Assembly (NCBI GenBank): GCA_019057385.1
Contig: JAHQJS010000005.1
Span: 288,799-352,798 of the forward strand
Length of the DNA stretch: 64,000 nucleotides
Origin: Candidatus Borrarchaeum weybense
GTDB lineage: Archaea > Asgardarchaeota > Sifarchaeia > Borrarchaeales > Borrarchaeaceae
Reading direction: 5' to 3'
Shown here: piece after piece, positions 1-64,000 of the stretch
Position numbering within the stretch: the stretch's first letter is position 1
How the letters are laid out: every line of letters begins with the position of its first letter
The notes under the pieces: generated by a model
Database searches by the model: none
Seen by the model: the letters and a program-made list of their open reading frames with translations, nothing else
What the model was told of the DNA's origin: nothing
Translations under genes and position numbers: made by a program

Positions 1-1001
1 TTATACACTAGTTTTTTATCTTTATTGCCAACCTTTTTATCGATAACGGCATTATAGCCCATTTTTGCAGTAGGTTTAAAGACATAGAACTGATCAGGAT
101 TTACGGTGCCCTGTACGACATACTCGCCTAGACCCCATGTTCCTGTGATGTAAACCACGTCTCTGAATCCAGAATCTGTGTCTAAGGTAAAAATAACTCC
201 ACTGGAAGCAAGATCAGAACGAGCCATCTGTTGTACACCGACCGATAGAGCTATGGAAAAGTGATCAACGGCATTTATAATATGTTTATGATATTCTGCT
301 TTTTCTAAATTGCCTTGTCTTTCGGCTTCTAAACTTTTAAGTCTCTGTAAGTGCATTTGATCCTCTCGATAAGAGATGGCACGATTAGTGAAAAGACTAG
401 CGAAGCATTCTTTTACTTTTTCAAGGATATTATCTTCTTTTGTGACATTAAGGAACGTTTCCTGTTGGCCAGCAAATGACGCTTCTGGGAGATCTTCAGC
501 AGTTGCGGATGATCTAACCGCGCAGTCAACATTAGTAGTTCCTAGTGTTGCATTTAGTTTTTTGTACGCTTCAGCAATAGCGTATTTGATGTCATCAGGT
601 ATTTCTGATTGAATAATTCTCAAGCGGATATTATGTCCAACTTCTTGAAGCGTTTCAACGAACTCTTTCTGCTTTTCTTGGAAGATCACAGTGAGAAGTT
701 TAACCTCGCCAAAATCTTCATCAGCTTCGGCTTCTTTGATTTTCGACTCTACATCGTCTTTAGCTTCGAGTGTTACTTGAACTCTCTTAATTTCTGAGGC
801 AATGAAATCTTTAAGACCTGTGGATTCAATAAAGGTTCGATATGCGTGTGATGTGACTGCAAAGCCTGGAGGTATAGGGACATTAACTTTTTGAATCATT
901 TCTCCAAGGCTAGCATTTTTACCACCCACAAGAGCGAGATCTTCATTTGTTATTTCATTGAAAAAGAGAACATAACGTTTTTCTTTATCAGTCATAGTCA
1001 T
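1..1001 (-). CDS. ppsA: Phosphoenolpyruvate synthase, N-terminal part (runs off the left window edge)
   Basis: Not in the ORF track. Manual translation gives MTMTDKEKRYVLFFNEITNEDLALVGGKNASLGEM...AVRSSATAEDLPEASFAGQQETFLNV; GGAGG SD at 1011-1015 (- strand). Confidence 0.95.
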   Translation of the reverse strand, partial: MTMTDKEKRYVLFFNEITNEDLALVGGKNASLGEMIQKVNVPIPPGFAVTSHAYRTFIESTGLKDFIASEIKRVQVTLEAKDDVESKIKEAEADEDFGEVKLLTVIFQEKQKEFVETLQEVGHNIRLRIIQSEIPDDIKYAIAEAYKKLNATLGTTNVDCAVRSSATAEDLPEASFAGQQETFLNVTKEDNILEKVKECFASLFTNRAISYREDQMHLQRLKSLEAERQGNLEKAEYHKHIINAVDHFSIALSVGVQQMARSDLASSGVIFTLDTDSGFRDVVYITGTWGLGEYVVQGTVNPDQFYVFKPTAKMGYNAVIDKKVGNKDKKLVY

Positions 1002-1015
1002 TAGGGTTTTCCTCC

Positions 1016-1047
1016 AGTTAGAAGGGATGAAAGTTAGAAGGGATGAA
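1016..1047. repeat. 16-bp perfect tandem duplication AGTTAGAAGGGATGAA x2
   Basis: Read directly, just upstream of the ppsA SD. Confidence 0.85.
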
Positions 1048-1138
1048 AGATGAAAATAAAGAAGACCTTTAATTACTTATATATTTTTTATCCAAAAAAA
1101 ATAGTCTGAAGTAATTAAGTGGATTTTAGGGAGGTTTT

Positions 1139-1540
1139 TTGTTGAATAAGGAAAACAACCTAGATTTCGAAACCAAACATCTCCCCATCAATTACGATAC
1201 ATTAGCACCTGATAGATCGGAAATTCGACTTCTACTAACAATGAGAGGTGGAAGTATAGTGCATTGTACACTACCACCACAAGAAATATCAGTGGCTGTA
1301 TGTCATAAAACCGTTGAAGAAGTCTGGTATTTTATCGAAGGTCACGGCGAAGTTTGGCGGAAACAGGGACAACGAGAGGAAATTGTCGAAGTCAAGAATG
1401 GCGTCTGTATTACAATCCCCACAGGCACCCATTTTCAGTTCCGCAACACAAGAAGTGAACCATTAAAATTTTTAATAACAACTATGCCGCCTTGGCCGGG
1501 CGAAAATGAAGCTGTTAGAGTTAAAAATCATTGGAAATAA
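1139..1540 (+). CDS. Cupin domain protein (mannose-6-phosphate isomerase-like)
   Basis: HKTVEEVWYFIEGHG and IPTGTHFQFRN cupin motifs; TMPPWPG. Confidence 0.85.
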   Translation: MLNKENNLDFETKHLPINYDTLAPDRSEIRLLLTMRGGSIVHCTLPPQEISVAVCHKTVEEVWYFIEGHGEVWRKQGQREEIVEVKNGVCITIPTGTHFQFRNTRSEPLKFLITTMPPWPGENEAVRVKNHWK

Positions 1541-1572
1541 CATCTGATTTTAAATAAAAAAAATAAAAGGAG

Positions 1573-1935
1573 TTATTTATTGAAAGACTCGTGAAGAGTC
1601 TTAAGCAACTCATATGCTCTAAAGAAATACTCGAAGATTGTTTCGAGTTGATGATGTTCAGCCATCCAGAACACTGTTTGCCATGCTAAAACTACGTCAT
1701 GAAGCGCTAGTTCAGGAAATTTCGACCGATACTTTGCTACATTTTCGAAGAGCGGATATAGCTTGAGTATAGGAAATTTAACGGCAAAACACTTCCGTTC
1801 AGATGCTGTAAACTGTGCAGCAGGCGATGTGAGTTGTTTTCTTACGCGCTCAACTGCAGAATAGAATTGCGATAACGTTGTAAAGAAATCAAGATGATCA
1901 ACGTTATGGTTTTCTTGCATTTGAGATTCTATCAT
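1573..1935 (-). CDS. Hypothetical protein
   Basis: 120-aa ORF filling the intergenic space, no motif recognised. Confidence 0.6.
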   Translation of the reverse strand: MIESQMQENHNVDHLDFFTTLSQFYSAVERVRKQLTSPAAQFTASERKCFAVKFPILKLYPLFENVAKYRSKFPELALHDVVLAWQTVFWMAEHHQLETIFEYFFRAYELLKTLHESFNK

Positions 1936-2157
1936 TATAGATCCTTACCATTAATTGTTTTTATTCTCTGAAAATTGAATTCCGAAAACATTTATTTTCT
2001 TTTTGATGTTTGAGCATTTAAGAATACCCAATTTGGCATCTTTTTTATTAAATAAAGAAAATGATTTATGCTTGATATATATTATGGAACTTCAATACGT
2101 ATGTCTATATAGGCATATAGATTCGTTGAGATATCTTGAACTCTAAGACAGATATTT

Positions 2158-3486
2158 TTAATGGTATCGTTTATAAGCAGTTCCAAAATTCTTACCAGCG
2201 TATTCTGAATTTTCTTTAAGTTCATCTTCGATTCGAAGCAGTTGATTGTACTTAGCTGTTCTATCACTTCTGCATGGTGCACCTGTTTTAATTTGACCAC
2301 ACGAGAGCGCAGTACAGAGATCTGCGATGAAAGAATCTTCTGTTTCTCCGGATCGATGGCTTACAACTACACCCCAATTATTCTCATAAGACATTTTAGC
2401 TGCAGCTATAGCTTCGGAAAGTGTACCTATTTGATTTACTTTAAGAAGAAGGCAGTTTCCAGCATCAAGATCAATTGCTGTTTTAAGTCGTTTTAGGTTT
2501 GTAACCGTTAGGTCGTCAGTAACTACTTGAAGGGATGGTTGTGCTTTAGATAGTTCAGCAAAGCTATTATAGTCATTTTCATCAAAAGGATCCTCAAGGC
2601 TAGCTATAGGATAAGTTTCTACAAGTTCTGAATAGATTTCCAACAATTCCACTGCTGTTAGGTTCTTTTCATCGATCTGATATACACCATTTTCGAAGAA
2701 CTCACTAGCAGCCGCGTCCATGGCTAAAACAAAATCGGATTTTGGCCTATATCCTGCTTCTTCAATGGCAGTAATAAGGGCATCTAGGGCATCAGTTGTA
2801 AATGTCATAGGTGGAGCCATACCACCTTCATCACCAACATTGCGAGCGATTGGTCCGTATTTTTTCGTCAGAACTACTTTAAGTGCCTGATATACTTCGC
2901 TTACGCCTTGAATTGCGTTTCTAAACGTCTTGAAATTAATAGGCATAATCATGAATTCTTGAATGGCTAAGTCATTGCCAGCGTGCTCTCCTCCATTAAT
3001 TACATTCGAGAGTGGGGTGGGTAACAAGAATTGTCCTTCCGTTTCAGAACTTGAAGTCTTTATGAGTTCTTTAAGATAGACGTAAAGTGGCTTAGAGTAA
3101 GAAAGTGCAGCAACACGACTTACTGCCATAGACACTGCAAGAATGGCGTTTGCTCCTAAATTTCCTTTATTTTCAGACCCATCTAACTCTATCATTATGT
3201 CATCAATCGTTTCTTGTTCTCTAGCGTCCATACCAATGACTTTTGGAGCTATGATTTCGTTTATGTTCTTTAGGGCTTTTAGAACCCCTTTTCCTCTAAA
3301 CGCTTTTTCCTTATCACGTAGTTCGACGGCTTCATGTTCACCTGTCGACGCTCCAGAAGGAACTGCACCTCTTCCAACGGATCCGTCACGAGTAATTACA
3401 TCAACTTCAACAGTTGGATTCCCCCTTGAGTCAAGAATCCATCTTGCTTTAATATCGCTAACTATAAATGCATCCATTTTATTCAC
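2158..3486 (-). CDS. eno: Enolase
   Basis: ILDSRGNPTVEVD, VPSGASTG, VGDEGG, SHRSGETED, KYNQLLRIE. Confidence 0.99.
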   Translation of the reverse strand: MNKMDAFIVSDIKARWILDSRGNPTVEVDVITRDGSVGRGAVPSGASTGEHEAVELRDKEKAFRGKGVLKALKNINEIIAPKVIGMDAREQETIDDIMIELDGSENKGNLGANAILAVSMAVSRVAALSYSKPLYVYLKELIKTSSSETEGQFLLPTPLSNVINGGEHAGNDLAIQEFMIMPINFKTFRNAIQGVSEVYQALKVVLTKKYGPIARNVGDEGGMAPPMTFTTDALDALITAIEEAGYRPKSDFVLAMDAAASEFFENGVYQIDEKNLTAVELLEIYSELVETYPIASLEDPFDENDYNSFAELSKAQPSLQVVTDDLTVTNLKRLKTAIDLDAGNCLLLKVNQIGTLSEAIAAAKMSYENNWGVVVSHRSGETEDSFIADLCTALSCGQIKTGAPCRSDRTAKYNQLLRIEDELKENSEYAGKNFGTAYKRYH

Positions 3487-3789
3487 CTACAACAATTTTG
3501 CATTAATGGATTAATTGAGTTTTTAAAGAATATTAAAGTGCTTGTATAAAAGCTTGACCGAGAAATTTAAGAAAGATATTGGAGAAATTTTTTTATAAGG
3601 TAAGAGATCCTGTCATGCGACAATGATTTATGAGCCTTTAATAAGTGATTTGTCTATATACGTCTTTATTAATAAATTAAAAAAGAACATCTTACGGTAG
3701 ATGACTGAAGAGGATATTCAACTTCACATAATAAATGCTCCATCACAGCATGCATTTGTTTGAAAGTGTAAGGAGGCATTTTAGAACCT

Positions 3790-4317
3790 ATGAATCTGTT
3801 GCAGAACGATAAAAATGAAGGGGCTGAATCTGCAATTAAGGAAGAGGCTACAATAATTATACGCCCGTATACTCAAAAGGACCTTCCATCAATTTATGAA
3901 ATAGAAAAAAATTGCTTTTCAGAAAGTGAAAGATATACAAGACAGCATTTAGAAATGTTAGGAGATTTTAAACGTTATTTCTTTCTTGTAGCACAAGAAA
4001 ATGAAGGATCTTCTATTATAGGATACTGTATTGGAGTTCTTAAATCGTCTAGAGAAGGAACCGTAGGCCATATCATTTCTGTTGCGGTTCATCCAAATAA
4101 TAGACGTCTAGGTATAGGTTTAGAACTTATTAACGAACTTATTACACAATTAAAAAATGCTGGTGCTACCAGCTTTCGCTTAGAAGTGAAAATGACAAAC
4201 AAGGCTGCAAGGGAAATGTATCGTAAATTAGGGTTCAACTATGTACATATACTGCGCAATTACTACGGAGATGGAAAAGACGCTATTGTAATGAAGATGA
4301 TGGGGAATAATGGTTGA
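3790..4317 (+). CDS. rimI: RimI/Ard1-like N-acetyltransferase (GNAT)
   Basis: GHIISVAVHPNNRRLGIG, LEVKMTN..A..MYRKLGF, YYGDGKDA. Confidence 0.85.
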   Translation: MNLLQNDKNEGAESAIKEEATIIIRPYTQKDLPSIYEIEKNCFSESERYTRQHLEMLGDFKRYFFLVAQENEGSSIIGYCIGVLKSSREGTVGHIISVAVHPNNRRLGIGLELINELITQLKNAGATSFRLEVKMTNKAAREMYRKLGFNYVHILRNYYGDGKDAIVMKMMGNNG

Positions 4318-4769
4318 TAAAAATGAACATTGAGATAAAAAAGGCGGATGATGACGATAGAATAGGCCTAAGAGCAATTCTAAAATACTCATTTGATACT
4401 TTGAGTTCATTAGACACCTTAGAACTAGATTTGTATATAGATGGTCAAACCCGTCCTTGTCAATGGTTTGTAGCACGATCAAGTCAGGGACACGTAATTG
4501 GATGTATTAATGCGTCGACACGATCCAATGAAGGTTATATTAACTCACTTTCTGTTATAGAGGGATTTAGAGGACATGGTATTGGTTCAATGCTTGTGCA
4601 GGAAGCATGTGAATTTTTGAAAACTGATGGCTGCAATTCTGTTTTTCTTTATGTTCGTCCAACAAATGAAGGTGCTCAAGTTTTCTATGAGAAGCTTGGT
4701 TTCACTAATTGTGGCTTGACAAAAAGTCAGACACTTGAAGATGTAGTAATGTTACGTAAGATGATTTAA
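4314..4769 (+). CDS. GNAT family acetyltransferase
   Basis: FRGHGIGSML acetyl-CoA motif; N..AQVFYEKLGF. Confidence 0.85.
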   Translation: MIKMNIEIKKADDDDRIGLRAILKYSFDTLSSLDTLELDLYIDGQTRPCQWFVARSSQGHVIGCINASTRSNEGYINSLSVIEGFRGHGIGSMLVQEACEFLKTDGCNSVFLYVRPTNEGAQVFYEKLGFTNCGLTKSQTLEDVVMLRKMI

Positions 4770-4778
4770 ATTATAGTT

Positions 4779-7439
4779 TCATACAAAATCAAGAAGTGTT
4801 GTTTTTTTCCCCCTCCCTCGTAACTCATCAAGACTAACATCAACACCAAATTTTGAAGCTGCCCCTAAAACTTCATTTATATATTGTTCTCTGTCTATTT
4901 CTTCACCATCTATCAGTGTCGGATGTCTAGCGCGCTTATATTGAGGTCCCTCTCCTTTGAGAACGATATAAGGAAATTTAGAAATCTTTCGCCACTCTTT
5001 TTCGGGATCAAGGCCATATGAATTACAATAATGCAAAAATGCGCCAACAGCTGGTGTGATTGATTTATACTTTTTTGGCGCTTTACTAATAGGAGCGTAT
5101 TGAATCAGATCATTTTTTATAACTTTGATTGGGCTTTCTAATAGGGTACGACACTCTTTCAAAACAAATTGTTTTGCTTTCTCCAAGGCCTCTGCCTCAC
5201 TACTACGAAGGAGAATATCAATTACATTAAGTTGAACTCTTTTCGCAAATTCTGTCCAATCCCCTCGAATCGCTTCAAAACCCTTGACCTTCAGTTCTCC
5301 ACTTAGAGCACTTACATAACCATAGGCTTTTTTTCGTTCAGCCTGAAATGCAATCCGAAATGCAATATCATCAAGTTCAAGTTGCATTCCTTTAGGCAAT
5401 TTAGAACCAAGAAAGTCTAGCAAATGATCAATACTTGTATAAGTATCTTTTTCTACAGATTTTAGTTCCTTGTGCGATATTTTTTCTTTTTTTGATCGCA
5501 TTGTAAGATTATAAAGCTGTTCAAATGATCTGTCGTCCCCAAAACTGACGAAAATAGAGTCCGTATCTCCATAGACAACTTCAAAGTGCGTTCCATTAAT
5601 TTCATTGTATTGCTTAATTAGTTCAACAAGATTTGTTAGATGTTGACGTCCGAGCGAAGTAATGGCCTTAGCAACATGGAGTATGTAAAACCTGCCGAAA
5701 ACTGATCCGATAGTACCATATAATGCATTTGCAACTAGTTTAAGCATAGATTGCCGTCGATCGATATTCTTAAGATCTTCTTGAAGATTGAAATACGTAT
5801 CAGTTTTATCCTTCTGCTCAATTTTCATTTCAATAAGCGTCTTTTCAAGTTCCTGTTTCTGTTGTTTAAGTTGATATCTATAAGAAAGAATATATTCTTC
5901 CATTTCAGCAAGAACTGATCTTGGTTTCTTCAAGAATTCAAAGGAGCCGTCAGATTTACTGCTGAATGTTTCGCCACCAACATTGTAAGAAATTATGATC
6001 GAAGGATATAGAGATCGAAAATCTAGAATTACAACATCTTTGAAGAAAGTTCCCTTAGGGTCAATAACCAAGCCACCCTTTAGACCGTCTTCTTCTTTCA
6101 TTTTTTGTCTTTGACGCGTTTCATCAGGCACAGAACTGTTAGGAATGAGAACATTTTTTTGAACACATTTACGCATGAGTTCAAGTTCACCTTGGTTTCT
6201 TTCGGTTGCGTACATAGCTTCTGCAGGGGGAAATCCGACAATTCGAATAAGCTCCAAAATATTTTCTAGTTCTAATTCCCACCAGAGTCTATAGGTAAGT
6301 ATTGAATCTGTTTCAGAATAGTCAGTAAAGGTCTTCAAGGATTCTTTATCGTTTTCTAAAACACCTTTTGCCCATAGTTGTCCAACAGATTCTTTAAGTT
6401 CAATTTTAGATGCTCCAAGTAATTTTTGAGCAACATCGCCTAGACCTCTTCGTCCTGAGTCGGTCGTAATTTTGCCTGTCTTTTTTATTATGTCACAAAC
6501 AACCCGACCTTTCATTCGGTGCGCTCTTATCCTTCCAGAATAACGGAGTGGATCATTATCAAGTAAAGATAGAGGGGTAGTAGAGAGTTTTAACTTCCCT
6601 GCACGATCAATGATGTATGGAAAGTCGAACGCATCTACATTATAACCGATCACTATATCTGGTTGAATTTCTCGGAAAAGTGTGAAAAACTCATTTAGCA
6701 GTTTTTTCTCTGCTTTATCAGAATCCTCCTTTAAACAAAAAACATGAGTCTTATAATTATCTTGGTTTGTGCCCCAGCATATGGAGATTGCGATAATCCG
6801 TCGATTTTTTTCTTTCAACTCATCAATTTCAACTATATTACGATCATCAACTTCAATATCAAGAGCAAGGTATGTGAGTTTCCTGAAACGCAATAGGTCA
6901 GTATCTGAAGGATGAATGTGTTTTGTTTGAGATCTGAGGATGTAACCTCCGGCCTTTTCATGATCTTTAATTGCTGAATCGATATGAATAATATTGAGAC
7001 CTCTTAAACTTGTGTCGATAAGAAAACGTTTGACAAAAGGAATATCAGATTCAAAATGCTCAATATTGTTTTTTTCGAGGAGTTCACGAATTTTGGGTAC
7101 TTCCCATGGGCGTTTTCCCACAAGTTTTAGAAGTTCAACTGCTTCTCCACCATCATATTTAATCTTAGTAAGCTTTTCAGTTGAAACCAGCCAATCATTG
7201 AGTAACTGATTTTCCTTCAAACTATCATACAACAGTCCTTTCTTCTCAAGAGGTATGAAGATGTACGGTAGAAAATCATCAATTTGAAGCAATACAGGAA
7301 TGCCTTCAGATGTTCTTCCAAAAATTCGCACCAAAGGTTTATCTTCAGCCTTTTCATAATCAATATCTGTCATATAAAGGTCAAAATCTTTCGTTTTCAT
7401 ATTAAACAGCCTCTTGAAACCAAGGAAATGGCTTTGCAT
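4779..7439 (-). CDS. polB: Family B DNA polymerase with 3'-5' exonuclease
   Basis: ExoI DIE, ExoII GYN..FDFPY, ExoIII YxxxD; DFRSLYPSII, K..ANALYG, YGDTDS all intact. True start may be slightly downstream. Confidence 0.97.
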   Translation of the reverse strand: MQSHFLGFKRLFNMKTKDFDLYMTDIDYEKAEDKPLVRIFGRTSEGIPVLLQIDDFLPYIFIPLEKKGLLYDSLKENQLLNDWLVSTEKLTKIKYDGGEAVELLKLVGKRPWEVPKIRELLEKNNIEHFESDIPFVKRFLIDTSLRGLNIIHIDSAIKDHEKAGGYILRSQTKHIHPSDTDLLRFRKLTYLALDIEVDDRNIVEIDELKEKNRRIIAISICWGTNQDNYKTHVFCLKEDSDKAEKKLLNEFFTLFREIQPDIVIGYNVDAFDFPYIIDRAGKLKLSTTPLSLLDNDPLRYSGRIRAHRMKGRVVCDIIKKTGKITTDSGRRGLGDVAQKLLGASKIELKESVGQLWAKGVLENDKESLKTFTDYSETDSILTYRLWWELELENILELIRIVGFPPAEAMYATERNQGELELMRKCVQKNVLIPNSSVPDETRQRQKMKEEDGLKGGLVIDPKGTFFKDVVILDFRSLYPSIIISYNVGGETFSSKSDGSFEFLKKPRSVLAEMEEYILSYRYQLKQQKQELEKTLIEMKIEQKDKTDTYFNLQEDLKNIDRRQSMLKLVANALYGTIGSVFGRFYILHVAKAITSLGRQHLTNLVELIKQYNEINGTHFEVVYGDTDSIFVSFGDDRSFEQLYNLTMRSKKEKISHKELKSVEKDTYTSIDHLLDFLGSKLPKGMQLELDDIAFRIAFQAERKKAYGYVSALSGELKVKGFEAIRGDWTEFAKRVQLNVIDILLRSSEAEALEKAKQFVLKECRTLLESPIKVIKNDLIQYAPISKAPKKYKSITPAVGAFLHYCNSYGLDPEKEWRKISKFPYIVLKGEGPQYKRARHPTLIDGEEIDREQYINEVLGAASKFGVDVSLDELRGRGKKTTLLDFV

Positions 7440-7658
7440 GTATTATATGAGCATATACACAAGGATAAAAGCTGTGCTAACCTCAAGTCAAAAATATTTG
7501 ATATCCCCTCTTGTCATTAATTTATTCTCATTTTCTTTTAAAAAGTCAATTATGATATCACAAACTTGCAAAGATAAAAATAAAAAAAGAAATCTTTCCT
7601 GGATATTAAGCCCTGCTTAGAGTTTCAAGAATTTTCTATGACCTGCCAAGGCTTTCAA

Positions 7659-7880
7659 TTAGCATGAACTATGCTTAATAGCCTCGTTTGGACAGGATAC
7701 GACACAAGTGCAACACTCCGTGCAATCATCGATATTAGTTGGAACAGCTTTTTCATCTATTAATTCATATACCTCGACAGGACAGTTGTCAACGCAATCA
7801 CCAACACCAGCACACAAGTCATAATCAATTGTAATAGTTACACCTACTTCTTCGCTTTTCCATTCTGGCATATATACCAC
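7659..7880 (-). CDS. Ferredoxin (2x[4Fe-4S] type)
   Basis: CAGVGDCVDNCP and CTECCTCVVSCP. Confidence 0.9.
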   Translation of the reverse strand: MVYMPEWKSEEVGVTITIDYDLCAGVGDCVDNCPVEVYELIDEKAVPTNIDDCTECCTCVVSCPNEAIKHSSC

Positions 7881-7963
7881 CCACTCTAATTCAACAGAAA
7901 CAAATATGTCGCGTATATCTATATATAGCTATTCAGTATCCATATCCCACAAATACACTATCG

Positions 7964-8671
7964 TTAAAGAGATAGCAGCTTTCGGAATACACCAAGTAAA
8001 GTATGGCACTCTCGTCCTGAAATGAATGCCCTTCCGATTATATTTCTGAATATTCTTTCTGCTATCGGACGTTTAGCATCCATAAATCTGATTTTCTCCA
8101 ATAACTTTGAGAAATACTCAAAGAGTTTATCTTTTTCAATTTGACTTGCTGCCCGAAATCGTGCGTTCTTTCGTCCCTTTTTTAATCGAAAAATAGAATA
8201 TAAAATAATGGCGGCGGCTTGTGCGATATTTAGTGTTGGGTATTCACTATCTGATGGAATTGTGACAACTACATCACAACTGTTTAGTTCTTCATTAGTA
8301 AGTCCTGTTCCCTCTCGCCCAAATATGATTGCTGTCTTTCCACTCAAGTCAATCATCAACTGTAACTCCTCAGGATGAACTGTTACTCTCAGGGGATTGG
8401 AGATTCCACTGGCAGCGATTGCTGTTGTTCCAACTACTGCATCAACATCAGTAAGCGCTTCTTCTAGACTTGTAGCGATTTTAATCTCCTTAAGAAGTTC
8501 TTTTGCGTGCATTGCGAATCCATACGCAGTCGTAAGTTTGTTTAAATCTAGCTTTGGATTCACTAAATAGAGTTCACGGAAACCAAAATTCCCCATTAGA
8601 CGACAAATCGAGCCAAGGTTGATTTCGCCCGCGATTTCGACGATTACGATTCTAATTTGCATGAGCTTCAC
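7964..8671 (-). CDS. trmJ: TrmJ/SpoU-family tRNA/rRNA 2'-O-methyltransferase
   Basis: NLGSICRLMGNFG, IFGREGTGLTNEEL, YPTLNIAQA. Confidence 0.9.
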   Translation of the reverse strand: MKLMQIRIVIVEIAGEINLGSICRLMGNFGFRELYLVNPKLDLNKLTTAYGFAMHAKELLKEIKIATSLEEALTDVDAVVGTTAIAASGISNPLRVTVHPEELQLMIDLSGKTAIIFGREGTGLTNEELNSCDVVVTIPSDSEYPTLNIAQAAAIILYSIFRLKKGRKNARFRAASQIEKDKLFEYFSKLLEKIRFMDAKRPIAERIFRNIIGRAFISGRECHTLLGVFRKLLSL

Positions 8672-9852
8672 TTGATATAAACCTGGATGACATCTGCATC
8701 TTCTAACGTGTGTGTAAGTCCTACTTGTGTGCCTGAATGTTTTACCGATGTGCCCCAGACCTTAGCATGCTTGAAGTGTTGAAAAAAATCTTTATGAAGC
8801 ATTTTCGTTAGCCCTTCAACTGTTGTGTTTTTTCGCAAAACCATAGGTCTTTTAGCTACGCCCTTTTCATCTTTCGTATAGACTCTAATCAAGCCGAGGG
8901 AGTGAAATATTCTCGGAGGGAGAATCTTGACGTTTCTCATACCTTCTTCATTCATAACGCTAGTGGGTACAATCAACGGGAATCGTTTTGCAATCGGACG
9001 GTTTTTCAATCTGTCAAAATTCTCTGCAGATCCCTTTACATCACCCTTTGTACAAATAATAATACCAGTCAAGTAGATGATACTTCTATCGAGTGTTTCG
9101 ACGATATCTTCAAGCTTAATTTTTCCAGAGATCGTTACAACGGCATTATGGATCCCTTGTTCAAAGAGAAGTTGCACAACGTCCTGTTTTTCGTTTTCAA
9201 GAATGCCTATGATTTGGATCCCGCCTGAACCTGTCTTCTTGATTTCCACTGGAGGAGGAATTCTGTTTAGTTTTATTCCAGTGCTATCAAATTCATTTAA
9301 GATAAGTTTAAGCTGCTCAAGAGGGTCTCTCATAAGATCAATAATCAAAATCACTAGATCAGCATTTCTGACGGCTCCTAGAGTTTGTCGTCCCATTACA
9401 CTTTGATTGGCATCTTTAAAAATAGCTGGAACTTCTACGGCTTGAATTTGTACGCCTTCGTAGTCAATCATTCCTGGCGTCAACACAGAAGTTGGAACTC
9501 CGATCTCGGGCTTAGCTGATGTCAAAGCGGCAAGTATTGAACTTTTGCCAGAGGAAGATACTCCGACTAGCACTACTTGAGCATCGCCCTCCTTCTTCAA
9601 GTGAAATTGAACGCCCGTGCCTTTCCTTCTGAGGCGTGCCTCTTCTGATTCTGCCTTTAACTTGCTAAGTTTAGTTTTGAGGGTTTGACGAAGATTATCA
9701 GTTCCTTTGTGATCAGGGATAAGTGATAAATACTCTTGCAGAGTACGAATTTTTTCACTAAGAGTGATGGCATTTTCATACTGCTCTTTTGCTTGCATTG
9801 CTTCGTGGCTTAAGTTTATCGGCATTTTAATCAGCAGGCTTTTGGCTTTCAA
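8668..9852 (-). CDS. DRG/OBG-family GTP-binding protein with TGS domain
   Basis: MPINL, IPDHKGT, P-loop GVSSSGKSS, TKGD, C-terminal TGS (AKVWG.SVK...QVGL.H.LED.D). Confidence 0.9.
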   Translation of the reverse strand: MKAKSLLIKMPINLSHEAMQAKEQYENAITLSEKIRTLQEYLSLIPDHKGTDNLRQTLKTKLSKLKAESEEARLRRKGTGVQFHLKKEGDAQVVLVGVSSSGKSSILAALTSAKPEIGVPTSVLTPGMIDYEGVQIQAVEVPAIFKDANQSVMGRQTLGAVRNADLVILIIDLMRDPLEQLKLILNEFDSTGIKLNRIPPPVEIKKTGSGGIQIIGILENEKQDVVQLLFEQGIHNAVVTISGKIKLEDIVETLDRSIIYLTGIIICTKGDVKGSAENFDRLKNRPIAKRFPLIVPTSVMNEEGMRNVKILPPRIFHSLGLIRVYTKDEKGVAKRPMVLRKNTTVEGLTKMLHKDFFQHFKHAKVWGTSVKHSGTQVGLTHTLEDADVIQVYIK

Positions 9853-9964
9853 TTTGTGGATGTGATCTCAACTTATTAGTTGAAAAATTATTTATTTTCT
9901 AAAAATTATTTGGAGATGTCTTTTGGTTTCTTATAGACTAAAAGAAAATTTAAAATCTTGGTAT

Positions 9965-10456
9965 TTAGAGCGAGATTATCACTTTCTCAGCTTTTTTCCC
10001 AGACATATATTCAATATCGATCCTCCCTATTCCAACTCTTGCCACTGATTTGTCACTGATCTGTTCAGCCATTAGCTTCTCTGGGTTGTCGTCCAACGCT
10101 CTGATCATAACTTTCAGAGCACGCTCTTTCTCTTCTTTATCTTCGATGAAAGTTATCGTGCCCTTAAACTGTGTTGCTGCATAGAGATGGTCGCATGCTC
10201 CTTGAACATAGCCTTTGTCTAGCAAAGCTTGCCCCCAAACCACATTATTGCTGTTGAGAATGTCGATCTTTTTTCCTTCTTTAGCACAGTGGAAGTAGAT
10301 ACAGTGACGATCTCTGTCATAACCGTAACTAAGTGTAACAAGGTATGGTTCATTATCTTTGCACATCGCGATAGTTATGTATTGAGTTGTTTCAAGAATT
10401 TTAATCATCTCATCTGTGTCAGTGATCTCTTTCTCTTTTCTTCTAATGCCTCTCAT
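9965..10456 (-). CDS. Pyridoxamine 5'-phosphate oxidase-like FMN-binding (NimA-like) protein
   Basis: RRKEKEI, PYLVTLSYGY, IYFHCAKEGKK. Confidence 0.85.
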   Translation of the reverse strand: MRGIRRKEKEITDTDEMIKILETTQYITIAMCKDNEPYLVTLSYGYDRDRHCIYFHCAKEGKKIDILNSNNVVWGQALLDKGYVQGACDHLYAATQFKGTITFIEDKEEKERALKVMIRALDDNPEKLMAEQISDKSVARVGIGRIDIEYMSGKKAEKVIISL

Positions 10457-10515
10457 TAAATAAGACCTCTTTTAGACAATTTAGATTGTCAATTTGAATT
10501 ATGAATTCTCAAGTA

Positions 10516-12171
10516 TCACTCAGATTCCATAAAAGGATATCTATAGTCAGTTGGAGGCAGAAAGTTCTCCTTGATGGTTCTAGCACTAACCCATCTTATG
10601 AGATTTAACCAACTGCCTGCTTTATCGTTCGTACCAGATGCACGGGCACCACCGAAAGGTTGCTGTCCAACTACAGCCCCTGTGGGTTTATCGTTGATAT
10701 AGAAGTTTCCAGCTGCATTTCTAAGGATTTTTATGGCTAAAACGATCGCCTTTCGATCCTGAGCGAATATAGACCCTGTAAGCCCATATGGGGAAATCTG
10801 ATCGCATAAATGCAATGTGTTTTCATACTTATCTGCAGGATAGACATAAACGGTCATTACAGGACCAAAGATTTCCTCACACATCATTAAGTGTCCAGGA
10901 TCCTCTGTGCGAATGATCGTTGGTTCAATGAAATAGCCCTTAGCATCGTCAGAATTGCCACCAACTACAAACTCCATACCTGCATTCTTTGCGGCGTCAA
11001 TATACCTCTTAATGTTATCAAACGACGCTTTGTCAATTACAGCATTGATAAAATTCGAAAAATCTTCCACACCACCCATTTTCATGCTTTTTATTCCTTC
11101 GACTAACATGGGCTTTATTTTTTCCCAGAGAGTGTCAGGAATGTAAGCACGGGACGATGCACTGCATTTCTGACCGGAATACTCGAAAGATCCTCGAAGG
11201 ATTGCCACAGCTAGTGCTTTGATATCAGCACTTTCATGAGCGAAAATGAAATCTTTGCCACCTGTTTCACCAACGATTCGCGGATATATATTGTAATTGG
11301 CAATATTTTCTCCTACGGTTCTCCACATACTTTGAAAAGTGCTAGTACTCCCAGTGAAGTGGATACCCGCCAGATGAGGATTCTTCAAAATAATTGAACC
11401 GACTCCTGTCCTACTTTTGAAAGGAACGAAGTTGATGACTCCTCCGGGTAGTCCTGCTTCTTCCAGTATTTCCATGAAGAAATAAGCTGAATATATCGAA
11501 GTAGAGGCGGGTTTGAACAAGACCACATTGCCCATGATAGCAGGGGCTGTAGGTAAGTTGCCAGTAATCGAAGTAAAGTTGAAGGGAGTTACAGCAAAGA
11601 TGAAACCTTCTAAGGGGCGGTATTCCATCCGATTCCATTGATTTCTAGCTGAAAATGGCTGTTCATTGTAAATTTGCCACATAAAATATGTGTTGAATCG
11701 AAGAAAGTCAACTAACTCACAGGCGGAATCAATTTCTGCCTGAAATACGTTTTTACTTTGTCCAAGCATTGTAGCAGCATTAAGTAACATGCGATGTGGA
11801 CCTGCAAGCAGATCTGCAGCTTTCAAGAAAATAGCGGCTCTATCCTCCCAAGACCATTCACTCCATTCTTTCCAAGTCTCTATAGCCGTTTCTATAACTT
11901 GTTTGATCTCTTGCTCACCTGCCTGATGATATCGCCCTAAGAGATGTTGATGATCATGGGGAACTCGAATCTCTCCTAATTTATCAGTCTTTATTCGCTT
12001 TCCGCCTATAATTAAAGGAATTTCTACTTCTTTGCTCCTAAGTTCCTGAATTTTTTTCTTCAGAACTTCGCGTTCAGGTGTTCCTGGACCATAACTAAAA
12101 ACTGGTTCATTAACCGGTTTTGGTACTTTAAAAGAACCTAACATGTAAGACCCCCTATATTTATTTGACAA
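10516..12171 (-). CDS. pruA: L-glutamate gamma-semialdehyde (P5C) dehydrogenase
   Basis: EIDSACELVDFLRFN, PFNFT, GETGGKDF, EYSGQKCSA, EEIFGP, PFGGARASGTNDK. Confidence 0.95.
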   Translation of the reverse strand: MSNKYRGSYMLGSFKVPKPVNEPVFSYGPGTPEREVLKKKIQELRSKEVEIPLIIGGKRIKTDKLGEIRVPHDHQHLLGRYHQAGEQEIKQVIETAIETWKEWSEWSWEDRAAIFLKAADLLAGPHRMLLNAATMLGQSKNVFQAEIDSACELVDFLRFNTYFMWQIYNEQPFSARNQWNRMEYRPLEGFIFAVTPFNFTSITGNLPTAPAIMGNVVLFKPASTSIYSAYFFMEILEEAGLPGGVINFVPFKSRTGVGSIILKNPHLAGIHFTGSTSTFQSMWRTVGENIANYNIYPRIVGETGGKDFIFAHESADIKALAVAILRGSFEYSGQKCSASSRAYIPDTLWEKIKPMLVEGIKSMKMGGVEDFSNFINAVIDKASFDNIKRYIDAAKNAGMEFVVGGNSDDAKGYFIEPTIIRTEDPGHLMMCEEIFGPVMTVYVYPADKYENTLHLCDQISPYGLTGSIFAQDRKAIVLAIKILRNAAGNFYINDKPTGAVVGQQPFGGARASGTNDKAGSWLNLIRWVSARTIKENFLPPTDYRYPFMESE

Positions 12172-12317
12172 ATCAAATAGTTTCTTGGACAGAGATATTG
12201 TTTACTAGGGCATTTAGAACTATTCAAATTTTTGATACCATCAAAAAATCATGCAAAAAATCCAATCTTTTATCTTAATTAAAGCAATTCTTGCGAATTC
12301 ATTGAGAGGATTAATTT

Positions 12318-13910
12318 ATGAATAACATCGAGAAGTTTAATAGATTGGGCGGTGTTTGGACTCCCAAGGCTATATTGGGAGACGTTAAGAAAGTCGCCAA
12401 GGCTTTACCAGAAAATTTTGTAGATTGTATCATCACCTCTCCGCCCTATTGGATGCAAAGAGATTATGCCCATCCCGATCAGGTGGGTAGAGAGGAAACT
12501 CCAGAAGATTATGTTAATGAAATTGCTTCAGTATTCGAGATCTTAGCACCTAAACTGAAGAAAACGGGCACAATCTTCCTTAATGTTGGGTATAAGTATC
12601 TTAACGGAGAATTTATTTTAATCCCGGAAATGATAGCGCTGGAGATGAAAAAAAGAGGTTTTATGTTAAAAAATAAACTTATCTGGTTCAAACCAAACGC
12701 TATGCCCACACCTGCAAGAGATAGATTCAATGATGTATATGAGCCGGTCCTATACTTCATTAGATCAGAAGGGAAGGACGTTCACTATTTCAATCTTGAA
12801 CAAGTCTCCCAAAAGGCTAAGACATTTAATGATTATGAAAATTTACTGAAAATCCTGCCTGAAGAATTGATTGGGGCAAAGGTTATTGATTCCCTCTCAA
12901 TGCGAAAGAGTGCAGAAGGAAAAGTGATTGGTGTCCGCTATATATCAGACGATCCTACTGAAGTTCTAGTTATATGGGAGAATAACACTCAAGAGTGGAT
13001 ACCCTTTGGTAAAACAATGAAAAATTATCCAGAATCAGTGAATTTCAATTGTCCTAAATGTGGGGAAGTTATCAATTGTTGGAATATCAGACTCTCATTT
13101 GCAAATCTCGGAGAAATGGTATGCCCAGAATTTAAATCACTCCTCTGTGAGAGTTCAGAAACTTTTCCGACACCCGAACTTGAAAATACGACTAAATCGA
13201 AAGCTAAAATTCAGGAACTAGTTGATCCTAATACTGACGCAAAAAAGTATATTACAAAAAGTCCAAAAAGCAGCAAATTTTTGAAGGCAAATATGAAAAA
13301 AACCACTATGGCTTCGCCAGCAGGTCGGCTTGCTATTGAGGGCGAATATTTGACGATAAAACGTAGATGGGATGTTCCTCAACTGCTCATCGCAAAATAT
13401 CTAAGATATTGGAAGAACTATACGGGGATTACCATCGGAGATATAGATAAAAAATTGGGATATGCCCATACAGCAGGGCACTGGTTTAGACTTGATTTTG
13501 GATGGTGGGGAAAAGGAGGTTCTATACCACGACCTACAGACTGGAAACGTCTTAAAAAGTTATTAAAATTTGATGATATTTATGAAAAGTTAGTAACTGA
13601 GAAAGTAGCCGTCCTTCAAACTGTTAAACCCCACGAGGAGGGAAAAAATCCAGGTGATGTCTGGGAGATAATGCTTGAACAGTATCCTGAAGCGCATTTC
13701 TCGATTTTTCCTACCAAATTGGTCGAAACTGCGATGAAAGCAGGTTGTCCCTTAGGAGGAGTCGTGTTAGATCCATTTGCTGGCTCTGGAACTGTGGGAG
13801 AAGTAGCTATTAAACTGGGGAGAAAAGCAATATTAATAGAATTGGTTCCTCAGTTCTTAGAATTGATGAAGAAAAGATTTCAAGAACAAATCGAAATTAT
13901 ATCTCTTTAA
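12318..13910 (+). CDS. Site-specific DNA methyltransferase (beta class, SPPY, probably N4-cytosine) with a large central insertion
   Basis: N-terminal TSPPY, C-terminal VLDPFAGSGT, HF..FP..LV. Confidence 0.9.
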   Translation: MNNIEKFNRLGGVWTPKAILGDVKKVAKALPENFVDCIITSPPYWMQRDYAHPDQVGREETPEDYVNEIASVFEILAPKLKKTGTIFLNVGYKYLNGEFILIPEMIALEMKKRGFMLKNKLIWFKPNAMPTPARDRFNDVYEPVLYFIRSEGKDVHYFNLEQVSQKAKTFNDYENLLKILPEELIGAKVIDSLSMRKSAEGKVIGVRYISDDPTEVLVIWENNTQEWIPFGKTMKNYPESVNFNCPKCGEVINCWNIRLSFANLGEMVCPEFKSLLCESSETFPTPELENTTKSKAKIQELVDPNTDAKKYITKSPKSSKFLKANMKKTTMASPAGRLAIEGEYLTIKRRWDVPQLLIAKYLRYWKNYTGITIGDIDKKLGYAHTAGHWFRLDFGWWGKGGSIPRPTDWKRLKKLLKFDDIYEKLVTEKVAVLQTVKPHEEGKNPGDVWEIMLEQYPEAHFSIFPTKLVETAMKAGCPLGGVVLDPFAGSGTVGEVAIKLGRKAILIELVPQFLELMKKRFQEQIEIISL

Positions 13911-14065
13911 GTTGCCAATTTTGGGAGGAATAATGATAAATCCATAGACGTTGAGTTGCATGAATGATACGTTTAACGCAACTCATGTTTCCTAAACAAA
14001 AGAACTCACGAGATTCAGAACTCAAATGTTTTACAATGGCGACACACGCAAGTTTCACAGATCGT

Positions 14066-14491
14066 TCAGACGCGCTCCCAGATCAGATGGGCAGTCTGCT
14101 GTATGCTGGCCGCTAGAAAAGGGGGTGTACTTAATGATAATCTATCCTCTTCAAATTCAAAGAAACGGAACTGATCCACACCACTCCAGTTAGGAAAGAA
14201 ACTGACTTCAATGTTATGAATGACTTTGTCTCCTTGAACTTTATACTTTCCACAATAGGAGACATAGGTATCGGCGGCTGCTACCTTCTCTTCAGTTGTT
14301 CCTCCCCGGAAGTCTCCAGAAGCAAATTTGGGACGGTTACCACTCATGATGGCTACGGACATATATCCGTCCTCATTATACATGATATACCCAACAAAGT
14401 CTCGGCCGAATGGGTAGCTAACTTGGCCATCCGCTCTTCTATATTCCAATGATATGAGTCTCCAAGTCCCGACAAAAGGGTTTTGTGTCAT
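14066..14491 (-). CDS. Lipocalin-like domain protein
   Basis: GTWRLIS, G.IMY..DGYMS, SYCGKY, LIWER. Confidence 0.85.
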   Translation of the reverse strand: MTQNPFVGTWRLISLEYRRADGQVSYPFGRDFVGYIMYNEDGYMSVAIMSGNRPKFASGDFRGGTTEEKVAAADTYVSYCGKYKVQGDKVIHNIEVSFFPNWSGVDQFRFFEFEEDRLSLSTPPFLAASIQQTAHLIWERV

Positions 14492-14897
14492 TCTCTCACC
14501 TATTTCAATTTTAATATTTGTTATACAAATGCAGTAATTTAAACATTAATAATTGAATTTTCAAAGAATAAAAAGGTAAAATAAACGTCAATTCGCGGTA
14601 AAATATAATATCCGTAAACGTCGATATGAAGCACTATACAAAACATATACCCCAATGATACCTTTTATGAGACACTCACAAAGTTCCTTACAATATCACT
14701 CGCGATGGAATTAAATGGACTTCAGATGGAATTGAGTTTGAGAAATTCGCAGATCTAGTTGATGCATACATTGTATACCAAATTATATGTATTATGTAGT
14801 TTTAACAAATCATAATTCTTATCAAAAAGAGTGTTTTTAATTCTAATAAGACTAATTTTGCTCAACAAACTAATTATTTAGCGATGGATGATTTCCG

Positions 14898-15167
14898 TCA
14901 TCTTTTCAAAACTTTTTGGATATGTTTCTCAAGGAATGGTAAGGCTAACCCTATCACAACTAAAATATCAATGATTATGAACCAAAAAAGGAACTGTGAC
15001 ATTCTAGCCAACATAATTAATTGCTGATAAATAATAACAGCAAAGAGCACTAATGTGACTAGTGGAACTATTGTTTTCAGTCTCTTGTCACTCAACAAGT
15101 GCTCGAGCTTCATGGTGAAATTTCTTGTTTTTGAATCATCTTCGGAGGGCTCTGCCATAATACTCAC
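14898..15167 (-). CDS. Small two-TM membrane protein
   Basis: Two hydrophobic stretches. Confidence 0.6.
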   Translation of the reverse strand: MSIMAEPSEDDSKTRNFTMKLEHLLSDKRLKTIVPLVTLVLFAVIIYQQLIMLARMSQFLFWFIIIDILVVIGLALPFLEKHIQKVLKR

Positions 15168-15337
15168 ATGAAAATTCTTAACTATTCTTTGGATTCATAT
15201 TGTGATTCAGATATTGCTTTGAATCATAAGCACGAATATAATAAACCGAGTATTCTTCATTATAATGTGTCGAACGTTAAATTAAAATTCTTTCCGATAG
15301 AATTCTTTAAAGATCACGTAATCGCAATGCAATAAGA

Positions 15338-15634
15338 GTGAATCAGATGTCAACTATAAAAGTGAAATTCTTTGCACGTATCAGAGAGATAGTCAAAACA
15401 CCAAAAGCCGAGATAAGCGTAAATGATAAGATCAAATTAATCGATTTTATGAATCTATTGGCAGAGAAATATGGACCTGAATTTAGAGAATACGTGTTTA
15501 AGGCAGATCAAATTGCTAGTCATATTATGCTCATGATTAATGGAAATGCAGCGAAAAATCATGATGTATTCCTTGAAGAAAATGATACTTTGGCAATCTT
15601 ACCCCCAGTAGGTGGTGGGAACAATTATCATTAG
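15338..15634 (+). CDS. MoaD/ThiS/SAMP ubiquitin-like protein with a C-terminal NNYH tail after GG
   Basis: IKVKFFA..RE, ING, LAILPPVGGG. Confidence 0.9.
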   Translation: MNQMSTIKVKFFARIREIVKTPKAEISVNDKIKLIDFMNLLAEKYGPEFREYVFKADQIASHIMLMINGNAAKNHDVFLEENDTLAILPPVGGGNNYH

Positions 15635-15670
15635 TTTAATTAAACTTCATAAAACTTCATATATTTGGGC

Positions 15671-15763
15671 ATGTATTCTTTGTTTTACGCTGATAGTCCC
15701 TTTAAGACGGACTTCGATACTTTAAAAAAGGATCTCGTAGCAAGATTATACAGGGTGTCTTAA
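15671..15763 (+). pseudogene. 30-aa remnant of IS607 serine-recombinase TnpA
   Basis: ...KDLVARLYRVS* resembles the IS607 TnpA C-terminal DL...ARLYG motif; its stop overlaps the tnpB start (TAATG). Confidence 0.5.
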
Positions 15764-17070
15764 TGGGCGCGATAACCATTCCTGGGGCGATCATCACCTT
15801 AGATGATAGTGCGTTATTGGACGACCTTATGAAACGTTTCGGTAACGCCCGTAGGCGCGCTTTTTCCATGAAACGCAAAGGCTTGACGACATCCTGTATC
15901 GAAACTATTCTTCAACAAGATATTAAACTCAACGCTAGATATATTAAGGACGCTTATTACTCCATCAATAATTTACCCTGCAATACCACCTTTGGCGGCT
16001 TGAAGAACCAGCGGTTGCGCGAGAACGGCAAAATCACCAAAGAAGAATATAAAAAACGCCGAAATGCGATCCTGCTTTCACGTGGGGAGCGGTCTAAGAA
16101 TGGCAACCTTAACCTCAGAATCGACCTTGACACCATGCAACTGCGTATCAATACCTGTTGCCACGATAAGAATAAAAAGTGGATATTTGTGAGGATTTTA
16201 ATCCCGCAGAAATACCTCGACAAATATGGTAGGTATCTGGACGGTTCAAACTCTTATACCGTGCAGATTAAGCGACGCAACTTTGACCGGGGCTACGACC
16301 TGCGCATCAGCATCAAACTATCCTGTATGCTTCGGGAGTCCTCGCGGGTGATGTCTTTAGATATAAACGCAGGACATACTGATTTCGCAGTGATGAACAA
16401 AAGCGATGATATGCTTGTAGCGATAGGAAAGTTCAACCATCACGAGACACAGCATACCCGATGGGGAAAGCGCGACTGTCTGTTGAATAAATTGGTGAAC
16501 AAGATCGGCAATCTGGCACGACATTATGATGCGGAGGTAGTGGTGGGACATCTCAATACGGGAAAGTTTTGGAGTTACAACAAGAAGGCTACGCGGAAGA
16601 TCCGCCAACTGCCGCAGTATCAATTTCGGCAATTGCTGAAACGGTTGGAGTTGCAGGGAATAAAGGTGAGTGAAAGGTCGGAGGCCTATACCAGCAAGTT
16701 AGGTGACGTCATCTCTCAACTAATAGGATATGACATCCACAAATGTGCGGCGATGATGTTCGCCCTTAAGGTCATCAACTATGACTTATTCAAGCAGTTG
16801 AAGACGTTTCTCTTCGGAGTTCCGTCATATGAGGCTTATGGAAGGCGGAGGCGCGGGCAAAGGAGAGAAAGCGGGCTAACTGCCCCCATCCAGTACCAAA
16901 AGTTTCTAAAAAGTATGAAGTTCTGGATGGCGATGAACTCCTCGATAATAAATGAGGAGAGAGGCTACCTCCCGACTCCAGGTAGGGAGGGATTGTGCAA
17001 TAGGACAATGATGTCCTTTCTGGACAATTTAAAAGCGGACTTCCCATGTCACACTCTCAAGATATATTAA
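15763..17070 (+). CDS. tnpB: TnpB-related RuvC protein with degenerate catalytic motifs
   Basis: LNARYIKDA, GNLNLRI, RuvC-I SLDINA, RuvC-II VVVGHL (no Glu), AYTSKLG, DIHKCAA. Confidence 0.85.
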   Translation: MGAITIPGAIITLDDSALLDDLMKRFGNARRRAFSMKRKGLTTSCIETILQQDIKLNARYIKDAYYSINNLPCNTTFGGLKNQRLRENGKITKEEYKKRRNAILLSRGERSKNGNLNLRIDLDTMQLRINTCCHDKNKKWIFVRILIPQKYLDKYGRYLDGSNSYTVQIKRRNFDRGYDLRISIKLSCMLRESSRVMSLDINAGHTDFAVMNKSDDMLVAIGKFNHHETQHTRWGKRDCLLNKLVNKIGNLARHYDAEVVVGHLNTGKFWSYNKKATRKIRQLPQYQFRQLLKRLELQGIKVSERSEAYTSKLGDVISQLIGYDIHKCAAMMFALKVINYDLFKQLKTFLFGVPSYEAYGRRRRGQRRESGLTAPIQYQKFLKSMKFWMAMNSSIINEERGYLPTPGREGLCNRTMMSFLDNLKADFPCHTLKIY

Positions 17071-17204
17071 GAAATATGAAGATATGGTAAGATACCGTGA
17101 CCTGGTGGGTGTATCTACATACTCATTTAGTTTTTAGAAGTCTGTTAGTTCTCCCTCTATCCTTAGAGGATCCCTGTTCGTTATAAAAATAAGAGGCAAA
17201 CTAT

Positions 17205-18500
17205 TTGAAAATTTATATGGACACATACGGGTGTAGTGCAAACCAAGCAGCATCTGAGATTATGTTAGGCCTTCTTTCAAATAAATTTCAAATAATTTCA
17301 AAGAAAGATGAGGCAGATGTAATAATCATCAATTCGTGTATAGTGAAATCACCTACAGAAGCAAAAATTCTTTTTCAAATTAAAAAAATCGTGCAAGAAT
17401 ACCCTCACAAAAAACTAATTGTTGCAGGATGCATGCCTGAAGTGTATTCCATGAAAATTAGAAAAACTGCGCCAAATGCAAGTATGATTGGAATACATCA
17501 TCTTTCAGAAATTGAGAATGTCGTTGACGACACTTTACGAGGAAAACAAAGAATTGAAATTGGGCATAATTCCAGTCCAAAGTTAGGATATCCTCGAATA
17601 AGGATTGATGATAGGATTGGAATTGTACAGATTGCCCAGGGTTGTATTTCAAATTGTACTTATTGTATTGTAAAGCGAGTCATGGGCCCATTAGTATCAT
17701 ATCCTGAAGAACTGATACTTGACGAAGTAAAAAGGTGCGTTCTTCAAGGATGTAAAGAGATTTGGCTAACTGCACAAGATACAACCGCATATGGATTAGA
17801 TAGAGGCAGCACCCTACCTTCCCTTTTACAGTCGATTATGCAAATCGATGGCAATTTTATGGTCAGAGTCGGTATGATGAACCCTGCCACAGCATATCCT
17901 TTAGTAGATGACTTGATTGAGGTTTTCAAGCATTCTAAACTCTATAAATTCATACATTTACCTCTTCAATCTGGTAGCAATGCAATTTTACGTCAAATGA
18001 AAAGAAATTATACCGTTGAACAGTACTTTGAGATTATAAAAAAATTTAGAACAGTCTTCCAGGACATTACACTATCTACAGACGTTATTGTAGGATTCCC
18101 TACCGAAACCGAGGCACAATTTAATGAATCGCTTAATGTAATAACACTGCTTCAACCCAGTTTAACAAATATTTCAAAATTCGGTCCAAGGGAAAAAACA
18201 CCTGCTGCAAAATTACCCCCTCTTTCAAGTCAAACGATAAAAGACCGCTCAAGAAAAATGACAGTACTTTGCCAAAAGATAACACGTGAGAAAAACAATG
18301 AATGGATAGGAAGAGAAGAAACCATTCTAATCGTAAGTAGAGGAAAAAAAGGCGGTTTAGAAGGACGAACCTATACCTATAAACCGGTTATCATTGATAC
18401 ACGAAACCACGAACTTATTGGTAAATTCGTAAATGTGAGTATAGTTGATGCAAAATATAGTCATCTACTTGGAACTCTCACTGAGGAATTTATTCGCTGA
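17205..18500 (+). CDS. tRNA methylthiotransferase (MiaB/MtaB-like radical SAM with TRAM domain)
   Basis: TYGCSAN, NSC.VK, GCISNCTYC, HLPLQSGS, TDVIVGFPTET. Confidence 0.95.
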   Translation: MKIYMDTYGCSANQAASEIMLGLLSNKFQIISKKDEADVIIINSCIVKSPTEAKILFQIKKIVQEYPHKKLIVAGCMPEVYSMKIRKTAPNASMIGIHHLSEIENVVDDTLRGKQRIEIGHNSSPKLGYPRIRIDDRIGIVQIAQGCISNCTYCIVKRVMGPLVSYPEELILDEVKRCVLQGCKEIWLTAQDTTAYGLDRGSTLPSLLQSIMQIDGNFMVRVGMMNPATAYPLVDDLIEVFKHSKLYKFIHLPLQSGSNAILRQMKRNYTVEQYFEIIKKFRTVFQDITLSTDVIVGFPTETEAQFNESLNVITLLQPSLTNISKFGPREKTPAAKLPPLSSQTIKDRSRKMTVLCQKITREKNNEWIGREETILIVSRGKKGGLEGRTYTYKPVIIDTRNHELIGKFVNVSIVDAKYSHLLGTLTEEFIR

Positions 18501-18742
18501 GTATCGAATAAACTCATTTTCTAAGGCGTATTTGTGGAATCATATGAGGGTAACATGAGCGTAGTAAAAAGCCTTTTTATTAATAAAACGACATTTTTCA
18601 TTTTAACTGAAATCATTTCGACATAAATCCCCTTACTGACCTGTCTTTAAATATACCGTTTCAATGACATTGTCCTAAAATCCCCAATCTATAGGATCTG
18701 TAACAGGGCAAGGAGACGTCGTTAACTTGACAAGTTGGCAGG

Positions 18743-18964
18743 GTGCGAAAGGGAACCGAGAGGAGGTTGATAAGAATTAAGCTCGTTACTGTCCACCTCC
18801 CAGCTGGGTTTATCTCTGGATTAGATAGACTAGTTGAGGAGGAAAAATACCCTAATCGATCGGAAGTAATCAGAATAGCTATCCGTGATCTATTGAAAAA
18901 GGAATTATGGGAAAGTCTAGGTTTTCCAGGTTTTCCGAACCCTACTCCGTTAGAAATAAGATGA
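18743..18964 (+). CDS. cdrS: Ribbon-helix-helix regulator, CdrS-like
   Basis: LVTVHLP....LDRLV....YPNRSEVIR.AIRDLL, directly upstream of ftsZ. Confidence 0.85.
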   Translation: MRKGTERRLIRIKLVTVHLPAGFISGLDRLVEEEKYPNRSEVIRIAIRDLLKKELWESLGFPGFPNPTPLEIR

Positions 18965-18987
18965 ATTTTTATTGACATTAAGGTGAC

Positions 18988-20094
18988 ATGGAGATCATGC
19001 CAATGAAATTATTAATTGAGAATGCAAAGAAGCATATACTTGAAACAAAAGATCTACACAATGGCTTAAGAGAGCCTGGTCGTGCAAGGATTGTAGTTAT
19101 GGGATGTGGAGGCGGAGGATGTAATACCGTAGATCGTTTAATGAAATTAGGTATTGAAGGTGCAGAATGTATTGCTGTGAATACAGATCAACAGCATCTT
19201 AGTCAAGTGCAAGCAAATCAACATATCCTTATAGGGCGGCATATTACACGCGGCTTAGGGGCAGGAGGATATCCTGAAATTGGAGCTGCGTCAGCAGAAG
19301 AGTCTAGAAGAGAATTAACGGAATTTTTAAGAGATGCAGATCTGGTTTTTGTTTCAGCTGGTCTAGGTGGAGGTACTGGTACGGGAGCCGCACCTACTGT
19401 TGCTGAAATTGCTAAAGAGAATGATGCAATAGTGGTAGGTGTTGTTACTACACCATTTGAAGTAGAACGTGCACGGAATGAAAAGGCACGAGAAGGATTA
19501 AGAAATCTACGAAGACACGCTGATACCGTTATTGTGATTGACAATAATAAACTACTTGATATTGCGCCTCAACTTCCAATTGATGCAGCATTTAGCGTTG
19601 CTGATGAAGTTTTAGCTCGCTTTGTAAAGGGCATTACAGAGACCATATCATTGCCGAGCCTCATTAATCTTGATTATGCTGATGTCCGAACCGTTATGAC
19701 GGATGGGGGCGTCGCAATGGTCGGAGTTGGAGAATCAGGAGAAAAGAATCGAGTAGAAGACGCTGTTAATGCAGCATTAAAGTGTCCGCTGCTTGAGTTG
19801 GATATCACTGGTGCTACCGCTGCCTTGATTCACGTGAGCGGTGGAACTGATATGACGCTTGAGGAGGCAACAAAAGCTGCAGATATCGTTGCAAAAAGAT
19901 TAGCGAGCAATGCAATGGTGATTTGGGGTGCACGTCAAGATCCTGAACTGAGAGATATGATTCGAGTTATGTTAATTGTCACTGGTGTACAGAGCCCTCA
20001 AGTATTTGGACCTCAAGAAAACCATTTCTGGAATCAAAAAGGACCAAGAGATTTTTCTGATTTTGATTTGCCGGGCGATATTCCAAAACTTTAG
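18988..20094 (+). CDS. ftsZ: Cell division protein FtsZ (FtsZ2-type context)
   Basis: GGGGCN, GLGAGG, GLGGGTGTG, LINLDYAD. Confidence 0.98.
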   Translation: MEIMPMKLLIENAKKHILETKDLHNGLREPGRARIVVMGCGGGGCNTVDRLMKLGIEGAECIAVNTDQQHLSQVQANQHILIGRHITRGLGAGGYPEIGAASAEESRRELTEFLRDADLVFVSAGLGGGTGTGAAPTVAEIAKENDAIVVGVVTTPFEVERARNEKAREGLRNLRRHADTVIVIDNNKLLDIAPQLPIDAAFSVADEVLARFVKGITETISLPSLINLDYADVRTVMTDGGVAMVGVGESGEKNRVEDAVNAALKCPLLELDITGATAALIHVSGGTDMTLEEATKAADIVAKRLASNAMVIWGARQDPELRDMIRVMLIVTGVQSPQVFGPQENHFWNQKGPRDFSDFDLPGDIPKL

Positions 20095-20125
20095 CTAAAC
20101 TCCCCCTTCTATTTTTTTTATAGAT

Positions 20126-20372
20126 GTCTCGCAAGAAGACCCCCCCAACTAGTTGGGGGATGAAGTGCGTTTGTTCACTTTCACAATGGTCTACAATCCT
20201 TAAATAGGTATGTGCACCTAGAGAGTAAGTAGAATTGAGCTGAGGTCACACTCGCCAGTTCTCAAATTAACATCAAGTTCAGGGCAGGAACTGCCCGTTG
20301 AGCCTGTTTGACATGCTCCGCTGGGAGATGAATGATTCAGGAAGCCATTCAACTTGTTGGATGGTAGTTCAC
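20126..20372 (+). mobile_element. ORF-less IS200/IS605 miniature element retaining an omegaRNA-like 3' region
   Basis: Left-end palindrome CCCCCAACTAGTTGGGGG (20142-20159) in CAAGAAG...GATGAA context; GGGCAGGAACTGCCC hairpin; right-end GAAGCCATTCAAC-TT-GTTGGATGG-TAGTTCAC. Confidence 0.8.
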
Positions 20373-20549
20373 AATTCGATACAGGCGCTCTACAAACACT
20401 TAGTGAGATTAAGCCAATTTCCTAGGTTCATCAAAGGTATCAAGCTATTTTTGAGGAAAGATATTTGAATCAAAACCTATTTGCTAAGAACGTCTGATAA
20501 GAAAGTAAATCTATTTTTCATATAGTACATTTTTTCAGGTAGTTAAGAA

Positions 20550-21269
20550 ATGAAAATTGATCTTCATGTGCATACACATCTTTCGTCAGATGCCTGGATC
20601 CCTCTAAATAAAGATCTTGTACGCGTATTAAAAAAACGAGGTATTCAAGGTATAGCAATTACGGATCACAATACCTTTAAGGGTGTGGTTAAAGCTAAAA
20701 AACTTCTGGAAAAAGAGGGAATTTTTGTTATTCCAGGTGAAGAAGTTAAAACAACTAAAAAAGGAGAGTTATTGTGCCTTTTTATAAATGAAGAAATATG
20801 TTCCCCAGGATTGAAAAAATATAGGTTTCTTGAAGTGGTGGATAAAGTCAAAGAACAAGATGGCTTAGTTGGATTGAGTCATCCTTTAGATTTTTCACGA
20901 AAGAACTGGATTAGTGAAATGCAGATTGATTGGATTAACAAATATATTGACATAATAGAAGCATATAACGCAAGGTGTAATCTGCATTTAATGAATAAAA
21001 GGGCGTATTCCTTCTGCATCAATCATAATATACCTTTTACTGCAGGAAGCGATGCACATTTTTTGATGGAAATTGGTCGCGGATGTCTTGTGCTTGATGA
21101 ACAAGAAGAAACCATAGAAGCGATACGACGTCAAATTATGTCTGGCAATAGTTGTAAGTTATGGAATAGTAACTCATTACCCTTTGTTAATGTCTCAAGT
21201 ATTTGCCTTCATGCACTTACAGGCATTTCACAAGCTTTTTGGCCAATCGGCCGATATTTTTCAACCTGA
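20550..21269 (+). CDS. PHP-domain phosphoesterase
   Basis: DLHVHT, AITDHN, SHP, AGSDAH. Confidence 0.92.
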   Translation: MKIDLHVHTHLSSDAWIPLNKDLVRVLKKRGIQGIAITDHNTFKGVVKAKKLLEKEGIFVIPGEEVKTTKKGELLCLFINEEICSPGLKKYRFLEVVDKVKEQDGLVGLSHPLDFSRKNWISEMQIDWINKYIDIIEAYNARCNLHLMNKRAYSFCINHNIPFTAGSDAHFLMEIGRGCLVLDEQEETIEAIRRQIMSGNSCKLWNSNSLPFVNVSSICLHALTGISQAFWPIGRYFST

Positions 21270-21290
21270 GGGTATATTGTTAGAGATGGT

Positions 21291-21755
21291 TCATTTGTAT
21301 TTCACTATTTCGATATCAGCTTCTGTGAGTAATTTCAAGGACAATTCATCGGTATAATGATCTCTATAAACAATTTTTTTGATCCCAGCATTAATAAGCA
21401 TCTTGGCACAAATTGAGCATGGGAAATTCGTAACAAATAGTGTAGAGTCCTTAATATTGACCCCATGTCTTGCCGCTTGAATAATAACATTTTGTTCAGC
21501 ATGTACGCCGCGACAGAGTTCGGCTCTTTCGCCAGAAGGAACTTTTAGCTCTTCTCGCAAACATGTTTTACAATGTGGCAACCCTCTTGGTGCACCATTA
21601 TATCCTGTAGCTAGCACTTGACCATCTTTGACGAGCACTGCGCCAACAGCCCGTCGGAGACAGGTACTTCTTTTTCTTACCACATCACATATATCAAGAA
21701 AGGTTTCGTCGGCGGTTGGTCTTTTTTTTGGGTCTCTTTTAGAATTTGTGGTCAA
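21291..21755 (-). CDS. dCMP deaminase (ComEB-like)
   Basis: RSTCLRR.VGAV, GYNG, HAEQN, PCSIC. Confidence 0.93.
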
Positions 21756-21967
21756 TTGATTCTACCCCGTTAAGTCTCTAATCGATGGTTTTATGCATTG
21801 TGTTTTTAGCAATTACTTTGTCGAACTTGAATGTTTTCAATATTTCAGCTTATTGATATTAAAAATCATTTATTTTTGATTCTCTAACGATAATTTCTTT
21901 TCACCAGAGGTCCCAAGTTTCCAAAATCTTAATAGCTTTAAAAAATAAGTGAGGAGATCAGGTTAGT

Positions 21968-23425
21968 TCATTCATTCGAAGATCGATATTGAAGCTCTCC
22001 ACAATCATTACAATATTTTGCATTCTTAGGCAGAAAACGGCCGCAATTAATACAGTGTTTTGATTCGAGAGGGTCACTCGATGAAAATGTGTCTGATTCC
22101 AATTTTTCTCTGTCAAGTTTCTTGCTTTTTGATTCTGACGGCTCATTATCTTCTAAAACTCGCATAGATCTCTCTATTTCATTTCTGATATCAGAATTGA
22201 TGATGTTTCGCATTCTTTCGTCCGGTCCAAACACATTAAACTTAAGGGCAAAGTACTTTGCATTGTCATGGTCGGTTAATGGTCCTAAAATATTAAGCTG
22301 CGCTGCATAAATCTGTCTGTGTATTGTTCCTTCAGTTAGGCCTTTAATTGCGCCGGTAAAAAAGTCTGACACGACTTCAGATTCCTCGTGGACTACATGA
22401 ATATTTAGTAATTCTAATGACTTTTTTATGCGCGAAAACACATCTTCTCCAACCTTGTGCTGTGCAAGAATATAGAGTTCAATATGATGCCCATGTTCAT
22501 TTTTTGTTTTGTATTCCTCAAAAAACTCCAAAGACTTGTCTAATTTTCTGAGAAACTTATATGCGGAATGAACGCGATATGAATCATTTGAGATCGTTTG
22601 AATTACATTTTTTGGATCAAGAAAAGAGATAGTTGAAAAGAAAGAGCCATCTAAAAAGTCTTGTGTGCTTTTAAACATGAATTCATAATCGGAAATAGTT
22701 TTTGAAAACACTTGCGTTCTTTGTTGCATTAATGGTTGCTCAGGTTGTAAGCTAGGTGGATGACTAATTATGACAACAACTACTTCGGAAATATCTGATG
22801 AAAAATCATTGCATAAAGAAAGTCGATAGTGTACTTTATTTTTAAGCACAGTAATTCTTTGGCTAATTGAGATCTCATCAGTAATGTTTTTTGGTTCATA
22901 TTTGTCAGGAATAGCTTTTTTCATTAAGGTTGGATCTTTCACTTTTTTAGTTCTGGTTGGAGCGACGCGAGGTTTTCCAGCAACAATATTTTGTTGAATC
23001 TTTTCGACTGCAATTCTTACGTCGATTAAAGGATCTTCTAATGCCTTTGCTAAGGTTGGCGTCAGAACCTTTACATGGTTCGAATATTCTCTGGATATCT
23101 CAACTAATGTATTTGCTGCATAACGGCGAACGTTTGCGTCATTGTCTAACAATGCATTTCCGATCTCGTCCAGTAGTGGTAATAGAGCGTAGGAATCCTT
23201 GATAGAAAGAGTATATAATGTCCAAGCAATAAGCCCTCGAACACCAGGCGCGGGGTCAGATAAGTAACCGCCGAGATCATCGATTCGACCGCTAAGGGCG
23301 TCAGGTTCGCTTATGCTAATATTCCAAATGGTAGACGCTGCCTCTATTCGTTCTTCGGTGTTCTTGCTATTTTCCAGTTCATCAAAAGCAGTTCTAAGGA
23401 TTTCATGAAGTTGATTTCCCTTCAC
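21968..23425 (-). CDS. HEAT-repeat protein with a central beta-rich/platform-like region and C-terminal zinc ribbon
   Basis: L.D....VR HEAT repeats; CINCG...AKYCNDCG. Confidence 0.8.
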   Translation of the reverse strand: MKGNQLHEILRTAFDELENSKNTEERIEAASTIWNISISEPDALSGRIDDLGGYLSDPAPGVRGLIAWTLYTLSIKDSYALLPLLDEIGNALLDNDANVRRYAANTLVEISREYSNHVKVLTPTLAKALEDPLIDVRIAVEKIQQNIVAGKPRVAPTRTKKVKDPTLMKKAIPDKYEPKNITDEISISQRITVLKNKVHYRLSLCNDFSSDISEVVVVIISHPPSLQPEQPLMQQRTQVFSKTISDYEFMFKSTQDFLDGSFFSTISFLDPKNVIQTISNDSYRVHSAYKFLRKLDKSLEFFEEYKTKNEHGHHIELYILAQHKVGEDVFSRIKKSLELLNIHVVHEESEVVSDFFTGAIKGLTEGTIHRQIYAAQLNILGPLTDHDNAKYFALKFNVFGPDERMRNIINSDIRNEIERSMRVLEDNEPSESKSKKLDREKLESDTFSSSDPLESKHCINCGRFLPKNAKYCNDCGELQYRSSNE

Positions 23426-23512
23426 CAGCAGCCTCTCTTCACAAGTAGTTCTTGATTTTATTGCTAGCTATATACTATGAAACTTCACATATTTTATGAT
23501 TTTCATAGTGTT

Positions 23513-25309
23513 TTAACTATTCTTCATTCCTGAAACATAATAGTATTCGCCTTCCTCTTTCTGAAGACGATCCAGTTTTGAGCCTTCTTTATTTACACGA
23601 GGCCTTCCTGTTTGTGGATCACGTCTAAAAGTTATCCCCATCAATTTTAAAAATTTATTCATCCCTGAACGTAAATCAACTGGCTTCATTGCGTATCCTT
23701 CAACAGCTGGTTGACCAGAGAAAATCATGAGACGATCTGATATAAAATCAATGGTTACGATGTCGTGCTCAACAACAAATGCCACAACATCTCTGCTCTC
23801 AGCTATTTTCTTAATGGCACGCGCTGCTGCTAGTCTTTGCTCTACATCAAGAAATGCACTTGGTTCGTCTAAAAGGTAAATATCAGCTGGACGTGCTAAA
23901 CACAAAGCTATCGCAACACGCTGTAGTTCTCCACCACTTAAACTATCTATAGAACAGTCAAGCAATGGGTCGATTGTTAATGGTCTGTTCACTTCTGATT
24001 TGAACCATTCTGTATTGATAACTTTGCCTATTTCTTCGCGAAACAGTTCTTTAACGCTACCATCAAACTTAGGAGAGATATATTGAGGTTTATGACTCAC
24101 TTTTAAATCTTCAGATGGCACTTCGCCTTTATCTGGTTCTTCTATTCCAGCTAATAATTTAATGAAAGTGCTCTTTCCAAGTGCGTTGGCGCCAAGAATT
24201 CCTATTACTTCTCCGATAAATACTTTTCCTCCCTCTGTGGTGAGTTTAAATCCATCATAACGTTTCTCCATCTCTTCAAAATCGAAAAGTGCCTTACCGA
24301 CAGGTTTGGATCTTGGTGGTCTCAAATGAAATTGAATTGCATCCTTCCTAAATCTCATATTCTCAGATGGAAGATAGCCATCAAGAAATATATTGATACC
24401 TTCACGTACTCCATGCGGATGACTGACTACACCAAAGACAGCAGGTTCACCGTATAGCACGCAAACATATTCAGAGAGATAATCTAAAATTGCCAAGTCG
24501 TGTTCGACCACAATAACTGTTTTTCCTTCTTTTGCTAGTCTTTGAATGACTTTGGCAACTTCTACACGCTGGTAAATATCCAGATAAGATGAGGGTTCAT
24601 CAAACAAATAGACATCTGCATCTTTCAAAATCACCGCCGCGATAGCAACTCTTTGGAGTTCCCCGCCAGAGATCACACTAAGTTCTCTGTCCATTATCTT
24701 ATCTATCCGCAAGTCTTCAATAATGCTTTTTAACATATTTCGTTCGTTTACTTTTTCAAGCAGTTCAGATACGACCCCTTTTGTTACATTGGGTATTTTG
24801 TCCACGTATTGAGGTTTTTGAACAACACGTATAGACTCTGTTGAAAGTTTCTCAAAATAAGATTGTAACTCAGAGCCTCTGTAAGCAGTAATTATCTCAT
24901 CCCATTCAGGTGGTTCATCATAGAGGCCGAAATTTGGTTTGAAATCTCCTGAAAGGATTTTTAATGCAGTTGATTTACCAGTACCATTCTGCCCGATAAG
25001 TCCAGTCACTTTCTCTGGTCTCGGAATCGGTAAGCGGTATAATACAAATCTATTAGCTCCATAACGATATGAAACATCCTTTTCCAGTTCTGCAGGTAAA
25101 TTCACGACGTGTATTGCCCCAAATGGGCATTTCTTTACACAGATTCCAGTGCCAGTGCATAGATTCTCTGCGATTCTAGCTTTACCGGTTTCTGGATCAA
25201 GTGTAATCGTTTCTTCGCCCATGCGGACTCCTGGGCAATATTTTATGCACACGAGTCCACAATCTTTTGGTTTACATCGATCAGGTTCTACAATTGCGAT
25301 TCTTGGCAT
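23513..25309 (-). CDS. rli1: Ribosome recycling ATPase ABCE1/RLI
   Basis: N-terminal Fe-S domain, two ABC domains with SGGELQR, TFRRD...GRPRVNK. Confidence 0.98.
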   Translation of the reverse strand: MPRIAIVEPDRCKPKDCGLVCIKYCPGVRMGEETITLDPETGKARIAENLCTGTGICVKKCPFGAIHVVNLPAELEKDVSYRYGANRFVLYRLPIPRPEKVTGLIGQNGTGKSTALKILSGDFKPNFGLYDEPPEWDEIITAYRGSELQSYFEKLSTESIRVVQKPQYVDKIPNVTKGVVSELLEKVNERNMLKSIIEDLRIDKIMDRELSVISGGELQRVAIAAVILKDADVYLFDEPSSYLDIYQRVEVAKVIQRLAKEGKTVIVVEHDLAILDYLSEYVCVLYGEPAVFGVVSHPHGVREGINIFLDGYLPSENMRFRKDAIQFHLRPPRSKPVGKALFDFEEMEKRYDGFKLTTEGGKVFIGEVIGILGANALGKSTFIKLLAGIEEPDKGEVPSEDLKVSHKPQYISPKFDGSVKELFREEIGKVINTEWFKSEVNRPLTIDPLLDCSIDSLSGGELQRVAIALCLARPADIYLLDEPSAFLDVEQRLAAARAIKKIAESRDVVAFVVEHDIVTIDFISDRLMIFSGQPAVEGYAMKPVDLRSGMNKFLKLMGITFRRDPQTGRPRVNKEGSKLDRLQKEEGEYYYVSGMKNS

Positions 25310-25333
25310 TTAAGTCACTTGTAACGTGATTTG

Positions 25334-26611
25334 TTAGAGATAAAAACGAATATGTTCTGGCAAGGCGAGTTCGGTTTCTTCTAATCTTCTTTTCACTTCA
25401 TTCTCAATGATTGATGGAGTCAAAGTGCGAATTTGTTCGGGGCTGAAAGCACCAATATCAGTGATTATCAGATCGATGAGATTTGCTGGAGTTATGTCAA
25501 ATGCGGGATTATATAGCACAAATTTTCCTTTTTCAGGCTTAGACACTATTGTTTCGCTAGGTGGCCACTCGTCCAAAGCGTTTTGGGATAGTATTCCCTT
25601 TCGTTTCTTCTCCTGAGCGTCAAGCTTGTAGGGTTCAGACATTTCGTCAATAGAGCGTTCTTCTATTGTTATATCACTTCCCGGTGTTTCTAGGTCAATA
25701 GTGCTGTACGAAGTGGCATAATAAAAGTGTACGTCATCATAAAATCGTGCAATACGTGCAATATCAGAAGAACCTATCTTATTTGCAACACCACCATCAC
25801 TACCGACTCTATCAACTCCTAAAATTATTTTATTGACCTTAAAGCGCTTAAACGCTTGTGTTATCATATTATCTGTAATAATAACTACAGGCACGCCTGC
25901 TCTATTCAATTCCCATGTCGTAAGACGATATCCCTGACTTCGGGGTCGAGTTTCTTTGGAGACTACTGTAAGATCAACACCCTTCGTATATGCTTCTTCT
26001 AACATGCCTAATGCATGACCCCCATATGTGGAACTTAGTGATCCTCCATTACAATGAGTCATTATAACATCGCCATCTTCAAGGTACTTCATTCCTTCTT
26101 CTCTGAGGTAATTGCCTAAGATCAGATCAGAAGCAAGGATATAATCTGCAGTTTCTTTAACTGCATTGACAACCGAATTAACATCAGCAGTTATATCAAA
26201 CGCTTTAATCGCAGCGTGCATTGTAAGATCAACAGCCCAGAAAAGAGGGGCTGCTGTAGGTCTGCTACTTTTCACAAATTTCGCAGCTTCCTCCATATTC
26301 TTGATCATTTCGCGTCCTGTCGATTGAAATTGCTTTGCTGCTAAAACCATACAATATGCGGCACATACACCTAGGGCCTGACTACCTCGAATACGCATTT
26401 CTTTGATCCCTTGAATAGCGCCTACCTTGTAATCAGTTGTTGACCAATGTGTCATCTCATATGGGAGTTTTAACTGATCTAAAAGGACCATTTCATCCTT
26501 CTCTTCGTTCCAATATACAGTTAGTGGGATTTTTGTATGTTTGTGGACATATAACTCATCTTCAAATGCAAAATTCATTTTAAATAATAGTTGTGTAATA
26601 TTGACTGTCAT
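25334..26611 (-). CDS. mtnA: Methylthioribose-1-phosphate isomerase / eIF2B-alpha-like protein
   Basis: LLDQ.KLP, MRIRG, SRPTA, THCN, ETRP..QG.RLT.WEL, ANKIG, NPAFDITP. Confidence 0.8.
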   Translation of the reverse strand: MTVNITQLLFKMNFAFEDELYVHKHTKIPLTVYWNEEKDEMVLLDQLKLPYEMTHWSTTDYKVGAIQGIKEMRIRGSQALGVCAAYCMVLAAKQFQSTGREMIKNMEEAAKFVKSSRPTAAPLFWAVDLTMHAAIKAFDITADVNSVVNAVKETADYILASDLILGNYLREEGMKYLEDGDVIMTHCNGGSLSSTYGGHALGMLEEAYTKGVDLTVVSKETRPRSQGYRLTTWELNRAGVPVVIITDNMITQAFKRFKVNKIILGVDRVGSDGGVANKIGSSDIARIARFYDDVHFYYATSYSTIDLETPGSDITIEERSIDEMSEPYKLDAQEKKRKGILSQNALDEWPPSETIVSKPEKGKFVLYNPAFDITPANLIDLIITDIGAFSPEQIRTLTPSIIENEVKRRLEETELALPEHIRFYL

Positions 26612-26716
26612 CTTTGGTTTCCCTCATCCACCAATTTTAAGAGAGTGTAGTTTTTAATCAATCGATTAACTTAAAAAGTTCCCTATTAAACAAGACAATG
26701 GAGAGTCAATATTAAA

Positions 26717-27490
26717 ATGCTTCACGCAATCTTCCTTTTAGATGCTAAGAGCGGCATTGAATACTTAAGCAAACAATTCTATGAAGATAAGTCCGAAAAT
26801 GAGACGGTTATTGATCCAACTTTAATTGCTGGTTTTCTCAATGCCATATTTAGTTTCTCAAGAGAAGCAAGAATAGGAAGACTATCAGAAGTCCAAGCAG
26901 AAGACTTGACTTTTGTGTATAGGGTTGACCAAGACGGACAGGTCCTCATTGTAGCATTAGTTGATTCTGAAACCGACAAAAATTTGTTAGAGGATATTTT
27001 ATCTAGTATTTCTACTCATTTTCGCGAACAATATCCAACAGTCGGTGCACAGTGGGCTTATGATTCTGTGTTTTTTGAGGATTTCGAAGTTGTTCTTGAT
27101 CAGATTTTTTACAAAGAGGTTACCGAATTTCTTTTAGAAGACTATCCTGATAAATTGGTTGCGCGAGTCCTTAAACTGTATCCTCTCTATTCTCTCAATA
27201 CTATTGAAGTACTTGGCGTGAACGCAGGTGCGTCTATTCGGGAAAAGGAAGGAAAAACAGACTTAAATAAGGAGCTTTCACAGTTTTCTGTTTCTGAAGT
27301 AAGCAAGGAAAAAGACAAAGTAGATCTAATTATGTGTCCTTTTTGCAGAGGAAAAAAACGCAGAAAACCGATGTGTAACTTTGTTACGGGATTCATCAAA
27401 GGATTTCTAGATTTGCCAGAAAATGCCGTTAAAGAGACTCATTGTTTTGCATGTGGGGATAATGTTTGCTCCTTTAAGGTTACTATTTAA
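26717..27490 (+). CDS. Longin-like N-terminal domain fused to a V4R domain
   Basis: IFLL...SG...DP.LIAGFL.AI.SF longin pattern; CPFC...MC.FVTGFI...ETHC...G...C.F V4R. Confidence 0.75.
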   Translation: MLHAIFLLDAKSGIEYLSKQFYEDKSENETVIDPTLIAGFLNAIFSFSREARIGRLSEVQAEDLTFVYRVDQDGQVLIVALVDSETDKNLLEDILSSISTHFREQYPTVGAQWAYDSVFFEDFEVVLDQIFYKEVTEFLLEDYPDKLVARVLKLYPLYSLNTIEVLGVNAGASIREKEGKTDLNKELSQFSVSEVSKEKDKVDLIMCPFCRGKKRRKPMCNFVTGFIKGFLDLPENAVKETHCFACGDNVCSFKVTI

Positions 27491-27647
27491 TAAGTAATAA
27501 AATATCTTTAATAAGGTTTAAATTAGTTTCAAACCGATTTCTTTTGTCTACAACTGCTTTAAATTCTGTAAAGCGTTTTATATTCAAATTTCGTTATCAT
27601 ATAAATTTTAATTAACATAAAATCATTAATTTCATTTTAATATTATT

Positions 27648-28217
27648 TTAGAGGTATCTTCTGCAGGCAGCATTAATTAATTCTGTTCTCTTGGGTCCTA
27701 AACCTCTTATTTTGTCAATTGGCAATGTTCCATTGTCATAAAGTCGACAGTAGTCTTGAGCAGTCGCAATTGAGTTATTTACTAATCCTTCCAAAACTGA
27801 ATAGGGCACTCGTCCGAGATCTCCTAGAACAAGTTCAATAGGAATCGCTTTTTCCTCTATTTTCTCCTCTAATTCTTTGATCTTGATAGTTTCCTTTCCG
27901 TTGTCTATCAATTTCTTAGCCAATCGAGAATAACTCTCATAGTGCTCAATTTTTATAGACTTATTTAGGAATACTGCCAATAAATCTAAGCCTTTTGAAA
28001 ACGCTAATACATCGAAATCTTCGAAAAGTAAAGCCATCGGTTTTTGGTTTCCTCCCATGAAGTTCATATAAAAGTTAACAGCGAAGTCCTCAAAATTAAG
28101 TGAGGATCCATTCCCATTGTCCCGTTGCTTTTGCCATTCAACCACAGGGCCGCGATCATAATCGAATCGGATCTTAAATATTGCAAGGATGTCGTTCATT
28201 TCATTCCACCTTAACAA
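27648..28217 (-). CDS. Hypothetical protein (uDENN/longin-like N-terminus, helix-hairpin-helix C-terminus)
   Basis: FDYDRGPVV; IRGLGPK HhH motif; overlaps the GTPase stop codon. Confidence 0.55.
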   Translation of the reverse strand: MLRWNEMNDILAIFKIRFDYDRGPVVEWQKQRDNGNGSSLNFEDFAVNFYMNFMGGNQKPMALLFEDFDVLAFSKGLDLLAVFLNKSIKIEHYESYSRLAKKLIDNGKETIKIKELEEKIEEKAIPIELVLGDLGRVPYSVLEGLVNNSIATAQDYCRLYDNGTLPIDKIRGLGPKRTELINAACRRYL

Positions 28218-28749
28218 CTTGTTCGATATTTGTTTTCAATATTTCTATGACATTCTCTCTTTGCAGCGGATCAATCGCTACTACTGGATAAGTGTCACAA
28301 CGCAACACGTTTGCTACTCTTTCAGCTGTCATAACTCCAGGTAAATCCTGTTTATTTGCCAGAGCGATTATTCTCATCTTGTCCCCGCCATTGTCGTCCC
28401 TTTTATTTAGCCAATCAATGATCATTTTTGTTTTTAAAACTCCTGTAGGCGTAGAATCCGTTACAACTATACATAATCTAGTATTTAGAAGATAAGAATT
28501 ATACATTGGCCAGAAGTTTTTCTGTCCTCCGAAATCCCAAAGATTAAGCTCATGCTCCCCGAGCATGCTTTTAATCATTTTCTGTCCGAAATTAAGTCCT
28601 ATAGTCGGCCTATATTCTAACTGAGGTGCCTTTCCTAATAAAAGATTGATCATGGATGTTTTACCCACTTTAGGATAACCGATAAAGGCCACTTTCATTT
28701 GCGACGTAGTCTGAGTTATTTGAGAGAAAATTGATACCCCCTTTAGCAA
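28201..28749 (-). CDS. Ras-superfamily small GTPase (Arf/Rab-like)
   Basis: G1 GYPKVGKT, G2 PTIG, G3 WDFGGQ, G4 NKQD. Confidence 0.92.
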   Translation of the reverse strand: MLKGVSIFSQITQTTSQMKVAFIGYPKVGKTSMINLLLGKAPQLEYRPTIGLNFGQKMIKSMLGEHELNLWDFGGQKNFWPMYNSYLLNTRLCIVVTDSTPTGVLKTKMIIDWLNKRDDNGGDKMRIIALANKQDLPGVMTAERVANVLRCDTYPVVAIDPLQRENVIEILKTNIEQVVKVE

Positions 28750-28867
28750 AGTAAAAAGAGAATTACGATGTTTTTAAAGACGCGTATTATCTACATATTG
28801 TCGAAATATCGCCGACAAAAAACCTTTTTGCTAAGATACATTATAAAAAAGTGAATAAAAGGTGTAT

Positions 28868-30061
28868 TCACAAATTTTTTTCTAGTTTTTCTATGAAATC
28901 AGTTGGTACTTTAGGAAATAGTTTTGGTAACCGTTCTAACAATTGCTCTTTGTTAAGCATACCCTCTTGGACGCCAGATACTTCCCATATACTAGACATT
29001 ACTGTCATACCTGCATAGATTGACTCCACTAAATCAAATCCTCTTTGATACAGTGAAAGAAATCCTGCAGCAATTCCATCACAGCAACCAATCGAATTTC
29101 CTGATTTATTCAATTTGATTGGTCCAATCCTAATAGAATCTGCATTCCTTTGAAGAATTTGCGCCGTTCCAGTAATTTTATCTTCAACAATAATCACACG
29201 TGGCTTGTTGGTACCGGTAACATCAAATATCTGTTCAGGTACTTTGATTTTATATGCATCCAGAATTTGTTTGATCTCAGAGGGGTTGCCAAATACAATT
29301 TCTGTTAGAGGAACAATGGTCTTAAGATAATTTGGTGTTACACCATACGATCCCACGTCGATTACTACTTCTTTACCGAGATAAGCGGCTTCCTTTGCAC
29401 AACCTGTCATAAATGCTTCTTCTGCAGAAGTGATAAAAACAATATCTGTTTTCTTATCTAGAATACCTATTGGAATTGGCCTTCCCTCTTCTACTGGTGA
29501 TGCGCCATTAATGTCATCAATGAAGAACCAGTCTATCCCTTTTGCATCTTTGTTACATACGATTGTCATCGTTTCTTTGTCTTTAACAACTAGGGTGTCT
29601 GCATTAAGGATTTCTGGCGAATAATTCGAATTAAGATGTTCTCGTACCTTATCCCATTTCCCCCATAGTTTCTGGGGAACTTCAACTTCTAAGAGCTTCA
29701 TATCCACACCTGTCTTTTTCAGATGATCGTAATAGGGTCCTCCAAAAAAGCCAGGGTACTGTTTATTGTAATCTTCGCCAAAAGTTGTGAGGAGGCGTAC
29801 ATCTCCTCCTAATAGGGCAAGTTGGTACGCGATGTGCCCACAACGACCTCCGTAGTTATAAGTGATGGGTTCTATCACTTTGGAGCGCAAATACTCTAAA
29901 GCCTTCTCTACATTCCATTCTTCGCCGTAAAACTCTGGTATAAGCGAGTAGGGAATAGATTTCTTCAAATACTTCTGAAATGAGGCAGGAAGCGTTCTTG
30001 TAGATTCTATTTTTATCTGTTCGTCTTTTCCAATTGTTCCTACTACAGCTATTGTTTTCAT
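28868..30061 (-). CDS. PfkB/ribokinase-family kinase (nucleoside kinase-like)
   Basis: YGG..G.IAY.LA.LG; C-terminal NSIGCCD..AGF. Confidence 0.75.
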   Translation of the reverse strand: MKTIAVVGTIGKDEQIKIESTRTLPASFQKYLKKSIPYSLIPEFYGEEWNVEKALEYLRSKVIEPITYNYGGRCGHIAYQLALLGGDVRLLTTFGEDYNKQYPGFFGGPYYDHLKKTGVDMKLLEVEVPQKLWGKWDKVREHLNSNYSPEILNADTLVVKDKETMTIVCNKDAKGIDWFFIDDINGASPVEEGRPIPIGILDKKTDIVFITSAEEAFMTGCAKEAAYLGKEVVIDVGSYGVTPNYLKTIVPLTEIVFGNPSEIKQILDAYKIKVPEQIFDVTGTNKPRVIIVEDKITGTAQILQRNADSIRIGPIKLNKSGNSIGCCDGIAAGFLSLYQRGFDLVESIYAGMTVMSSIWEVSGVQEGMLNKEQLLERLPKLFPKVPTDFIEKLEKNL

Positions 30062-30315
30062 TTACTCCAGCTCTCCTTGATAACACGTTTTATTTAAGAA
30101 ATGAAGGCATATGGCATTTAGTATAAAATAATGATAAATTCACAGATTCTCACAGTTCCTTTAAATATCTTACACAAATTTTCTTTCTAAACTCCACCTA
30201 ATTCAACTTAGTTTTATGTCAAATAAGCTAACCAAGAATAAATCTCCTATTAACTGATGTTTTTTTCCAAAAAATTTATGTGTAAGGATTACGGGCCCCT
30301 CATAAAGAAAAAGAT

Positions 30316-31041
30316 GTGGTGTATATGCCTTTTTGTAGTCAATGTGGGACTTCTATTGAACCTACTGCGAAATTTTGTGCTAATTGTGGTACACCTGTAG
30401 TCTCTGGATCGCCAGTAGCACCGCCTCCAATCCCATCAACTGCTCCTACTATGACACACAATGGATTATTTGACCCAATGCGAACTGGTTACGTAATCAA
30501 TGAAAACAGTTGGGACATGGGAGCTGGAGACATCTTGGATGAACAAGGGCAAAAGATAGGGTATATGGATCGAAAAATACTTAGTTTGAGAGCAGAGATT
30601 AAATTGACAGAAGCTGATGGCACAGTTGCAGCCACAATTCATAGGAAAATAGTTGCTGTTAAACCGACATACTTCATTAAGGATTCTAATGATCAACTAG
30701 TTGGCAAGATAGAAAAAGCGCTCCTTAGTCTCCGTCCAAAATTGGAAGTTAAAGACGGCAATGGAAATAAACTACTAGAGATAAAAGGTAATTTTAAGGC
30801 GTGGGACTTCATAATTAAGGATATGAATGGACATGAAATTGGAACCGTGAAAAAACTTGATCGATGGAAGGATGAATTGTTTGGAGGCGGAATGTTCGAT
30901 CGAAGCGATAAATACGCTCTTAAAATTAACGGAGATATAGATAGGCGGCTAGTTGTCGGAGCTGTTATAGCAATAGACAATATGTTCCACGACGATACCG
31001 ATCACGACGACGACTATGACGACCGATTTGACCGGTTTTAA
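30316..31041 (+). CDS. Zinc-ribbon + LURP-one/scramblase (tubby-C-like) protein, copy 1
   Basis: FCSQCG...FCANCG, Pro-rich linker, LEIKGNF.AWDF.I, D.YAL.I, AID. Confidence 0.8.
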   Translation: MVYMPFCSQCGTSIEPTAKFCANCGTPVVSGSPVAPPPIPSTAPTMTHNGLFDPMRTGYVINENSWDMGAGDILDEQGQKIGYMDRKILSLRAEIKLTEADGTVAATIHRKIVAVKPTYFIKDSNDQLVGKIEKALLSLRPKLEVKDGNGNKLLEIKGNFKAWDFIIKDMNGHEIGTVKKLDRWKDELFGGGMFDRSDKYALKINGDIDRRLVVGAVIAIDNMFHDDTDHDDDYDDRFDRF

Positions 31042-31104
31042 TAACTCCTTCTTTTTTTTGAGTTTTCTTTCTCAAAAAATCAATTAATTTACTATGAATA
31101 CGCC

Positions 31105-31139
31105 AGAAAGCACCACCGCTTGAGCGTGAGGTAGTTTAC
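31105..31139 (+). mobile_element. Isolated IS200/IS605 right-end-like hairpin remnant
   Basis: AAGCACCACCGCTTGAGCGTGAGGTAGTTTAC resembles the end seen at 20341-20372. Confidence 0.45.
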
Positions 31140-31393
31140 GCATAAGCCTACATAATTTAACTAATTTTGATTCAAATTGGTTTGTGGTAACTCTGGATTA
31201 TAATTGAAAAGATTTATTAATTTGTTTAACGTTATTAATATGAACTTTCAGAGTAAATTTCGCTGTTTTACTCTTCTCTCTCTAAAGAAACGCCTTTATT
31301 ATTTCTAAATAAACTCTCAAAGATCATTTCCTAACATTAAAAACCTTACATTTCCTGGAGAGGAAAGACAAACACTCGTATGGATGTGATGAG

Positions 31394-32137
31394 ATGCCTT
31401 TTTGTGGAAACTGTGGCAATCCAGTTGATCCTGGCAAGATGAGATTCTGTCCTAGGTGTGGTACACCAATAGAAGCAGAATTTACCACAACCCCTCCTCC
31501 TGTACCACCATCGTATCCTACAACAACAAGCTCTCCGCCCCCTACATCTACAATACCTTCGCCACCAGCTCCTATGATACCAGGTGGGTTGTTTGATCCA
31601 AGGCGTAATGGGTATGTGATTCATGAGAAGACTTGGGACTGGGGAGGAGGAGACATCTTGGATGAACAAGGGCAGAAGATAGGGTATATGGACAGGAAAA
31701 TTCTGAGTTTAAGGGCTGAAATCAAGCTCACAGAATTGGACGGCACGATGGCAGCCAAAATTCATAGGAAAATAGTCGCGATACGCCCAACTTACGAAAT
31801 TAAGAACGCTAATGATCAACTCATCGGCAAGATTGAAAAAAAACTCCTTAGTATCCGCCCAAAACTCTTTGTTCTCGATCCAAGTGGAAACAAATTATTA
31901 GAGATTCGCGGTAATTTTATGGCATGGGATTTCACAATTAAAGATGCACAAAGTGGACGAGAAGTCGGAACCGTGCAAAAACTGGATCGATGGAAGGATG
32001 TTTTCTTTGGTGGAGGAATATTTGACCGGAGTGATAAGTTCGCGCTTAAGATTTATGGAGATGGAGATATTGACAGACGCTTAGTTGTAGGGGCTGTTGT
32101 GGCAATCGACAATATGTTTCATGATGAGACAGACTAA
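31394..32137 (+). CDS. Zinc-ribbon + LURP-one/scramblase protein, copy 2
   Basis: Tandem paralog of 30316-31041 with long identical stretches (DILDEQGQKIGYMDRKILSLRAEIKLTE). Confidence 0.8.
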   Translation: MPFCGNCGNPVDPGKMRFCPRCGTPIEAEFTTTPPPVPPSYPTTTSSPPPTSTIPSPPAPMIPGGLFDPRRNGYVIHEKTWDWGGGDILDEQGQKIGYMDRKILSLRAEIKLTELDGTMAAKIHRKIVAIRPTYEIKNANDQLIGKIEKKLLSIRPKLFVLDPSGNKLLEIRGNFMAWDFTIKDAQSGREVGTVQKLDRWKDVFFGGGIFDRSDKFALKIYGDGDIDRRLVVGAVVAIDNMFHDETD

Positions 32138-32314
32138 GACAAGGCTTGAGATCTACTTTTTTTAACTTTTTTTCGAGATTTTTTCCTCTTCCACTACTTT
32201 TTAATGTTATCAGATAGAACATTTCTGTAAATTGATATTGCTCATTATCATCATTTCACATGAAATATACAATATTTGCTACTGAACAAACTTAGCGATT
32301 AGGAGGAATTATGA

Positions 32315-33277
32315 TTGAGAACTATAGGAGTGGCTACTTGTGGCGGGGACGCTCCAGGTATGAATGCCGCTATTCGAGCTATTACCCGCATTGCTTGTAC
32401 TAAAAATCTGAAGGTTTTAGGTTTCGAGAATGGATGGAATGGTCTAATAACAAACGCATTCAGGCATCTACTTCCTCACTCAGTTATGGGAATTTTACAT
32501 ACAGGCGGTACAATCCTTCGAACGTCTCGCTCACTGGAATTTCGAACAGAAGAGGGAATTAAAAAAGCCGCTGAAACCTTGGCGAACAATAATGTTGATG
32601 GACTTGTGGTCATCGGTGGCAATGGCTCCTTTAATGGAGCATTGGCATTAAGCAAAGAAACTGATACAAAAATCATAGGAATACCTGCAACAATTGACAA
32701 TGATGTTTTTGGAACCAATGAGACTATCGGTTTCGATACTGCTGTAGATACTGCCGTTGTTGCGGTAGATAAAATTCGGGATACAATGGTTTCATTTAAG
32801 CGCGTATTTGTTATAGAAGTAATGGGGCGAGAAAGAGGTTTCATTGCAGCAACGGTAGGACTCGCGGTTGGGGCCGAAATAGTCTTAGTTCCTGAAATTC
32901 AATTTGATAAGAACCAAGTTTTTAAAAGTATTAAAGAAAAGCGTGCTAAAGGAAAAAGGTCTGGTATAATCGTGGCTGCCGAGGGAATAGGCGACTGTCA
33001 AAAACTTGCACAAGAAATAGAGGAAAATACTGGAGCAGAGACACGAAGAAGTGTATTAGGTTATATTCAACGAGGAGGCAATCCTTCTGCGAGAAGTAGG
33101 CTTCTAGCAAGTCTATTTGCGAATAAGGCGATTGAATTATTACTAAATGAACAAGGAAACAGAGTTGTTGGGCTACAAGATGGCACTATAACAAGCATAG
33201 ACCTTGAAACGTCATGTAAAACGGAAAAGCCTTTAGAATTAGACTTGGTTAATTTGGCAAGCATACTTACTAGGTGA
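32315..33277 (+). CDS. pfkA: ATP-dependent 6-phosphofructokinase (PfkA type)
   Basis: GGDAPGMNAAIR, GGTIL.TSR, IP.TIDND, EVMGR, LGYIQRGG. Confidence 0.95.
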   Translation: MRTIGVATCGGDAPGMNAAIRAITRIACTKNLKVLGFENGWNGLITNAFRHLLPHSVMGILHTGGTILRTSRSLEFRTEEGIKKAAETLANNNVDGLVVIGGNGSFNGALALSKETDTKIIGIPATIDNDVFGTNETIGFDTAVDTAVVAVDKIRDTMVSFKRVFVIEVMGRERGFIAATVGLAVGAEIVLVPEIQFDKNQVFKSIKEKRAKGKRSGIIVAAEGIGDCQKLAQEIEENTGAETRRSVLGYIQRGGNPSARSRLLASLFANKAIELLLNEQGNRVVGLQDGTITSIDLETSCKTEKPLELDLVNLASILTR

Positions 33278-33365
33278 ATTTCTTAAATACATTGAATCTT
33301 ATTGTCAGAAAAAACGTATGAAAAATGTTCTATGATATTTTCAGAAATCCGATTGTGGTGATAAA

Positions 33366-34193
33366 ATGCCTAGAATAGCAATCATTGGAGGCTCTGGCTT
33401 ATATGAGCTTTTACAAAATCCAACGCATACTTTTGTAGACACACCTTTTGGAAAGACTCCTCGAATTGAAATCGGCAAAATAAATGATTTTGAGGTCGCA
33501 TTTCTTCCTAGACATTCACGACCAGGGAGTGAAACGGTTTCGCATGCAATTCCTCCACATAAGGTAAATTACCGCGCAAATATCTACGGTTTGATGCAAC
33601 TCGGCGTGGAAAGAATTCTCGTATCAAATGCCGTTGGAACTCTTGACCCAAATCTCCCTCCAGGGAATATGTGTGTCGTTGACCAGTTTTTAGACATGAC
33701 AAAAGAGGAACCTTACACGTTTTATGATGGTGATACAACAATTGAACTCAAGGATGGCCGAAAAGTTTCGGGCACAGTTCATATCGATGTGAGTCAGCCT
33801 TTTTGCCCTGAATTACGAAGTGTACTCTTAGAGAGTGCTAGCAAAACTGGAGTTCCCGTAAGAGACGGAGGTGTCTATGTAAGAACTTCTGGTCCTCGCT
33901 TCGAGACTCCCGCAGAAATCAATGCTTTTCGCATCTTAGGTGCGACAGTTGTTGGTATGACTGCGGCACCTGAAGCTGTTTTAGCGCGTGAACTTGAACT
34001 GTGCTATGCAAGTATTTCCATGAGTACAAATTTCGCAGCTGGGATGCAGCAAAAAATTTCACATGAAGAAGTAGGTGTGATCTTCGGACAGAACATTGAA
34101 AATGTGAAAAAAATTCTAAGAGAAGCTGTGCATCTAATTCCAAAGGAAAAATCGTGCCCTTGTCCCTTGGCGCTAGCAGGTGCAACTGCGTAA
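33366..34193 (+). CDS. mtnP: 5'-methylthioadenosine phosphorylase
   Basis: IIGGSG, FLPRH, PH.VNYRAN, GPRFETPAE, VVGMT..PE..LARE. Confidence 0.92.
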   Translation: MPRIAIIGGSGLYELLQNPTHTFVDTPFGKTPRIEIGKINDFEVAFLPRHSRPGSETVSHAIPPHKVNYRANIYGLMQLGVERILVSNAVGTLDPNLPPGNMCVVDQFLDMTKEEPYTFYDGDTTIELKDGRKVSGTVHIDVSQPFCPELRSVLLESASKTGVPVRDGGVYVRTSGPRFETPAEINAFRILGATVVGMTAAPEAVLARELELCYASISMSTNFAAGMQQKISHEEVGVIFGQNIENVKKILREAVHLIPKEKSCPCPLALAGATA

Positions 34194-34435
34194 GATCTCT
34201 TTATTTTTTCCTTTTAATCCCAGGAAAACTGTTTGACAATTTTTTTTTAAGACATACACTAATCATCTCGGCATGCCAATATCGTCGGAAGAGTAAAAGT
34301 GAAGTAAACCAGAAGGAGTCCTTTTAATACGTTATGTCGGCGAAATATGATTGTGTTTTGAACACGATTCTTTTAAATTAAATTGAGAATATATTATTGC
34401 ACATCTGATAGAACAGTTTATCATACTTTCAGGAA

Positions 34436-35179
34436 ATGAAAACTATGAAGTTAAGACCCCGACTTACTGCATACAAATTGCATATCTCCGATTTATATGC
34501 TGGTTCGTATGTTCGAAAAGAAACAGGATCCTTCTTAGATACCTCGATTGGTCCTGTCACAAGAGTGAGGCTTTTATGTACAATAGTGCAGAGATATGAC
34601 AATGTAGAAAAAAAATACACTTCATTCACGCTAGATGATGCAACTGATACTATTAGACTAAAAGCCTGGCGGGAAGACATTGAAGCACTTGCTGATTATA
34701 AGGTTGGGGATATTGTAGACGTTATTGGAAAAATACGTCAACAAGAAGATGGAGAATTATTCATAATTCCTGAAAACGTCATTAAGGTAGAAGATGTTAA
34801 TGTTGAGCTGCTACGTCAGCTAGAAATTATTGAGTTACACAACCTGATGGGTGGTAAAACCGTAACTAAAACACAACCTGAGAAAGAACCAAAAAAAGAA
34901 CCAAAAAAAGAACCAAAAAAAGAACCAAAAAAAGAACCAAAAAAAACTGAACATACTGAAGAAATTGAAAAGCAGCTTCCACAAGAAAGTGAAGTCGACA
35001 CAAGACAAGAAGTAATGAACCTTATAAGAACATTGGACGCAGGGAAAGGTGCATCTTATAAAGAAATCGTAGAAAATTCTTCAGAAGACGATGAGGATGC
35101 TGTAGAAACAATTATCTTAGATTTATTAAACGAAGGAGTCATATATGAACCAGAACCAGGTCGTTATAAAGAATTATAA
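34436..35179 (+). CDS. RPA32/RPA2-like protein (OB fold + winged helix)
   Basis: LDDATDTIR..AW OB fold; L..EG.IYEPEPGRY winged helix. Confidence 0.85.
   Translation: MKTMKLRPRLTAYKLHISDLYAGSYVRKETGSFLDTSIGPVTRVRLLCTIVQRYDNVEKKYTSFTLDDATDTIRLKAWREDIEALADYKVGDIVDVIGKIRQQEDGELFIIPENVIKVEDVNVELLRQLEIIELHNLMGGKTVTKTQPEKEPKKEPKKEPKKEPKKEPKKTEHTEEIEKQLPQESEVDTRQEVMNLIRTLDAGKGASYKEIVENSSEDDEDAVETIILDLLNEGVIYEPEPGRYKEL
34886..34945 (+). repeat. 12-bp tandem repeat GAACCAAAAAAA x5 encoding (EPKK)5
   Basis: Read directly. Confidence 0.95.
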
Positions 35180-35195
35180 AACGAGGTGATAAATT

Positions 35196-35618
35196 ATGGA
35201 TGCTGATTTCTTTGATTATGGTGAACTGCTGAAAAAAGCAAAAGAACAAGTCCCCCCAGACATTTACCATCATAAACGATTCGAAATACCTAATGTAGAC
35301 CTTTTCATAGAAGGTAACAGGACTGTGGTACAGAATTGGAAAGATATTACTAGCAAATTAAATAGAGACCCCGCACATATTTTGAAATTCTTGACTAGAG
35401 AATTAGCGACTGCAGGCACCATGGATGGACCACGAGCTATATTTCAAGGAAAATTTTCAAAGAACTTCCTTAACGGGTTAATAGAACGCTACGCCAAACG
35501 CTATCTCATTTGTCCAGCATGCGCATCTCCCGATACTGTCCTAGTGAAAGAAGGAACGTTTCATTTTCTTAAATGTGAGGCATGCGGTGCAAAAGAAGCA
35601 GTTACAAAACTGAAATAA
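35196..35618 (+). CDS. eif2b: Translation initiation factor 2 beta subunit
   Basis: RFEIP, LNRDP.HI.KFL.REL.T.G, CPAC.SPDT.L...C.ACGA. Confidence 0.95.
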   Translation: MDADFFDYGELLKKAKEQVPPDIYHHKRFEIPNVDLFIEGNRTVVQNWKDITSKLNRDPAHILKFLTRELATAGTMDGPRAIFQGKFSKNFLNGLIERYAKRYLICPACASPDTVLVKEGTFHFLKCEACGAKEAVTKLK

Positions 35619-35660
35619 GAATGAAGATCAAAGCATAAGATATTCCTTGGTGGAATTCCA

Positions 35661-35960
35661 ATGACAAAAGTATATTTTCGAGTCTTTAAAACAGAAAAGG
35701 ATATTATGGTAGCAGTGTGCGATGCTGATATACTCGGAAAAAAATTCTCTGATGGTAAAAGTAAACTGAATATCGAAGAGAATTTCTATAAAGGAACCTT
35801 GGGTACATTAGAAGACGGTATTCAAGCCATGAATGGTGCTACCATCATAAATGTCCTTGGGGAAAACATCATCTCAAAAATGATCGATGATGGCATAATC
35901 AGTGAACATAGTGTGATTTGTATTTGTGGCGTTCCTCACGCGCAAATAATTTGCATGTAG
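35661..35960 (+). CDS. DUF424 family protein
   Basis: VAVCD..ILGK, FY.G, ATIIN..G, GVPHAQ; usual position after aIF2beta. Confidence 0.88.
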   Translation: MTKVYFRVFKTEKDIMVAVCDADILGKKFSDGKSKLNIEENFYKGTLGTLEDGIQAMNGATIINVLGENIISKMIDDGIISEHSVICICGVPHAQIICM

Positions 35961-36037
35961 TCATCATGTAAATCTATGCTGTTCTCCCTTTTCATTTATC
36001 TTATGCTGTCGTAAAAATTTAAAAAGGGGCGACTTTT

Positions 36038-37141
36038 ATACCTTCACCTACACGTTTTTGTATCAAATGCGGAAAATTAGAGCCTGAAGTGTCTCTCATT
36101 GGCACTCTTTGTCCTAAATGTTATAAAGAGGAAATACCGGCTATCACTTTCAAAAAACCCATGTCTGTTCTTATATGTCCTCATTGCATGGCGACTAAAA
36201 GTGGTAACAGATGGCATTACCCTTCTTCTGACAATCTAACTCAATTTATTGAATCTTTTGTCATAAAAAAGGTGAAAGAAAGTATAAATCTACAAAACTC
36301 CGATGAACTCATTTCAATTGAACCCGAGTTTTCGTTGGATGAGGCTCCAAAAGAAATAGACGTAACAGTTACTATCAAACGTAGCCAAATTGCAACAGAA
36401 CCCTACAGTGAGATAAGCAAAATCTCAATTCCTTTTGAATATCAACTTTGTCCAAGATGTTCCCGAGTTAAAAGCGGGTCTTACGAAGCCATACTTCAGG
36501 TACGCGGAGCGAAAGGAACTCTTTCTCCAGAAGAACGTGAAAAAATTCTATCGTTGATTGAAAATACTATCACAAATCGATTTAAAGAACCTCCTCAATC
36601 TATTGTATCAAAGATTGTTCAAAAAAATGAAGGCATGGATTTGTACTTCGTTTCGTCTAATTCAGCTATTACACTTGCCTCTACCATTCGAGATTCAGTT
36701 GCGGCATTAATGAAAACAACCTCAAAACTCGTCGGATTAGATAAATCCACAAATAAAAGACGATATCGGGTTTATATATCTATTAGAATCCCTCATTTTC
36801 AAGTTGGAGATTTTATTAAACTGGATGATTCCTTTTATGAGATTCATGCTATTGGAGGAGGTAAAATTTCACTTCATGACCTCAAAACCAAAACACATCG
36901 CTCCCTTTTAGCAAAAAACCTATGGACACACATTTCTAATCGACAATTAGAGGTTCTTCCAAAAGAAGAGTATTTGCATTCATATCTCGTAATCGCTGAA
37001 ACCCCTGATTCTCTCCAAATCATGAATATGAAAACCTATGAGACTTATGAAGTCCAAAAAGGAATTAACAAAAGCATTGTAAGTGGAGATACAATTCAAG
37101 GTTTTCAGGTAAATGATAACGTCTTTCTTTTAGAGAATTAA
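36038..37141 (+). CDS. nmd3: NMD3-like ribosome maturation factor (start probably ATA at 36038, upstream of the ORF-track GTG)
   Basis: RFCIKCG...LCPKCY, CPHC, CPRCSR..SG.YEAILQVR. Confidence 0.88.
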   Translation: MPSPTRFCIKCGKLEPEVSLIGTLCPKCYKEEIPAITFKKPMSVLICPHCMATKSGNRWHYPSSDNLTQFIESFVIKKVKESINLQNSDELISIEPEFSLDEAPKEIDVTVTIKRSQIATEPYSEISKISIPFEYQLCPRCSRVKSGSYEAILQVRGAKGTLSPEEREKILSLIENTITNRFKEPPQSIVSKIVQKNEGMDLYFVSSNSAITLASTIRDSVAALMKTTSKLVGLDKSTNKRRYRVYISIRIPHFQVGDFIKLDDSFYEIHAIGGGKISLHDLKTKTHRSLLAKNLWTHISNRQLEVLPKEEYLHSYLVIAETPDSLQIMNMKTYETYEVQKGINKSIVSGDTIQGFQVNDNVFLLEN

Positions 37142-37518
37142 GAACTTACAGTTTGCTTAAGAATCTAATTTATGTTTCTCTCAATTGATGTCTTCATTTT
37201 GCAGTGCTAGACAACGCTTCATTCAATTTACATAGATTTCACAGAGCATACGATTTTCTACGAATGTGCGAATAAAGGATGCATAGAAAACAAACTTTTT
37301 GAACTCAGAAGATAAAAATTAATGCCGAAAGATTAGGATCACGGTAAAATTTGTGTTTTTATCATCACACAAAAGTGGTTTTTCTCGCGCGGTAATTATA
37401 TAAAACTTAACTGATGAAATTGTCATAATTCATTATTTCATTGCAGTTTATCAATCTGAATAGATCAACTCACTGAGATAACATGTAATCACAAAAATGT
37501 TGTTTGTGGAGGAATTGT

Positions 37519-37869
<351 letters not shown>

Positions 37870-37875
37870 TTATAG

Positions 37876-38673
37876 GTGGGTGGAATTGTGCCAGAGCGCG
37901 TCGCCCACGATGAAGTTGATCGTTTAGAAAAGGACAAGATTGATAAACGGAGGATCAAAGATAAAGATTCTGATGACTTAAAGGTTGTTGAATCTGTATT
38001 TGATAAAGCGACTGTTCTTACTCTTGATAAACTAATTCGGAAGGGCGTCCTTAAGCGATTTGTGGGAATAGTCTCGACAGGAAAAGAAGCTAACGTTTAT
38101 TATGTGAAGGGCCCAGAGGACTCAGATCTTGCCGTCAAGATTTTTCGGACTCATTCTGAATTCAGAAAATATGCCATGCCATATATTGTAGGCGATCATC
38201 GTTTTAAATTGAAACGAAAGGATGCTCGATCTATTACCTTCGTCTGGACTTTAAAAGAGTTTAAGAATTTAAAACTCGCAGAATCATGTGGTGTTAGAGT
38301 GCCTTCCCCCATTGAAGTCAGAAACAACGTCCTGGTAATGGAATTTATCGGTATTGATGGAATACCTGCACCCCGAATGAAAGATATTCCACCAGAAAAC
38401 CCTGAAGAAATATTTTATCTAATACTTGAAGATATTTCCCGCTTATATCATAAGGCAAAACTGGTTCATGCAGATTTAAGCGAATATAATATCCTGATGC
38501 ACCAAAATGAGCCTGTTTTGATTGATATCTCCCAAGGTGTTCTTCTTCACCATCCTCATGCAAAGGATTTCCTCTATCGAGATATCAACACAATTGTTAC
38601 CTTCTTCAATAAACTAGATGTTTCAACACCTCTCCCAAAGGAGATTTTTGATGAAATTATTAAAGAAAAATGA
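37876..38673 (+). CDS. rio1: RIO1 serine kinase
   Basis: STGKEANVY, AVKIF, VHADLSEYNIL, IDISQ. Confidence 0.95.
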   Translation: MGGIVPERVAHDEVDRLEKDKIDKRRIKDKDSDDLKVVESVFDKATVLTLDKLIRKGVLKRFVGIVSTGKEANVYYVKGPEDSDLAVKIFRTHSEFRKYAMPYIVGDHRFKLKRKDARSITFVWTLKEFKNLKLAESCGVRVPSPIEVRNNVLVMEFIGIDGIPAPRMKDIPPENPEEIFYLILEDISRLYHKAKLVHADLSEYNILMHQNEPVLIDISQGVLLHHPHAKDFLYRDINTIVTFFNKLDVSTPLPKEIFDEIIKEK

Positions 38674-38686
38674 AGTTACTCTTTAG

Positions 38687-39277
38687 GTGATCGAAATGGC
38701 TATCTATGGGACTATGCGGACAAAAATACCACGCGAAAGAATTGCTGTTTGCATTGGAACGAATGGTGAAACAAAAAAACATGTAGAAGATGTTACTCAC
38801 ACGAAAATCACAATCGATAGTGAAGATGGAGCCGTCCTTGTTGAATCTACTCCGCAAACAGAGGATCCACTTGCTGTATGGTGTGCTCGAGATATTGTCC
38901 TTGCAATTGGGCGTGGCTTTTCTCCTAAACGTGCTTTTAAACTCTTTGATGAGGAGACGATCCTAGAAATTATCTTTTTAGACCAATCGGCCAATACACT
39001 AAAAGCACTTAAACGTATCCGAGGACGCCTTATTGGCGAACGTGGCAAAACACGAAGAATTATAGAAGAATTTACTGGGACATCTCTCAGTATCTACGGT
39101 CATTCAGTAAGTATCATCGGTACTCTTGAGCGAGTCAAAATCGCTAAAGATGCTGTTCAAATGCTCCTTAAAGGAATGCCTCATAAATCGGTGTATTCCT
39201 TCTTAGACCGTAAACAAAGGGAATTGAAAAAGGCGGAACTGTCTCTTTGGAAACCTGCATCTGATTTTAACCTCTAA
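38687..39277 (+). CDS. KH-domain pre-rRNA processing protein (Pno1/Dim2-like)
   Basis: AIGRGFSP..A, RIRGRLIGE.GKTR, G..H..VY. Confidence 0.92.
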   Translation: MIEMAIYGTMRTKIPRERIAVCIGTNGETKKHVEDVTHTKITIDSEDGAVLVESTPQTEDPLAVWCARDIVLAIGRGFSPKRAFKLFDEETILEIIFLDQSANTLKALKRIRGRLIGERGKTRRIIEEFTGTSLSIYGHSVSIIGTLERVKIAKDAVQMLLKGMPHKSVYSFLDRKQRELKKAELSLWKPASDFNL

Positions 39278-39279
39278 AA

Positions 39280-40245
39280 TCAACCGAACATCTCTTGTAG
39301 CCAGCGAATGTACATTCTAATCCCGTCTTCTAATTTCACTTCTGATTTCCAGCCTAATGTTTCTAGTTTCGTGATGTCCAATAGCATCTTATGTACATCT
39401 CCTTTCCATCCTTTTTGACCACCAGTATAGGAAAATTGCACATCGTCTAACTTAAGTTCGTTGGCAATAATATCTGCTATCTTTTTCACTTCAATTTGAT
39501 TACTGACACCTACATTAAATGCATCATAATTCATTTGACTGTTAAGAATATATTCAGTAATCATCATGCTCGCCGTAATGCAGTCTGAGATATACATATA
39601 GCTTTTATTCTGCTTGCCATCACCAAGAATCTCCAATTCGCTAGGATTTTTCTTTAGCTTCCAGAAAAAATCATGCATGACTCCATGTATCGATCTAGGT
39701 CCATATATATTAGCGTATCTAAGTGAAACACCTTTCATGTTATAACACTCGCTATAGGCTGAGATGTACATCTCGCATGTTGCTTTTGATGCACCATATA
39801 CACTTATTGGCTTCATTATATGACTTTCCGGAGTTGGATAGACCTCAACGTCTCCGTAAATCGTCCCCCCAGATGATGCAAACACTATCAGTCCTACGTC
39901 ATTTAATCTCATTGCTTCAAGAAGGTTCATTGTCCCAATGACATTTATCGAAAAATCTATGTAAGGCTCGTTTACGCTCAATTTGACATCAGGATTTGCT
40001 GCAAAATGAAATACCGCATCTTTGTCAGCACAATTCTCCTGTAACACTTTTTTTCCTCGTATATCTCCTCTTACGAATTTAAAATCTTCGTTATTCATGT
40101 GTCCTTCAATATATTCCATGGTTGAGGCAGAAAGATCATCAACAACCGTAACTTCATTCTCTAATTCTATTAAACGGTCTACTAAATGACTTCCTATAAA
40201 TCCACAGCCGCCTGTTACTAATACTCTCTTATTTTTTAATAACAA
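39280..40245 (-). CDS. NAD-dependent epimerase/dehydratase (GalE-like)
   Basis: TGGCGFIGSH, YGASK, GW.GDV. Confidence 0.92.
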   Translation of the reverse strand: MLLKNKRVLVTGGCGFIGSHLVDRLIELENEVTVVDDLSASTMEYIEGHMNNEDFKFVRGDIRGKKVLQENCADKDAVFHFAANPDVKLSVNEPYIDFSINVIGTMNLLEAMRLNDVGLIVFASSGGTIYGDVEVYPTPESHIMKPISVYGASKATCEMYISAYSECYNMKGVSLRYANIYGPRSIHGVMHDFFWKLKKNPSELEILGDGKQNKSYMYISDCITASMMITEYILNSQMNYDAFNVGVSNQIEVKKIADIIANELKLDDVQFSYTGGQKGWKGDVHKMLLDITKLETLGWKSEVKLEDGIRMYIRWLQEMFG

Positions 40246-40367
40246 AAGTATTTCACTTCTTAGGAGTCTATATTACCTTTGAGGGAAAATTCACATAAAA
40301 TTCTTTCGTAATCTGTAGCAACATTCTAAAGTTCGATTGGACTAATAGATTTCGTGCAAAAAGAGTA

Positions 40368-40460
40368 TGGCGCCGCCGGAAGGACTCGAACCTTCGACCA
40401 GCGGGTAACTGCCAAGGGTATGTTAACAGCCCGTCACTCTACCAACTGAGCTACGGCGGC
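40368..40460 (-). tRNA. tRNA-Asn(GTT) with a 17-nt intron at 37/38 (40407-40423), CCA encoded
   Basis: Cloverleaf GCCGCCG...GTTCGAGTCC...CGGCGGCGCCA; 93-17=76 nt. Confidence 0.92.
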
Positions 40461-40785
40461 ACTTTAACGACGACATTATGTTTTTTCAAGTATTTTATAA
40501 ATCTTCTCATTTTGAGCTAAGAACGCCTCATTTCCTTTCGTTTTTCTGTATATCTACACATCTTACTTCCCATTGCATAACAGATCTCAGTAAATACTCG
40601 CACTTCGGATAATAGGTGTTTTCTTCTGTACATCAGTACTTCTCTTTTTATACCGACTTTCTTATCGGCTTCAAAACATTTAACTCTTAAGCTGACGGGT
40701 ATTAATATTAGAGAACCAAATCTTCAAATCTGTTTTGCAAAGAGCCTCAGAATATTCAACCAGCAGCCTTTAAAGAGGGAATCCA

Positions 40786-41604
40786 ATGATTCAAAACGTA
40801 TGGATCGTAGAAAAAGATCGAGGACGACGTTTGTTTCATAAACGGTACGGCACTATTGATATAGATCCTGATCTCTTTTCTGCTTTCCTTTCTGGTCTTT
40901 ATGGTTTTGTAGAAGTGGAACTTGGCGAAGCAGGAATCGACAGTATATCGATGGGCGATTTGAAGTGGGTTTATATTTACTCTCGTAACCTTTTGTTTAT
41001 TATAGCCGGCGATAAAGAAGATTATGTCCCTCACTTAAAAGCCAAATTAAACGTTATCAAAAACGAGTTCTTCGTAAAATTTCCCATCTTTAATAAAGAT
41101 TGGCAGGAAGCCTTCAAGCATACGGCATTCAAAAGCCTTCAAGAACAGTTTTATCCTATAGTCGATGAATTAGTTGTCGATTGGATTCAGCTCGCAAAAG
41201 TCACAGATGCTGCAAATTATATGGATATATGTGAAGTATGTCAGCATTTTATAGCCATCATTCGTAAAATAATTGCATCATGTGGCGAAGAAAGAAAGAA
41301 AGCCCTCCTAGATATCCTGAAAATGCAAATTTTAGATCTTATAAAGGGAGACAATGAATTGTCGAAGATCATAACCGAAGATGGCTTTATTGACTTCTTG
41401 CGCGTCAATGTTTTTATGATGACAGAAGATGCCGGGGATATCCTAAAAAAAATTTTAATAAGATGTTTTAACACCCTACGGAATGAATTAGGGTTTACGA
41501 ATTTCCAAGCTATGTTCCGCAAAAAACTTATTCCATATCTTAAAACAGATTGGAAGCGCATACGTTCACTTGATCTTGATATGCTCCTTATCTATCTCTT
41601 GTAA
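40786..41604 (+). CDS. Longin-like domain protein (Asgard-type)
   Basis: NVWIV....G..LF...YG...IDPDLFSAFLSGL..F. Confidence 0.7.
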   Translation: MIQNVWIVEKDRGRRLFHKRYGTIDIDPDLFSAFLSGLYGFVEVELGEAGIDSISMGDLKWVYIYSRNLLFIIAGDKEDYVPHLKAKLNVIKNEFFVKFPIFNKDWQEAFKHTAFKSLQEQFYPIVDELVVDWIQLAKVTDAANYMDICEVCQHFIAIIRKIIASCGEERKKALLDILKMQILDLIKGDNELSKIITEDGFIDFLRVNVFMMTEDAGDILKKILIRCFNTLRNELGFTNFQAMFRKKLIPYLKTDWKRIRSLDLDMLLIYLL

Positions 41605-41780
41605 ACTCTACCTCTACCATCTTTCTCACAAAACGAGTTTTAAGCCTCTGTTCAACATCAAGTTTAGACGCCCTTTGTTGGAAGTTCCCTGGAATCTTTG
41701 GGGTGCAGTTTGCGTCTCATCATCGCCAAGAGAGAAAGGCATTTAAAACCCTATCACCGTTCTCACATCATTAATGGTTT

Positions 41781-41858
41781 GCTCCGGTGGTGTAGTCCGG
41801 CCAAGCATAAGGGGCTTTCGACCCCTTGACTCGGGTTCGAATCCCGGCCGGAGCACCA
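41781..41858 (+). tRNA. tRNA-Glu(TTC), intronless, CCA encoded
   Basis: GCTCCGG...AGGGG-CT-TTC-GA-CCCCT...GGTTCGAATCC...CCGGAGCACCA. Confidence 0.97.
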
Positions 41859-41883
41859 TATCACCCCTTAATATATTTGCTGT

Positions 41884-42060
41884 GCGGGGGTTGCCGAGCC
41901 AGGTCAAAGGCGATGGGCTTAGGATCACAACGTTTATGCCTGTTTTAAGACACCCATTGACGTAGGGAATCACTAGACCACCTAGGGTTCGCAGAAGTCT
42001 GCGTGGGTTCGAAAAATCGATGAGAGCACCTCAACTTCGAAATTCCCATCCCCCGCACCA
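41884..42060 (+). tRNA. tRNA-Leu(TAG) with three introns: 41924-41951 (37/38), about 41966-41996 (variable arm), 42014-42043 (59/60)
   Basis: Removing the three inserts gives an 88-nt class II cloverleaf with CCA; BHB or relaxed BHB at each junction. Confidence 0.88.
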
Positions 42061-42165
42061 CTCTTGGCGTTAGTTATTCCAAAAAGTTTTTATCCAAAAA
42101 ACTTTTACCTTCACTACGAACGTAGAAAATTTCACACTCTATTGTAGATGGCTGGGAGATAGTAT

Positions 42166-42270
42166 GGCCGGGGTGAATGATTCGAGTTTCGAACTCTTTC
42201 ATCCCCCTGGGTAGTGGTATCCTAAGGGATTGTGGCTCCCTCGATCCGGGTTCGATTCCCGGTCCCGGCC
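42166..42270 (+). tRNA. tRNA-His(GTG) with encoded G-1 and a 33-nt intron at 9/10 (42176-42208)
   Basis: Strict BHB (CC/GG, GGGG/CCCC, ATGA/TCAT, bulges TG|A and CT|G); the spliced product is a normal His cloverleaf with C73. Confidence 0.88.
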
Positions 42271-42313
42271 CTCATTTACAGCATTGCATCGGCTGTCTCA
42301 TCGTTCTATCTGT

Positions 42314-42446
42314 GGGCCCGTAGCTCAGTTGGAAGTATTCCGGTGCACTTACGCATCCATTTCAAAAGCGCCTGGTTTGCAGCCAGGAGGCCGCGGGAAG
42401 TTTTCAGACTCCTGGAAACTCGCGATTTCAAATCCCGCCGGGTCCA
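42314..42446 (+). tRNA. tRNA-Ala(TGC) with introns 42336-42366 (22/23) and 42398-42426 (53/54)
   Basis: G3-U70 pair; both junctions fold as BHB-like; spliced length 73 nt. Confidence 0.88.
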
Positions 42447-42555
42447 TTCTGTTCTGTGTGGTGAATAGCCACCGGGCCCTCCCACTACTTCTTTCATCAG
42501 TATTCCGAAGCTACAAAAATCGCAAAAGAACCCATTAAGATCGGGAGAGGGCATT

Positions 42556-42854
42556 CATGGGTCGCCGATATCGGGCAAAGAAGAGTCCTCTTAAATAGCC
42601 AAGGACATTTCCTCATACGGGGAATTGATTATCAGGAATTCGTCAGGATTGGATCTGATATTGACCTCATTTATACGTCACAAGACGTTCAACACGCTTT
42701 GGAATTGATACAAGCATATCCCATCTCATATATTTACGTTGGACCTGATGAACTGCAACAATATGGCGATGGCGTGGACAAATTCGAAAACCAACACTAT
42801 TTCGAACGCGTCTATTTCAATGACGTGGTGAAAATTTACCGATTGAAATCGTAA
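42556..42854 (+). pseudogene. Start-less C-terminal fragment of a GT-C/YYY-type membrane protein
   Basis: Manual translation ...GHFLIRGIDY...IY...Y.ISYIYVGPDE..QYG....F....F..VY.N..VKIYRL*. Confidence 0.5.
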
Positions 42855-44035
42855 CCGCTTTCAATAAAACAAGGTGTTAACTCTCTCATTACCAATTGTT
42901 GACATAAAATTGCTTGTTTTTCTCGTCATTTATAGATGATCTTGCTACATTCATGTTGTTCTCGAAATCGTCTTACACAGACATCGTTTCTAATGCTAGC
43001 TACGGTATCTTTTTTGGTAAATCACGCGCGTAATTTCAAAAAAAAACAGTTGATTATAGCTCTATTGACATCTATTTATCATCGTTCGCAAAAATAAACA
43101 TCTGCGCTCCTTATTACAGTGACCTGACAACACTTTTTTACAGGATATGAGCGCTCTTGCCTTGAAACCTTCATTGCGCGACGGTAAAAAAGATACATAT
43201 AAAAGTGCTAAATGCGTAATATTTATATTGCTTCGCTGTATCACATAATTCCCCTCTATCTGAAATATCAATTTCGGATTTACTTAACTATGAGGGGACT
43301 TTTACCAATTGGATGCAACATACAGACCATAGTGCGTCTGTAGGTGAAGTAATTGGTTGTGAGTTCAACGATGAGCTTAAGGGACTGCGGATCTCAAGTC
43401 TCCTAATGACAAAGACTTGCCGATAGAATTTGGTAGTCTTTGTGAAGGCGGATACTGTGGTTCGCAGCGCGGGTTCGCGCACCAGCACCCCCGTCCACTG
43501 CCTTATGAACTCTGGCAGTAGCTGCGGCGCCTCAACGGACTCGGGCTGAACCTTGAGTGATTAGATCCAACTTCCACAAACTTATAGTTATTACTTTTAC
43601 GTATATCAAAGTAATTACCGCGATATACTTGCCTTCATCCCTCTTGTGGAGGAAGAGGGAACTGCTTTTCATGAGAATGTGGTCGTAGAAGGACTTAGTG
43701 GTTATGGTGAACACATTATCATAACTCGATTGAGTCTCGTTAAATGAGCAGGCTCGCTTGTGGCTCCGATACCGGTTGATCCTGCCGGACCCGACCGCTA
43801 TTGGGATGGGATTAAGCCATGCAAGTTGTGCGCTCCTAGTTATGAAGGAGAGCGGCAAAAAGCTCTGTAACGTGTAGTTAACCTCTCCTCAGGACGGGCA
43901 TACCCTCGGGAAACTGAGGTCAATTCCCGATAGTTGATTAGGCCTGGAATGGTTTTTCTTCCAAAGGTATCTTCTCATGCGAGGATACTACCTGAGGATG
44001 GGACTGCATCTGATTAGGTAGATGGTGGGGTAACG

Positions 44036-44074
44036 TGACCTTTAGTACACTCTTACACACTATCGGTCTTATAC
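44036..44074 (+). other. 16S BHB mini-intron, 39 nt (about E. coli 265/266)
   Basis: Interrupts GGGGTAACG|GCCCACC; GTAA/TTAT helix, GACC/GGTC stem. Confidence 0.88.
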
Positions 44075-44158
44075 GCCCACCATGCCGATAATCAGTACGG
44101 GCTGTGAGAGCAGTAGCCCGGAGATGGAGACTGAGACAACGCTCCAGGGCCTACGGGC

Positions 44159-44195
<37 letters not shown>

Positions 44196-44280
44196 TGACG
44201 GGGCCATCCCAAGTGCCATCCGATAAGGGTGGCTTTTTCTCAGTGTAAAAAGCTGGGCGAATAAGGGGAGGGCAAGGCTG

Positions 44281-44406
44281 ACTGGATTGAGGCAAATCAC
44301 TAACACTATATTCTCGATGAACTATACTTCCCTAAAACGCGGCGCTTATAGTTCATCAAAAACTCTTATGCTTATCAAACTTACAAAACGCCTCATCCAG
44401 GCCTAT
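44281..44406 (+). other. 16S BHB intron, 126 nt, no ORF (about 514/515)
   Basis: Interrupts AAGGCTG|GTGCCAGC; AGGC/GCCT helix, CTGGA/TCCAG stem. Confidence 0.92.
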
Positions 44407-44614
44407 GTGCCAGCCGCCGCGGTAAAACCAGCTCCTCGAGTAGTCGGGAGTATTACTGGGCCTAAAGCGTCCGTAGCCGGCTTTGTAAGTTCCTGGTCAA
44501 ACCCAGCGGCTTAACCGTTGGCTTGCTGGGGATACTGCAAAGCTTGGGAATCAGAGAGGCCAAGGGTACTAACAGGGTAGGGGTGAAATCCTGTAATCCT
44601 GTTGGGACCACCGG

Positions 44615-44645
44615 ACAGCAGAGAGACACTCTCCTGCTGGGTGAG
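44615..44645 (+). other. 16S BHB mini-intron, 31 nt (about 722)
   Basis: ACCACCGG|TGGCGAAGG; CACC/GGTG, CAGCAG/CTGCTG. Confidence 0.92.
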
Positions 44646-44716
44646 TGGCGAAGGCGCTTGGCTGGAAGATGTCCGACGGTGAGGGACGAAAGCCAGGGGA
44701 GCGAACCGGATTAGAT

Positions 44717-44747
44717 ACTTGGTGCTAATTATTGTATCATGCTAAAA
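44717..44747 (+). other. 16S BHB mini-intron, 31 nt (about 793/794)
   Basis: GGATTAGAT|ACCCGGGTAGTCC; TTAG/CTAA. Confidence 0.88.
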
Positions 44748-44872
44748 ACCCGGGTAGTCCTGGCTGTAAACGATGCGAGCTAGGTGTTTGCGTGGCTACG
44801 GGCTATGCAAGTGCCGTAGAGAAGTCGTTAAGCTCGCCGCCTGGGGAGTACGGCCGCAAGGCTGAAACTTAA

Positions 44873-44934
<62 letters not shown>

Positions 44935-45040
44935 AAGCCTGCGGTTTAATTGGACTCAACGCCGGGAAGCTTACCGGGGGCGACAGCTGGATGAAAGCCA
45001 GGCTGATGACCTTGCTGGACTAGCTGAGAGGAGGTGCATG

Positions 45041-45919
45041 AGGTAGTCAGGTCGTTAGCAAAACTTTTCGTCGCTTTCCTTTTCCTCTCAATAACAAAAG
45101 TCTAGATTCTTCCTGATGTCCTTTTTAATTAAAAGGGATAAGTCAGGTTGAATTCAAATGACTATTGGCGACAAAGGAAAGTTTGTTTTACTTAAAACGA
45201 AAAGTCTCATCAATCGCATACGTCAACAGCATAATGAAACAGTTCGTGGTATTTACGAGCATGTCGCAGATCTTGTTAAATGGAATACATTTCGAGACTG
45301 GGCTTATAGAGGCTGGTCACGAATGCCTTTAGAAGTATTTAGGCGACTAAAAAGTAAATACAAACTCAAAGAATCACCAAAAACGGTTACAGAAAAACAA
45401 TGGTATACACTAACTCGAACGAGAGCCGCTGAAATAATGCATAAATGCCACCCTCATAAAGAGTGGCTATCAGAAGCCGCAAAAAAAGGCGGCGAGGCTG
45501 TAAAAGAAAAATATGGTGTTAAATATCTAACAAACCTTTCTGCAAAGGCGATTCACTCGTCATCTAGTTATAGGTATGAAGACGATGATGGAAACAAATA
45601 TCGCAGCCGCTTAGAATTATCCATCGCTAAACTACTCCGAACGCATAATTTGAAGTTTATATATGAACCAGAGATTGAGGGATATGTTCCAGATTTCAAG
45701 ATTAATAATCCCCTCATCGAAGTGTGCGGTTATTTCCGTGATAAAGATTATCTTACTCGACTTAAAGTCAAACTAACTGATTTAGTCAATAAAGGCTGGC
45801 AAATAATTCTAATATGCGAGCCTAGCAAAAAAGCAGTTCTCACTGAAGCAGTTAAAGGTATATCCATAAATGCGATTAAGACAACAGATGAGTTTCGACG
45901 ATTTCTGACTACCGGCAAA
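45041..45919 (+). mobile_element. 16S BHB intron, 879 nt, endonuclease-encoding (about 1057/1058)
   Basis: GGTGCATG|GCCGTCGCC; terminal stem GGTAGTCAG/CTGACTACC. Confidence 0.92.
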
Positions 45920-45955
45920 GCCGTCGCCAGTTCGTGCCGTGAGGTGTCCTGTTAA
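45158..45955 (+). CDS. Intron-encoded PD-(D/E)xK (T7 endonuclease I-like) putative homing endonuclease
   Basis: YRSRLE..IA..L......FIYEP....YVPDF......IEVCG; basic N-terminus with KKGG...KEKYG; the genomic ORF runs 36 nt into the exon. Confidence 0.75.
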   Translation: MTIGDKGKFVLLKTKSLINRIRQQHNETVRGIYEHVADLVKWNTFRDWAYRGWSRMPLEVFRRLKSKYKLKESPKTVTEKQWYTLTRTRAAEIMHKCHPHKEWLSEAAKKGGEAVKEKYGVKYLTNLSAKAIHSSSSYRYEDDDGNKYRSRLELSIAKLLRTHNLKFIYEPEIEGYVPDFKINNPLIEVCGYFRDKDYLTRLKVKLTDLVNKGWQIILICEPSKKAVLTEAVKGISINAIKTTDEFRRFLTTGKAVASSCREVSC

Positions 45956-46233
45956 GTCAGGCAACGAACGAGACCCCTGCGCCTAGTTGCCAGCGGATCT
46001 CTGCGGAGATGCCGGGCACACTATGCGGACCGCAGCCGATAAGGCTGAGGAAGGAGGGGGCCACGGCAGGTCAGTATGCCCCGAATCCCCCGGGCTACAC
46101 GCGGGCTGCAATGACGGGTACAATAGGTTTCGACTCCGAGAGGAGGAGGCAATCCTCAAAACCCGTCGCAGTTGGGATCGAGCGCTGCAACTCGCGCTCG
46201 TGAACATGGAATCCCTAGTAATCGCGTGTCATC

Positions 46234-46284
<51 letters not shown>

Positions 46285-46318
46285 TCCGAGTGAGCTTTAG
46301 GCGAGGCGCGTTCCGTAG

Positions 46319-46351
46319 GCAGTATAGGACAACTGTCACATACTGACGGAA
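46319..46351 (+). other. 16S BHB mini-intron, 33 nt (helix 44 tip)
   Basis: CCGT/ACGG helix, CAGTAT/ATACTG stem, bulges AG|G and AA|G. Confidence 0.82.
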
Positions 46352-46380
46352 GATCGTGTCGAACCTGGGGTTCGCAAGGA

Positions 46381-46435
<55 letters not shown>

Positions 46436-47257
46436 CGTAATTAATTTATCCTTTAAGGGCCAAGCTTGAGTCTGCTCATGCGAAAAGACTGCAATCGGGA
46501 ACAATATGATGTGAACCATAAATCACCAGGTTATACATGAAATGCCATATTTTTAGCCGCTTACATAGGTGCGAATGGAACCAGGGGCTCATTAGTGTCT
46601 GGATACATACGCCATCTGGTGGATGACTTGGTTTGGGCACTGAGGAAGGTCGTGGCAAGCTGCGATAAGCCTGGGGTAGGTGCATGCTGCCTTCGAACCC
46701 AGGATTGCCGAATAGGACTTCCAATTAAGGATTAATAACCCTTAATGATCCGTAAGGATCGGGAACCCCGTGAACGGAAACATCTTAGTAACGGGAGGAA
46801 AAGAAACCAATAGGGATTCCCTTAGTAAGGGCGACTGAACGGGGAAGAGAGCAAACTGAACCCCTTAAGGATGACTTAGGGGGGATGTGGTGTGGTAGGC
46901 CTGGTTTCGGCCTACTCAATGAAGTTGAAATGGTCTGGAACGTCCCGCCGTAGAGGGTGAAAGCCCCGTAAACGTAAATTGAGAGGTCTTATGACCAGTG
47001 TCCTTGAGTACTGTGGGCTGGATACCTCGCAGGAATCTGAGAGACACTCACTCTCAACTCTAAATATGTCCCAAATCCGATAGTGCACTAGTACCTTGAG
47101 GGAAAGTTGCAAAGTACCGCGAAAGCGGGGTTAAAAGAGCCTGAAACCAGATGGTAACAGACGTGCGCGGCCCGAAAGGGTAGAGTCTCTTTGAAGGAAC
47201 CCGGAGTAATCCGGCAGTACGAAGAGAGAGGACCAGGGTTGCGCAATCCGTCTTGAA

Positions 47258-47287
47258 ATCAGACGAGATATCCTCGTCTAACAAGAA
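47258..47287 (+). other. 23S BHB mini-intron, 30 nt (about 572/573)
   Basis: CCGTCTTGAA|ACACGG; CTTG/CAAG. Confidence 0.88.
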
Positions 47288-47641
47288 ACACGGGCCGGGG
47301 AGTTTATGGTCGTGGCGAGTTTAAGTGGATCATCCACGTAGGCGAAGGGAAACCGACAGCACGCATCTAGGCGTACCAGCTCACCAACAGTTGGGCTGTG
47401 GTCTATACCGAACCTCATTTGTCCTAATTCTTTCAATGGCTTCGGCCAACGAGAGAGGCAGGGCGCCGAGTGGACGTATGGTCTTCATCTCGACTCAGTA
47501 GTGGGTATGGGCAACTAGTCAGGTGCGAGGTCTTAATCGGCCTGGAGTCACGATTGTAAGACCCGAAAGCGAGTGATCTAGCCCTGGGCAAGATGAAGCC
47601 AGGGGAAACTCTGGTGGAGGTCTGCAGGGGTGTTGACGTAC

Positions 47642-47676
47642 AAGGAAATGAGAGATCATACTCTCGTTCTGCGTAA
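47642..47676 (+). other. 23S BHB mini-intron, 35 nt (about 748/749)
   Basis: GACGTAC|AATTCACTC; ACGT/GCGT. Confidence 0.85.
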
Positions 47677-47716
47677 AATTCACTCCCATGACCTGGGGTT
47701 AGTGGCAAAAGACCAA

Positions 47717-48719
47717 TCGCATTAACAAATGAGCCAATAACTAGCGTTCTCTAATTCCATTAAAAGCAGCCTTTTAATACTAAATTTGATATTATCTGTG
47801 AATAGTTGAATTCGGAGAATCATTGATGACTCAAAGAAAAAAATGGACTGCATATCGCATTAACAAAGATTTTGTTCGCAACAACAAAAAACGAGAACTA
47901 GCAAAATTAGCAGCATTTTTACTTACAGACGGGGGTTTATCCAGAGATAAAAGAACATATGTCATTTATTTCACAAACAAGTCTGAAGTATTACACGAAG
48001 TGTTTGAATCTCTTATAAGAGATCTTGTCCCTCAAGCTAATATGCGAAGCTCAATGTACAAAGGTGTTAAAAGAACTTACTTTAACAGTCTAGAACTTGC
48101 TGAATTGCTTTTTGAACTATCAGATTCTTATCGAACGGCACCATGCGAATCGTATCCAGTTTGCGCTAAGATTCGCGATAAACCCGAAATGATTCCTTGT
48201 ATCAAGTGCAATCAAATACGTGGATATCCCAATGCTACGTATCCTGAGATCAGCGACTTGGAATTGCTGGAAGAAATCTTGCAAATAATTGCGGATACTG
48301 AAGGTGGACCCGTTCTTTTTATTCATAGATATCCTAAATATATCTCTATAAGAAGAAGAATTGAGATAGGATGTTCGCATCCGATTCTTAAGAAACAAAT
48401 TAAACAAATGCTGGAAAAATTAGCTATTCCTAGCAAAATCGCAAAGGATACAATTAGAATTGAAGGTAAAGGAATTAGGATCTTTCGTGACAAAATAGGC
48501 TTTCGAAAGAACGTCAAAATGAGTACTGGTAACTTCGAAGGCTATAATAAGAACAGTGTATTAGAAATTATGATTATCACTAACGAATTGATAACTAAGA
48601 AAAAGTTCTTTCCAAGTAAAGTTGATAACTTGAATGCAATGTTAATGAAGGCTGTAGAACTTTTTGATAATACTTTTTCGCGAGAACGCGTTGTTGAGTT
48701 TTTAGTTAATGGGGGTTAG
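47717..48719 (+). mobile_element. 23S BHB intron, 1003 nt, LAGLIDADG-encoding (about 789/790)
   Basis: GACC/GGTT helix, bulges AA|T and AG|A, CATTAAC/GTTAATG stem. Confidence 0.85.
47823..48719 (+). CDS. Intron-encoded double-motif LAGLIDADG homing endonuclease
   Basis: LAAFLLTDGG and ILQIIADTEGG; the TAG is the last codon of the intron. Confidence 0.9.
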   Translation: MMTQRKKWTAYRINKDFVRNNKKRELAKLAAFLLTDGGLSRDKRTYVIYFTNKSEVLHEVFESLIRDLVPQANMRSSMYKGVKRTYFNSLELAELLFELSDSYRTAPCESYPVCAKIRDKPEMIPCIKCNQIRGYPNATYPEISDLELLEEILQIIADTEGGPVLFIHRYPKYISIRRRIEIGCSHPILKKQIKQMLEKLAIPSKIAKDTIRIEGKGIRIFRDKIGFRKNVKMSTGNFEGYNKNSVLEIMIITNELITKKKFFPSKVDNLNAMLMKAVELFDNTFSRERVVEFLVNGG

Positions 48720-48750
48720 ATAAGGAAGGGTGTGTCCCTCCTTAGGTAAA
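48720..48750 (+). other. 23S BHB mini-intron, 31 nt, directly abutting the LAGLIDADG intron
   Basis: TAAGGA/TCCTTA stem, GACC/GGTA helix; removing both introns restores GACCAA|TCTAACTCGC. Confidence 0.8.
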
Positions 48751-49054
48751 TCTAACTCGCTTATAGCTGGTTCCCCCCGAAGTGCATCTCAGTGCAGTCT
48801 GATCCGAGGTAGCTGGTGGGGTAGAGCACTGATTGTGGAAAGGTGGAGGAGAAATCCTTGCCGCCGCTCTCAAACTCCGAATCTGCCAGCGCCGTAGACG
48901 GTTGGAAACGGGCGGCCGGGCGTAAGGTCCGGCGCCGAGAGAGGAACAACTCTGACTGCGGTTAAGGTCCCTAAGTGCTAGCTAAGTGTGATCATGAAGG
49001 CTGTGGGCAGTCTTAGACAGTGGGGAGGTAGGCTTAGAAGCAGCCATCCTCTAA

Positions 49055-49075
49055 ACTGCTAAAAAGCAGAGAGAA
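49055..49075 (+). other. 23S BHB mini-intron, 21 nt (about 1085/1086, GTPase-associated centre)
   Basis: CTCT/AGAG, CTGCT/AGCAG. Confidence 0.85.
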
Positions 49076-49675
49076 TGAACGCGTAACAGCGCACCCATTG
49101 AGACTGTCCGCGCCGAAAATGGACGGGGCTTAAGCTAGCCACCGATACCGCGGAGCTGACGAAAACTTAGCATGAATCGTCATCTCATTTTCGAATGATT
49201 TGATTTACTCATGTTAATTGAGTACTCAGTTGGTAGGGGGGCGAGCCGGTTGGGCGGAAGCTGGGCTGTGAAGTCCAGTGGACCGACCGGTTTCGCAGAT
49301 CCCGGTGGTAGTAACAGCGTAGTCGGGTGAAAATCCCGATCGCCGGAAGGGCAAGGGTTCCTCGGCAATGCGTCGTCAGCCGAGGGTTAGTCGGTCCTAA
49401 GTCTGGGCGTAAGTCGCGTAAGGCGAAAGGGTAAACGGTTTATATTCCGTTACTACGAGGATACACGCGGTAACGCAAGCCAAGATTCTGACGCTTTCGG
49501 ATAGGCCGATTAGAGCTATCGCTCTAATTAAATGTAGAAACCTCAGGAGTACCGTAATGGTGAGAATGAGGTGAATGCATGAATAGCTTTCCGTAATAGG
49601 TGAGTTCGGTCAACTCCAGGAGCCATTGAAAAAGGACTTGGAAGGATTCTTCGTATCCGTACCCAGAACTGACAC

Positions 49676-49726
49676 TTAGATCGTACAGGAACGTGACAAT
49701 CTAGTCATGCGGACGATTTAGTCAAA
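49676..49726 (+). other. 23S BHB intron, 51 nt (about 1617/1618)
   Basis: GACAC|AGGTG; TGAC/GTCA, TAGATCGT/ACGATTTA. Confidence 0.9.
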
Positions 49727-50384
49727 AGGTGCCCCTAGGTGAGCAGCCTAAGGCGTTTCGGGTGAACTCTGGGCTAGGGAAATCGGCAAATTGGCCCCGT
49801 ACCTTCGGAAGAAGGGGTGCCTACGGTCTTGGGTCGCAAACTTGGGACCGTAGGTCGCAGTGACCAGGAAGTGCTATCTGTTTAATAAAAACATAGCTAA
49901 CTGCTAGCGCGAAAGCGTGTGTACAGTTAGTGAGTCCTGGCCAGTGGCGGTAAGTTAAACCTGAGTTCAATCGGGCGAAGCTCCGCTAAACGCCGGGAGT
50001 AACTATAACTCTCTTAAGGTAGCCAAATGCCTTGCCGGATAAGTACCGGCGTGCATGAAGGGAGCAATGAGCGCTTTACTGTCCCAGCCTGGAACCCGGT
50101 GAACCCACTACCTGGCGAACAGTCCAGGGAGTCCTTGCGGGAAGAGAAGACCCCGTGGAGCTTTACTGCAGCCTGTGCCTGTGCTACGATCGTTGATGCA
50201 GAGCGTAGTCGGGAGCCGTTAATCCCAGCCTCTTCGGGGGTTGGAGTAGGCAACCTTGGAACACCGACCTTCTTTGATTGTATCGCTAACCGGAACGAAC
50301 GTTCTGGAACAAGTGCAGGTGGGCAGTTTCGCTGGGGCGGCAGACCCTTGAAAATGTATCAAGGGTGCCCAAAGGTCAGCTCAG

Positions 50385-50416
50385 AATGCAATTACGTAAG
50401 TGAGTTGCATGAGTAA
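50385..50416 (+). other. 23S BHB mini-intron, 32 nt (about 2299/2300)
   Basis: GCTC/GAGT, ATGCAATT/AGTTGCAT. Confidence 0.88.
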
Positions 50417-50427
50417 GTGGGTCAGAA

Positions 50428-50470
50428 TCAACGGATGAGATTCTGGCTATGACCTTATCAGTTGCTGAAT
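50428..50470 (+). other. 23S BHB intron, 43 nt (about 2310/2311)
   Basis: GGTCAGAA|ATCCACC; TCAG/CTGA, CAAC/GTTG. Confidence 0.88.
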
Positions 50471-50488
50471 ATCCACCGTAGAGCGTAA

Positions 50489-50519
50489 AGGTGAAGGTGA
50501 CCACCACCTTGCCATGTAG
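50489..50519 (+). other. 23S BHB mini-intron, 31 nt (about 2328/2329)
   Basis: GAGCGTAA|AGGTAAAAGC; GCGT/ATGT, AAGGTG/CACCTT. Confidence 0.85.
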
Positions 50520-50642
50520 AGGTAAAAGCTGGCTTGACTGTATTCTGACCAGTAAAGAATGCAGGAACGAAAGTTGGGCTTAGCGATCCTCAATACCTTA
50601 TCAGTGGGGGTTTGAGGTGACAGAAAAGTTACCCCGGGGATA

Positions 50643-50756
50643 AATGCGTCAGTTTTGTGAATATAGAAAGTGTGTAGACAAAGCTTAGTAAAGTTGTATG
50701 GGTAATTTAGCTTTGACGATTGTACAACTTTATGAGCGTCTGCGGCGCATTCCCAA
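50643..50756 (+). other. 23S BHB intron, 114 nt, between A2450 and A2451 equivalents
   Basis: GGGATA|ACAG; GGGA/TCCC, ATGCGTC/GGCGCAT. Confidence 0.92.
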
Positions 50757-50872
50757 ACAGAGTCGTCGCGGGCAAGAGCCCATATCGACCCCGCGGCTTG
50801 CTACCTCGATGTCGGCTCTTCCTATCCTCGATGTGCAGCAGCGTCGAAGGGTGGGGTTGTTCGCCCATTAAA

Positions 50873-50904
50873 AAGGAGGCGAAAAATACCTCTCTCCTTA
50901 ATAG
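50873..50904 (+). other. 23S BHB mini-intron, 32 nt (about 2566/2567)
   Basis: ATTA/TAAT, AGGAG/CTCCT, CCC/GGG. Confidence 0.9.
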
Positions 50905-51059
<155 letters not shown>

Positions 51060-51502
51060 ACAGGTTGGATTCTATCTGCAAGGACTGCCGGTGGTCTGAG
51101 GGTAGGGTGTTCTTAGTACGAGAGGAACGGAACGTCGGAGCCTCTAGTGTACCAGTTGTCCGAAAGGGCAGAGCTGGGCAGCCACGCTCTAACCGATAAG
51201 AGCTGAAAGCATCTAAGCTCGAAGCGGGTCCCGAAAAGAGACCACCAATCACCAACAGAGGAGTTAGGGTGACCGTCCGTAACTGTTGGGGACGAGGACT
51301 CCAGGAAAACACTGGTTTGATAGAGCTGAGGTGTAAGTGTCGAGGGTACAGAGATGGTACTCTTAGTATTGTACACTCGCCTAAATCCCTCCAACCTCTT
51401 GGTCATGTACATAACCGTCTCTTCGGAGATAGTTGTGTCGTGATTAATGTTGTTGGGCCGAGGCACTCAGCCTGCAGCCACTAAACGTCCGAGTGTTCAG
51501 AC

Positions 51503-51524
51503 AGAACCCCGGTCCATGCAAAAC
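51503..51524 (+). repeat. 22-bp direct repeat, copy 1 (23S 3' processing stem)
   Basis: AGAACCCCGGTCCATGCAAAAC, identical at 53656-53677. Confidence 0.95.
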
Positions 51525-51758
51525 TTATGTAGCGTAATGGCGGAAGTGTGGTGTTTCATGTTATGTATGAGTCCTTCTACGATACGACAGGGAGTTTACT
51601 CCCTATTTTTTTTGGGTGTATCGTATGACGATGTCATAAAAATTACTATAAAAACATATATTCCTAAGTTTATCAGCATAATTGATCCAAACTTGGATCT
51701 GTTATCCGTCACAAAAGCCTTTTCTATCTTCTCTCCCCATCCGACATTATCATCTTTA

Positions 51759-52631
51759 CTAAGATAGCATCTTAATCCGATTTAGATAAGAATTATAATC
51801 TATGTCATCCATTCGAAAAAGTTCCCATAGTATATCATTGGCGACTTGTTTACATTCCTCTGCTTCATCTGAAGTAGGTCTATACTCAGAATGTATAATT
51901 CGATTACGAATCATTCTGAGGTTATCATATCTTTTGAACTCCTCTGTTGGGATAATTCCTTCATTTTTTAAATATCGCATTTTTTTATGAACAGTCCATT
52001 CTCTATTGAGTTTCTCTATTAAGTCCTGAAATACGCCTTTTTTAATAAAATATTCTTCTAATTTTATTGAAAAGAAAATCTCAAGCGTTATCCAGCCAAG
52101 CAAGAAACAATTAGTATATTTCTGTTTACCCCATTCGGAATAGCACTCATAGAACGTGAATATTGGAATTTTAAATTTAGAATGAAAGATTCTTTCTGCA
52201 AAATCAAGTATTACTTTCAATTCATCTATTGTAAGAATTTCTTTATAACCTTCTCTCATATCTGGTGAGACATGTAGCCATCCGCGATCTATAAATGGAG
52301 TTACTTCGAGATTCTTCAGTTTTTTTGTTATTGGGTCGAAATTTACTTCTGCAAGCTCTTTTGGATATGTATTTCTGACTCTATACTTAAGCAAAGTTGT
52401 CGATAGAAAAATTGAGTTTAGAACTTGAGCAGAATAATCCCTATCATCTTTATCTGTACTTAGAAAGCCACTTTGATGAATGAAAATCTTGTCGTTGTTA
52501 AAGAGAAACTCGTAAAAAGTTTTTCCAACAAGTAAAGTGTTTCTTACGTCATATATGTCTATTTCTTTTTCAAAGAAAAGTGGAGGAAAAAAATACGTGC
52601 CAAAACCCTTTATAGACTCTGCCATAAGCAA
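51759..52631 (-). CDS. HEPN-domain protein (putative RNase)
   Basis: W..LE helix and LRMIRNRIIH (RxxxxH) motif. Confidence 0.7.
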   Translation of the reverse strand: MLMAESIKGFGTYFFPPLFFEKEIDIYDVRNTLLVGKTFYEFLFNNDKIFIHQSGFLSTDKDDRDYSAQVLNSIFLSTTLLKYRVRNTYPKELAEVNFDPITKKLKNLEVTPFIDRGWLHVSPDMREGYKEILTIDELKVILDFAERIFHSKFKIPIFTFYECYSEWGKQKYTNCFLLGWITLEIFFSIKLEEYFIKKGVFQDLIEKLNREWTVHKKMRYLKNEGIIPTEEFKRYDNLRMIRNRIIHSEYRPTSDEAEECKQVANDILWELFRMDDIDYNSYLNRIKMLS

Positions 52632-52789
52632 TCAACTATTTCTGATTCTGATAGCTATTCTTAAGATATTATTGATTATCTTTTTTTGAACATTAACTTT
52701 TTGTGATCCTTATATACTCGTTTTAATCATTATTACTGCCTAAGTTCACCAAGAAACAAAAATATTACAATTTATCGCAGGAGAATTAT

Positions 52790-53380
52790 ATGGACGTTAC
52801 TGAAACCATTTCTGCAGAGTTAGCATATTTGGCGGGCGCTGCTGAAGATGCCTACCTAGGAACAAATAGAGAGAAAGGGTACGAATTTGACATGGAATCA
52901 AAGTCTAAACAATGGCTCGAATGTGCTATAGCCCCAAGACTTATAAGATTAATAAAAAAACCGGTGAGAGTTCGAAAAAGGACTACAAGACCGTATTATC
53001 GCCTTAGAATATGGAATAAAGCATTGGTCACAACTCTAGCATCCATTAGAGAAATGCCTTTACAAGTTCTAAATTGGTCCGAAGAGTTTCAACTATTATG
53101 GGTACGCGGATTCATAGACGCAGAAGGCTCTGTAACACAATCAGGAGATAATCAACCAATGCTATCCGTTTACAACAAAAATCTCCAAAAACTACAAATC
53201 ATTGAAAAAATACTATCCCCTTACAAAATCAAAGCCCGCTACTATAAGCCACCTAAAAGGGATGTATGGCAACAGTATTTTACAGGAAGAAGCAATCTAA
53301 GTAAACTTTCTGAAATGGTAAAAATAGAACACCCTGAAAAAAGTAATAACTTACGATTATATCTCAAACAACCGCTTTAA
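52790..53380 (+). CDS. Free-standing LAGLIDADG endonuclease
   Basis: LAYLAGAAEDAY and WVRGFIDAEGS. Confidence 0.88.
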   Translation: MDVTETISAELAYLAGAAEDAYLGTNREKGYEFDMESKSKQWLECAIAPRLIRLIKKPVRVRKRTTRPYYRLRIWNKALVTTLASIREMPLQVLNWSEEFQLLWVRGFIDAEGSVTQSGDNQPMLSVYNKNLQKLQIIEKILSPYKIKARYYKPPKRDVWQQYFTGRSNLSKLSEMVKIEHPEKSNNLRLYLKQPL

Positions 53381-53655
53381 TTCTTTAAAAAAAGTCCATA
53401 TCAGTCACTATCCTCTTCAGCAGCCTTTTTCGCCATTGTTTTTTCGTCTTTAAAACCATTCATCAAGTTTTTTTTTTGATCCTTTTTTACTTGGGAAAAT
53501 CTCACAAGTTCCTGTACATTCATTTCTAACAACGAGCCTATTTCCTTCATAGTGCAAAGAATGTGGAGACGTCACATTCTGGGAGATAGGGGGTTTCGCT
53601 AACTAAATCTGCTTTCTGTATTCAAATTTCTTAAAATGACTTGAAGGAAATATAA

Positions 53656-53677
53656 AGAACCCCGGTCCATGCAAAAC
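53656..53677 (+). repeat. 22-bp direct repeat, copy 2
   Basis: Identical to 51503-51524; partial similarity continues downstream. Confidence 0.95.
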
Positions 53678-53734
53678 CTGTATAGCAAACGCGTAAGACC
53701 TATGTATGACCTTACTTCTCAAATTTTTGAAAAA

Positions 53735-54433
53735 CTAATATTTGACTTTCTGCAACAGATGCTCGTTTTTCGGATGAACAAACACGTATACTCCTGAGTG
53801 TAGAACAGGATTGCCCGTATCGAAATCACGATCGCTGCGACATAACGCATATTTTGTGACAGCTTCTGTCATGAAATGCGGATAATCAAAGAGTTCTGGT
53901 GTAGCAGTTGCCCCATAGAGTTTATGTTCGCCAATGTACACCAGATAACGGACGGATGAACATTCCAATACATTTTGCAATGGAAAATGCTGTGGAGCCC
54001 AACAGGAAAGCACCACATCAGAATGGCATTTTTTAATCGAATTGAAAACATCCATTTTCTCAACTGGGAAGTGTTTGCCCTGAGTTAACATTTCCCATGA
54101 GTAATCATCGGTGGCTGTTATCGAAAGATAATCCGAAAGATAGTATGAAAGTAATCCATCGCCTGCGTGTATTTCCAGCAGATTCTTGGGATTGAGAATT
54201 GCGAGTAGGTTGATCAGGTCTGCGATGAACTCCTGTGAATAGATCTGATATATTCCATGTTCTGCACAATACCACGGTCTGCCAAGTTCAGTTTGCTCTA
54301 CATACTTGATGAAATTCACGACTGAAGAATATGAACGAAGTGGATAGTTAATATTCGTCTGTAGGTATCTCATTAACTTACGTAATTGACTTTTTGTACC
54401 CAATCTTGAACTTATGCGATCATATGAGCTCAT
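53735..54433 (-). CDS. Putative class I SAM-dependent methyltransferase-like protein
   Basis: LLEIHAGDGLL motif I, ATD, DVVLSCW.P. Confidence 0.6.
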   Translation of the reverse strand: MSSYDRISSRLGTKSQLRKLMRYLQTNINYPLRSYSSVVNFIKYVEQTELGRPWYCAEHGIYQIYSQEFIADLINLLAILNPKNLLEIHAGDGLLSYYLSDYLSITATDDYSWEMLTQGKHFPVEKMDVFNSIKKCHSDVVLSCWAPQHFPLQNVLECSSVRYLVYIGEHKLYGATATPELFDYPHFMTEAVTKYALCRSDRDFDTGNPVLHSGVYVFVHPKNEHLLQKVKY

Positions 54434-54490
54434 TTTGTTAGCCTTTAAGATAGCATGATAATCAAATATTCTGTTGACTATCCCGTCTTA

Positions 54491-54736
54491 TCATACTTCG
54501 TTGATCCATCCCAACTTTTTCCATTGTTCTTGTCGCTCATTTCGGTTTCGTAAAATAAGTTCTTTGATTTCCTCGGTAGATAGTTTCTCGGTAACGGATT
54601 CAATTTCGGTAAGTGAATTGCCATGGCCTATTCCTAAGGCTCGAAGAAAGGTAATTACTGTTTGGACATCTAATTCTCGAAATAAGACATCAAGTCCTTT
54701 ATTCAAGGCCCTATATTCTTCTTCACTTAATGTCAT
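54491..54736 (-). CDS. Putative antitoxin partner of the upstream PIN gene
   Basis: G...L...L......FL.....G.G. pattern; overlaps the PIN gene stop. Confidence 0.6.
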   Translation of the reverse strand: MTLSEEEYRALNKGLDVLFRELDVQTVITFLRALGIGHGNSLTEIESVTEKLSTEEIKELILRNRNERQEQWKKLGWINEV

Positions 54737-55208
54737 TCAGGTTAACCTCTTGAAGAAAGTCTACAGGATTTCTTATGTATATAGTGTATTCTTTTTTCTT
54801 CAAAACTCTTTCGAGCGAGTCAACTTTTCGTGTGAGTTCATCATCACAAGTTATGAAATAGTCGGCATGTAAGAGCACAGCTGATGCTATGTGATAACAA
54901 TCAAATAGATCGGAAATGCTACATTTCTGAGAAATGTACAAACCTAGTTGCTCAACTGTCTGATTAAAGGGTATGAATGCCTTTACATAGGGTTCAATAG
55001 AATTCAATACCGTATCTTTTTTCTGATCGTTGGCTATGCCACAGAGTTCAGCATCTAAGGTTTCTGAATACAGTAAATCAAATTTCGCTTCTCGTACCAT
55101 TTTCAATAGAGTAAGTGCTGCGGTCGCTTCAATCCGTATTCGCGCTTGTCGTAAATCATCGTAGGGTCTACACATCACGTTTGTGTTGAACATGACTCGC
55201 AAGGGCAT
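54723..55208 (-). CDS. PIN-domain (VapC-like) protein
   Basis: CRPYDD...RIRIEA, D..HIASA, FITCD. Confidence 0.8.
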   Translation of the reverse strand: MPLRVMFNTNVMCRPYDDLRQARIRIEATAALTLLKMVREAKFDLLYSETLDAELCGIANDQKKDTVLNSIEPYVKAFIPFNQTVEQLGLYISQKCSISDLFDCYHIASAVLLHADYFITCDDELTRKVDSLERVLKKKEYTIYIRNPVDFLQEVNLNDIK

Positions 55209-55331
55209 ATTTCTCCACTAAATAACATGTGCTATATAATGTATATATGTACCACGTTCTTTGATAAGATACTAGAAGAGAGCAAAGAAATCTTAAATTA
55301 GTCAAAAATGGTATGGTTATCAGTGATTTGA

Positions 55332-55517
55332 ATGAGTAATGAATTATTAGAAAAGATCACCAATATTGAGAAGTTGCTGATGGAAATAGACGCTAAAATA
55401 GACCATTTTTTAGGATTTGAGGAATTAAGTGAAGAGGAAAAAGAAGAGGTAAGAAAATTACGTGAGGAAGTAGGAAAAGGCGAGTATGCAAGCTATAACG
55501 AGATTTTTAGTGATTAA
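55332..55517 (+). CDS. Small acidic antitoxin-like protein
   Basis: EELSEEE......EEV.KGEY.S..EIF. Confidence 0.6.
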   Translation: MSNELLEKITNIEKLLMEIDAKIDHFLGFEELSEEEKEEVRKLREEVGKGEYASYNEIFSD

Positions 55518-55815
55518 TATGACTATAATAACAATCAATCCGCAAAGAATAATTAACAAGATTGAAGAACTATTTAAGATCGCTTTGCCTGACACAATAT
55601 TCGATTTAAGGTATGATAATGCTTCTGATGTCCTTGGTATTCGATTCCGAGAGTATTTAGATAGTATAAGTGATGCGATTGATGATGAAGGAATGGTTAT
55701 TAGTATATACGATCCGAAAACAAATGAAATCGTAGGGTTAGAAATTTTAGGCCTCAGAGATCATCTTAAGGAATGGAAAATTGATAAAGTAATTCCTTCT
55801 AGCAAAAAAAGTTGA
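55486..55815 (+). CDS. DUF2283-like protein (start may be ATG 55519)
   Basis: YD..SDVL.I.F...D....EIVGLEIL. Confidence 0.65.
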   Translation: MQAITRFLVINMTIITINPQRIINKIEELFKIALPDTIFDLRYDNASDVLGIRFREYLDSISDAIDDEGMVISIYDPKTNEIVGLEILGLRDHLKEWKIDKVIPSSKKS

Positions 55816-56030
55816 TAAGTTCATTTTTTCTGACGAATTCTTGAAAGAAGACCCCCATTGACAAGGTTTCTCTAATAAATTAGTGATTTTACCCTACACT
55901 TTTGTGGGGGTCATATATATGACAATGTCAAAACTACACAAAACTGTAGTTGGTTTTATTAGGAAGGAATTCGGTTTTTTCATAAAGAAATACTGCAAAA
56001 TGTACACCGTACTAGTGTCTGGAACAGGAG

Positions 56031-56522
56031 GTGGCACATATAAGGGGTGACAGAACAGGAGGCATAACTCTTGCAGGGATTCTGCAATTAATTAGTGGGC
56101 TTGATACTCTCTTTATTGGTTTACTAGGCTTATCCTATTTATTAGGAATCTTCGTAATGGGCTTCTTCTTGGATTATGCGACGGTATTAACGGCTTTGAC
56201 CTATTTGGTAGTTCTTTATACTAACATGCTCACCATTGGAGGTGTCTCAATGGTGACGGTAATGGGTATTGTGGCAATAATTTGGGGTGTTTTGGGTCTA
56301 ATCGCGACTGCCGGAATTTTAAGACTCTCACGCTGGGCTCTTTGGGTGGCGAGTATATTCAACATAGTTCTTATCATTGATATGATACTTTTATTGTATA
56401 ATTCAGTTACTATGGGTATGATCGCCACAACTACGTTTGCGTATTTGTTCTATTTGTTGCTGATAGTGTTTCCGATAGTTGTTGAAATAATTTTAATCGC
56501 AAAGAGGACAGAATTTATCTAA
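56031..56522 (+). CDS. Multi-pass membrane protein
   Basis: 4-5 hydrophobic segments; SD GGAG. Confidence 0.75.
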   Translation: MAHIRGDRTGGITLAGILQLISGLDTLFIGLLGLSYLLGIFVMGFFLDYATVLTALTYLVVLYTNMLTIGGVSMVTVMGIVAIIWGVLGLIATAGILRLSRWALWVASIFNIVLIIDMILLLYNSVTMGMIATTTFAYLFYLLLIVFPIVVEIILIAKRTEFI

Positions 56523-56720
56523 TGCCTGCCATTGCACTTTTTCTATTTTTCTTAATCAAGTCACTTAGTGTGCTAGGTGATTCAGCCAAGAATTCTAATT
56601 AATAGGGAAGATGCCCAGATTCATTATCATTATTTTAAAAAAAGTGTGGTGCATTATAGGGCAAAAGTGCTGGTTTTAGAGGACAAACTCCAAAAAACAA
56701 AGTTATAATCTTAGGTTAAA

Positions 56721-56957
56721 TTATTGAGAATTTTTTCCATTAAAGCCATTTTGGAGGTGTTTCATTAAATTTTGAGAGAGTTCTAAAGATGCAAAATCGC
56801 ATGCTTTTTCAAGAGTCTTTTTTGCCTTCTTAGTAATGTCTTGAACGAATCGCGAGAACACAAACTCCCAATATTTAACATGAATTTCGAGATCAGAGAG
56901 ACACGTGGTAACTGATGGTGTCTCTTCTTTTTCTGTTCGCCTAAACAATCCCATCAT
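56721..56957 (-). CDS. Hypothetical protein
   Basis: ORF preceded by GAGGG SD. Confidence 0.4.
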   Translation of the reverse strand: MMGLFRRTEKEETPSVTTCLSDLEIHVKYWEFVFSRFVQDITKKAKKTLEKACDFASLELSQNLMKHLQNGFNGKNSQ

Positions 56958-57349
56958 AGCACCCTCAATTTCTCTTGGTATGCAAACAGGTAACCATTCT
57001 TTATATTACATAGTTAAACTATTGGAACTATCATAACTTCTTGTATAAATTTTGTTAATAAGGCACACCGTTCCCATCTTTTTATGAGTATAGGTTCTGG
57101 CAGCTAACATGGTTGCCGATAATCTATAGCTCGTTGGTAGTGGTATTCCAGACGTTTCACAGAAGTACTTTTTATCATACATTTTTTTCATAGTTCACCG
57201 AATTTAACTACGATAAGATCGGAGAAAAGGTTCTAGTTTTGCATTTTAAAGGCAGACATTAGTTGAAATCATTTTTCAAAAATGTGGACTTTATATACAT
57301 TTTTTTACACAAAAGATTGCTTTAAAAAATCACATATGATGAGACAAAG

Positions 57350-57853
57350 ATGATAATCCAACTTCCACACATAAAGAAGATGATCTATGAGGCGTATCCA
57401 GCTCTTAATGGTATAGTCAAGGCTCATGTAGAGGGCTTAGAAAATGTAGTAACTCTCTATACTAATACAGTAGAAGATTTCATTCGACGTCATTGTGAAC
57501 AAATCTATTTACATCTTGAACCTGAACCCAACAACGAGCGGCAGAAACTAGTAAAACAACGAATTCTTGAGATATGTAAGGAAATTGCATCGAAAGAAAC
57601 TCTGGAAGAACCACCAATAGATATTTTAACAGAAGATGAGATAACTAAGCTTCTGGAGAACTTCGAGAAAGAAACCTTTCACAAGTACAAAAATGGTGAG
57701 AAACTCACAATTGACGATTATGTACAGTTCGCCAGTAAATACGGCTACTCAATAGGAAAAGTGTTGATAGCTTCGGCTTGGCTTGATGAACATCTCACTA
57801 ACAAAGCGATAGACGCAAAAAAAGAAGCCTATGAAGAGGCTACACTTGCCTAG
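57350..57853 (+). CDS. Hypothetical protein
   Basis: 167-aa helical ORF. Confidence 0.65.
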   Translation: MIIQLPHIKKMIYEAYPALNGIVKAHVEGLENVVTLYTNTVEDFIRRHCEQIYLHLEPEPNNERQKLVKQRILEICKEIASKETLEEPPIDILTEDEITKLLENFEKETFHKYKNGEKLTIDDYVQFASKYGYSIGKVLIASAWLDEHLTNKAIDAKKEAYEEATLA

Positions 57854-58009
57854 TCGACTGAATATAATCCCGAATTTTGAAATCATATCTCCTTACTGCT
57901 TTTAAAAAAAGCAAGCTATCTTTTGGCATATGTTTGTTTTCAAGAACGTAATAAACTTGAGAAATATTCTTAAAAGTCTGTAAACTCGCCTAAAATTCTA
58001 TTTTAAAGG

Positions 58010-58291
58010 CTATCCTTCATTTTCATCAAGTATTTGCTGTAAGTCATCTATAACAAAATATCCGTCTTCAAATGATTTGACTGCAATTTCAAGTATTTCA
58101 GTTTTTGCAATAATCTCATCGTTAATATCTTGCTTATCTTCTACACCGTTCCAAAAAACAGAGAAAAAATCCTTAATAGTTGAAAGAGAGGCCTTACCTT
58201 TGATAAATTCTCTTAATCCTGTGCAAAGATCCGAGAATTGAATTGCTTGATGTAGTTCTTGCATGTTCTTTCCTCTTATGATTACCCTCAA
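58010..58291 (-). CDS. Hypothetical protein
   Basis: ORF only. Confidence 0.55.
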   Translation of the reverse strand: MRVIIRGKNMQELHQAIQFSDLCTGLREFIKGKASLSTIKDFFSVFWNGVEDKQDINDEIIAKTEILEIAVKSFEDGYFVIDDLQQILDENEG

Positions 58292-58488
58292 AGCTTTGCA
58301 ATAAAGATTTCGGTGTCAAAAAGTAGTGATATATGACTTTCAGATACCATGTGACCTTAGAGAAGATAGTGGCAGAGAACTAGGCTTATAAACTTCAATT
58401 AATGACATAAAAACAGACAACATGCATGTTAATCAAACAAATGCCCTCTTAAGGACGGGATTTCCGTATCAACACCGTTTTCTGCTTT

Positions 58489-58773
58489 TTGTGGAAGATT
58501 TCACCTGAAGTTAAAAAAAGCACAGATGTGAATGATATTATACGAAAAAGGCAGGGGATCATTATGGAATCTTTTAAGACCCATGTTATTTCGGAACGTA
58601 AATTCGTTCGCTTGTATGAAGATGAAGGCAAGTATTTTGTTGAATTGACTGCTAATGGATATGCTGTCAAGGCAGTAGCAGGAACAACTCTCAAAATGGC
58701 CGAAACATATTATCTTGAAATTATCAACAAGTTAAGAGATGGAATGAGTATGCTAGAAGCATTGCATTCCTAG
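58489..58773 (+). CDS. Hypothetical protein (start probably near 58564)
   Basis: ORF with GGGG SD before the internal ATG. Confidence 0.55.
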   Translation: MWKISPEVKKSTDVNDIIRKRQGIIMESFKTHVISERKFVRLYEDEGKYFVELTANGYAVKAVAGTTLKMAETYYLEIINKLRDGMSMLEALHS

Positions 58774-58779
58774 GCCATT

Positions 58780-59601
58780 TTATATTACTCCTTTTTTCTC
58801 TAACTGTTTTTTAAATCCTTTTTCTGTGTTTGGATAGTGCGAGATGAATTCTCCGTTTAAAAGGATACAAAATGTTCCAATTGGATGAATAGTCTGTGCT
58901 TCTTTCGCATCTTTGATATCCTCAAATCTTACCGGGATTCCTAAGTCTTTACCAACCTTTTTCATAATGGGGATAAAATCCGTTATGTATGGACATTGAA
59001 CTGACTTGAAGAGTGTAAATCCTTCTGGATATTTTTTCCAGATTTCTTCTGCTGCAGAATAATTAAATTTTGGAAGTGGAGCATCATCTGAGATGCGTTT
59101 TACATATAATTCAAAGCCATTTGGAGCCTCATCAACTTTTTCAAATTCGTTCTTAACATAGATCTTTCTTCCTGCTAAGAAATTGCCTTCAGTTGCAGCA
59201 ACTGCCACGCCATGCATTCCTTGGTCTTTTGCATCCTTTAAACAAAGTTCTAGTAGTTTAGTAGCATATCCTTTCTTTTTATGCTTTCCAACGACCCATA
59301 AGCAGTGAATAACCATGTATCCAGGCGCATTAATGCCTCGCCAAGCGTATTCGCCAGGAATATATTCAATAAATCCTCTTGAAGTCCAGCCAGGTTTTGT
59401 TTCCTTCACGAGAAGGAGTTTTAATTTTAAGTCTTCTTTAAAACGCTCCTTGATCCATTTAACTTTGTTGCTGTAAGGTTCACCTTGTTTTTTTGATTTG
59501 TGACAGAACAGATCGTATTCATCTAGATTTGATTCGTTCACATCAACAATTTTGTAATCTTTTGACATATTTTTCCCTCGATTCTTTTGCTTGATAAACA
59601 A
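58780..59601 (-). CDS. YoaP-like GNAT acetyltransferase
   Basis: FIEYIPGEYAWR, IHCLWV, GY...LL, QCPY. Confidence 0.88.
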   Translation of the reverse strand: MFIKQKNRGKNMSKDYKIVDVNESNLDEYDLFCHKSKKQGEPYSNKVKWIKERFKEDLKLKLLLVKETKPGWTSRGFIEYIPGEYAWRGINAPGYMVIHCLWVVGKHKKKGYATKLLELCLKDAKDQGMHGVAVAATEGNFLAGRKIYVKNEFEKVDEAPNGFELYVKRISDDAPLPKFNYSAAEEIWKKYPEGFTLFKSVQCPYITDFIPIMKKVGKDLGIPVRFEDIKDAKEAQTIHPIGTFCILLNGEFISHYPNTEKGFKKQLEKKGVI

Positions 59602-59619
59602 ATTCGGTATCGCCCAAAG

Positions 59620-59958
59620 TTAAGTCTCCTGAATTAGTTTTAGAAGTTTAACAATTTGTTTTTCATCTATTTCATTTAATGACGCAATCTGGATATGCCT
59701 CGTGGTTTTTCCTGTGCCTTGAAATAATGCGATTTTTTCTTTTGTTAAACCTTTGATAGAAAAACCAAGGTTAACATGAGTCTTAAGCGCAACGAAATAG
59801 TATTTACCATTACCGTAAGCTGGGACTCCCCATTTCATTTCCTCTTTGATGTCTGGGAAAGTATTGAAAATGATTTGTCTCAATTTTTTGCAAATCTCTC
59901 TTTGAGGAGATTGTTGTTTTTCTATGTATTCATCAATTTTGTCATCCATGACTACCAA
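59620..59958 (-). CDS. DUF1801 protein
   Basis: IDEYI, LR.II, E.MKWGVPAY, HVNLGF, GTGK..RH. Confidence 0.88.
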   Translation of the reverse strand: MVVMDDKIDEYIEKQQSPQREICKKLRQIIFNTFPDIKEEMKWGVPAYGNGKYYFVALKTHVNLGFSIKGLTKEKIALFQGTGKTTRHIQIASLNEIDEKQIVKLLKLIQET

Positions 59959-60018
59959 TTCCTCGATTTTTGCTTCTTATCATCCCTGTGACTTGTAATT
60001 GGAATGTAACTCCGTATA

Positions 60019-60909
60019 TTAAAAACGCCACTGTCTCACCCTTTTTTCAAAATTGTTATGTGGTTTAAAAGGAGTAACAAGTGTTTCAGGCTTTTCTCCA
60101 AGAATTTCAACTTCATCCTTAGGATATAACGCACCGAATTCCGTTTCATCTTTTTCTCTCAGCAGCGTTAAATACCCAATATCATCAACATTGAATCCCA
60201 TTAAATAAGCTGCTAGAGAATCCGCAGCAAAAGCATCAAAGGATGCTATTGCCCAGCCTGCTTTTATTGCAGTTCCCATAGCTGGTCCATTCCCTTCCAT
60301 TCCAATGGCTCCATCAATAATTGCCAAATCGGGGAACGCATACTCCGCTATTGTAGCCAAATTATGATGGATATATTTACCTCTATGAAATTTCTTTCGC
60401 ATGTTGACCTTTTGTATCATTCCAACTAAGACATTCTTGATGCTCAGTGTAATTCCGGCCGAACTATGAGTTTTTGGGCGGACAATTGATACTAAAAATG
60501 GAGCCTCTACCATAGTTTTGCTAAGAGGCAAAGTCAACTCTCCTTCTGGATATTTCAATTTCTTAAGCAAGGTTTCGTCCTCTTTTAGATCCAAAAGTTC
60601 AATTTGAGAGTTTTCTTTAGCCAATTCTGCAAAACCATATTGTTGAAAGCCTTCTTGTGTATTCCCCCATGAAGCTTTCTCTGCTACGATGATCTTTCCT
60701 GTGTAAAATGGCAAAATAAAGTCGATAAAGCTTTTCACAGCTTGGATTGGAGTTGTAGATAACTCTGTTTTGACAACGACCAAATTAATCTTTATTATTA
60801 GTGATGAGATCTTAGATAAAGCGTTCTCGATCTCCTCTTTTATAAGTTTTAATGCCGCCTTCACACCTTTATGATCTTCAATTTTAACAAGCGATACTTT
60901 TGACCGCAA
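60019..60909 (-). CDS. DUF362 protein
   Basis: IKINLV, PKTH...ITLSIKN, IIDG..GMEGNGP, A.DS.AA.LMGF. Confidence 0.85.
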   Translation of the reverse strand: MRSKVSLVKIEDHKGVKAALKLIKEEIENALSKISSLIIKINLVVVKTELSTTPIQAVKSFIDFILPFYTGKIIVAEKASWGNTQEGFQQYGFAELAKENSQIELLDLKEDETLLKKLKYPEGELTLPLSKTMVEAPFLVSIVRPKTHSSAGITLSIKNVLVGMIQKVNMRKKFHRGKYIHHNLATIAEYAFPDLAIIDGAIGMEGNGPAMGTAIKAGWAIASFDAFAADSLAAYLMGFNVDDIGYLTLLREKDETEFGALYPKDEVEILGEKPETLVTPFKPHNNFEKRVRQWRF

Positions 60910-61192
60910 ACAGCAACCTTCTTTTCAGATTTAGTTAAAAAAGAAAAGATCCACTATGTTCCTACTAATTTCTTGTGGTCTTTATATATTCATTTGAGTT
61001 GGGGCATTGCTCATTCCATCAAGAGACGATTCAAGATGAGAAAAGGGGATACATCTCTAGGGGATAATATCCAAAACTGAATCGCCTCCTATATATCCCA
61101 ATCTCTCATTTTCCCCCCTCTCCCCCTCCCCTTTCCCCTTTCTCTTGAATTCCAATTCAATGAAGAATTCTGCGTTGATAGTTTAGTTTTCT

Positions 61193-62272
61193 CTAGAACC
61201 TTTTCCAATATTTTGAAAGTATGCCTCTTAGCATGTTTACACGCTTTAAAGCTTCATTGTCTGTATTAATTTCCTCAAGGGGGAACTCATCGTCTGAAAA
61301 TTCAATTTTATGATCAAGAAGCGTCTGGATGACGATTTCGACAAACTTTGGGAGTCCAAGCAAATTATAGCCGCCTTCTAACACAAAAACTAATTTTCCT
61401 TCACAAATGTCCTCAGCCAATTTTTTTAACTGGTGAGTAATGGTTGCATAAAGGCTTGAAGTAAGTCTAAGATTTCCAATAGGATCTGCGTAGTGGGTAT
61501 CAAATCCCATAGCTATAATGATAAGTTCTGGATTGAATTCTTTTGCTACATGGGGCACAATTTTTTGAAAAGATTTCAAGTAGGTACGGTTCAACGTAAG
61601 AAATGGCAAAGGAATGTTTACATTGTAGCCCTCACCTTCTCCAAAGCCGATTTCAAAAATTCCTCCCTTTTCGCTTTCATTGAAATACTCGTGCATCGAG
61701 ATGTACATTACAGAAGGGTCAGAATAGAAGAATTCAGCGATTCCATCTCCATGATGGGAGTCTAGGTCAAGGCACAGCGCTCGATCGAGTTTTTTTTTCC
61801 TTTTCAAAGTTAGTAAAGCCGCAGCACAATTATTAAAAATGCAGAGCCCTTCAGTTTTGGAGTAGCCTGCATGATGTCCAGGAGGACGAATCAAGGCAAA
61901 TGATTGTGTTACGTTCCCTTTAAGCACTTCTTCACAGGCGAGAATGGTGCCACCAACGGCCAGTTTTGCGACATCAAAAGCATCCCGTGAGGCATAAGAA
62001 TGTGCGCCTATTTCGCCTTCCCCAATCTTAGACAGCGATTTCACGGAATCCACAAGATAAGGCGCATGAATTTTATACAAATCCTTCTCTTTGATAGGTT
62101 TAGCTAAGATGGGTTCGATACCAGGTAGATCAAAGATTTCTTTTTGTTGAAGATAAGTATATACCGCTGCTAGGCGTTCAGGCGTTTCAAAGGACTCAAA
62201 ATGAGGGCGAGGAAAATTAGTATCATGTTTCAAGAAGTCAGGATGGTGAATTATGCCAATCAATATTTGCAC
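61193..62272 (-). CDS. Histone deacetylase/AcuC-family protein
   Basis: ETPERL, RPPGHHA, G.C.FNN, DLDSHHGDG, GFDTH..DP, LEGGY. Confidence 0.95.
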   Translation of the reverse strand: MQILIGIIHHPDFLKHDTNFPRPHFESFETPERLAAVYTYLQQKEIFDLPGIEPILAKPIKEKDLYKIHAPYLVDSVKSLSKIGEGEIGAHSYASRDAFDVAKLAVGGTILACEEVLKGNVTQSFALIRPPGHHAGYSKTEGLCIFNNCAAALLTLKRKKKLDRALCLDLDSHHGDGIAEFFYSDPSVMYISMHEYFNESEKGGIFEIGFGEGEGYNVNIPLPFLTLNRTYLKSFQKIVPHVAKEFNPELIIIAMGFDTHYADPIGNLRLTSSLYATITHQLKKLAEDICEGKLVFVLEGGYNLLGLPKFVEIVIQTLLDHKIEFSDDEFPLEEINTDNEALKRVNMLRGILSKYWKRF

Positions 62273-62337
62273 CTCAGAAAAGATCTCATATAATGTAATT
62301 GTGGCATAACCTTATAATCAGTATTGACTACAAATAT

Positions 62338-62734
62338 GAGAGGCAGTGAGTCGAAGGGCGGCTGACGGGCGAATTCGTCTGAGGAAATTCCACTCACCAT
62401 GCAGGTACTCTGGCACCTAAGGTGCCTGTCGAGAGGCAGGGCTCTGGAGCAGAAACGACACGTCCACTTGCCAGATGACGAGGATGCGGCTGAAGAACAC
62501 ACGAGAGTTTGTGTTCTGAGAAGACTTCGGTAACGAAGGTCGAGTTAACCCGCTGAGAAGACAAGTGGGATCGATGAAACGGCCATCCCAGAGGGTGCAA
62601 GTCTAAATAGGCTACCCATGAATTGCCTGTAGGAGGTAGCGGGTAAGACGCATAGTTGAATGCCGCAAGAGACGTGTAGTAGTAACTACACCTTTCTAAC
62701 AGAAAGTGGATTACTCTCGACACACTGCCATCTC
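62338..62734 (+). ncRNA. rnpB: RNase P RNA
   Basis: P1 GGCAGTG/CACTGCC; CR-I GAGGAAATTCC, GCAGAAAC, GAAACGGC, GCAAG, GAATG, CR-V AACAGAAAGTGGATTA. Confidence 0.93.
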
Positions 62735-62872
62735 ATTTCTAACGTTGTAGGAAAAGAAATCATTCCATTCCTTGTTTATATTGCAAAGAAACAAGAAATA
62801 TTATTTCGCGCTTTTCAGAAGAGATTTGAAATACATTCGACAAAATTCTTGATTTGGAGGGGACTTAGCAAA

Positions 62873-63022
62873 TTGGACGTTTTCAAAAAAGTAAGAAGAG
62901 CAAAAGTTATGGAAATGTATAAAGAAGCACAAAATTTGGAAACGACTAGCGATAAGGTTGATAAACTTACGGAATTAGTAGATTATCTTATATCAGAACT
63001 ACAAAAGAACGGTTTAATCTAG
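62873..63022 (+). CDS. Small hypothetical protein (49 aa)
   Basis: GGAGG SD then TTG; 3' part of ORF 62660-63022. Confidence 0.5.
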   Translation: MDVFKKVRRAKVMEMYKEAQNLETTSDKVDKLTELVDYLISELQKNGLI

Positions 63023-63071
63023 TAGAAAGGACAAGATCTTATATATGTATAATCTTGTTCGTTTCTAGGAA

Positions 63072-63641
63072 TTATAATTCTTGAAGAACCTGTATTGATA
63101 GTTCGAGCATCTGGTCACTCGTTTCTGCTTTGATGTAAAGTTGAAGGAGTTCTTGGTTAACTGTAAGAAAATTGAGTCCCCAACTAAATTTAGAGAGAAT
63201 GTTTTTAGCTTGCTCCTCAAAGCCCAATATAAAAAGAGCAGCAGATAAGGCTTCAACTGTGCTTAACCTAATTGGTTTTCCGTAATTTGTCGGATTTGCA
63301 GCAACAAGAAAAGGTAAGGCCCTCTTTATACCACGTATTTTTTCAAAAGAGTCTGCTGTGAATTTAGCCCATGAGGCATCTATTGCTAAGATTCCATTAT
63401 GGGATGCAATTTCCAGATCCTGCTTTGAGAGGATAACCTCTGAAAAAGGGTCTAGTAGGATAGCTCGTTTAGGTATTTGAGAGAGTTTTCGAAGGTCAGT
63501 TGCAAGTCTATTTCGAGTTAATTTTTGCCCTGTACATTTCTTGGGGTCACATTGCTTAACGTGATAGACATAAAGAGGTATCAGCTTGGCGTTTCCTCCT
63601 TGATTATTCATATGGTTTTTGTAAAGCCCCATTATGTTCAC
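63072..63641 (-). CDS. tsr3: 16S rRNA aminocarboxypropyltransferase Tsr3 (DUF367)
   Basis: QCDPKKCTG, D.SW, R.LPFLVAANPTNYGKP..LSTVEA, F.WG..FL..N. Confidence 0.95.
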   Translation of the reverse strand: MNIMGLYKNHMNNQGGNAKLIPLYVYHVKQCDPKKCTGQKLTRNRLATDLRKLSQIPKRAILLDPFSEVILSKQDLEIASHNGILAIDASWAKFTADSFEKIRGIKRALPFLVAANPTNYGKPIRLSTVEALSAALFILGFEEQAKNILSKFSWGLNFLTVNQELLQLYIKAETSDQMLELSIQVLQEL

Positions 63642-63841
63642 ATATGTAAAGAAAAATGATTTCTATTACAAGGGCTAGAACATTAGCTGAAAGATAGAAA
63701 GACTTCGCGATATTTCGCAGTATCTTCTAATTAAATTAATCAAAGATAACTTTTTCTGAAGAGAAACAAACAAATACTAGAAACAACAAATAAATGAAAG
63801 ATTTAACATCAAAAGTCTTCCTTGTTTGGATGTGATATATA

Positions 63842-64000
63842 ATGCCTATGGCTTTTATTTTAATAAACTCTGAGATCGGCGCTGAAGAAGCCGTATTAAA
63901 TGCGTTACATGATTTAGAACCGGGCGTTGATGAAGCCTATATTGTCTATGGTGTGTACGATATCATCGCAAAAATACGAGAGGAAACGATGGAGAAGTTA
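63842..64000 (+). CDS. Lrp/AsnC ligand-binding domain protein (truncated at window end)
   Basis: Manual translation MPMAFILINSEIGAEEAV...EAYIVYGVYDIIAKI. Confidence 0.85.
   Translation, partial: MPMAFILINSEIGAEEAVLNALHDLEPGVDEAYIVYGVYDIIAKIREETMEKL

Follow-up and report, generated by a model that had tools for sequence, protein, structure and literature searches.

The tRNA-His gene and its intron

An intron in the acceptor region of a tRNA sets its splicing motif against the acceptor stem, since both need the same strand. How a precursor tolerates this is the question raised by a tRNA gene in the 64,000-nt stretch of DNA (hereafter the window) analysed here. Positions 42166-42270 of the window, which derives from a Borrarchaeum-like Asgard archaeon, encode tRNA-His(GUG), and the gene consists of the following parts.

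42166-42175, + strand: 5' exon of tRNA-His (encoded G-1, acceptor nucleotides 1-7, U8 and G9); invariant in four variants; pairs with 42263-42270
42170-42173, + strand: 5' strand of the BHB central helix (tRNA G4-G7); pairs with CCCC at 42203-42206 (H=4/4 in four variants)
42176-42208, + strand: 33-nt BHB intron at position 9/10, with a strict hBHBh' motif
42203-42206, + strand: 3' strand of the BHB central helix, CCCC (intron nucleotides 28-31); invariant
42209-42270, + strand: 3' exon (nucleotides 10-73), with G10 at 42209 and the anticodon GTG at 42232-42234; matches Rfam RF00005
42263-42270, + strand: 3' acceptor strand and discriminator C73 (TCCCGGCC); partner of both the true 5' strand and the leader copy described below; invariant in the variants

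In tRNA numbering G-1 is 42166, nucleotides 1-7 (GCCGGGG) are 42167-42173, and U8 and G9 are 42174-42175. The T-arm occupies 42246-42262, the 3' acceptor strand 42263-42269, and C73 is 42270. The exons are colinear, on the same strand and within 105 nt of each other, so the gene is neither split nor permuted. Four variants of the locus were compared: the window, the locus of the sister species G004 (the same as that of the Candidatus Borrarchaeum yapensis MAG) and two metagenome variants. The Rfam tRNA model RF00005 covered only 42209-42262 (model positions 10-63, 34.8 bits), and ARAGORN did not call the unspliced gene in any of the variants. Once 42176-42208 was deleted in silico, tRNA-His(gtg) was called in all four. 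The spliced product has U8, G10, A14, G18 and G19, and a 7-bp acceptor stem with the additional pair G-1:C73.

In every variant the BHB scanner found a strict hBHBh' motif at 9/10, built from tRNA nucleotides 1-13 and the intron. The outer helix has 3 bp (G1 C2 C3 with G11 G12 U13, GCC/GGU), and the inner helix, which is 4 bp long in the window (AUGA/UCAU), has 6 bp in the others. Each bulge is 3 nt long (U8 G9|A on the 5' side, C U|G10 on the 3' side), and the cut falls after the second bulge base. Among the variants the stems of the intron are kept, the loop in the region of 42189-42195 varies (TTTCGAA, TTTCAAA, TTTCGTT, TTTCATG), and so does the second base of the 3' bulge (CT or CA); this pattern was read from four variants, among which there is no double compensatory change. 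The host genome encodes two EndA paralogues (PF01974, 99 and 77 bits; on contigs C4 and C5, at C4:663774 and C5:195898), as is found for broad-specificity enzymes. From the two runs labelled as RNA, one unspliced 151-nt contig spanned 42120-42270 (the run is probably DNA) and another lay over tRNA-Cys; the matching sequencing runs consist of contigs, mostly of DNA, in which read joints and ends are not represented. Taken together, the 33-nt intron at 9/10 and its BHB are almost certainly real.

An earlier note, made from the sequence, had placed an intron with a strict BHB at 9/10 and had derived the motif from nucleotides 2-9. The coordinates proved exact, and the nucleotide range was essentially right, the motif using nucleotides 1-13. 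With this composition the BHB and the acceptor stem exclude each other, as the note had also claimed: as long as the 5' acceptor strand is held in the BHB no acceptor stem is possible, and the 3' acceptor strand has nothing to pair with.

A copy of the 5' acceptor strand in the leader

A candidate for the missing partner lies directly upstream of the gene.

42150-42157, + strand: leader copy of the 5' acceptor strand (GGCTGGGA, corresponding to G-1 to nucleotide 7); proposed stand-in strand
42158-42165, + strand: spacer GATAGTAT, separating the copy from the true 5' end; the remaining three variants have TAAGTAT here (TA being U8 A9 of the copied exon)

The copy starts 16 bases upstream of the true 5' end of tRNA-His. 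The eight base pairs that had been proposed between 42150-42157 and 42263-42270 all form in register (six G-C, one U.G and one A-U). The motif GGYYGGGR, which describes any 8-mer able to pair with TCCCGGCC, has 250 occurrences in the 4.18-Mb genome (37% GC) when both strands are counted, and the probability of finding it within 30 nt upstream of the gene is about 9e-4. When leaders were scored against the 3' strands of their own and of other genes, three of the 18 genes reached at least 6 in cis, while none of 282 trans pairs reached as much as 5.5.

All four variants carry the copy as GGCTGGGR, and conservation begins exactly at the copy: the approximately 20 nt upstream of it cannot be aligned among the variants, and in one of them (L019) the 3' trailer is likewise unalignable. 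A close variant from an independent sediment study has differences at 42100, 42136 and 42145; none is listed for 42150-42175. Because the mature tRNA dictates the 3' strand, compensatory changes are impossible, and the only variable position of the copy (A/G opposite U66) is uninformative. The copy is very probably non-random and under constraint.

Two other pairings were considered and discarded. A 7-bp helix between the upstream leader and the 3' trailer (UGUAGAU/AUUUACA), present in the minimum free energy fold of the window, involves upstream bases that are not conserved in the other variants. A BHB-like GGCU/GGCC pairing between the two copies, which would define a 15-nt 'intron' at 5/6, has weak flanking helices consisting entirely of G.U pairs and was judged spurious.

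Folding models and a possible mechanism

In folding models the leader raised the BHB-competent fold about 250- to 700,000-fold; for the window variant the probability of the BHB fold increased from 1e-10 to 8e-5 with the native leader. In three of the four variants the native leader ranked at or above the 90th percentile of shuffled leaders. For the unspliced RNA the models placed the leader on the 3' strand with a probability of 0.85 (window), 0.83 and 0.12, and the true acceptor stem was predicted at about 1e-6 to 4e-5. For the spliced RNA the secondary-structure model gave 0.54-0.98 for the leader on the 3' strand and 0.0002-0.37 for the true strand.

We favour, at about even odds, the reading that the leader copy acts in cis as a stand-in acceptor strand. 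In the primary transcript the copy would lie at or very near the 5' end. During splicing it would pair with the 3' acceptor strand; this would free the real 5' strand for the BHB and mask the real RNase P site. Cutting and ligation would make the real 5' strand contiguous with the D-arm, allowing it to displace the copy. RNase P would then remove the leader, and this cleavage would make the swap irreversible. If correct, such a stand-in would explain how an intron in the acceptor region is tolerated, and it would mean that the leaders of archaeal tRNAs can hold information and determine in which order the maturation steps occur.

The models supported one half of the conformational switch suggested in the earlier note, namely the leader occupying the 3' strand of the unspliced RNA, but not the other: the swap back after splicing was not seen in secondary-structure models. 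Since the leader stays on the 3' strand of the spliced RNA in these models, the return step would have to depend on tertiary folding and RNase P, which lie outside such models.

Origin of the copy and the possibility of a relic

The leader copy has features that extend beyond the pairing bases. It keeps U8-A9 in three of the four variants, and in two of them (L003 and L020) it forms a strict BHB of its own with the same 3' splice site. All differences between copies and exons are GC-to-AT transitions. In addition, a recent intron in the sister species G004 contains a direct duplicate (16/16) of the neighbouring exon, indicating that local duplication is active at the tRNA-His gene. Judged from these sequences, the copy is likely to be a diverged tandem duplicate of the whole 5' exon and not a purpose-built mimic. 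The designed decoy of the earlier note does not agree with such an origin, nor with a tRNA-Asn gene (see below) that has a leader copy and lacks an intron of this kind. A short tandem duplication probably made the copy, and selection would then have kept it.

The same features can be read without any selection. The copy could be a neutral relic of a short tandem duplication (period 12-16 nt), perhaps produced by the error-prone process that creates introns, and now decaying slowly without a role. The presence of nucleotides 8-9 (TA) and of G-1 in the copy is what descent, rather than selection for pairing, would leave; exclusive GC-to-AT transitions are expected of neutral decay in an AT-rich genome; and the exact duplicate in the G004 intron belongs to the same gene. 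Moreover, a leader that in the models goes on competing for the 3' strand of the spliced RNA would harm rather than help. Against this, the copy is kept in four variants in which the adjoining upstream sequence cannot be aligned. Further evidence on both sides came from other tRNA genes.

Recurrence in other tRNA genes and genomes

In the genome of the window only tRNA-His and a tRNA-Thr gene carry an insertion directly after nucleotide 9. A second 5' strand accompanies both of them and one of the 16 other genes, the latter as an intact copy (Fisher p ~0.02). In family f8 (genome G011, another Asgard family) both genes with an insertion at 8/9-9/10 have an upstream copy. No real leader copies were found in 13 control genes from G011, G016 and G026. 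The association of copies with 8/9-9/10 insertions in two families is not what a roleless relic would predict.

The tRNA-Thr(GGU) genes of G011 and G021 read GCCCCGG-AG-AGC-GCCCCGG-TA and GCCCCGG-AA-GTT-GCCCCGG-TG, respectively. Between them the 7-mer of the copy is identical at 7/7 positions, four of the next five bases differ, and the introns are 22 and 16 nt long. In both genomes the copy lacks U8 (AG in G011, AA in G021). The constraint falls on the pairing bases, which again speaks against a relic; the number of genes behind this recurrence is small, and G011 and G021 are closely related. The 12-nt arrangement is common to the Thr genes of the genome of the window and of family f8 and therefore seems old, another point that is hard to reconcile with slow decay. 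The second G011 example is less regular: the copy at locus L032 pairs at just 5/7 positions with its own 3' strand, and no clean BHB was found at its junction.

No canonical BHB was found at the 8/9 or 9/10 boundaries of the 29-nt insertion of tRNA-Thr(CGU) in the genome of the window, and either of the two 5' strands of this gene could be the exon. A nested two-step splicing model for it gave no tRNA.

A further copy lies within the window itself.

40468-40474, - strand: leader copy GTCGTCG of tRNA-Asn (40368-40460), 14 nt upstream of the 5' strand GCCGCCG

This copy is intact, yet the tRNA-Asn gene has only the canonical 37/38 intron. A decayed copy that has lost its pairing (GCCACCA) precedes tRNA-Tyr of the same genome. 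Both cases favour a relic. In the sister species G004 the 7-mer of the tRNA-Asn copy is kept and the following base has changed, but the Thr and Asn loci of G004 are 94-97% identical, flanks included, and are therefore uninformative on constraint. On balance we consider it rather unlikely that the copy is a relic without function.

Additional genes were sought by two routes. A T-arm-free genome-wide search for tandem 5' strands recovered tRNA-His and tRNA-Asn; its other tRNA-like matches were not tRNAs. Truncated Rfam matches, tried as a flag for 5'-proximal introns, were true in 3/12 cases, the rest being insertions in the D-arm, the variable region or the T-loop.

Position of the copy relative to the predicted transcription start

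A stand-in strand has to be transcribed, and the promoter of the locus bears on this point.

42123-42132, + strand: TATA-like box TAGAAAATTT, predicted promoter of the tRNA-His/tRNA-Cys unit, at -44 to -35 from tRNA nucleotide 1

The box aligns with the A-rich element CTTAAAYGAA of the other variants, and its distance from the true 5' end of tRNA-His is the same as in other tRNA genes of this genome. With this ordinary spacing the start is predicted near 42151-42157, and hence only part of the tRNA-His copy may be transcribed. In L003 the predicted start was at about position 0.

This location raises the possibility that the element acts outside the RNA, transcription starting inside or after the copy, and that it is conserved for a reason at the DNA level such as start-site selection or a role as promoter-proximal sequence. 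Besides the ordinary spacing in the window, the predicted start of tRNA-Asn lies within its copy, and L019 has the shared element CTTAAATG 10 nt nearer to the copy, with the start predicted downstream of it. Each copy also begins with a G after a pyrimidine and so resembles an archaeal initiator. However, the region between TATA box and start, where proximal promoter elements reside, is exactly the part that is not conserved, and a G+C-rich 8-mer matching the acceptor strand of the gene has no known promoter role. At L032 and in the Thr genes of G011, G021 and the genome of the window, clear TATA boxes predict a start 4-6 nt before the copy, and TATA-to-start spacing predicts a start only to within a few bases. 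A purely DNA-level function is therefore improbable.

The copy as an alternative 5' exon

Alternatively, either of the two 5' strands might be spliced to the same 3' site, yielding two tRNA-His variants (C3/G9 or U3/A9), and the product of the upstream exon could begin at the transcription start and dispense with RNase P. In L003 and L020 the copy GGCTGGGG-TA and the same 3' splice site do make up a strict BHB (H 4/4, outer helix of 3 bp) that would define a 48-nt intron, ARAGORN accepts the upstream-exon product as tRNA-His, and the Thr copies of G011 and G021 can form the same central and outer helices. The copy in the window, however, has no U8 (GA instead), and its central helix would hold an A.C mismatch, as would that of L019. 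The U8-A14 tertiary pair would also be lost with the copies of G011 and G021. Finally, variation among the variants is confined to the upstream exon, the downstream one being invariant. Use of the copy as an exon is thus very improbable.

Coincidence, that is, a chance match in an unconstrained leader, is scarcely credible: G.U pairs loosen the matching and the finding was picked post hoc, but the low per-gene probability, the trans controls (0/282 at the cis level), the conservation in four variants and the recurrence in other genes and genomes speak against it.

Comparison with known systems

We found no description in the literature of a spare acceptor strand upstream of a tRNA with an intron that borrows the real one. 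In other respects the tRNA-His intron resembles the non-canonical archaeal BHB introns of Thermoproteales and Asgard archaea (PMC11291895, bioRxiv 10.64898/2026.10.13.758758), with which it shares the strict hBHBh' motif, the 4-bp central helix, the 3-nt bulges and the two EndA paralogues of the host. It differs from them in lying at the acceptor/D junction and in using the acceptor strand for its BHB. Acceptor and junction cases are called 'few' in the Asgard intron census (bioRxiv 10.64898/2026.10.13.758758), position 9/10 is absent from a review's lists of intron positions, and non-canonical positions have elsewhere been called 'seemingly random'. Leaders and spare strands are not mentioned in PMC11291895 or bioRxiv 10.64898/2026.10.13.758758 (no occurrence of the word 'leader').

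In split tRNAs (Nanoarchaeum equitans, Caldivirga maquilingensis) and permuted tRNAs (Cyanidioschyzon, Thermofilum pendens) sequence outside the tRNA likewise pairs to provide the endonuclease substrate and is then discarded (PMC4033280, PMC3218864). In these systems the BHB consists of the complementary leaders, which link two transcripts or two ends, whereas the tRNA-His leader lies outside the BHB, mimics an exon strand and pairs with the acceptor strand left free by the BHB. The ordered removal of neighbouring archaeal tRNA introns is similar in that mutually exclusive RNA folds set the order of processing. In tRNA-His, by contrast, the competing fold is the acceptor stem with the RNase P site, and in the proposed mechanism one of the two states would be stabilised by an additional element in cis.

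Extending the stand-in reading to other genes, we suggest, with somewhat less than even confidence, that intron-rich archaea possess an undescribed class of cis-acting element: a spare 5' acceptor strand at the start of the precursor, arising by tandem duplication of the 5' exon, which would hold the 3' strand, leave the real 5' strand available for the splicing motif of introns at the acceptor/D junction, and thereby force splicing to precede RNase P cleavage. Such a class would also be linked to the gain and loss of these introns. How Asgard tRNA introns arrive is left explicitly open by the 2026 census (bioRxiv 10.64898/2026.10.13.758758); in the present lineage the tandem copy of the 5' exon and the recent intron with an exact exon duplicate suggest local duplication as one route.

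The census catalogued 541 Asgard intron positions and warns against relaxed BHB criteria (bioRxiv 10.64898/2026.10.13.758758). When the criteria were relaxed here to 3/4 central pairs and 1-bp flanks, dozens of matches per 130 nt were obtained and the search was useless. According to the same study tRNAscan-SE misses many Asgard insertions, and fails to find half of the 2.12 intervening sequences per gene in Borrarchaeaceae (bioRxiv 10.64898/2026.10.13.758758). Standard tools miss or mis-start genes such as the present tRNA-His, and a second plausible 5' end in the leader can mislead gene calling.

A strict BHB intron at position 9/10 of tRNA-His

The tRNA-His(GUG) gene lies at positions 42166-42270 of the window, where it was not detected by ARAGORN and was matched by the Rfam tRNA model only at 42209-42262 (model positions 10-63, 34.8 bits). 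Its parts, as read from the sequence, are:

42166: encoded G-1
42167-42173: 5' acceptor strand, GCCGGGG
42174-42175: U8 and G9
42176-42208: 33-nt insertion
from 42209: G10 onward
42246-42262: T-arm
42263-42269: 3' acceptor strand, TCCCGGC
42270: C73

When 42176-42208 was deleted in silico, ARAGORN called tRNA-His(gtg). A scanner for the bulge-helix-bulge (BHB) splicing motif, requiring a 4-bp central helix, two 3-nt bulges cut after the second base and flanking helices, yielded a single solution that gave a tRNA, a strict BHB with the intron at 9/10.

BHB motif of the tRNA-His precursor according to the BHB scanner (a slash marks the cut)
Outer helix: G1 C2 C3 with G11 G12 U13
Central helix: G4-G7 with CCCC (42203-42206)
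Bulges: U8 G9/A and C U/G10
Inner helix: AUGA with UCAU

The locus was compared in four distinct variants: that of the window, that of the sister species G004, and those on the metagenome contigs L019 and L020. The G004 sequence is identical to three metagenome contigs and, over the compared stretch, to the Candidatus Borrarchaeum yapensis MAG locus. All four were called tRNA-His by ARAGORN once spliced in silico and none unspliced. The BHB motif was retained in every variant with its central CCCC invariant; the 3' bulge had T or A as its second base, and the intron hairpin loop differed in each. The 9/10 intron proposed in the earlier note is therefore upheld, as is its claim that the BHB and the acceptor stem exclude each other, because the motif takes up tRNA nt 1-13 and is incompatible with both the acceptor stem and the D-stem.

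Non-canonical BHB introns, multiple introns and ordered intron removal are established for archaeal tRNAs (PMC4033280), and Asgard tRNA genes are very heavily interrupted, Borrarchaeaceae being among the families named (PMC11291895; bioRxiv 10.64898/2026.10.13.758758). The reviews compared name 3/4 and 20/21 to 59/60, among others, and do not include 9/10. With 541 Asgard intron positions catalogued in a census (bioRxiv 10.64898/2026.10.13.758758), the position itself carries little weight as a novelty. The tRNA-His genes of the other sampled Asgard families had D-loop or T-loop introns or none, and no 9/10 intron, so the intron is genus-specific among the genomes searched. In the window's genome, G000, the splicing endonuclease catalytic domain occurs in two paralogues, as in enzymes accepting non-canonical sites. 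The tRNA-His intron belongs to a known kind of BHB intron, of which it is an ordinary example at an unusual place.

A conserved second acceptor strand in the leader

The leader sequence GGCTGGGA (42150-42157) pairs in register with the 3' acceptor strand TCCCGGCC (42263-42270), as the earlier note had pointed out. On both strands of G000 (37% GC) there are 250 occurrences of an 8-mer able to pair with 42263-42270, which puts the chance of one in the 30 nt upstream at about 9e-4. The element is GGCTGGGA or GGCTGGGG in all four variants; the variable base stands opposite U66, so both can pair. Its first G is the exact onset of conservation in the four-variant alignment, the 24 aligned columns before it being nearly all variable and of unequal length. 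In L019 the 3' trailer is unalignable too, yet the 15-nt leader has one mismatch to that of G004. For a close variant from a sediment metagenome of another study, changes are listed at 42100, 42136 and 42145 and none at 42150-42175. The leader copy is a real, non-random and conserved element.

The clearest TATA boxes of G000 tRNA genes lie at -41 to -33 from nt 1, and Thermofilum tRNA promoters at -30 to -49 (PMC3218864). The TATA-like TAGAAAATTT of tRNA-His, at -44 to -35 from the true exon, has ordinary spacing. This spacing, as a predictor good to a few bases only, puts the start at the copy or within it, near 42151-42157. In L019 the shared A-rich element is 10 nt nearer the copy. Farther upstream, the conserved CCAAAAAGTTTTTATC (42079-42094) may be the terminator of the preceding three-intron tRNA-Leu and/or a promoter. 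The approximately 20 nt directly upstream of the copy (window 42126-42149 and the counterparts in L019, L020 and the G004 locus L003) are unalignable and unequal in length, with both flanks conserved in the four otherwise close variants; between G004 and L020 the change from identical to unrelated sequence is abrupt. Downstream, 42 nt beyond tRNA-His, lies tRNA-Cys(GCA) with its two introns (42313-42445), and as there is no T-run between them the two genes are probably co-transcribed.

Recurrence of leader copies

Copies were searched for by anchoring on intact T-arms and listing all upstream 7-mers that pair with the gene's own 3' acceptor strand. Three of the 18 Asgard-type tRNA genes of G000 had a second pairing strand, which lay 12-16 nt 5' of the true strand:

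tRNA-His: upstream copy GCTGGGA, true 5' strand GCCGGGG
tRNA-Thr(CGU), contig C4: upstream copy GCCCCGG, putative true 5' strand GCCTCGG
tRNA-Asn, window 40368-40460, minus strand: upstream copy GTCGTCG (40468-40474), true 5' strand GCCGCCG

When leaders were compared with the 3' strands of other genes, a score of at least 5.5 was reached in 0 of 282 cases. Only tRNA-His and tRNA-Thr have an insertion right after nt 9, and the copy was present in both of these genes versus one of the 16 others (Fisher p approximately 0.02). In tRNA-Thr(CGT) (L023, G000:C4:189660-189775, minus strand) the two 5' strands are 12 nt apart, GCCCCGG-TA-CAT-GCCTCGG-TA, and the 29-nt insertion has no canonical BHB at 8/9 or 9/10. 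The upstream copy can enter a strict BHB of 16 nt whose outer helix has 7 bp, but the resulting product is not a tRNA.

In other Asgard genomes truncated Rfam matches served as a motif-free flag, and 12 flagged genes were examined with 13 controls. A true insertion at 8/9-9/10 was found in only three flagged genes, all three with an upstream copy:

L029, Thr(GGU) of G011 (another Asgard family): GCCCCGG-AG-AGC-GCCCCGG-TA, intron 22 nt
L050, the orthologue of L029 in the closely related G021: GCCCCGG-AA-GTT-GCCCCGG-TG, intron 16 nt
L032, Arg-like gene of G011: GGGTCGT-TA immediately upstream of GGGTCTG-TA

The L032 copy makes just five of seven pairs with its own 3' strand. The 13 controls had no copy save trivial GCC-repeat overlaps and one distant G.U-rich match. 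Leader copies are associated with acceptor-invading introns. Both Thr(GGU) genes have a 4/4 BHB at 8/9 made from nt 1-8, and their copies lack U8 and are therefore not exons. Between G011 and G021 the seven pairing bases are identical and four of the five following bases are changed, a contrast that places the constraint on the pairing bases. The TATA boxes, at -34/-35 to -27/-28 from the copy, predict a start 4-5 nt upstream of it.

An exception to the association is tRNA-Asn(GTT), whose only intron is a canonical one of 17 nt at 37/38, but which has a leader copy nonetheless. Both differences from its 5' strand are C-to-T with G.U pairing retained, and the predicted transcription start is inside the copy. 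In tRNA-Tyr (G000:C5:184612-184714) GCCACCA, 13 nt upstream of the 5' strand GCCGCCG, is a decayed copy with two G-to-A changes, unable to pair with the 3' strand. The tRNA-Asn and tRNA-Tyr copies may be relics of lost introns.

Origin and possible role of the copy

The leader of G004 and L020 reads GGCTGGGG-TA-AGTAT; the tRNA-His exon reads GGCCGGGG-TG and the intron begins AATGAAT. So aligned, the copy spans G-1 to nt 9, U8 included. In G004 and L020 the BHB scanner found that the copy makes a strict BHB of its own with the same 3' splice site and a 48-nt intron, and the spliced product was accepted as tRNA-His by ARAGORN. The window copy, GGCTGGGA-GA, lacks U8 and would have an A.C mismatch in its central helix; the L019 copy shares this mismatch. 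The downstream exon is invariant across the variants and is the functional one. The upstream copy is very probably a tandem duplicate of the 5' exon that drifted after duplication except in its capacity to pair with the 3' strand.

The fully constrained BHB fold became more probable with the native leader in the folding model, at 8e-5 instead of 1e-10 for the window and with a gain of about 250- to 700,000-fold across the four variants. Three of the four native leaders ranked at or above the 90th percentile of their shuffled counterparts. In modelled unspliced RNA the probability that the leader occupied the 3' strand was 0.85, 0.83 and 0.12, and that of the true acceptor stem approximately 1e-6 to 4e-5.

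The best-supported role of the copy, to which we give about an even chance, is that of a stand-in strand. By occupying the 3' acceptor strand, it would leave nt 1-3 available to the outer BHB helix, and with the 3' strand so held the RNase P site would be absent until splicing. After ligation the real 5' strand would displace the copy, and RNase P would then cut off the leader. Of the conformational switch suggested earlier, which would enforce splicing before RNase P cleavage, the exclusive folds and the favouring of the BHB fold by the leader in models stand. The return of the strand was not seen: in models after splicing the leader remains on the 3' strand, so secondary-structure energetics, the level that these models cover, do not support the swap back. 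The main rival reading, that the copy is a neutral relic, seems unlikely to us; it accounts for the fact that every difference between copy and exon is a GC-to-AT transition, which is also expected of neutral decay in an AT-rich genome.

In the literature on split, permuted and Asgard tRNAs we found no leader imitating an acceptor strand. The nearest published analogues, split and permuted tRNAs, have complementary leaders too (PMC4033280, PMC3218864). However, those leaders make up the BHB and bring separate pieces together, whereas the tRNA-His copy does neither.

Other observations

Contig C1 of G000 (179 kb) carries at least 12 clustered, uninterrupted tRNA genes, including an intronless tRNA-His (161784-161854), and the sole Thg1-family match of the genome (153867-154244); tRNAs on all other G000 contigs are heavily interrupted. 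The contig may be foreign (7% estimated contamination of the assembly) or may represent a large mobile element. At G000:C7:143743-143811 (minus strand) the gene called by ARAGORN is tRNA-Pyl (anticodon CTA); its T-arm is intact and its D-arm short.

Rfam located archaeal 16S and 23S rRNA genes and an archaeal RNase P RNA in the window. At 2666 nt the 16S gene far exceeds its model of 1478 positions, as does the 23S gene, at 4804 nt, its model of 2987 (43769-51398), so the rRNA genes are heavily interrupted too.

The G004 tRNA-His carries an extra 31-nt D-loop insertion (L003:1564-1594, identical in L015-L018), which is not in the window, L019 or L020. By hand, a relaxed BHB can be drawn at 21/22 (central GTGG/CCAT, inner CCTGCAA/TTGTGGG, without an outer helix). 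The insertion includes a 16/16 exact direct copy of the adjoining exon (TCCTAAGGGATTGTGG, nt 22-37). It resembles an intron gained recently through local duplication, which is relevant to how Asgard tRNA genes acquire introns.

Follow-up and report, generated by a model that had tools for sequence, protein, structure and literature searches.

Introns with a BHB motif that carry genes for LAGLIDADG homing endonucleases and give stable circles are known in archaeal 23S and 16S rRNA genes, the examples cited in PMC3326292 being those of Desulfurococcus mobilis and Pyrobaculum organotrophum. The rRNA introns of the Thermoproteales have been surveyed (PMC4496867), and archaeal introns are known to be circularised (PMC3326292). 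In some crenarchaeal pre-tRNAs multiple introns are nested within each other and removed in order, according to PMC3978253, which cites Sugahara 2007 and Tocchini-Valentini 2009. A recent preprint on the introns of Asgard archaea covers tRNA introns only. The literature searched contained no account of BHB introns in tandem or nested arrangement in an rRNA.

The stretch of DNA analysed here (64,000 nt, below called the window) contains an archaeal rRNA operon, in which Rfam models place the 16S gene at 43769-46434 and the 23S gene at 46595-51398. About 1035 nt of the 23S gene remain unaligned between consensus positions 910 and 911 of the archaeal LSU model of Rfam, and alignment against intron-free relatives gives an insert of 1034 nt (47717-48750). 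In the 14 intron-free relatives (eight from the same phylum and six more) GACCAA-UCUAAC or GACCAA-UCUAGC is uninterrupted, reading GGGGCAAAAGACCAAUCUAGC. The ends of the insert are ambiguous within a repeated AAUC, and exon 1 could end anywhere from 47714 to 47718. Only one of these five registers, 47716/47717 with 48750/48751, has the geometry of a BHB; excision there yields the junction GACCAA-UCUAAC and restores the conserved mature RNA as found in the 14 relatives. The 23S gene is present in one copy in the genome, as are the insert and its last 31 nt. Therefore, every ribosome depends on the correct removal of this element.

The insert is one mobile element composed of two abutting BHB (tRNA-type) introns, a homing-endonuclease intron of 1003 nt followed by a hairpin intron of 31 nt (Table 1). 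The initial annotation had claimed two BHBs that share one 5' exon strand, with an exon of zero length between them, and this anatomy is borne out by the pairing layout and by the seven alleles described below.

Table 1. Features of the insert and of its exon borders (window coordinates).
Feature	Position	Strand	Remarks
End of exon 1	47711..47716	+	GACC 47711-14 is the central-helix strand common to both BHBs; sequence identical in 14 intron-free relatives
First two bulge bases, AA	47715-16	+	cut after 47716
Large BHB intron, 1003 nt	47717..48719	+	homologous introns at same site in relatives
Inner helix 5' strand, CGCAUUAAC	47718..47726	+	pairs with 48705-48713, 8/9
LAGLIDADG homing-endonuclease ORF	47823..48719	+	298 aa from TTG, 297 aa from ATG at 47826
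Inner helix 3' strand, GUUAAUGGG	48705..48713	+	partner of 47718-47726
GGUU (48714-17), partner of GACC, then bulge AG/A	48714..48720	+	first 3' cut after 48719
Mini-intron, 31 nt	48720..48750	+	hairpin, then GGUA, then AA of second bulge
Hairpin	48721-48744	+	9 bp, A48727 bulged, loop UGUGU
GGUA	48745-48	+	3/4 pairs with exon GACC 47711-14
Start of exon 2, UCUAACUCGC	48751..48760	+	U48751 completes the second 3' bulge as its third base

The large intron shows the complete BHB structure. Its central helix, formed by GACC of exon 1 and GGUU, has all four pairs (one of them G-U) and is flanked by two 3-nt bulges, AA/U and AG/A, with the cuts placed after the second base of each bulge. The stop codon TAG of the ORF forms the last three bases of the intron. 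The initial annotation had ascribed to this intron a BHB of its own that ends at the TAG, and the stop indeed falls exactly at the cut. Against Pfam LAGLIDADG_3 the ORF scores 27.4 bits (cut-off 22.5), and it carries on one chain two motifs with acidic residues, FLLTDGG and IADTEGG, as expected of a double-motif LAGLIDADG enzyme; FLLTDGG and ADTEGG are invariant in six homologues. Between the two motifs lie four invariant cysteines (C107, C113, C125 and C128 of alignment A1; window 48130-48210, ORF residues ~107-128), a stretch that may be a zinc-binding insert. At the same site, L025, L029, L031 and L056 have homologous introns of 1018-1029 nt, and L054 a decayed one of 682 nt. A group I intron was considered and ruled out: no group I model of Rfam matched, and only 106 nt lie upstream of the ORF.

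The motif of the small intron is a relaxed BHB, with three of four central pairs, bulges AA/A and AA/U, and the hairpin in the place of the inner helix. Once the large intron is removed, GACC-AA/A directly adjoins the hairpin and the relaxed BHB is formed. GACC is the only good partner for both 3' strands, GGUU and GGUA. It had been proposed at the outset that the best BHB partner of the hairpin is this same upstream GACC, and the comparison agrees: the hairpin's own upstream strand gives wobble pairs only. When the 31-mer was shuffled, a motif as good as the real one was obtained in only 64 of 200,000 shuffles, so it is not readily put down to chance; the comparison of alleles carries more weight still. 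Between clades, compensatory changes occur at four of the nine hairpin pairs, and 97.8% of the alignment cells of the hairpin are paired, versus 53-64% with the partners slid (five of the seven alleles compared in both cases). The second BHB has only three central pairs in every allele. The possibility that the 31 nt are an expansion of the rRNA was ruled out, since none of the intron-free relatives has them and the RNA joint lacks them too.

Endonuclease searches and retrieval of the contigs yielded seven distinct alleles of the element for which the 3' side is known; their hosts belong to at least three lineages. The endonuclease of L026 is 86% identical in amino acid sequence to that of the window. 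That of L053, from a third host lineage, is 64% identical, and those of L025 (the same as L032), L029, L031 and L054 (the same as L055), whose hosts belong to another family of the phylum, are 47-52% identical. Over this range (47-86%) both parts are present, in the same layout, in all seven alleles: the inner helix, GGUY in register, the 3-nt bulge, the hairpin element, the 4-nt strand for GACC and the last bulge. For L026 and L053 this refers to the 3' layout. GGUY occurs in six of the seven (GGUA in L053), and the mini-intron measures 31 nt in six and 33 nt in L054. In the five alleles known on both sides, the motif of the large intron, BHB(a), combines a complete (4/4) central helix with 8-13 bp of inner helix. 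The motif of the small intron, BHB(b), consists of the hairpin and a 3/4 central helix in four of these five; in L054 a 3-bp central helix is found in a shifted register, and only in the folded intermediate. The inner helix of the large intron is also kept with unrelated sequences, CUUAUGAAG with CUUCAUAAG in L030 and CUCAUUG with CAAUGAG in L047.

L054 has lost one third of the endonuclease gene and its ORF is split, while both splice motifs are retained. Likewise, the circle of L030 has an in-frame stop inside the ORF and its splice motifs are retained. Judged by their sequences, L054 and L030 are decayed copies, in the pattern expected for homing-endonuclease decay. The stop codon of the L053 ORF falls within the small hairpin intron. 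When 400 genomes of the phylum were searched at the protein level, only distant homologues (at most 39% identity) were returned, and those checked reside in inteins or at other rRNA sites; the protein collections contained no full-length protein of the L030/L047 clade.

This anatomy suggests two rounds of removal, in each of which the tRNA-splicing endonuclease (EndA) would cut and the ligase RtcB would join. In the first round, GACC of the precursor would pair with GGUU beside the inner helix, and EndA would cut after 47716 and after 48719. The 1003-nt piece with the endonuclease gene would be released and closed into a circle, and exon 1 would be ligated to A48720. In the second round, the freed GACC, now beside the 31-nt hairpin, would pair (3 bp) with GGUA to give the relaxed BHB; EndA would then cut at the ligation junction and after 48750, and RtcB would join 47716 to 48751. 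We infer the order of these steps and the re-cutting of the ligated junction. The genome contains two genes with an EndA domain and two RtcB loci, and Asgard EndA has been reported to be of the broad-specificity (alpha-beta)2 type (PMC5829648). Such two-step, ordered and recursive-like splicing at one exon edge is the best explanation of the insert, and we regard it as quite probable. The argument is drawn from the conserved anatomy, from folding and from the circles of homologues rather than from RNA of the window organism. The initial annotation had likewise proposed that removal of the large intron creates the BHB of the small one and so imposes an order; the conserved motifs, the folding, the homologues' circles and RNA contigs without the 1034 nt all speak in favour of this proposal.

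Circular contigs were obtained from three related introns: L030 (terminal overlap 30 nt, unit 1002 nt), L047, identical to L048 and thus present in two samples (overlap 123 nt, unit 1000 nt), and L057 (overlap 123 nt, unit 1018 nt). We infer that these contigs are RNA. Contig L056 consists of 672 nt of 23S exon 1 ending in GACCAA, followed by 1018 nt identical to L057, after which it runs into the intron's own start; the L057 circle therefore belongs to this very 23S site. At the junction, all circles read the inner-helix 3' strand, GGUY and two bulge bases, joined to one bulge base and the inner-helix 5' strand. The circles are thus closed exactly at the BHB cuts of the large intron, which is what cutting at the first BHB and ligation of the intron ends predict. 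The hairpin is contained in none of the three. Every allele with a known 3' flank has the hairpin; the three circle-forming alleles, which are known without their genomic 3' flank, may lack it in the gene. The 301-aa endonuclease ORF on the 1000-nt circle of L047 runs through the 3' cut without a stop and terminates 9 nt beyond the circle junction; only on the circle is it complete. A search with the predicted circle junction gave no hits in viral contigs and four chance hits, to bacteria, in genome contigs.

The final product would be identical if the insert left in one step, as a single intron of 1034 nt. For this, EndA would cut after 47716 and 48750 in a relaxed branched motif, in which GACC pairs with GGUA, the hairpin is stacked on top and GGUU-AGA is not used. 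GGUA can pair with GACC at three of four positions in the precursor too, and relaxed motifs are cut by EndA types of broad specificity (PMC5829648). However, the one-step motif has in the precursor no inner helix continuous with the 5' bulge. In mini-constructs its fold was 1.5-5.4 kcal/mol worse than BHB(a). When the precursors of three E-clade alleles (~1.1 kb) were folded, the pair probability of GACC-GGUC was 0.52-0.99, while that of pairs with the second partner was about 0. Moreover, one-step excision leaves unexplained why GGUY and the 3-nt bulge are retained in exact register in the alleles, and the homologous circles are of 1000-1018 nt and free of the hairpin. It therefore seems very unlikely that the insert leaves as a single intron, cut in the precursor at GACC with GGUA under the stacked hairpin.

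For the ordered two-step route, the intermediate was folded as well, and BHB(b) was the MFE structure (window) or lay within 0.1 kcal/mol of the MFE. By predicted pairing, the second BHB cannot form before the first intron leaves. In the window's clade the MFE structure contains a competing helix of 8 bp (48714-21 with 48750-57). Because this helix is more stable in silico, BHB(a) is not predicted there by RNAfold, and folding alone does not settle the case of the window. The helix arises from complementarity between the end of the large intron, GGUUAGAU, and the start of exon 2, AUCUAACU, and is found only in the window's clade (also in L026).

It might also be supposed that the two introns are independent and leave in no fixed order. 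In that case, the hairpin may be the first to go, with GGUU (48714-17) serving as its 5' strand, and the large intron would then be removed with exon 2 directly at its 3' bulge. Either way the same mature RNA and the same 1003-nt circle would result, and GGUU with GGUA, or GGUC with AGUC, can form three mostly wobble pairs (layout (d)). Nevertheless, the central helix of layout (d) consists of three G-U pairs and a mismatch in the window, and of one Watson-Crick and two wobble pairs in the E clade, while the predicted precursor fold has GGUY paired with GACC. Furthermore, no allele lacks either part, a state that would be tolerable if each intron could be spliced alone. We therefore consider both the early departure of the hairpin and the subsequent removal of the large intron against exon 2 unlikely, and retain the ordered route.

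The RNA evidence consisted of assembled contigs only, from which rare forms would drop out. In RNA contigs from two wetland studies (X8, depth ~1100; X11, depth ~10,000) position 47714 is joined to 48749 with four ambiguous bases, equivalent to 47716/48751, which means that the whole 1034-nt insert is removed. These contigs differ by ~3% from the window and thus come from close relatives. Given this divergence, and since the intron-free allele is present as DNA in run X5, they could stem from an intron-free relative. The same libraries contain low-depth contigs 92-96% identical to the ORF, which indicates that a carrier relative is present. The intermediate GACCAA/AUAAGG, the 31-nt circle and a circle of the window's own intron were each absent from the contigs, in which RNA cover is missing at 47729-47809 and 48620-48748. 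Other joints (47718 to 48806, 47718 to 48870 and others; side 21-24) look like those of other organisms and were set aside.

The distribution of the two parts was then compared with that of the empty site. The exons of L025 are 98.6-99.9% identical to those of species genomes G008 and G044, which read straight through the site with neither part, and four further genomes of the same family are also empty at the site. No allele with a single part (large only or small only) was found, versus seven composite alleles and at least 14 empty sites. A pattern scan of ~185,000 species genomes for an insert of 17-47 nt alone at the site gave no hits. Both parts are thus gained and lost together, and the pair behaves as one mobile unit. 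Such joint gain and loss would follow from homing of the endonuclease into the empty site, with repair copying all that lies between the exons. The element would thereby spread, and be lost, as a whole, with GACCAA/UCUAAC as the target of the LAGLIDADG enzyme. Homing by this enzyme would fit the presence and absence of the element between genomes with ~99-100% identical exons and the decayed ORFs of L054 and L030, which are indirect signs of it.

These results do not agree with the initial annotation on one point, namely that an already occupied site was invaded again, for which strains with only one of the two introns had been suggested as a check. A recent re-invasion would mean that the mini-intron was already at the site and that the endonuclease intron later homed in beside it. 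The separate BHBs of the two parts would suit such a history, and the presence of mini-introns does vary among relatives in this operon, as with the 21-nt one at 49053-73. Yet neither mini-only nor large-only alleles were found among the 14 related 23S genes, the scan of ~185,000 genomes gave no short insert alone at the site, the two parts occur together even in clades whose endonucleases share only 47-52% identity, and genomes ~99-100% identical in the exons lack both parts. A recent re-invasion is thus highly improbable, and the pair is better regarded as one unit; an ancient double origin of the two parts is conceivable.

Several other insertions in the operon are of use for comparison. 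The other mini-introns of the window's 23S gene show 4/4 central pairing and 5-9 bp of inner helix, mostly without an outer (exon-exon) helix, so motifs of this kind appear to be normal substrates here. In the 35-nt mini-intron 47642-47676 the central helix is ACGU with GCGU, and one X8 RNA contig joins 47641 to 47677 and also skips the 1034 nt. L026, whose overall identity is ~89%, does not have the 21-nt mini-intron (49053-73; window 49053-49076), which shows that mini-introns are gained and lost between close relatives. At 50385-50519 there are three mini-introns (32, 43 and 31 nt) separated by micro-exons of only 11 and 18 nt, and their BHBs may be mutually dependent. The region 47359-47515 contains insertions of 19 and 116 nt relative to other genomes of the phylum and is covered by RNA contigs of two studies; it looks like a retained rRNA expansion segment, not an intron. 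The large 16S intron at 45041-45919 measures 879 nt by alignment. Its only BHB-type inner helix is AGGUAGUCAG with CUGACUACC, and no hairpin follows the intron, which indicates that the two-part design is not general in the operon.

Taken together, the results describe a family of mobile LAGLIDADG 23S introns of Asgard-type archaea. It seems more probable than otherwise, though by no means secure, that this family always travels with a 3' mini-intron of 31 nt, that EndA splices it recursively at a zero-length exon, and that the hairpin is a selected part of the element and not debris. If the two-step route is true, protein-only splicing by EndA and RtcB can act recursively on a large rRNA, and a homing intron can bear an auxiliary mini-intron of its own. 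Ordered BHB splicing would in that case not be confined to a few crenarchaeal tRNAs but would include rRNA, and this in the archaea nearest to eukaryotes. The two-part insert is also a natural substrate for studying how EndA chooses between competing motifs. For annotation, what looks like a single insertion in an rRNA gene may consist of two introns, and circular contigs of ~1 kb in metatranscriptome-like assemblies can be excised introns.

The element resembles the introns of Desulfurococcus mobilis and Pyrobaculum in the BHB at its junction, in the intron-borne gene for a double-motif LAGLIDADG enzyme and in the polymorphism of presence and absence between close relatives. A circular excised intron would be a further likeness, here in the form of circular contigs of homologues only. 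Unlike those introns, it has tandem BHBs on one 5' exon strand with no exon between them, its host is not a crenarchaeote, and its site lies at Rfam LSU consensus positions 910/911. With the nested introns of crenarchaeal pre-tRNAs it would share a last BHB that forms only after another intron has been removed, and repeated cutting by EndA and ligation. In contrast, those nested introns are short, free of genes and located in tRNA, whereas the window element sits in rRNA and one of its partners is a 1-kb mobile endonuclease intron. Its two introns abut rather than nest, and as a further difference they are passed on and mobilised together, as one unit. Recursive splicing at zero-length exons and twintrons are familiar from other kinds of introns, namely from the ratchet points of spliceosomal introns and from the twintrons of Euglena and of fungal organelles. 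The analogy is that, once one part has been taken out, a splice site exists again at the same exon edge and splicing becomes stepwise. Those systems use a spliceosome or a ribozyme, whereas on the reading preferred here a protein endonuclease and a ligase would act, by a wholly different chemistry.

What the first reader, a model, noticed from the sequence alone, without database searches (positions are those of the whole stretch)
51503..53710. HEPN + free-standing LAGLIDADG cassette between two copies of the 23S 3' processing stem
A 22-bp exact repeat of the processing-stem strand, followed by diverged similar sequence (CTGTATAGC versus TTATGTAGC, and TATGTATGA in both), brackets about 2.1 kb carrying a putative RNase toxin and an intron-less homing endonuclease. 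It looks like an element that targets the rRNA 3' trailer and supplies a replacement stem. It could also mobilise ORF-less introns in trans (inference).
Basis: partly seen in the sequence, partly recalled or inferred. Interest (0 to 1): 0.72.

Follow-up and report, generated by a model that had tools for sequence, protein, structure and literature searches.

The report
Escaped intron nuclease behind Asgard 23S
A selfish DNA-cutting gene that normally sits inside an intron of the large ribosomal RNA gene has moved about 2 kb downstream in this Asgard archaeon, where an emptied intron appears to block its probable cut site; the bracketing repeat is a leftover copy of the rRNA tail of a kind common in these archaea, not a special replacement part.

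Summary
The 22-bp repeat, the HEPN gene and the LAGLIDADG gene are real.

The nuclease is an intact, I-DmoI-like enzyme under purifying selection (dN/dS about 0.16). In 13 loci its relatives lie inside the 23S intron at A2450/A2451. This genome has a 114-nt ORF-less version of that intron. All four free-standing copies with a readable 23S (two independent origins) have the site interrupted, against 8 of 66 background genomes. A second family (site 2601) repeats the pattern, 3 of 3. The likely target is therefore the intron-less 2451 site, not the trailer, as in phage collaborative homing.

Copy 1 is the native trailer: congeners lacking the genes have it. The nearest empty site lacks 4.2 kb, ending at a second relic (about 55890-55930). 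Such same-direction relics follow 23 of 83 Asgard 23S genes (control 3 of 83), and none of those has a nuclease of these families. HEPN is interchangeable cargo. Cutting is untested.

This scan noted both patterns before on other DNA; I found no paper on them in archaea.

The parts
43682..43697 (+). 16S leader arm that pairs with the native 23S trailer (51568-51583)
   Evidence: duplex fold; coordinates
46562..46590 (+). ITS arm of the 23S processing stem (BHB-like), partner of repeat copy 1
50629..50776 (+). Predicted target region of the nuclease (E. coli 23S about 2437-2470), here split by the intron
   Evidence: family sits in this intron in 13 loci; numbering from E. coli rrlB; cutting inferred
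50644..50757 (+). 114-nt ORF-less BHB-type intron at A2450/A2451 (boundary ambiguous by 1 nt); its ends are homologous to the ORF-bearing introns of relatives
   Evidence: 93% identical to the intron of L051
50939..51060 (+). 122-nt ORF-less intron at 2601, the site of the second nuclease family; absent in congener G002
51503..51524 (+). Repeat copy 1: native 3' strand of the 23S processing stem
51525..51642 (+). Native trailer: arm pairing with the 16S leader, terminator-like hairpin plus T run (51589-51612), and TATGACnnTGTCATA palindrome (51624-51638)
51759..52631 (-). 290-aa protein with C-terminal HEPN (DUF4145) domain and RNxxxH motif; putative RNase, cargo
52698..52789 (+). Own promoter and leader of the nuclease (TATA-like CTTATATA, GGAGA ribosome site); 88% identical in L051, partly shared with a different nuclease gene in L050
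52790..53380 (+). Free-standing two-motif LAGLIDADG endonuclease, 196 aa, I-DmoI-like; D20 and E112 intact
53380..53437 (-). Remnant 3' end of a convergent gene, shared with L051 where it is the end of an LRR gene
53656..53712 (+). Repeat copy 2 (relic R1): 22-bp stem core, 31 bp at 90%, then a decayed or foreign tail with no terminator or palindrome
53735..55815 (.). Older cargo: 232-aa ORF, antitoxin plus PIN toxin pair, 61-aa plus DUF2283 pair
   Evidence: absent from G002 at this locus
55888..55932 (+). Relic R2: terminator tail and palindrome of an older trailer; the G002 trailer runs directly into what follows it

Best explanation
The nuclease came from the BHB intron at 23S A2450/2451 (shown by homologue context and tree). 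It now stands 2.1 kb downstream with its own promoter (shown; transcription inferred). The intron it left, now 114 nt and ORF-less, interrupts its probable recognition site and so protects the single rRNA operon (inferred). When this DNA meets an intron-less relative, the enzyme would cut the recipient's 2451 site. Repair would use 23S homology on the left and copy the intron, the 23S 3' end, the trailer, the cargo and the nuclease gene. It would rejoin on the right at a trailer relic or a microhomology, pushing the recipient's old trailer downstream (inferred; like phage collaborative homing and yeast WHO elements). The 22-bp copy 2 is such a displaced tail. It belongs to a general Asgard gene-capture hotspot behind the 23S gene that does not need the nuclease. 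The HEPN gene is a hitch-hiking defence-type cargo.
For: Thirteen loci carry the family inside the 2450/2451 intron. The window, L051 and L062 form a free-standing clade (98/99) within a group of intron-encoded genes, and monophyly with the Loki-type free copies is rejected (p-AU 8e-61), so there were at least two escapes. The site is interrupted in 4 of 4 readable free-standing loci (114, 114, 31, 30 nt) against 8 of 66 background loci: Fisher p 5e-4, or 0.02 counting two origins. The second family (2601) gives 3 of 3 against 3 of 60, p 5e-4. Specificity is reciprocal: L092 has 2601 filled and 2451 empty, L083 and L084 the reverse. Catalytic acids are invariant; I-DmoI fold, Foldseek E 3e-10; dN/dS 0.16-0.22. 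Between the window and L051 the nuclease gene (84%) and intron (93%) are closer than flanking genes (72-76%) or the trailer (67%), which fits co-transfer. Relics: 23 of 83 loci against 3 of 83 in matched controls and 1 of 83 inverted. Five of 8 free-standing loci have a relic downstream of the nuclease.
Against: No cutting, expression or transfer was shown. Kin are not independent and the numbers are small. Any toxic nuclease can persist only where its site is blocked, so the association shows protection, not homing. ORF-less 2451 introns also occur with no nuclease within 10 kb (8 loci). Copy 2 offers only 22-31 bp of homology and is not followed by an intact recent trailer, so it records no recent event. 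The 2.1-kb distance is at the limit of co-conversion reported for phage T4 (about 2 kb, PMC2790892). The 2451 state of the empty-site congener G002 could not be read. The intron's high identity may partly reflect structural constraint.
Confidence: 0.6

Rival explanations
1. Passive passenger. The gene left its intron and was deposited in the 23S-tail hotspot by nuclease-independent capture. It persists only where an intron blocks its site, and it no longer drives intron or cargo spread.
For: Relic arrays are common with no nuclease of these families: none of 96 loci chosen only by their rRNA had one. Neighbours vary. In G200 the blocking intron sits about 5 nt upstream and is a different intron.
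Against: Purifying selection across three free-standing copies is hard to explain without homing. Every placeable free-standing copy lies within about 2.2 kb of the 23S end, which is co-conversion range. The pattern repeats in two enzyme families.
Confidence: 0.25
2. One reading: one HEPN plus LAGLIDADG element inserts site-specifically at the 22-bp processing-stem core (att-like) and supplies a replacement stem.
For: Exact 22-bp direct repeat. Collapsing the repeat would still give a BHB stem (-42.9 kcal/mol). Relics in the window and L051 both start near the BHB. Similar in layout to ssrA islands (PMC3146451).
Against: Copy 1 and its trailer are native and present in congeners lacking the genes. 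The G002 junction is at R2, 2.2 kb further on. No integrase lies in the island; the nearest tyrosine recombinase on this contig is about 270 kb away. Relic start points across Asgard vary widely. The enzyme family points to 2451. The 22-mer is also identical in another lineage (L051), so an exact match does not imply a recent duplication.
Confidence: 0.1
3. Domesticated role: the protein acts as an intron-retention or addiction factor, killing cells that lose the intron, or as an RNA-binding helper, without spreading between genomes.
For: Single rRNA operon; intact catalytic residues and purifying selection.
Against: Patchy distribution: absent at this locus in G002 and not found in four congeners searched. 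BHB introns are cut by the host splicing endonuclease and need no maturase (PMC4496867).
Confidence: 0.05

Closest known systems
Collaborative homing in phages: F-CphI beside the ORF-less psbA group I intron of cyanophage S-PM2 (PMC6083498); T4 mobE trans homing (PMC2790892)
   Same: A free-standing nuclease gene lies next to a gene whose probable target site is blocked by an ORF-less intron.
   Different: Here it is a cellular archaeal chromosome, an rRNA gene, a protein-spliced BHB intron and a LAGLIDADG enzyme traceable to that same intron. Cleavage is not shown here.
WHO elements at yeast FBA1 (PMC7282813)
   Same: A LAGLIDADG gene lies downstream of its target gene, with a resistant 3' end upstream and displaced 3' fragments downstream; repeated events build clusters.
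   Different: Resistance here comes from an intron, not allele divergence. The relic is only 22-31 bp. Most Asgard relic arrays carry cargo and no nuclease. No zinc finger or intein-like part.
I-DmoI and I-Tsp061I, archaeal rRNA-intron monomeric LAGLIDADG endonucleases
   Same: Fold, size and two-motif layout; family normally encoded in a 23S BHB intron.
   Different: About 20% identity; a different insertion site (own knowledge); the gene here is outside the intron.
HeimM2 of Ca. Heimdallarchaeum (PMC8813620)
   Same: An rRNA-intron-type homing endonuclease gene with cargo (an LRR gene), next to an Asgard rRNA gene.
   Different: It lies between the 16S gene and a tRNA and was read as site-specific integration. 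In the passages read, no cognate ORF-less intron or trailer relic is described.
Tandem ssrA genomic islands of Dehalococcoides (PMC3146451)
   Same: Cargo blocks stacked behind an essential RNA gene and separated by short direct repeats of its 3' end.
   Different: Those have a dedicated serine integrase and a fixed crossover. Here there is no integrase and the relic ends vary.

Membership tests
Monomeric LAGLIDADG homing endonuclease (I-DmoI type) | Two LAGLIDADG helices with acidic catalytic residues | tested here: met
   D20 and E112 invariant in 13 sequences; model pLDDT 93.5; I-DmoI top hit
Monomeric LAGLIDADG homing endonuclease (I-DmoI type) | Cleaves a long site in the intron-less allele | not testable with these tools
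   target inferred from homologue context only
Archaeal rRNA-intron-encoded endonuclease | ORF lies inside the BHB intron | tested here: not met
   ORF is 2.1 kb downstream; the cognate intron is ORF-less
Collaborative homing | Free-standing nuclease gene adjacent to the gene with the ORF-less intron | tested here: met
Collaborative homing | Intron sits in the nuclease's target site | tested here: inconclusive
   family occupies that intron in 13 loci and the site is blocked in 4 of 4 free loci; site not mapped biochemically
Collaborative homing | Nuclease-dependent transfer of the intron | not testable with these tools
   only the raised identity of gene and intron between lineages
WHO-like 3'-end-replacing element | Displaced fragment of the target's 3' end downstream of the nuclease | tested here: met
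   R1 and R2 here; 5 of 8 free-standing loci
WHO-like 3'-end-replacing element | Fragments begin at the cut site and arise from the nuclease's action | tested here: not met
   R1 begins about 750 nt past the site; relic starts vary and most arrays have no nuclease
WHO-like 3'-end-replacing element | Discordant 5' and 3' phylogeny of the target gene | not tested
   too few congeners with a full 23S
Integrase-driven island at an RNA gene 3' end | Recombinase gene in the island and a fixed att core restored in the empty site | tested here: not met
   no integrase nearby; empty site joins at R2, not the 22-mer
HEPN RNase | HEPN fold with RxxxxH motif | tested here: met
   DUF4145 above cut-off; R242-N243-H247 invariant in 4 sequences; structural hits to Csm6 and HEPN only weak, E 0.1 or more
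HEPN RNase | RNase activity or toxicity | not testable with these tools
   none

The most novel reading that the evidence does not exclude
Asgard archaea have a recurring rRNA homing system. Intron nucleases repeatedly move behind the 23S gene, and by cutting the peptidyl-transferase-centre DNA of relatives they replace the whole 23S 3' end and trailer. This would spread ORF-less BHB introns and load defence cargo into the rRNA-tail gene arrays, making the nucleases one engine of those integrase-free arrays.
Probability: 0.3. Interest if true: 0.8.

Novelty: new variant of a known kind. Interest (0 to 1): 0.62.

Why it matters
It offers a concrete answer to how ORF-less BHB introns spread and persist in the rRNA genes of the closest archaeal relatives of eukaryotes. 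It also gives a named enzyme with a predicted target in the peptidyl-transferase centre (A2451) that can be tested in one cleavage assay. It extends collaborative homing from phages to a cellular chromosome and a protein-spliced intron. It links this to an integrase-free gene-capture site behind the 23S gene, seen in about a quarter of the Asgard loci sampled. If rRNA 3' halves are being swapped between lineages, 23S-based phylogeny of these groups is affected.

Tried and rejected
Searches that failed or gave nothing:
The run list is not used as evidence.
- A single-protein scan of genome contigs found nothing.
- Viral contigs held neither the intron nor a close nuclease relative (one 33% fragment), so no carrier is identified.
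- No relic of the leader was found upstream of the 16S gene.
- Paper searches found no report of free-standing nucleases with BHB rRNA introns, or of Asgard 23S-tail arrays. The library is incomplete.

Ideas considered and rejected:
- The cassette as an intron in the trailer: its ends do not form a BHB.
- Copy 2 as part of a second operon: there is one operon in the assembly.
- HEPN as a fixed partner: other neighbours in L051, L062 and L083.
- The TATGACnnTGTCATA palindrome as the recombination site: it ends the trailer and some relics but also occurs about a dozen times elsewhere in the genome; left open.

Weak results: a random-window control in the own genome gave 14 of 150, so the matched control is the one relied on. 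The HEPN N-terminal half is poorly modelled, and atlas hits are unnamed.

Full report
Setting. The window holds the single rRNA operon of an Asgard archaeon. A congener's record is titled Promethearchaeota, and there is one operon in the 4.18-Mb assembly. Both rRNA genes carry many insertions.

Observation. The 22-bp repeat is exact at 51503 and 53656, extends to 31 bp at 90%, and occurs nowhere else in the genome (expected 1e-7). Copy 1 pairs with the ITS at 46562-46590 to form the 23S processing stem with a BHB-like motif (-48.9 kcal/mol). The sequence after it pairs with the 16S leader and ends in a terminator-like hairpin. Similarity past the first 31 bp of copy 2 is marginal. Between the copies lie a 290-aa DUF4145/HEPN protein on the minus strand and a 196-aa LAGLIDADG protein on the plus strand.

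Which copy is native. Congener G002 and contigs L048 and L050 carry copy 1 with closely similar trailers. G002 lacks the whole stretch 51643-55886: its trailer runs into what the window has after about 55930. At 55888-55932 the window keeps a second relic, the terminator tail and palindrome. Nothing shows that the cassette supplied the working stem.

The nuclease. It has two intact motifs (D20 and E112 invariant), a confident model (pLDDT 93.5) and I-DmoI as nearest solved relative. It has its own TATA-like promoter, and dN/dS is 0.16-0.22 against its two closest relatives. Relatives at about 42-59% identity sit inside the 23S intron after GGGGATAA, E. coli A2450/A2451, in 13 loci: L053, L055, L057, L059, L063, L067-L072, L213 and L216. 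The window has a 114-nt ORF-less intron at that site whose two ends align with those ORF-bearing introns. The 83% identical gene in L051 is also free-standing behind the operon, with a 93% identical ORF-less intron. Two Loki-type genomes (G200, G302) have free-standing members 1.7-1.9 kb past the 23S helix-99 anchor, with 31- and 30-nt introns in the site. The tree places the window's clade among intron-encoded genes and rejects a single origin for all free copies.

Association test. Among loci chosen only by their 23S, the 2451 site was empty in 58 and held an ORF-less intron in 8; none had this nuclease downstream. Against 4 of 4, p is 5e-4, or 0.02 when counted as two origins. L050 has a different LAGLIDADG directly after the same trailer. 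Its family lives in the 2601 intron (L053, L059, L081, L094). Its three readable free-standing members (L082, L092, L093) all have ORF-less 2601 introns, against 3 of 60 in the background. L092 has 2601 filled and 2451 empty; G200 and G302 show the reverse. These counts are small and kin are not independent.

The repeat in context. Same-direction copies of the 23S end or trailer lie within 7 kb downstream in 23 of 83 Asgard loci, against 3 of 83 for a matched control window and 1 of 83 in inverted orientation. Some loci have up to six within 10 kb. Their start points vary, no integrase is near the window's island, and none of these loci has either nuclease family. L051 has two relics of its own trailer, and L048 a 23S 3' fragment after the same PIN module as the window. 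Copy 2 is one more such relic. Five of eight free-standing-nuclease loci have a relic downstream of the nuclease.

HEPN gene. RNxIxH is invariant in four sequences. There are weak matches to Csx1 and Csm6 HEPN domains. Homologues are rare, and the one locus read lies in an unrelated context. The slot before the nuclease holds other genes elsewhere (DUF4238 in L051). It is best read as cargo; toxicity is untested.

Mechanism. Shown: origin from the 2451 intron family, relocation, intact catalytic residues, a blocked site, polymorphism of the island, and the relic nature of copy 2. Inferred: cleavage of intron-less 2451 alleles, protection by the intron, co-conversion over 2-3 kb, and use of a relic as right-hand homology. 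My odds: target is the 2451 region, about 0.8; homing in trans operates, about 0.55; copy 2 serves as the second homology arm, about 0.3. A passive passenger that survives only beside a blocked site remains the main rival.

Comparison. It works like collaborative homing (F-CphI; mobE) and resembles the layout of WHO elements. It fails one WHO feature, since the relics do not start at the cut site. It is not an integrase island like the ssrA islands. HeimM2 is the nearest published Asgard case. Co-conversion of a neighbouring hairpin intron by an intron-encoded enzyme is known in Pyrobaculum. I found no paper on free-standing nucleases paired with BHB rRNA introns. Earlier AI notes of this scan describe both the 23S-tail arrays and a free-standing nuclease behind an Asgard 23S on other DNA. 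I reached both readings before opening those notes, and they are not independent support. The WHO and ssrA papers were leads from those notes.

Verdict. A real feature and a new variant of a known kind; interest 0.62.

Noticed in passing
L048:683-981: A 1.3-kb metagenome contig, 97.5% identical to window 54651-55335 (PIN module), continues directly into a 23S 3' fragment (window 51313 on, with a 27-nt deletion) plus a full trailer and then another gene. Either a fresh displaced tail in a close strain or a chimeric assembly.
   Followed up: partly
window 51624-51638 and 55918-55930; L031, L048, L050, L051: A TATGACnnTGTCATA palindrome follows the rRNA terminator in all relatives and ends several relics; it also occurs about a dozen times elsewhere in the genome, some after TATA-like boxes. 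Regulator site or recombination site, unknown.
   Followed up: partly
L050 (= G122:C45): The contig's 23S end and trailer are 90% identical to the window's, yet it is binned in a genome of another family (f23) and class; probable mis-binning, or transfer of the 23S tail.
   Followed up: no
L151, L142, L145, L148, L187, L127: Dense arrays of 4-6 same-direction 23S-end or trailer relics within 10 kb; G120:C8 and G109:C70 carry extra copies reaching back to helix 99.
   Followed up: partly
L083:728 (reverse strand) and L193:201 (reverse strand): About 30-nt introns inserted roughly 5 nt upstream of the usual 2450/2451 site.
   Followed up: partly
L102, L158, L160 versus L067: One genus has ORF-less 145-148-nt introns at about 2450 in three genomes and the ORF-bearing form in a fourth: the ordinary ORF-loss path, with no free nuclease within 10 kb.
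   Followed up: partly
L085:2843-3388; L088:9516-10082; L089:287-886: More distant LAGLIDADG genes downstream of a 23S gene (G127), between a 16S gene and a tRNA (G029) and just after a 16S gene (G088).
   Followed up: no
window 52699-52734 and L050: The same promoter-like segment precedes two different nuclease families.
   Followed up: partly
L051:13612-13865: Just after its last trailer relic, L051 has 256 nt that are 88% identical to window 20117-20372.
   Followed up: no
window 50939-51060: The ORF-less 2601 intron is present here and in L051 (87% identical) but absent in congener G002; no 2601-family nuclease was found in this genome.
   Followed up: partly
window 51345-51459: Large insert in the helix 101 region; L051 has a version 35 nt shorter. 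It makes Rfam stop the 23S match at 51398.
   Followed up: no
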